Positions 1-15,656 are shown, counted from the stretch's first letter. The stretch is 15,656 bases of DNA from Nanobdellota archaeon (GCA_018829845.1 JAHJTO010000005.1:1-15656), one strand, 5' to 3'. Program-made: numbers and translations. The notes: generated from the letters alone by a model not told the origin.

Positions 1-249
1 CTTTCAACAACTGAAGAAAGCAAGATTAATCTAAAAAAGGATTTTGAAGAAAAAGAAAATGATTATAATGGGGAGATTGCAAATCTCAAAGAAGATTTTG
101 CAAAATTAAATTCTAAACATTCTGCCCTAAACAATGATTATTTCAACCTTATAGAAAAACATGGAAAATTAAAAATAACTTATGATAAGATGAAGGTGGT
201 CATGGGACTAGATAATCCTACAGAAAAAAGGGATTCTGACAGGAAATAA
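1..249 (+). CDS. coiled-coil protein, C-terminal fragment (5' end lies outside the window)
   Basis: Frame 1 is open from the window edge to TAA at 247-249. Translation LSTTEESKINLKKDFEEKENDYNGEIANLKEDFAKLNSKHSALNNDYFNLIEKHGKLKITYDK... is K/E/L/N-rich and heptad-like. The stop lies 2 nt before the next ATG (252), which suggests an operon. Confidence 0.55.
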   Translation, partial: LSTTEESKINLKKDFEEKENDYNGEIANLKEDFAKLNSKHSALNNDYFNLIEKHGKLKITYDKMKVVMGLDNPTEKRDSDRK

Positions 250-251
250 GA

Positions 252-1547
252 ATGGAAAGGATAAACAAAAATAATGTTAAGCAGATCTATAATGGTCTTT
301 TTAATCCGAATACTGAGAGCAAGATAATTGTTTTTTCTGGAAGAGCCGGAGACGGAAAAACAACTCTTTCTAGAGAACTTGCCATAGGGATGGCTCTGGA
401 GCAATCCAAAATTGCAGATGTTCTAAAAAGCGAATATAATTACAAATTCAAAAGTAAGAAAAAAGGAGTTTTGCATATAGATGCAGACCTTAGAAAAGCA
501 ACATTAAGATCACTGGTTTCAAGAGTAATCTCTCCCGAAGCTAAATCAGCAAGCCTATTTGATTATGCCGCGGAAAAAAAGCCATTCAAAGATCTTATAA
601 TTCACACAAATGTTGATAGATATAAAATAATTGGTGGAGAACAAAGCTTCAGATTTGAAAGTTACCTTGACAACCATCCAGAATTTGTGGAGAATATGGT
701 TGGTGATATTTCAAGGCTTGTCAAATCAAAAGAGTATAACCCGATCATAATCGACGTTGCAGGATCTAATAATACTAAGGAGATCATCCCTTTCATAAAT
801 ATGGCTGATTACAAGTTCCTGGTAACCCAGGATGAAATAGTTTCTCTAGGGGTTGGTCGTAAAATAATCCTTCATGAACTGTTATATTCTATAAATAAAA
901 AGATAAAGGACAAGGTAACAAATGGTCTTTCAAATGATGATGTAAAAAAGAAACTTACAGAGATAATTGAGTCAAATAGGGATAATTTGGATGATTTGTA
1001 TAATTCTCTAAACAAAAATATAAGCAAGGGGAAAGTTAAGGGAGAAGTATTAGGTCTTTACAAAAATGCAATAAATAATATGGCCTATGGCCTTATATTC
1101 TCAAAGGTTAGTAGCATGGGAAAATTTTTGCATTGCCAAAATGTATTCAGAGATGCGGTCCATAATCTAACAAGCATAGATGGAACTGAAGAGGGATTAA
1201 AGATACATAATTTGAATGGACATGGCCTAGTTTTTGATGAAGAGATTGTTGAAAAATCAACAAATCTTGGAGCATCCCTTATTCTGGCAAAATATGATCC
1301 AAGATTGCATAATTGCCATAATGAAGAAGCTATGACGAAATTCTTTAAGGAAACAAAGAAATCAGATGCAGTAAACCAATATGATGGCATGGCAAAGTTC
1401 ATCGCATATAATCTTTTAACCAAAACTCACGATGAGTTCAATGATGGTCCCGAAGAATGGAGGGGCATTGAAGGAATAATCGGAAGAGATAAGATTGAGA
1501 ATAATATGCTTGAATCATACGATAATGGAGAAGAAAATGGTAAGTAA
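252..1547 (+). CDS. divergent MinD/ParA/BY-kinase-like (SIMIBI-class) P-loop ATPase with a helical insert and C-terminal extension
   Basis: 431-aa ORF. Beta-strand KIIVFS followed by the P-loop GRAGDGKTT (aa 30-38, nt 339-365). VLHIDADLRK (aa 73-82) resembles the Walker A' of CapB/CpsD-type ATPases. YNPIIIDVAGS (aa 162-172) is Walker B-like. YGLIFSKV and GLVFDEEIVEKSTNLGASLIL match the MinD/ParA C-terminal motifs. An SD-like AGGA lies upstream of the ATG. Confidence 0.8.
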   Translation: MERINKNNVKQIYNGLFNPNTESKIIVFSGRAGDGKTTLSRELAIGMALEQSKIADVLKSEYNYKFKSKKKGVLHIDADLRKATLRSLVSRVISPEAKSASLFDYAAEKKPFKDLIIHTNVDRYKIIGGEQSFRFESYLDNHPEFVENMVGDISRLVKSKEYNPIIIDVAGSNNTKEIIPFINMADYKFLVTQDEIVSLGVGRKIILHELLYSINKKIKDKVTNGLSNDDVKKKLTEIIESNRDNLDDLYNSLNKNISKGKVKGEVLGLYKNAINNMAYGLIFSKVSSMGKFLHCQNVFRDAVHNLTSIDGTEEGLKIHNLNGHGLVFDEEIVEKSTNLGASLILAKYDPRLHNCHNEEAMTKFFKETKKSDAVNQYDGMAKFIAYNLLTKTHDEFNDGPEEWRGIEGIIGRDKIENNMLESYDNGEENGK

Positions 1548-2364
1548 TAATCAAGAAAAACATGAAGAGTCCTGTGGAGATGGACTCACAAATGGCGGTT
1601 TAGAGAGAATAAACTCCTATTGTCAAAACGATGCAGAGAATGCCAGAGATCTGGCAGCCGATCTGAAAAAGAATGATGGTGCTCTGCAGAAGGTATTTGA
1701 TGACAAGAAAAGAAAGAAAAGAATATGGATAACGGGATCGTCAGGATGCGCAGCAGCTGCAATGATATTTGCAGGATCATGCATGCACTATTCTAATAAA
1801 TCAAGTATTTACTCTCAAAACTTAGAAACAGCGAATACTACAATTTCAAGTTCCACAATAAAGATGCGACTTGTAGAAAAGGAAAAAGACGCCCTTGCAG
1901 AGAAAGCAAGTTCCCTTGAACAAGAAGTTATAGAAGCCAACAGACAGGTTGAGAGTACTAAAAGAGAATTTTTAGAAAAACAAAAGACATCCTTGAGTGC
2001 AGAAGAGCTTGTAGGATATTCCAGCAATGTAGAATATAAGGTAGAATTCAAGAAAGGGGCCCATCCTTACTTCAAAGTTTCAAGCGAGATAAGGGACAAG
2101 AAAGTTAGCAATCCTGAGAATATGTTGCATTATGTTTTCAAAGTGCTTGCAAGGAAGAAGTTGAAGGAGGCCCTGGGAGCAAATTTCAGCGAAGAAAAAT
2201 ACAATTCAAATACACTGGACATAATAATCGGAGACCTGGAAAGACCCTCTGCAAAAATTAAATATGTAAATAAGGGAACAGATGGATCATATGAAGAAAA
2301 AGAAGATGTTTTCACCCCTGAACAAGAGAAGATAATCATTGATTATTTGAACACAGTCAAATAA
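1537..2364 (+). CDS. single-pass membrane protein with an extracytoplasmic coiled coil
   Basis: The ORF is open from 1495. ATG 1537 is preferred because GGAG sits 6 nt upstream and it overlaps the end of the upstream gene (stop 1545-1547). ATG 1525 is an alternative. Contains a KKRKKR positive patch, then the TM segment IWITGSSGCAAAAMIFAGSCMHY, then the heptad-like region KMRLVEKEKDALAEKASSLEQEVIEANRQVESTKREFLEKQK. Confidence 0.7.
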   Translation: MVSNNQEKHEESCGDGLTNGGLERINSYCQNDAENARDLAADLKKNDGALQKVFDDKKRKKRIWITGSSGCAAAAMIFAGSCMHYSNKSSIYSQNLETANTTISSSTIKMRLVEKEKDALAEKASSLEQEVIEANRQVESTKREFLEKQKTSLSAEELVGYSSNVEYKVEFKKGAHPYFKVSSEIRDKKVSNPENMLHYVFKVLARKKLKEALGANFSEEKYNSNTLDIIIGDLERPSAKIKYVNKGTDGSYEEKEDVFTPEQEKIIIDYLNTVK

Positions 2365-2376
2365 ATGATACTACTA

Positions 2377-2392
2377 GCCCGTTAATACGGGC
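2377..2392 (+). other. GC stem-loop (gcccgt-taat-acgggc) between the operon stop and the next promoter
   Basis: Perfect 6-bp stem with a 4-nt loop, 13 nt after the stop at 2362-2364. Its 3' end abuts the BRE/TATA box. It is a GC-rich island in AT-rich sequence. Confidence 0.4.
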
Positions 2393-2406
2393 GAAAGGTT
2401 TAAATA
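2392..2406 (+). promoter_or_regulatory. archaeal BRE/TATA promoter (cGAAAGGTTTAAATA)
   Basis: The purine-rich BRE-like cGAAA plus the TATA-like TTTAAATA ends 32 nt upstream of ATG 2439. The same 15-mer occurs again at 4800-4814. Confidence 0.6.
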
Positions 2407-2438
2407 CAAGTTAACATTCAAAAAACAAACGAGAAAAA

Positions 2439-3797
2439 ATGAATAAAAAATTGATAAACATTTTGGCAGGAGCATTTTTAGGTGCAAACTTAAATCTAGC
2501 AAATGCTGCTCCAACCCAGGGCGATCAATATTCTACAAACAAAAGTTCTGACACTGCAACTGTTAACATTATAAAAAAGAAGACTGCCGCAAAATCTACA
2601 AAGGTGGAGAAAAAGTCAGAATTATCAATCACTAGCTATAGCCCTTCTTCAAATATTCTTTCAGGAAGTTTTTTCAATGTAGATCTTACATCAAATTCTC
2701 AAGATATCAAAGAAAGAATCTTCCCCAGAGTTAATGAACAGATTACGAACCATGGACTAAGTTTAGATGAATCTAAATTTAAGAGATTCATAAATGATGA
2801 ATCTCTGAAAAATGGCAAATACTACCTAACTCATTTTGATTACAAAATTGATCTGAACAATGGAGAATTTTTCATAGACAATTTCTGTAAGGAAACCAAG
2901 AAAAGTTTTGGCACCCTAACTGGAATAGGTATCGATCTCGAATTGCTTGACAACAAGGATAATTATTGTAATAAATTTGCATTAAGCAAACCCGGAGAAG
3001 CTGCTAAAAATAATTTTGTATCTTTAGAAAAACCTTTAATTTTGTCAGCATCAACATCAACCACTCTTCCTAGCAATTACGGACAGTTTACAAAAGAATC
3101 TTTCCCAAGCGTTAATATTTTGAAATCGGGCCCTACAGTGGTTGAAGAATTCAAAGCCCCTGAAGTTTCAGAGAAAATTGTTCCAAAGAAAAAGGAAACT
3201 GTAACTATTTATGGATGGGAAGCAGGAATTGGGCTTATGGGCATAAGAGATAAAGTAAGAGGAAGATTACATTATGCTCCTTCATTGAACATCAGTGTTC
3301 CAATGAAAGACAGAAAAGGAAAATGGTCTTTGGAAGGCCGTGTTGCAATGACTGGAGACAATTACACATCTAACAAATTCTACAATTCTGGAACAACTTC
3401 AAGAGGAATTTCATACACTAATCAAACAGAAACAGACAATGAATTCAAAGCATATGCTGCTCAAATCGGTGCAAAAATGAAACTTAACAGCTATTTGAGT
3501 GCACATGGTGGAATGGGTAGCACATGGACAAATAACACTGGAGAGGTTCATGGAAGAGAAAGCCAAACTTATGGCGGTGTAACAATAACCAACCCTATTG
3601 ACCGAGATTTATATGATAATTCTAAACAAAATGGATATATTGAAGCAGGACTCAATCTAAATATTTATAATGGCACCAACATTGAAGCCGGAATAATGGT
3701 TAGTAGAAAAGGAGTTGCCAATTATACTTTTAGAATAAGCGTCCCAATAGGCGAATCTGAAGAAATTCCAAAAAGATATTCAAAGGATAAAAAATGA
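2439..3797 (+). CDS. secreted protein with a C-terminal OMP-like beta-strand-rich domain
   Basis: 452-aa ORF. Sec-type signal MNKKLINILAGAFLGANLNLANA/AP. The C-terminal ~185 aa (nt ~3195-3751) show alternating-hydrophobic strands separated by G/N/S/T/D-rich turns: TIYGWEAGIGLMG, RLHYAPSLNISV, WSLEGRVAMTG, FKAYAAQIGAKMKL, YIEAGLNLNIY, NIEAGIMVSR, NYTFRISVPI. Confidence 0.8.
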   Translation: MNKKLINILAGAFLGANLNLANAAPTQGDQYSTNKSSDTATVNIIKKKTAAKSTKVEKKSELSITSYSPSSNILSGSFFNVDLTSNSQDIKERIFPRVNEQITNHGLSLDESKFKRFINDESLKNGKYYLTHFDYKIDLNNGEFFIDNFCKETKKSFGTLTGIGIDLELLDNKDNYCNKFALSKPGEAAKNNFVSLEKPLILSASTSTTLPSNYGQFTKESFPSVNILKSGPTVVEEFKAPEVSEKIVPKKKETVTIYGWEAGIGLMGIRDKVRGRLHYAPSLNISVPMKDRKGKWSLEGRVAMTGDNYTSNKFYNSGTTSRGISYTNQTETDNEFKAYAAQIGAKMKLNSYLSAHGGMGSTWTNNTGEVHGRESQTYGGVTITNPIDRDLYDNSKQNGYIEAGLNLNIYNGTNIEAGIMVSRKGVANYTFRISVPIGESEEIPKRYSKDKK

Positions 3798-4771
3798 TAA
3801 GTAAATTCTTCAAAATGCCCACCCTTGCAATCTTGGGTTTGATTCTTATAAGTTCATTTGCCCTGGCTACAATTATAGGCTTTCCTTCATGGCAAAATGG
3901 TCTTTCATCTATAACTATAGACAAAGGAGAATCTGTATATTTTGATATGACTTTAACTTCTGCAAATCCTTCTATATCTTATACTGTAACACTTCATAAT
4001 GCTGCTACACAGGCATTGATAAGCACTGTTGAAACCGGAGCAATAAGCAATGATGCAGCAGATATACAAGTAATAATTACTCCTTCAGATTACAATGATG
4101 TTGGGGGAATATATACTGTAAGAATAATTGCCTCAGATAGTATAGGACATAGTGTAATGGACACAAGCCTCAGTCTAACTGTAACAAATCTCGCCCCAAT
4201 AATCTCCAATATTCCCGACTTCACAATTGAAGAAGGAACAAGCCATATTATTAATCTAAACAATTATGTCACTGATGCAGATGATGCCATCCCTAGCCTT
4301 ATTTGGACAGTAACTGGAAATTCCAATATATTAGTAAGCATAGATTCAAGCAACATTGCAACAATCACTTCTTCACTTGGATGGACAGGCTCAGAAACCC
4401 TAACTTTCACAGTAACAGATCTTTCAAGTGATTCTGACTCAGACACAGTTTCAGCAACAGTTGTTCCTATCGGATCCTTGGATGCCGATGAAACAGAAAC
4501 CACAATAAATGTTAAAGATTTGAGCGTAGAATCATTCGGAGATGGAATGTTGATGATAAGAAATAATGGTAATGAAATGGAAGATGTAAAAGTAGAAGTA
4601 AATATTGAAGCCCCAAATGCTCCAACAAACATATTCAGATTTGACATAACTTCAAACACTGTAAAATACTTTGATTTGAATACTGAAGGATTGAGTGGAG
4701 ATTATCTTGCAAGAGTCAAGATGAGCTCAGAAGATTCAAGCGCCTCAGGATATATGATACTGTCAGTCTAA
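3794..4771 (+). CDS. secreted or membrane-anchored protein with Ig/cadherin-like (Big-type) repeats
   Basis: 325-aa ORF. Its ATG overlaps the upstream stop (ATGA at 3794-3797). N-terminal hydrophobic segment PTLAILGLILISSFALATIIGF. The segment LAPIISNIPDFTIEEGTSHIINLNNYVTDADDAIPSLIWTVTGNSNILVSIDSSNIATITSSLGWTGSETLTFTVTD is typical of Ig-like surface-protein repeats. Confidence 0.8.
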   Translation: MISKFFKMPTLAILGLILISSFALATIIGFPSWQNGLSSITIDKGESVYFDMTLTSANPSISYTVTLHNAATQALISTVETGAISNDAADIQVIITPSDYNDVGGIYTVRIIASDSIGHSVMDTSLSLTVTNLAPIISNIPDFTIEEGTSHIINLNNYVTDADDAIPSLIWTVTGNSNILVSIDSSNIATITSSLGWTGSETLTFTVTDLSSDSDSDTVSATVVPIGSLDADETETTINVKDLSVESFGDGMLMIRNNGNEMEDVKVEVNIEAPNAPTNIFRFDITSNTVKYFDLNTEGLSGDYLARVKMSSEDSSASGYMILSV

Positions 4772-4799
4772 TAAAAATATATAAAAAACATAATTTCAC

Positions 4800-4814
4800 C
4801 GAAAGGTTTAAATA
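4800..4814 (+). promoter_or_regulatory. archaeal BRE/TATA promoter (cGAAAGGTTTAAATA), second identical copy
   Basis: Identical 15-mer to 2392-2406. The TATA ends 19 nt before ATG 4834, which implies a leaderless or near-leaderless mRNA. Confidence 0.65.
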
Positions 4815-4833
4815 ACAAATTAACTACTTTAAA

Positions 4834-6072
4834 ATGACAAAAACAATGAAAACCCTTAATGTTCATCCAAAAATGAAAAAGCTATTAACCGCAATGTTTG
4901 TATTGCTTATTTTAGCAGTACCCACAGCGTTAGCAGAAATGTCCGTAACAGTGGATGACGTATCAGTATGGGAAACATCCCTCAGTGTAGAAGCTGGAGA
5001 TACCCTGCCTGTGCAAGTCATGTACGTGTTGGACGAAAATGCTAGCGATGTAGTTGTGGAAGTAGAGCTTTCCTACGGCCATGGAAAGAAAACTGAGGTG
5101 TCTACAAACCCTGTAGACGCTTTGAGTGGTGTTGTGTACAAGAAGAACTTGAAACTTAAGCTTGCTGATGATGTGGAAACATCTGCATCAGGCGAAGAGT
5201 ACAGCCTTTTAGTCCAAATTAAGGACGGAAAAGGACATGTTCTTGAAAGTGCAGAATACGATCTGACAGTTCAGAGAAAGAATGACCTTCTGGAAATCCA
5301 GAGAGTCATAGTGCCTTCTGTTTTGGAAGCTGGTAAAACAGCAAAGATGACCGTTGTCATAAAAAACATCGGATCTGACAAACAGGAAGACGTTTATCTG
5401 AAAATCAGTTCAACCGAACTTGGCCTCTATGAGGAAGAATATGCTGGCGATATAAAAGCCATGGATGAGGATAGCAACGAAGATGTCACTACAATTGATG
5501 TACCTTTGAGAATATCAAAGGATGCATTGAAAGGAACCTACACCTTAACGGTAGAGGTCCATAATGACAACCTCGATGTAAAGACAACCAAGACCGTTAC
5601 AGTTAACGGTATACAGAAGGCTGCCGATTCAACCGATGTAGTCGCTGTTGAAAAGTCTCTTGACTTGAAACAGGGATCCACAGGAGTTTATCAGCTGCAC
5701 CTTTTGAACCTTGGAAATGCTGCGCAGACCTATTCAGTCTCCATTAGGGGATTGGACGGATGGGCATCATATGACGTCAATCCTCTGAGCGTAAAGCTCA
5801 ATCCTGACTCAAGTCAGCTTGTTGACCTCGCCTTGACAGTTTCTGACAAGGCAATGGCAGGAGAGCATACATTCACAGTAGCAGTAGAGAGCGATGGAAA
5901 GACCGTCAAAGAATTGACTTTGACAACAAATATCGAGAAAAGCACATGGAAGGTCGACACAATGTTGATCTCCGTTGTTGTACTCGCGATAGTGCTTGTT
6001 GCCTTAGTTGCAGTTCTTGTTAAATCAAGAAAATCTGAAGACGAGACTGAAGTCGAAGAAAGCTACTACTAG
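4834..6072 (+). CDS. S-layer-like surface glycoprotein candidate (CARDB/NEW3-type beta-sandwich repeats, C-terminal TM anchor)
   Basis: 412-aa ORF. Signal peptide MKKLLTAMFVLLILAVPTALA/EM (alternative starts at 4846 and 4873). Motifs VVIKNIGSDKQEDVYLKISS and YSVSIRGLDGWASYDVNPLSVKLNPDSSQLVDLALTV are typical of archaeal CARDB/NEW3-like surface domains. C-terminal TM MLISVVVLAIVLVALVAVLV followed by KSRKSEDETEVEESYY. GC is higher than in flanking genes, and the gene has a strong promoter and a following T-tract. Confidence 0.85.
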   Translation: MTKTMKTLNVHPKMKKLLTAMFVLLILAVPTALAEMSVTVDDVSVWETSLSVEAGDTLPVQVMYVLDENASDVVVEVELSYGHGKKTEVSTNPVDALSGVVYKKNLKLKLADDVETSASGEEYSLLVQIKDGKGHVLESAEYDLTVQRKNDLLEIQRVIVPSVLEAGKTAKMTVVIKNIGSDKQEDVYLKISSTELGLYEEEYAGDIKAMDEDSNEDVTTIDVPLRISKDALKGTYTLTVEVHNDNLDVKTTKTVTVNGIQKAADSTDVVAVEKSLDLKQGSTGVYQLHLLNLGNAAQTYSVSIRGLDGWASYDVNPLSVKLNPDSSQLVDLALTVSDKAMAGEHTFTVAVESDGKTVKELTLTTNIEKSTWKVDTMLISVVVLAIVLVALVAVLVKSRKSEDETEVEESYY

Positions 6073-6104
6073 AATCGTGCAAACATGGAGACGCCAAGGC
6101 AGAG

Positions 6105-6127
6105 TTTTATTTAATTTTTATTTTTTT
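6105..6127 (+). terminator. oligo-T archaeal terminator after the S-layer-like gene
   Basis: ttttatttaatttttattttttt begins 33 nt after the stop at 6070-6072 and includes a T7 run at 6121-6127. Confidence 0.5.
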
Positions 6128-6133
6128 AAAATC

Positions 6134-6454
6134 CTGAAATCTTATGATTTCAGACATGCTCAGGAATTGTTAAACATGCTCAAAAGCTTTGCTTTTGGAC
6201 ACGCAAAAAATCTCAAAGGATTTTTTACCTATTCCTGGACATTCTTTTTTTCTTTTTATTTGATTGCATTGACTCTCTTTTCTAAATATCCGATGCCATA
6301 GTTATTATTCTCGACGCTTAGAAATCTTTGATTTCTGGCGCAGGAAAATTTTAAGAATTTTCGGCGTCCGGGAATTGTCTTCAATTCCCGTGCGTTCTCA
6401 AAAGATAGATGGAAAAATCTCTTTTCAAGAACGATAAAGCTTTTAAGCGTTCTT
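6134..6454. other. hairpin-dense intergenic region (at least 8 stem-loops); possible sRNA(s) or cis-regulatory array
   Basis: Perfect stems: 6134-6141/6146-6153 (8 bp), 6181-6187/6191-6197 (7 bp), 6205-6212/6219-6226 (8 bp), 6320-6326/6330-6336 (7 bp), 6344-6350/6356-6362 (7 bp) and 6369-6377/6382-6390 (9 bp). Two mutually exclusive stems, 6393-6405/6420-6433 and 6427-6433/6448-6454, share AGAACG. Direct repeat ACATGCTCA at 6154 and 6174. T7+T5 tract at 6245-6257. Confidence 0.45.
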
Positions 6455-6480
6455 GACCCACTCATGAACATATAATTACG

Positions 6481-8811
6481 GTGAAAATGGCAAAAATATC
6501 CAATATTTTTTCAGCATTATTCCTAATATTGCTCATGGCTGGAACCGTTTCAGCATTTTCAATATCTTCAGATTCACAGAGCGCATCCATATGCATAGGA
6601 AGCACAAAGATGCTATCTTCCCTTGTTGAAGGCGGCGGCACATTCACAGTCTCTCAAGAAGGGACTGCCTCAACATTCTCAACCACCGTTCCAAATTCGT
6701 TTTCAACAGAAGGAAGCCAGAACATATATTCTTACATTACTCCCTCAAGCAAGATAAGTCCTGGAGATTACACTCTCAGGATAAAGTTAAGTGACGGTTC
6801 TGAGCAAAAAGAACATGATTATTCCATAACTGTAAAAGATTGTCAGAAAACAGAATTCAGCGCAGAAAGCAAGAAAGTAACTTGCCCTTGCCAAAAGACC
6901 GAGTTTGTTCTGAATATAGTGAACAATGCAGATTATTCAGAGAATTTCACATTGAGTGCTGAAGGAACCCTTAAAGGATGGATCGAATTTTCAGAACAGT
7001 CATTCAGAGCATCATCTGGAGAAGAAAAGGAAATAATCGCATTTGTCCATGCTCCTTGCAATATAAACGGGCAATACGATATAACATTCAAACTTAAGCC
7101 ATCACGTTATTTTTCGTCCTTATCTGCAAAGTCTGAGATGGATATCCAGCCATGCTATGACTACTCATTGAACTTTGAAAATAGGGTATATTTTGCATGT
7201 GAAAATGAACAGTTGATTGTTCCCCTAACCCTTTCAAATGAGGGCAGTTCTGACAACTCATTTAGCATAGATATTGATGGCCCAGATTGGATCACCTATG
7301 AAAAAAGTGCGGATGTGGATTCTGGAGAAAGCAACATCATCAATTTAATAATGAATCCTCCCAGAGATTCTGCAGGAAACTTCACAATAAAAGTCAATGC
7401 ATTGTCTGAATATGGCAATGTAAACAAAAAGGCAGAGACAGTTATGAGTGTGGAAAATTGCCATGAACTTTCAATGAACTTCGAAAATGATAAAGAGACC
7501 ATATGCAATATGGATAAAGAATATTCCTACCTATTGTCCATAAGGAATTCTGGAAAGCTTCATGAAGACATTGACCTTAGCATAGAAGGCCCCTCATGGG
7601 CATCATTAAGTGAAGATTCTATGTTTGTAGAGCGCAATGAAAGCAAAGAAGTGTATGTAGATATAAAATTCCCCTCAGATATGGAAGCAGGAGAATATGA
7701 AATAAAAGTAATTGCTTCTGGAGCCACACGGTCGGAAAGCACTTTTATAATAAATACCAAATATCCTGAAGACTGCTTCTCCTCAGATATTTCTTCTGAA
7801 AAAGACTCAATTGAAGTGTCCCTTGAGGGAGCAAGCATAATTGCCATAGAAGTTAAAAATGATGGATTGGAAGAATCAACTTTCATAATAGGTTTGGATG
7901 GAGATGCATCCTTATTTTCAATGATCAATCCAGAGATCATCACTCTATCTCCCGAAAAATCTGAAACCATCTATGTTTATATTTCCCCCCCATCATTTAC
8001 CGAGCTTAGAGATTATGATCTAAGCATATATTCAAGGGTAAAAGATACTAACTTAGTATCCTCTGAAGATATTAAAATAACTGTTGTAAATGAGAGAATG
8101 TCTTCTGAACCTGTAGATGAAGAATCACAAAAGGGATTCTTTTCAAAGATGTTCTCCAAGATAGGATCATTCTTTAGAACAGTTTGGACTCAAACTGCAA
8201 GCATATTTTCATTAAATTCCCAGGAAGAATCAAATGTGGAAGATTCCAATTTTGAAAACACTGGCAGTGAGAATTTTTCAATGGAAACAATAGTTTCTGA
8301 ATTTGAGAACAATGTAACCGGGGTTTCTGAAGAAGTAGAAGAAGAAATAATTGAAGATGTAATTAAGGTTGAAGAAGCAACCATCGAATTAAATGAGGCA
8401 GATGAAATAATGTTAAATGAAACTGTTGAAACAGCTGAGACTGTTGAAAAGGTTGGATTCTTCTCAAGAATATTTGGTTTGGGAAAAACCGAGGTATTGA
8501 ATGAAACAATCACACTAGAAGAAGTAACAATTGAAGATGTTGAAGAAACTTCCAATGCGGAAGAAGCAACTGAAGAAATTGAAGACATAACTGAAAATGT
8601 CGAAGAATCAGGGGGCGTTGATTCCAACATTACACAATTTAATTTGGATAATGCCAAAAAATCCTTATTGAATTTCTCAGCCTACAAAGATTATCTAATT
8701 GGGATGATTTCACTACTAATATTGATAATAATCTTCGCAACAGGATTCTGGAAGAAGATAATAGATTTCTTCGATGAAGATACTGTAAAAAAATCTCCTA
8801 GAAAAAAATAA
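6481..8811 (+). CDS. large surface protein: four Cys-bracketed CARDB/NEW3-like repeats, acidic stalk, C-terminal TM anchor
   Basis: 776-aa ORF (GTG at 6481; ATG at 6487 is the likelier start). Signal MAKISNIFSALFLILLMAGTVSA/FS. Four repeats of ~100 aa carry a GW/DW/SW motif (LKGWIEF, GPDWITY, GPSWASL, GDASLFS). Three of them open with C-x12-16-C. An E/V/I/T-rich acidic region contains KGFFSKMFSKIGSFF and VGFFSRIFGLGK. C-terminal TM LIGMISLLILIIIFATGFW. Confidence 0.85.
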   Translation: MKMAKISNIFSALFLILLMAGTVSAFSISSDSQSASICIGSTKMLSSLVEGGGTFTVSQEGTASTFSTTVPNSFSTEGSQNIYSYITPSSKISPGDYTLRIKLSDGSEQKEHDYSITVKDCQKTEFSAESKKVTCPCQKTEFVLNIVNNADYSENFTLSAEGTLKGWIEFSEQSFRASSGEEKEIIAFVHAPCNINGQYDITFKLKPSRYFSSLSAKSEMDIQPCYDYSLNFENRVYFACENEQLIVPLTLSNEGSSDNSFSIDIDGPDWITYEKSADVDSGESNIINLIMNPPRDSAGNFTIKVNALSEYGNVNKKAETVMSVENCHELSMNFENDKETICNMDKEYSYLLSIRNSGKLHEDIDLSIEGPSWASLSEDSMFVERNESKEVYVDIKFPSDMEAGEYEIKVIASGATRSESTFIINTKYPEDCFSSDISSEKDSIEVSLEGASIIAIEVKNDGLEESTFIIGLDGDASLFSMINPEIITLSPEKSETIYVYISPPSFTELRDYDLSIYSRVKDTNLVSSEDIKITVVNERMSSEPVDEESQKGFFSKMFSKIGSFFRTVWTQTASIFSLNSQEESNVEDSNFENTGSENFSMETIVSEFENNVTGVSEEVEEEIIEDVIKVEEATIELNEADEIMLNETVETAETVEKVGFFSRIFGLGKTEVLNETITLEEVTIEDVEETSNAEEATEEIEDITENVEESGGVDSNITQFNLDNAKKSLLNFSAYKDYLIGMISLLILIIIFATGFWKKIIDFFDEDTVKKSPRKK

Positions 8812-8815
8812 TTAA

Positions 8816-8828
8816 TTATTTTTTATTT
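8816..8828 (+). terminator. oligo-T tract after the 776-aa gene, in a 17-bp convergent gap
   Basis: ttattttttattt with a T6 run at 8819-8824, directly after the stop at 8809-8811. The convergent SMC stop is at 8829-8831. Confidence 0.4.
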
Positions 8829-11690
8829 CTAAACTCTCAGGCTAAGAACCCTTGAAACCCCGTCCTGCATTGTAACTCCGAAAAGTATTGGAGAATCTGA
8901 AATAAGATGATCATTATGTGTAATCACTATATACTGTGCATTCTTGATATAAGTTTTCAAAAGATCTGAAAGCCTTTCAGTATTCTTCTTATCCAATGCG
9001 GCATCTATCTCATCAAAGATATAGAAATAATAAGGCTTAAGCTCTTGTATTGCAAATATAAGGCTAAGTGCAACAAGTGTTCTTTCTCCCCCAGACAAAG
9101 AGTTTACATCAAGGTATTTTCCCTTTGCCAGCTTTACATCAATATTTATTCCCCCCTCAAATGGATTTTCCCTGTTTTCAAGAGATAGGAATGCTTCTCT
9201 TGCTCCGAGCCTTAGGAAATTATTTGAGAAAATCCCATTTATGCTGTCAAATGTTTTCATAAAAGTTGTTTTCTTCTTTCTATCTATCTCTGCAATGATG
9301 TTAAGAATATCTTGCTTTTCCTGTTCAAGCCTCAACACCCTTTCATTTATTTTCTCATACTCTTCCTTAACCTTCTCATAAACCTCTAGAGCCTTGAGAT
9401 TAACAGTCCCTATCTTGATCATTTCAGTTTCATTCCTCTTTATTCTGGCTTCTATTTCATTTTTAGACTGCTTAAGCTTCAAAGATTCAATATCTAGATG
9501 CTTATACTGCTCGAATTCATTAGTTGATGTTTCCAACTCCGCAGAGGTCTTTGCCTTAGCAATCCTCAGTATGTTAACTTCTTCCTCAACTCCTCTGAGC
9601 TTGAGCTTGTTTTCCATATTCTTATGTTCCAATTCCCTAAGCTGATTTTGAAGAGTTGATCTTTTCTTGAAAAGTTTATCAAATGTCTCATACATTGCCT
9701 TTTCCTTTGCTTCTTTGTCTTCCATCACACCTTGCTTCTCTTTCAACTGATGCGTAAATTCTTTTATAGTATTCCCAAGAGATTTCTTATCTGCAGGGAA
9801 TTTTTTGATTATTTCTTTTATCCTTTCAATTTCCTGTTCCAAAGACATCAACTTCAACTCAACCTGGGATCTTGACTCGCTTTTCTTAGTCAATTCCTTA
9901 AACTCTTCTCTCATTTGAGTATATGTTTTTTCAAAATCTCCGAATTTCTTTATCTCTATCTCAAGGCTTGCTGCTTTCTTCTCAAGAGCATTGATGTTAG
10001 ATTCCAGAGCCCTGACCTCATCCTCTATTATCTCCTTCTCCATTCGCTTATCATTAAGATTTTCTTCATTCACCTTAAACACCTTCAATCTTCCAGAAGT
10101 CTCATTTAACATCTCAAGATTTTTCTTCAACATAATTATTTTTTCTTCAGCGTCCAAATGGGATTTTATAGAATTCTCAAGCTTTTTTTGAAGATTCTTT
10201 ATATCAGAATCAGATTTTGAATGAACCTCTCCAATATGTTCAGAGGTCACCTTTCTTTTACAAACCGGGCAAACATCCAAGTCCCTTATGTCCTTTTTTA
10301 TCTTCTCTATCAGGAATATTTCTTTTCTGAATTCTGCAGCATTATTTGAAAGAAGCTGTCTGCTTTTCTCAAGAGAATCTAGCTCAGTCAGGGATTTTTT
10401 GATTTTATCCAGGATTGATTCAAGCTTTGCAAATTCTTTTGGAGTGTTTCTTTCCAATTCCAATATTTTCTCGTTCAGCTGGCTTCCCTTTTGCACAAGG
10501 TATGAAAAATTATTTCTATTGTGGTGAAGATCGCTTGTAACTTTTATTAATTCTGTTCTAAACTTGTCAAGTCTCTCTTTCTTTTCTTCAAGAGAAGATA
10601 ATGAGGCATTCTTTGACTGGAGTAGCTTCTTCAGATCATCCTTTGGAAATGTGGCCTTCAGAGTTTCAATTTCATCAAGACTTCTTGTCAATTCTTTTTC
10701 CAATTGCTCTCTTCTTTTTTCCAATTCAGTCAATTGCTGTTGGTGATTCTCAAGTCTAACAGACAATACTGCAACCTCTGCCTTCTGCTGAGCAACTTCC
10801 TCATGAAGTTTTTCTTGCTCAACTCCTGTTGCTTGTTCAATGTGCTTGTTTATCTTATCTATCTCCCCGTTCATAAAAGAGATTTTTGATTCCATTCCGG
10901 AGATTGTTTCTTTGGCCCTTGCAATATGGTTGCCTTTATCAGATAGGCTTTTTTCAATGTCCCCATTCTCTTTTTTCTTGTCTTCCAAATGCCTGAACAA
11001 TAATGCTGCCTTGTCTCTCTCAATTCCCCTCCTCAAACTTTCATAATTCAGGGCCTGGCTTCTTTCCTTGTCAAGATTTCTCAGATATGCTGTTCTTTCA
11101 TTTAATATCGTTCTTACCTCTTTCAATTTTTCATCAGTCCTGTTCATTTCATTCATGCTCTTGTTCTTCCTATCTTCATAGATTGAAATTCCTGCGACCT
11201 CTTCCATGACTCCTCTTCTTTCCTCAGGATGCATTTCTATGAATTTGGCTATTTCCTGCTGAAGGATTATATTGAAACCATTTGGATCTATTCCCCCCTG
11301 GGCAAGAAGCTCAAGAATTTCCTGCCTTGTCTTTACTTCATTGTTAACCCTATAAGTGCTTATCCCATTCTTTCTTACTGTTCTGGAAATGCTTACCTCG
11401 GGCTTGTCAATTGCAAATGTATTATTTGAATTATCAAGAAGAAGCTCTACAAATGCTTCCGGAGAAGGAGAATGGCTCTTTCCCCCGTTATAGATCAAAT
11501 TCGAGGCCTTGGCCGCCCTCATGCTCTTGGCACTCAATCTTCCAAGTACAAAACATATAGAATCAGTGATGTTGCTTTTTCCCGCGCCATTTGGACCTAA
11601 TATTATGTTAAGCTTTGTATCAAAAGGAATCTCAACTTTCTTTGCAAAGCTCTTAAATCCCTGCATGGTAAGTTTTTTTATAAAAGTCAT
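8829..11690 (-). CDS. smc: SMC-family chromosome-organisation ATPase lacking a hinge, with a central Rad50-like CxxC zinc hook
   Basis: 953 aa from ATG 11690 (MTFIKKLTMQGFKSF...). The ORF is open to 11747, but that adds a non-conserved 19-aa extension. Walker A GPNGAGKSN. SMC Q-loop region ILQQEIAKFIEMHPEERRGVMEEVAGISIYEDRK. Signature/Walker B/D-loop LSGGERTLVALSLIFAIQELKPYYFYIFDEIDAALD. C-terminal FGVTMQDGVSRVLSL. Long K/E-rich coiled-coil arms. CPVCKRKVTSEH at aa 474-485 (Cys codons within nt 10260-10271). Confidence 0.9.
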   Translation of the reverse strand: MTFIKKLTMQGFKSFAKKVEIPFDTKLNIILGPNGAGKSNITDSICFVLGRLSAKSMRAAKASNLIYNGGKSHSPSPEAFVELLLDNSNNTFAIDKPEVSISRTVRKNGISTYRVNNEVKTRQEILELLAQGGIDPNGFNIILQQEIAKFIEMHPEERRGVMEEVAGISIYEDRKNKSMNEMNRTDEKLKEVRTILNERTAYLRNLDKERSQALNYESLRRGIERDKAALLFRHLEDKKKENGDIEKSLSDKGNHIARAKETISGMESKISFMNGEIDKINKHIEQATGVEQEKLHEEVAQQKAEVAVLSVRLENHQQQLTELEKRREQLEKELTRSLDEIETLKATFPKDDLKKLLQSKNASLSSLEEKKERLDKFRTELIKVTSDLHHNRNNFSYLVQKGSQLNEKILELERNTPKEFAKLESILDKIKKSLTELDSLEKSRQLLSNNAAEFRKEIFLIEKIKKDIRDLDVCPVCKRKVTSEHIGEVHSKSDSDIKNLQKKLENSIKSHLDAEEKIIMLKKNLEMLNETSGRLKVFKVNEENLNDKRMEKEIIEDEVRALESNINALEKKAASLEIEIKKFGDFEKTYTQMREEFKELTKKSESRSQVELKLMSLEQEIERIKEIIKKFPADKKSLGNTIKEFTHQLKEKQGVMEDKEAKEKAMYETFDKLFKKRSTLQNQLRELEHKNMENKLKLRGVEEEVNILRIAKAKTSAELETSTNEFEQYKHLDIESLKLKQSKNEIEARIKRNETEMIKIGTVNLKALEVYEKVKEEYEKINERVLRLEQEKQDILNIIAEIDRKKKTTFMKTFDSINGIFSNNFLRLGAREAFLSLENRENPFEGGINIDVKLAKGKYLDVNSLSGGERTLVALSLIFAIQELKPYYFYIFDEIDAALDKKNTERLSDLLKTYIKNAQYIVITHNDHLISDSPILFGVTMQDGVSRVLSLRV

Positions 11691-11708
11691 GCTGTCTCTC
11701 TTTTTATT

Positions 11709-11757
11709 ATGCTTGGAAGGCCATGCTTCCCGGCATGACGGAAGCATTTTATGCTTC
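11709..11757 (-). promoter_or_regulatory. alternative-pairing hairpin cluster in the putative smc leader
   Basis: atgcttcc (11723-11730) pairs with ggaagcat (11740-11747). gaagcat (11741-11747) can instead pair with atgcttc (11751-11757). Further atgctt/ggaag copies lie at 11709-11719. Confidence 0.25.
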
Positions 11758-11784
11758 TTATCATAGGCTAGGAAAATAGAAATA

Positions 11785-11797
11785 GGTATATAAAATT
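11785..11797 (-). promoter_or_regulatory. candidate TATA box for smc (AATTTTATATACC on the - strand)
   Basis: It is the only TATA-like element between the rnhB stop (11862) and the smc start. It would give a leader of about 75 nt to ATG 11690. Confidence 0.3.
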
Positions 11798-11861
11798 AGT
11801 GGTTCTTTCCCTCAATGATTTCAGCATTTATCGACGTAAATTGGATATTAAAATCAATTTT

Positions 11862-12536
11862 CTAGAATAATTTTTTCTGTCCGTTTTTCTCAACAATGGC
11901 CTTCCAAGTTCCCCATGACTTTCTTATTATTCCAGAATTTTCAAATTTTCTGCCATGTTTGATTAAAAATTCTTTAACCTTTGGATCGGCAGGGTATCCG
12001 GATCCAAAATTGATCTTTATTTTCTTCCTTATGTCTTCAACATTCCCTTCCCTTGCCACCTTTGCAAGGATTGATGCAGCAGAAACTGAAATATGGTTCG
12101 CATCGGCCTTATGCTCGCACTTAATGCTTAAACCTTCAGTGTTCTTCACAAAGCCCACCAATTTTTCTGTCCAAGCAGAAATGTTTATTGAAGGACAATC
12201 AACAACAACTTCTATCTTATTCTTTCCCCCTGCTTTCTTTTTTAAAAAATCAATGACCTCTGCCATCTTCATAGCTTCCAAGGTATTCAAACTATTTGTT
12301 TCAACATAATGGTCAATTTCCTCAGGAGTTGCACTAACAACTTTATGGGCTATTGAATTCTTTTCTATTATCTTTGAAAGCCTTACTCTTGTTGGATGGG
12401 ATAAAAGCTTTGAATCCTTAACATTCTGTTCCTTGAGAAAAGCCTCCTGTTCGGAATCAATTAAAACGCCCCCTAGAAACATGTTTCCAATAACTGGTCC
12501 TCTTCCGGCATCATCTACTCCTAAAAGAAGATTCAT
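11862..12536 (-). CDS. rnhB: ribonuclease HII
   Basis: 224 aa. N-terminus MNLLLGVDDAGRGPVIGNMFLGGVL matches the RNase HII G-x-D-E-A-G-R-G-P-V-I-G-P motif, with D in place of E. The size is archaeal-type. The SAASILAKV motif is present. The start overlaps the upstream stop (ATGA at 12533-12536). Confidence 0.9.
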   Translation of the reverse strand: MNLLLGVDDAGRGPVIGNMFLGGVLIDSEQEAFLKEQNVKDSKLLSHPTRVRLSKIIEKNSIAHKVVSATPEEIDHYVETNSLNTLEAMKMAEVIDFLKKKAGGKNKIEVVVDCPSINISAWTEKLVGFVKNTEGLSIKCEHKADANHISVSAASILAKVAREGNVEDIRKKIKINFGSGYPADPKVKEFLIKHGRKFENSGIIRKSWGTWKAIVEKNGQKKLF

Positions 12537-13114
12537 TTCATCATCTCCAATAATTCTTTTAGAACAACCGGAATTTGTTTAGTCACGTTTTCTATATAAT
12601 GCCCTTTTTTCTTTTCAAAGATTACTTTTGAGCCAAGTTCCCTTTGAAATATCTTGGAGTCTCTAATAGGGACATATGGATCATTATCTGAGAATATTGC
12701 CACGGATTTTTTTATTATTTTCTTGACATTATTTAAATTTATTGAAGTTTTGAGCCAAGGTTCTGCAATTTCATTCTCCTCCTCACTTTCAAGCCCTTTC
12801 AATGAAAACCATCCAGCCACAAATATTACTCCTCCAATTTTGGCAGAATTCAAAGTGCCAAGATATCTCATTATCGCCTGGCATCCTATGCTATGACCAA
12901 CAAAGTAGGTATCCTCATCAGGATTTTTAACATTAAGTTTCAAAAAATTTATCCACTCGCCCATTTTAGGTTCTTCTTTATTGGGCATCTCAAGAGAATG
13001 AACTTCAAATCCTTTTGAAGAAAGCTCTTTGTTAAGCCACAAAAGCCAGCCTTTGTCAGGGCATCCCCCCCAGCCATGTATGATAAAAACTCTTTTTTTC
13101 ATTTGAACATTCAT
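12533..13114 (-). CDS. alpha/beta serine hydrolase, YdeN/RBBP9-like family
   Basis: 193-aa ORF. The likelier start is the second ATG at 13102 (MKKRVFIIHGWGG). Nucleophile elbow GHSIG, acid SDNDPYVP, His in KKKGHY. The length and motif order fit the small Ser_hydrolase family. Confidence 0.85.
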   Translation of the reverse strand: MNVQMKKRVFIIHGWGGCPDKGWLLWLNKELSSKGFEVHSLEMPNKEEPKMGEWINFLKLNVKNPDEDTYFVGHSIGCQAIMRYLGTLNSAKIGGVIFVAGWFSLKGLESEEENEIAEPWLKTSINLNNVKKIIKKSVAIFSDNDPYVPIRDSKIFQRELGSKVIFEKKKGHYIENVTKQIPVVLKELLEMMK

Positions 13115-13125
13115 TTGAACATGAG

Positions 13126-13200
13126 TAGCGGGAGAAGGATTTGAACCTCCGATCTCAAGGTTATGGGCCTTGCGAGGACTCCAGGCTCCTCTATCCCGCT
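13126..13200 (-). tRNA. tRNA-Met (anticodon CAT), probably the archaeal initiator type (A1:U72); no encoded CCA
   Basis: The - strand reads AGCGGGA-TA-GAGG-AGCCTGGAGT-CCTC-G-CAAGG-CCCATAA-CCTTG-AGATC-GGAGG-TTCAAAT-CCTTC-TCCCGCT-A. This is a full 75-nt cloverleaf with a 7-bp acceptor stem starting A:U. The anticodon stem has only two G:C pairs next to the loop, so an elongator tRNA-Met is not excluded. Confidence 0.9.
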
Positions 13201-13223
13201 ATAAAGATATACATTGGGAGTAA

Positions 13224-13235
13224 CTTATAAACCTT
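13224..13235 (-). promoter_or_regulatory. TATA box for the tRNA-Met (AAGGTTTATAAG on the - strand)
   Basis: It ends 23 nt upstream of the tRNA 5' end (13200) and resembles the GGTTTAAATA boxes elsewhere in the window. Confidence 0.5.
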
Positions 13236-13300
13236 ATGATTAAAGCACAAATTTGCCCCAATTTATTCCTTATCAAAGGATTATCGAGGCTGTTTCCCCA

Positions 13301-13316
13301 GATAAGTATTTAAATC
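13301..13316 (+). promoter_or_regulatory. TATA-like promoter (GATAAGTATTTAAATC)
   Basis: TATTTAAAT ends 28 nt before ATG 13344. Confidence 0.5.
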
Positions 13317-13343
13317 ACCACTGATTAGTTTAGAAAGGAAAAA

Positions 13344-13943
13344 ATGGACGACCAAGAAATTCAAGAATTTGTTCGTGATAGGAGGGGTAGCAGGAAATAC
13401 ATCAAAGGCCAGGATCTTGATGAAACCTGCCTTTCAATGCTTCAATTTGAAAGTTACATGACCAAATTCTTTAAAGATGCCAAATTCCCACTTAAGCCAC
13501 AAGATAAAAGCATAGGGGGGATTTCTGAGAAGCATATTAACGCATTTGTTATTAGCATTAATAATCAAAAATGGGAAGTGGATTTTCATGCAAAAGATAG
13601 CTGCCTTTCTTCCTCAAAAATCATAACTTGCTGCAACAGAATACGGGATGATCCGACAACCATTTCTGGAATAATGGGTCTTGGCCTAATAAAAAAGTAT
13701 GAAAAAGATTATCATGAAAACCTCTGGGATGATCTTGAAAATAAAAAAAAGAAGCCACATAGTCACAATAGGGGTAAATTGGATGATCCCGCTTTATATA
13801 CTAAAAAGAAGGAATGGGGCTGGCAAATAGGAGAAGATTCTAAGAAATATGAAATAACCTCAAAAGGGGATCTAACTATTCTCAGGGATAAAGTCATTGC
13901 AGAGTTTATGGAGAATTACATATATGAATTAAAGCAATATTAG
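13344..13943 (+). CDS. hypothetical protein (no recognisable family)
   Basis: 199-aa ORF with its own TATA box. The composition is coding-like, with no TM segment and no signal peptide. I recognise no motif. Confidence 0.65.
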   Translation: MDDQEIQEFVRDRRGSRKYIKGQDLDETCLSMLQFESYMTKFFKDAKFPLKPQDKSIGGISEKHINAFVISINNQKWEVDFHAKDSCLSSSKIITCCNRIRDDPTTISGIMGLGLIKKYEKDYHENLWDDLENKKKKPHSHNRGKLDDPALYTKKKEWGWQIGEDSKKYEITSKGDLTILRDKVIAEFMENYIYELKQY

Positions 13944-14006
13944 AAAAACTGTTAAAAATCCCCTTGGCCCATCCTGCTTATTCACTAAATAATTTATTCA
14001 CTTAAT

Positions 14007-14282
14007 TTACTTGCTAAAGAATCCAAACATCTTTGAAAAGAATCCCTTCTTTTCTTCAACAGGCTCAACAGGAGCGGCCGCTGGCTCTTCAACCTTGGGC
14101 ATCAATTTAATTACAGGATGATTATGTTCATATGTTCTTATTCCTCTGTCTATTGCAGCCCTTGAATATCCATGTTGCATTAATGTGAATCTCATTTGAT
14201 CAAGAGTATATCCCCTAGACATATTCTTTTCAATATAGGCAATAATGTTTTTCATATAATCAATGTCTCTTAAAACTACCAT
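14007..14282 (-). CDS. small protein: helical N-domain, Pro/Glu linker, and a MinD-like C-terminal amphipathic tail
   Basis: 91-aa ORF preceded by a BRE/TATA box. N-domain ...GYTLDQMRFTLMQHGYSRAAIDRGI..., linker PKVEEPAAAPVEPVEE, tail KKGFFSKMFGFFSK-stop. Confidence 0.7.
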   Translation of the reverse strand: MVVLRDIDYMKNIIAYIEKNMSRGYTLDQMRFTLMQHGYSRAAIDRGIRTYEHNHPVIKLMPKVEEPAAAPVEPVEEKKGFFSKMFGFFSK

Positions 14283-14301
14283 TAGTAATTAAGTTAAATT
14301 T

Positions 14302-14317
14302 GATTTAAAAGGTTTTC
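14302..14317 (-). promoter_or_regulatory. archaeal BRE/TATA promoter (GAAAACCTTTTAAATC on the - strand)
   Basis: The TATA ends 20 nt upstream of ATG 14282. The spacing matches that of the 4800-4814 promoter, so the mRNA is near-leaderless. Confidence 0.55.
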
Positions 14318-14383
14318 TCTTATTTAAGATATGATAAGTAACATATCCTTTATTATGAAGAACATGAAGTGTTCCTGCCATGC

Positions 14384-14402
14384 AAAAAAGCGTAGCTTTT
14401 TT
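14384..14402. terminator. A/T-flanked hairpin (aaaaaagc-gta-gctttttt) after the membrane-protein gene
   Basis: Perfect 8-bp stem whose arms are A6/T6 runs. It gives a T-run on both strands and begins 7 nt beyond the stop at 14409-14411. Confidence 0.4.
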
Positions 14403-14408
14403 AGCATA

Positions 14409-15089
14409 TCATCTTGGGTGGCTTTTTTCTATCAATCCAATCATATAAAATAGAAATATTGCGAATAAAACGGCAAATTCACAAAGGATGGAAGGGAATG
14501 CAATATTCAACGCAGGAAAGATCATTACCAATATAAAAGTCGGAACAGTGAATGCTAATATCCCTATCAACCCGACCTTGAATATCTTCTTCTGCTGTTT
14601 ATTCTTTTCAGTTTTAATTGCATCTAAAAATACCAGTGCTGTAAGAACTATAAAAAAAGCATAATATAACCCATATATATTCCCCCACATCACACTCCAT
14701 GAATGATCAACAATTATGTAAATGGTGCTGCATTCTACCCTTGCTACAAAATCTTTTGATAACACTGCAATCAATCCAAAAAATATTGGAAAAGAATATA
14801 CTAAATATATTGAAAGATTTTTTCTATTTGTCAAAGAATATGCAAAATGTAATCCCAAAGCAGGAAGAATGTTATATGCTAGGAATCCAAACCTCCCCCA
14901 AAAATTAGCGTCTAAGGAAATACATAACATAAATTGACTAAATTGATATGCTCCTAAACAAAATAGTATTAAAGCAGAAAGGATATATATCCCCCTATAT
15001 TTGCCCTTTGGGGTTTTCCACAGAACAATAAAACCCAAGATCCATTCTATTGCAAATATTATAAAAGATATTTGGGGTGTAAAGCACAT
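14409..15089 (-). CDS. polytopic (about 7-TM) integral membrane protein, function unknown
   Basis: 226-aa ORF with seven hydrophobic segments of 18-24 aa (for example ISFIIFAIEWILGFIVLW and IFKVGLIGILAFTVPTFILVMIF). Positively charged loops include KTEKNKQQKK. Confidence 0.8.
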   Translation of the reverse strand: MCFTPQISFIIFAIEWILGFIVLWKTPKGKYRGIYILSALILFCLGAYQFSQFMLCISLDANFWGRFGFLAYNILPALGLHFAYSLTNRKNLSIYLVYSFPIFFGLIAVLSKDFVARVECSTIYIIVDHSWSVMWGNIYGLYYAFFIVLTALVFLDAIKTEKNKQQKKIFKVGLIGILAFTVPTFILVMIFPALNIAFPSILCEFAVLFAIFLFYMIGLIEKSHPR

Positions 15090-15146
15090 ATTTATCCTTA
15101 TAGTTTTTAATTAATAAATCTTGCCCCAAATAATAAATGACTTCCT

Positions 15147-15656
15147 CCCCGCCCTGAAGGTTTGACTCTGCGGAGTCAAATCTCGCTTCGCGAGAGCGGG
15201 GTTTCCACTGAAGTTCTATCGAGCGTGATGCTCTTCCTGATTTCTGACATAATCTCTTATTGTTTCTATCTGCACAAATCCAACGGATGCTGCAAATTTT
15301 CCAGGACTCCAAAGGTGCCCTCTGGAATATCTCAATCTCGCTTTTTCATGATTTCTGAAAAACAAATAGGCTGAAAGTCCTTTCAGAATCTGCAATGCTT
15401 GCGCTGGCGACATGGTAAGTTTTATCTCAACAGCACAGTGCACATGATCTGCTTGCACATTAAGCTCAATTATTTTTATGCTATGCATAAACGCTGCTTT
15501 TCTTATGCAGGCCGTTATCAAATTTTTATATTTCTCTTTTGCAAACATATTATATCGGTATTTTGAGCACCACTCAAAATGCCACATTGAAATTCCGACG
15601 CTGTGGTTATTTCTTACATACTGATTTGCAGAGCTCTCGCTAAGTTGAATTTGCAT
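15147..15656 (-). mobile_element. IS200/IS605-family insertion sequence, partial (one end plus tnpA; the rest lies beyond the window)
   Basis: A Y1/HUH transposase gene plus a GC-rich subterminal multi-hairpin at 15147-15201, 15 nt downstream of the tnpA stop. The exact IS boundary was not determined. Confidence 0.7.
15216..15656 (-). CDS. tnpA: IS200/IS605-family Y1 (HUH) transposase TnpA
   Basis: 146 aa; the ATG is the last three bases of the window, so the true start could lie further upstream. HSVGISMWHFEWCSKYRYNMF matches the conserved N-terminal strand. HUH motif in QADHVHCAV. GHLWSPGKFAASVG is present. The catalytic Tyr lies in IRDYVRNQEEHH. Confidence 0.9.
   Translation of the reverse strand: MQIQLSESSANQYVRNNHSVGISMWHFEWCSKYRYNMFAKEKYKNLITACIRKAAFMHSIKIIELNVQADHVHCAVEIKLTMSPAQALQILKGLSAYLFFRNHEKARLRYSRGHLWSPGKFAASVGFVQIETIRDYVRNQEEHHAR

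What the first reader, a model, noticed from the sequence alone, without database searches (positions are those of the whole stretch)
8829..11690. SMC-type ATPase heads joined by a Rad50-type CPVC zinc hook instead of a hinge
Seen in sequence:
- Both head halves are clearly SMC-like rather than Rad50/SbcC-like: MQGFKSF, GPNGAGKSN, ILQQEIAKFIEM...EEVAGISIYEDRK, LSGGERTLVALSLIFAIQ...FDEIDAALD, FGVTMQDGVSRV.
- The protein has only 953 aa, against roughly 1150-1200 aa for canonical archaeal and bacterial SMC.
- I find no glycine-rich globular hinge.
- The coiled coil is interrupted once, by DLDVCPVCKRKVTSEHIGE. The two cysteines are at aa 474 and 477 of 953, which is the exact midpoint.

Established knowledge: the archaeal Rad50 hook reads C-P-V-C-G-R-x-L-T-x-E-H (Pyrococcus furiosus), which is nearly the same string.

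Inference: dimerisation would be Zn-mediated at the apex rather than hinge-mediated, giving a chimeric SMC/Rad50 architecture. No scpA/scpB-like gene is adjacent; the gene downstream is a convergent surface-protein gene. This could be a member of the poorly characterised archaeal SMC-related families, or a new variant that serves as the only condensin-like protein of a reduced genome.
Basis: partly seen in the sequence, partly recalled or inferred. Interest (0 to 1): 0.75.

Follow-up and report, generated by a model that had tools for sequence, protein, structure and literature searches.

The report
Archaeal SMC with zinc hook apex
This gene encodes the chromosome-organising SMC protein of a tiny uncultured archaeon in which the usual "hinge" that joins two SMC molecules has been replaced by the cysteine zinc hook normally found in the DNA-repair protein Rad50, a natural version of a domain swap previously made only in the laboratory.

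Summary
Window 8829-11690 (-) encodes a 953-aa protein.

- **Heads:** they are canonical archaeal SMC. Pyrococcus Smc heads score 338 bits, against 45 bits for the best Rad50.
- **Hinge:** there is no SMC hinge. The same Pfam model scores 95-118 bits in other DPANN SMCs.
- **Hook:** C474-P-V-C477 sits at the exact midpoint. A profile of this region finds P. furiosus Rad50 hook structures at E 1e-8. Its AlphaFold model (pLDDT 96.8) superposes on 1L8D with TM 0.80/0.86.
- **Conservation:** all 109 full-length homologues recovered (41-91% identity; Nanoarchaeota/Pacearchaeota MAGs) keep C-P-x-C. C, P and C are three of only six invariant arm residues.
- **Origin:** in a head tree the family is monophyletic (200/200) and sister to hinge-bearing Nanoarchaeota SMCs (200/200). 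It occupies the same RNase HII–smc–surface-protein locus. It is therefore the SMC orthologue with a swapped apex, not Rad50, not ClsN/ASRP and not a chimera.

Zinc-mediated dimerisation is inferred, not shown. The kleisin partner could not be located. About 10 positional orthologues of ~800 aa lack both hook and hinge. I found no published description, so I rate this a new variant of a known kind.

The parts
8829..11690 (-). smc gene, 953 aa plus stop codon (8829-8831); hook-type SMC
   Evidence: ORF and translation. The start at 11690 matches homologues of 950-955 aa. Pfam SMC_N scores 3.9e-53 across aa 3-945.
11190..11690 (-). N-terminal half of the ABC ATPase head (aa 1-167). Contains Walker A GPNGAGKS (aa 32-39, nt 11574-11597), the invariant K55/S56/R58 in the KSMRAAK segment, and Q144, which I assign to the Q-loop.
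   Evidence: Matches Pyrococcus Smc heads 5xei, 5xns and 4i99 over aa 1-236. These residues are invariant in 110 sequences. The model shows a beta-rich head fold.
10287..11189 (-). N-terminal coiled-coil arm (aa 168-468, about 301 aa). Breaks at aa 228-245 (joint, nt 10956-11009) and aa 338-363 (elbow-like, nt 10602-10679).
   Evidence: AlphaFold helices 168-227, 246-337 and 364-468. The heptad signal exceeds the 95th percentile of shuffles over 55% of the arm and 0% of the heads. Foldseek matches the Smc head plus joint structure 5xei.
10245..10286 (-). Zinc-hook loop (aa 469-482, RDLDVCPVCKRKVT). The C474-P-V-C477 motif is at nt 10260-10271. The conserved T482 and H485 follow.
   Evidence: C474, P475 and C477 are invariant; D472, T482 and H485 are at least 90% conserved. 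Pfam Rad50_zn_hook scores 5.2e-5 on the fragment, and 39 of 45 family members hit it. The profile finds 6zff and 1l8d at E 1e-8. The fragment model has pLDDT 96.8, and its top four Foldseek hits are Pf Rad50 hook structures.
9204..10244 (-). C-terminal coiled-coil arm (aa 483-829). Breaks at aa 599-607 (elbow-like, nt 9870-9896) and aa 728-766 (joint, nt 9393-9509).
   Evidence: AlphaFold helices 483-581, 586-598, 608-727 and 767-829. Heptad signal.
8832..9203 (-). C-terminal half of the ATPase head (aa 830-953). Contains the signature motif LSGGE (aa 865-869, nt 9084-9098), Walker B plus D-loop FYIFDEIDAALD (aa 889-900, nt 8991-9026), and H925, which I assign to the H-loop.
   Evidence: Motif positions. 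These residues are invariant in 110 sequences. The region matches Smc C-terminal head structures 1xew_Y and 3kta_B.
11862..12536 (-). RNase HII gene, a conserved upstream neighbour of smc. It serves as a synteny marker and is not proposed to be part of the complex.
   Evidence: Pfam RNase_HII 9.2e-37. It lies next to or near smc in L001, L003, L005, L007, L090, L091 and L032, and in the hinge-type locus L011.
4834..6072 (+). Convergent downstream surface-protein gene (NPCBM_assoc/FixG_C Ig-like). It serves as a conserved synteny marker.
   Evidence: Pfam hits. Homologues lie downstream of smc in 7 related loci and in the hinge-type locus L010.

Best explanation
This is the chromosomal SMC (prokaryotic condensin ATPase) of an uncultured Nanoarchaeota/Pacearchaeota-type DPANN archaeon.

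**Proposed history.** In an ancestor of a large clade, the distal coiled coil plus the globular hinge (about 420 aa) was replaced in place. The replacement is about 230 aa of coiled coil that turns at a Rad50-type C-P-x-C zinc hook.

**Proposed mechanism.**
- Each protomer folds back on itself into an arm of about 300 residues per strand, which retains the SMC joint.
- Two protomers are held together at the apex by one Zn2+ ion bound tetrahedrally by four cysteines, C474 and C477 from each chain, as in Rad50.
- The intact ABC heads carry Walker A, Q-loop, signature, Walker B, D-loop and H-loop motifs. They engage and disengage with ATP, as in Smc-ScpAB, to entrap or translocate DNA.

**Shown by computation:** the head family, the absence of a hinge, the hook homology and fold, its conservation, and orthology by phylogeny and synteny.

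**Inferred:** zinc binding and homodimerisation, the chromosome-organising function, and the presence of a kleisin partner.
For: **Heads are SMC.**
- TIGR02169 SMC_prok_A scores 516 bits and TIGR02168 scores 505 bits. ASRP scores 109 bits and Rad50 models about 102 bits.
- In the PDB, Pyrococcus Smc heads score 338 bits (E 1e-99), B. subtilis Smc 247 bits, and the best Rad50 44.6 bits.
- Foldseek gives TM 0.88 (RMSD 3.6 A) to 5xns and TM 0.74 to the Smc head plus joint structure 5xei.
- All ATPase motif residues are invariant in 110 sequences.

**The hinge is truly absent**, with positive controls.

**The apex is a hook.**
- The 45-sequence central profile hits 6zff at 8.5e-9, 1l8d at 1.3e-8 and the human RAD50 hook 5gox at 8.6e-5. 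The next hit is noise.
- 39 of 45 members hit Pfam PF04423.
- The fragment model has pLDDT 96.8, and its top four PDB fold matches are Pf Rad50 hooks, with TM 0.80/0.86 and RMSD 2.2 A to 1l8d.
- In a 1.8-billion-protein library, the nearest sampled hook regions outside the family belong to Rad50-type proteins.

**Selection on the hook.** C474, P475 and C477 are three of only six invariant residues in about 600 arm residues. The protein has only 3 cysteines.

**Orthology.**
- The hook plus short clade has 200/200 bootstrap support. It is sister to hinge-type Nanoarchaeota/Woesearchaeota SMCs, also at 200/200.
- Hinge-type loci share the RNase HII–smc–surface-protein synteny.
- The neighbourhood is chromosomal core: EF-Tu, EF-G, Toprim-domain protein, RNase HII and a tRNA gene.

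**Possible partner site.** The head-proximal 'neck' coiled coil is conserved at 0.68-0.78, against 0.4-0.5 for the distal arms. This fits a retained partner-binding site.

**Precedent.** An engineered B. subtilis Smc carrying the Pf Rad50 zinc hook supports normal growth (PMC5344682).
Against: - No experiment or co-folding shows zinc binding or dimerisation. Only monomers could be modelled.
- No ScpA or ScpB gene was found within +-10 kb in 8 related loci. Two ScpA-seeded searches did not reach these genomes. A kleisin-closed ring is therefore unproven.
- About 10 positional orthologues of about 800 aa lack the hook altogether. Apex dimerisation by zinc is therefore not indispensable in this lineage.
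- The query's own Pfam hook score (18.8-23.4 bits) is just below the gathering cut-off of 24.3.
- The tree is neighbour-joining on 384 head columns with limited outgroups, and includes no Rad50 or ASRP sequences.
Confidence: 0.8

Rival explanations
1. The architecture is as described, but the function has shifted. The hook-SMC would work as a Rad50-like DNA tether or bridging factor. Its hooks would join separate complexes or sister DNAs, possibly without a kleisin, rather than acting as a loop-extruding or entrapping condensin.
For: The hook was most likely taken from a Rad50-type protein. No scpA/scpB gene was found near smc in 8 loci. Short orthologues with no apex domain exist, which suggests relaxed constraints on ring closure at the apex.
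Against: The heads, neck and joint are conserved like canonical Smc. The gene is the positional and phylogenetic orthologue of hinge-type SMC. Hinge-type Nanoarchaeota loci also lack an adjacent scpA, so missing linkage says little. The engineered Smc(Zh) protein performs normal Smc function (PMC5344682).
Confidence: 0.12
2. It belongs to the archaea-specific SMC-related proteins (ASRP: ClsN/coalescin, Sph1/2). These proteins also carry a zinc hook between SMC-like heads.
For: ASRPs have a hook in place of a hinge (PMC9389158). The NCBIfam ASRP model gives E 1.9e-31.
Against: The ASRP score of 109 bits is far below the cut-off of 300. Its best stretch covers only coiled coil (aa 298-662), and the SMC models score 516 and 505 bits. 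The heads are about 50% identical to hinge-bearing Nanoarchaeota SMC heads and nest inside archaeal SMC with 200/200 support. The locus is shared with hinge-type SMC.
Confidence: 0.03
3. It is a divergent Rad50/SbcC double-strand-break repair ATPase whose heads merely resemble SMC.
For: It has a CPxC hook at the midpoint and a length near that of Rad50. Rad50 HMMs give E about 1e-29.
Against: Rad50 models score about 102 bits against cut-offs of 700-1000. The best PDB Rad50 scores 44.6 bits against 338 bits for Smc. No Mre11-like gene appears in any of 8 loci. A separate Rad50-like family of about 685 aa and canonical Rad50s were recovered as distinct, much weaker hook matches.
Confidence: 0.02
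4. It is an assembly chimera or a frameshift artefact that joins an SMC gene to a Rad50 fragment.
For: None beyond the unusual architecture.
Against: The same architecture, with the hook at 0.46-0.52 of the length, occurs in 109 homologues. They come from independent NCBI, JGI, ENA and Logan assemblies on contigs up to 660 kb. Base composition is uniform across the gene.
Confidence: 0.01

Closest known systems
Canonical prokaryotic Smc of Smc-ScpAB (e.g. Pyrococcus Smc, PDB 5xei/5xns/4i99; B. subtilis Smc)
   Same: The ABC head carries all the motifs, and the head sequence and fold match (338 bits; TM 0.88). It has a long antiparallel arm with a joint, about 300 residues per strand. It is the phylogenetic sister and positional orthologue of hinge-type Nanoarchaeota SMC.
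   Different: There is no hinge domain. The distal arm plus hinge (about 420 aa) is replaced by about 230 aa that turn at a CPxC hook, and the protein is about 200 aa shorter. The full-length SMC HMM falls below its cut-off (516 against 729 bits). No adjacent scpA gene is present.
Engineered Smc(Zh): B. subtilis Smc with the P. furiosus Rad50 zinc hook (Buermann et al. 2017, PMC5344682). The reciprocal swap is Rad50 carrying an SMC hinge (Tatebe et al. 2020, PMC6969161).
   Same: The design is identical: SMC heads and arms closed by a Rad50-type hook. The engineered protein supported normal growth and near-normal arm alignment.
   Different: This one is natural and ancient. It is fixed in a large, diverse archaeal clade (homologues down to 41% identity), with co-evolved distal arms.
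Rad50 zinc hook (Pfam PF04423; PDB 1L8D, 6ZFF, 5GOX)
   Same: The motif C-P-[VLIT]-C-x-[RSNT]-x-[VILM]-T-x-x-H aligns to the Pf sequence CPVCGRELTDEH. The predicted hairpin superposes at RMSD 2.2 A.
   Different: Here the hook is attached to SMC heads rather than Rad50 heads. No Mre11 gene is nearby. The query's single-sequence Pfam score is marginally below the gathering threshold.
ASRP family (ClsN/coalescin, Sph1/Sph2; Yoshinaga et al. 2022, PMC9389158)
   Same: These are archaeal SMC-superfamily proteins with a zinc hook instead of a hinge.
   Different: ASRP heads are divergent and form a separate family. This protein fails the ASRP model (109 against 300 bits) and groups with canonical SMC.
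'Hinge-less' SMC of marine Actinobacteria (Sussfeld et al. 2025, PMC12153180)
   Same: It is an SMC-clade protein lacking the hinge. It resembles the ~800-aa hookless orthologues seen here.
   Different: Those proteins are bacterial and explicitly lack the CXXC motif. This family has an invariant CPxC hook.

Membership tests
Canonical SMC (Smc of Smc-ScpAB; TIGR02169 / PF02463 + PF06470) | ABC ATPase head with Walker A, Q-loop, signature LSGGE, Walker B, D-loop and H-loop | tested here: met
   GPNGAGKS at aa 32, Q144, LSGGE at aa 865, FDEID at aa 892, AALD at aa 897 and H925. All are invariant in 110 sequences.
Canonical SMC (Smc of Smc-ScpAB; TIGR02169 / PF02463 + PF06470) | Head sequence and fold closest to SMC rather than to other coiled-coil ABC ATPases | tested here: met
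   PDB Smc heads score 338 bits against 44.6 bits for Rad50. Foldseek gives TM 0.88 to 5xns. SMC_N scores 180.6 bits.
Canonical SMC (Smc of Smc-ScpAB; TIGR02169 / PF02463 + PF06470) | Long antiparallel coiled-coil arm with a joint | tested here: met
   AlphaFold helices with paired breaks at aa 228-245/728-766. Match to the Smc head plus joint structure 5xei, TM 0.74. Heptad signal.
Canonical SMC (Smc of Smc-ScpAB; TIGR02169 / PF02463 + PF06470) | Globular SMC hinge dimerisation domain (PF06470) | tested here: not met
   No hit at E<=1. None of the listed homologues carries PF06470. Positive controls score 95-118 bits.
Canonical SMC (Smc of Smc-ScpAB; TIGR02169 / PF02463 + PF06470) | Full-length equivalog HMM score above the curated cut-off | tested here: not met
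   TIGR02169 scores 516 against 729.4, and TIGR02168 scores 505 against 567. The match is split in two stretches around the missing hinge.
Canonical SMC (Smc of Smc-ScpAB; TIGR02169 / PF02463 + PF06470) | Orthology to hinge-type SMC by phylogeny and gene neighbourhood | tested here: met
   Sister to Nanoarchaeota hinge-type SMC with 200/200 support. RNase HII and surface-protein neighbours are shared with the hinge-type loci L010, L011 and L012.
Canonical SMC (Smc of Smc-ScpAB; TIGR02169 / PF02463 + PF06470) | Kleisin (ScpA) and kite (ScpB) partners | tested here: inconclusive
   No PF02616 or PF04079 within +-10 kb in 8 loci. ScpA-seeded searches did not reach these genomes.
Rad50/SbcC | CxxC zinc hook at the coiled-coil apex | tested here: met
   
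Rad50/SbcC | Rad50-type ATPase head (NCBIfam Rad50 or SbcC equivalogs) | tested here: not met
   The best Rad50 model scores 102.6 bits against cut-offs of 700-1000. SbcC scores 39.9 bits against 478.
Rad50/SbcC | Adjacent Mre11/SbcD nuclease gene | tested here: not met
   No Mre11-like gene was identified next to smc in the window or in 8 related loci.
ASRP (ClsN/Sph) | NF045487 equivalog score above the cut-off, with ASRP-type heads | tested here: not met
   109.4 bits against a cut-off of 300. The best stretch is aa 298-662, which is coiled coil only.
Zinc-hook dimer (functional property) | One Zn2+ ion bound by four cysteines from two protomers | not testable with these tools
   Only monomer prediction was available. 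This is inferred from motif identity with 1L8D and from invariant C-P-x-C.

The most novel reading that the evidence does not exclude
A whole radiation of DPANN archaea (Pacearchaeota/Nanoarchaeota) runs its sole chromosomal SMC with a Rad50-derived zinc hook instead of a hinge. A nested subclade has gone further and deleted everything beyond the elbow, leaving an ~800-aa SMC with no recognisable apex dimerisation domain. If so, nature has already run the hinge-dispensability and arm-truncation experiments. Hinge-specific functions proposed for SMC, such as DNA binding or an entry gate, would then not be universally required for SMC action.
Probability: 0.45. Interest if true: 0.8.

Novelty: new variant of a known kind. 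Interest (0 to 1): 0.66.

Why it matters
- **It crosses a textbook boundary.** The hinge is treated as a defining feature of SMC proteins and the zinc hook as a defining feature of Rad50 (for example the 2023 review PMC10586767). The roles proposed for the hinge in dimerisation, DNA binding and DNA entry are still debated.
- **It is a natural test of hinge dispensability.** Laboratory chimeras showed that the two apex modules are interchangeable in B. subtilis and in human Rad50 (PMC5344682, PMC6969161). A bona fide SMC orthologue that has carried a Rad50-type hook across a deep, diverse archaeal clade shows the swap is evolutionarily stable.
- **It supplies comparative material.** There are more than 100 natural hook-SMC sequences with co-evolved arms, plus a further-truncated series. 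These can be used to study arm-length and geometry constraints.
- **It raises a testable question.** How does chromosome organisation work in ultra-small DPANN genomes, and does it use a kleisin?
- **It matters for annotation.** These proteins fall below the SMC equivalog cut-off. Pipelines name them generically or could mistake them for Rad50.

Tried and rejected
1. **Window protein lookup.** Its exact sequence is not in the contig index, so I used homologues for genomic context.
2. **Pfam scan of the 110-sequence alignment.** I replaced it with a 45-sequence alignment of the central region.
3. **GTDB genome scan with head motifs.** It could not show whether hook-type genomes also carry a hinge-type SMC. 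It did supply hinge-type DPANN references and positive controls.
4. **Kleisin hunt.**
   - Pfam at E<=10 and PDB sequence searches on the unannotated neighbouring ORFs of about 90-240 aa, in the window and in related loci, found nothing ScpA-like.
   - A 226-aa ORF next to a Trm5-like gene in L090 looked promising, because Trm5–ScpA–ScpB is the gene order in a Micrarchaeota-type contig. It shows no similarity to ScpA.
   - Searches seeded with ScpA from L013, and with P0281 whose named relatives are Micrarchaeota/Marsarchaeota, returned no protein on a contig shared with a hook-SMC.
5. **First bootstrap run.** It timed out and was redone with a faster distance routine.
6. **Single versus double origin of the ~800-aa hookless forms.** The head tree does not resolve this: 9/200 for monophyly and about 63-65% for each of two subgroups. 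Their central modules are colinear with shared motifs, so I favour one origin, without firm support.
7. **Literature searches.** Five searches combining SMC, zinc hook or hinge with DPANN or Nanoarchaeota terms found no description of a natural hook-bearing SMC. A sixth targeted search mixing SMC, zinc hook, hinge domain and Woesearchaeota also found none. Subscription-only literature was not searchable.


Full report
**The gene.** The ORF on the minus strand runs 8829-11747. Homologues of 950-955 aa begin at MTFIKKL, so the start is the ATG at 11690, giving 953 aa. The quoted strings are all present. The protein has only three cysteines: C46, C474 and C477. C474-P-V-C477 (nt 10260-10271) lies at 0.50 of the length. 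GC content is uniform across the gene.

**The heads.** Pfam SMC_N spans aa 3-945 at 3.9e-53. NCBIfam gives:
- SMC_prok_A 516 bits and SMC_prok_B 505 bits, each as two stretches flanking a missing centre;
- ASRP 109 bits;
- Rad50 models about 102 bits;
- arcadin-4 65 bits.

Against PDB sequences the best matches are Pyrococcus Smc heads (5xei 338 bits, E 1.1e-99; also 5xns and 4i99). B. subtilis Smc follows at about 247 bits and eukaryotic SMC2 at 185 bits. The best Rad50 scores only 44.6 bits. All ATPase motifs are present: GPNGAGKS at aa 32, Q144, LSGGE at aa 865, FDEID at aa 892, AALD at aa 897 and H925. They are invariant across 110 family members.

**Absence of a hinge.** No PF06470 hit appears even at E<=1. 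None of the listed homologues carries it. As a positive control, the same model scores 95-118 bits in hinge-bearing SMCs of 1094-1170 aa from Nanoarchaeota, Woesearchaeota and Micrarchaeota.

**The hook.**
- The whole protein gives a sub-threshold Pfam Rad50_zn_hook hit (18.8 bits; cut-off 24.3) at aa 463-504.
- I built a 45-sequence alignment of the central 111 aa. Its profile finds the P. furiosus Rad50 hook structures 6zff (8.5e-9) and 1l8d (1.3e-8) and the human RAD50 hook 5gox (8.6e-5). The next hit, at E 0.016, is an unrelated coiled-coil protein.
- The alignment places C-P-L-C-x-x-K-I-T-x-E-H on the Pf sequence CPVCGRELTDEH.
- 39 of 45 members hit PF04423, the best at 8.7e-8.
- AlphaFold2 on this fragment gives a helical hairpin with pLDDT 96.8. 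Its four best fold matches among 350,542 PDB chains are the Pf Rad50 hook: 1l8d at TM 0.80/0.86 and RMSD 2.2 A, and 6zff. The Foldseek E-values are modest (2e-3), as expected for a helical hairpin.
- In a 1.8-billion-protein library the profile has 635 matches at E<=1e-3. The ten non-family hits I classified from the best 150 are all Rad50-type: a Rad50-like family of about 685 aa and canonical archaeal Rad50/SbcC. The hook therefore most likely derives from a Rad50-type protein.

**Overall architecture.** The full-length AlphaFold2 model (pLDDT 77.9) has heads at aa 1-167 and 830-953. Helices run 168-227, 246-337 and 364-468. A loop at 469-482 carries the two cysteines. Helices then run 483-581, 586-598, 608-727 and 767-829. 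Paired breaks at 228-245/728-766 correspond to the SMC joint: Foldseek matches the Smc head plus joint structure 5xei at TM 0.74 and 5xns at TM 0.88 with RMSD 3.6 A. A second paired break at 338-363/599-607 looks like an elbow. A crude heptad score exceeds the 95th percentile of shuffles over 51-55% of the arms and 0% of the heads.

**Distribution and constraint.** A search of 5.8 billion proteins returned over 5,600 relatives. Of the best 120, 109 are 939-1034 aa and all have C-P-[VLIT]-C at 0.46-0.52 of their length. Sources that name them call them SMC from Nanoarchaeota, Pacearchaeota or 'archaeon' MAGs. Identity to the query is 41-91%. Within about 600 arm residues the only invariant positions are V311, C474, P475, C477, A713 and A717. 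D472, T482 and H485 are at least 90% conserved. The independent assemblies, on contigs up to 660 kb, exclude a chimera.

**Origin.**
- I built a neighbour-joining tree of 384 head columns from 47 sequences, with 200 bootstraps.
- It gives 200/200 support for monophyly of the hook-type plus short forms.
- It also gives 200/200 support for their sister relationship to hinge-bearing Nanoarchaeota/Woesearchaeota SMCs. The whole group sits inside archaeal SMC.
- Head identity to those sisters is about 50%, against 35-41% to other SMCs.
- The query is colinear with hinge-type SMCs up to about aa 364 and from about aa 595. Between these points, about 230 aa replace about 420 aa.
- Gene order is shared. 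RNase HII lies upstream of smc in the window, in seven hook or short loci and in the hinge-type locus L011. Homologous surface-protein genes lie convergently downstream in hook-type loci and in the hinge-type loci L010 and L012.

This is an in-place replacement in the orthologous gene, not a paralogue or a mobile element. The neighbourhood is chromosomal core, with EF-Tu, EF-G, Toprim-domain protein and a tRNA-Met gene.

**Mechanism.** By analogy with 1L8D, two protomers would share one Zn2+ ion through four cysteines. This would close the apex, while the ATP-driven heads act as in Smc-ScpAB. This step is inferred. It is made plausible by the engineered B. subtilis Smc(Zh) protein, which supports normal growth and near-normal arm alignment (PMC5344682), and by the reciprocal Rad50-hinge swap (PMC6969161). 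The neck coiled coil is much better conserved (0.68-0.78) than the distal arms (0.4-0.5), which fits a retained kleisin-binding site.

No scpA or scpB gene was found within +-10 kb of smc in eight loci. In several other archaea, scpA sits directly downstream of smc. It does not in hinge-type Nanoarchaeota either, so the lack of linkage is lineage-wide and uninformative. Attempts to reach these genomes' ScpA failed.

**An unexpected extension.** Nine proteins of about 800 aa, plus one intein-bearing form, have heads 64-69% identical to the query (five measured) but neither hook nor hinge. One of them sits in the same RNase HII–smc–surface-protein slot (L003). They are colinear with the query to about aa 358 and from about aa 595. 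A module of about 90 aa with shared motifs replaces the whole distal arm. They nest within the hook clade. That loss does occur, but only together with loss of the entire distal arm. Every full-length orthologue recovered keeps the motif.

**Novelty.** Six targeted full-text searches found no description of a natural SMC with a zinc hook. A 2023 review from the field states the dichotomy of SMC with hinge and Rad50 with hook. ASRP/ClsN proteins have hooks but are a separate family. 'Hinge-less' actinobacterial SMCs explicitly lack CXXC. I therefore rate this a new variant of a known kind. The caveat is that subscription-only literature could not be searched.

Noticed in passing
Related proteins P0029, P0030, P0035, P0036, P0039, P0040, P0068, P0069, P0112 and P0020; locus L003 3878-6277: SMC orthologues of about 800 aa have heads 64-69% identical to the query (five of them measured) but neither hinge nor CxxC hook. 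Everything distal to the elbow-like break (query aa ~358-595) is replaced by a module of about 90 aa with conserved motifs ([IL]DFxSFK, LxxLTGLEI). L003 shows the same RNase HII–smc–surface-protein synteny. How these proteins dimerise at the apex, if they do, is unknown.
   Followed up: partly
Related proteins P0003 (1484 aa, 76% identical to the query) and P0020 (1335 aa): Large inteins of 532 and 541 aa, with LAGLIDADG and Hint domains, are inserted in the Walker A P-loop directly after GxxGxGK. The flanking residues are Cys and HN/S, typical of inteins.
   Followed up: partly
window 15216-15656 (-): An IS200-like Y1 transposase ORF (Pfam Y1_Tnp, 7.9e-27) reaches the window end at 15656 and may be cut by it.
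   Followed up: no
window 13125-13200 (-): A tRNA-Met (CAT) gene lies just upstream of the serine hydrolase / RNase HII / smc gene string.
   Followed up: no
window 2439-8811 (+): Four consecutive genes encode predicted surface or Ig-like proteins, with weak OMP_b-brl (below cut-off), Big_9, NPCBM_assoc/FixG_C and CARDB hits. They run convergent to smc. The 4834-6072 gene is conserved downstream of smc in 7 related loci and in the hinge-type locus L010.
   Followed up: partly
window 252-1547 (+): A 431-aa ORF has only sub-threshold P-loop/STAND-type NTPase hits (AAA_31, nSTAND3, NB-ARC). A 33%-identical homologue sits in the syntenic region of L005.
   Followed up: no
Proteins P0172, P0177, P0184, P0195 and about 40 others: A family of Rad50-like proteins of about 685 aa has a hook at about aa 300-410. 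Their best NCBIfam hits are Rad50 models, far below the cut-offs. Their hook regions are the closest non-SMC relatives of the hook described here, so they are a possible donor lineage. Their genomic context (Mre11?) was not examined.
   Followed up: partly
window 11691-11747 (-): The longest ORF extends 19 codons upstream of the start used by all homologues. An automatic caller could mis-annotate a 972-aa product.
   Followed up: yes
L092 6001-7195: In a 777-kb archaeal contig whose ScpA has close relatives named as Micrarchaeota/Marsarchaeota, scpA and scpB form an operon downstream of a Trm5/TYW2-like gene and are unlinked to smc. DPANN lineages therefore can keep ScpAB away from smc.
   Followed up: partly
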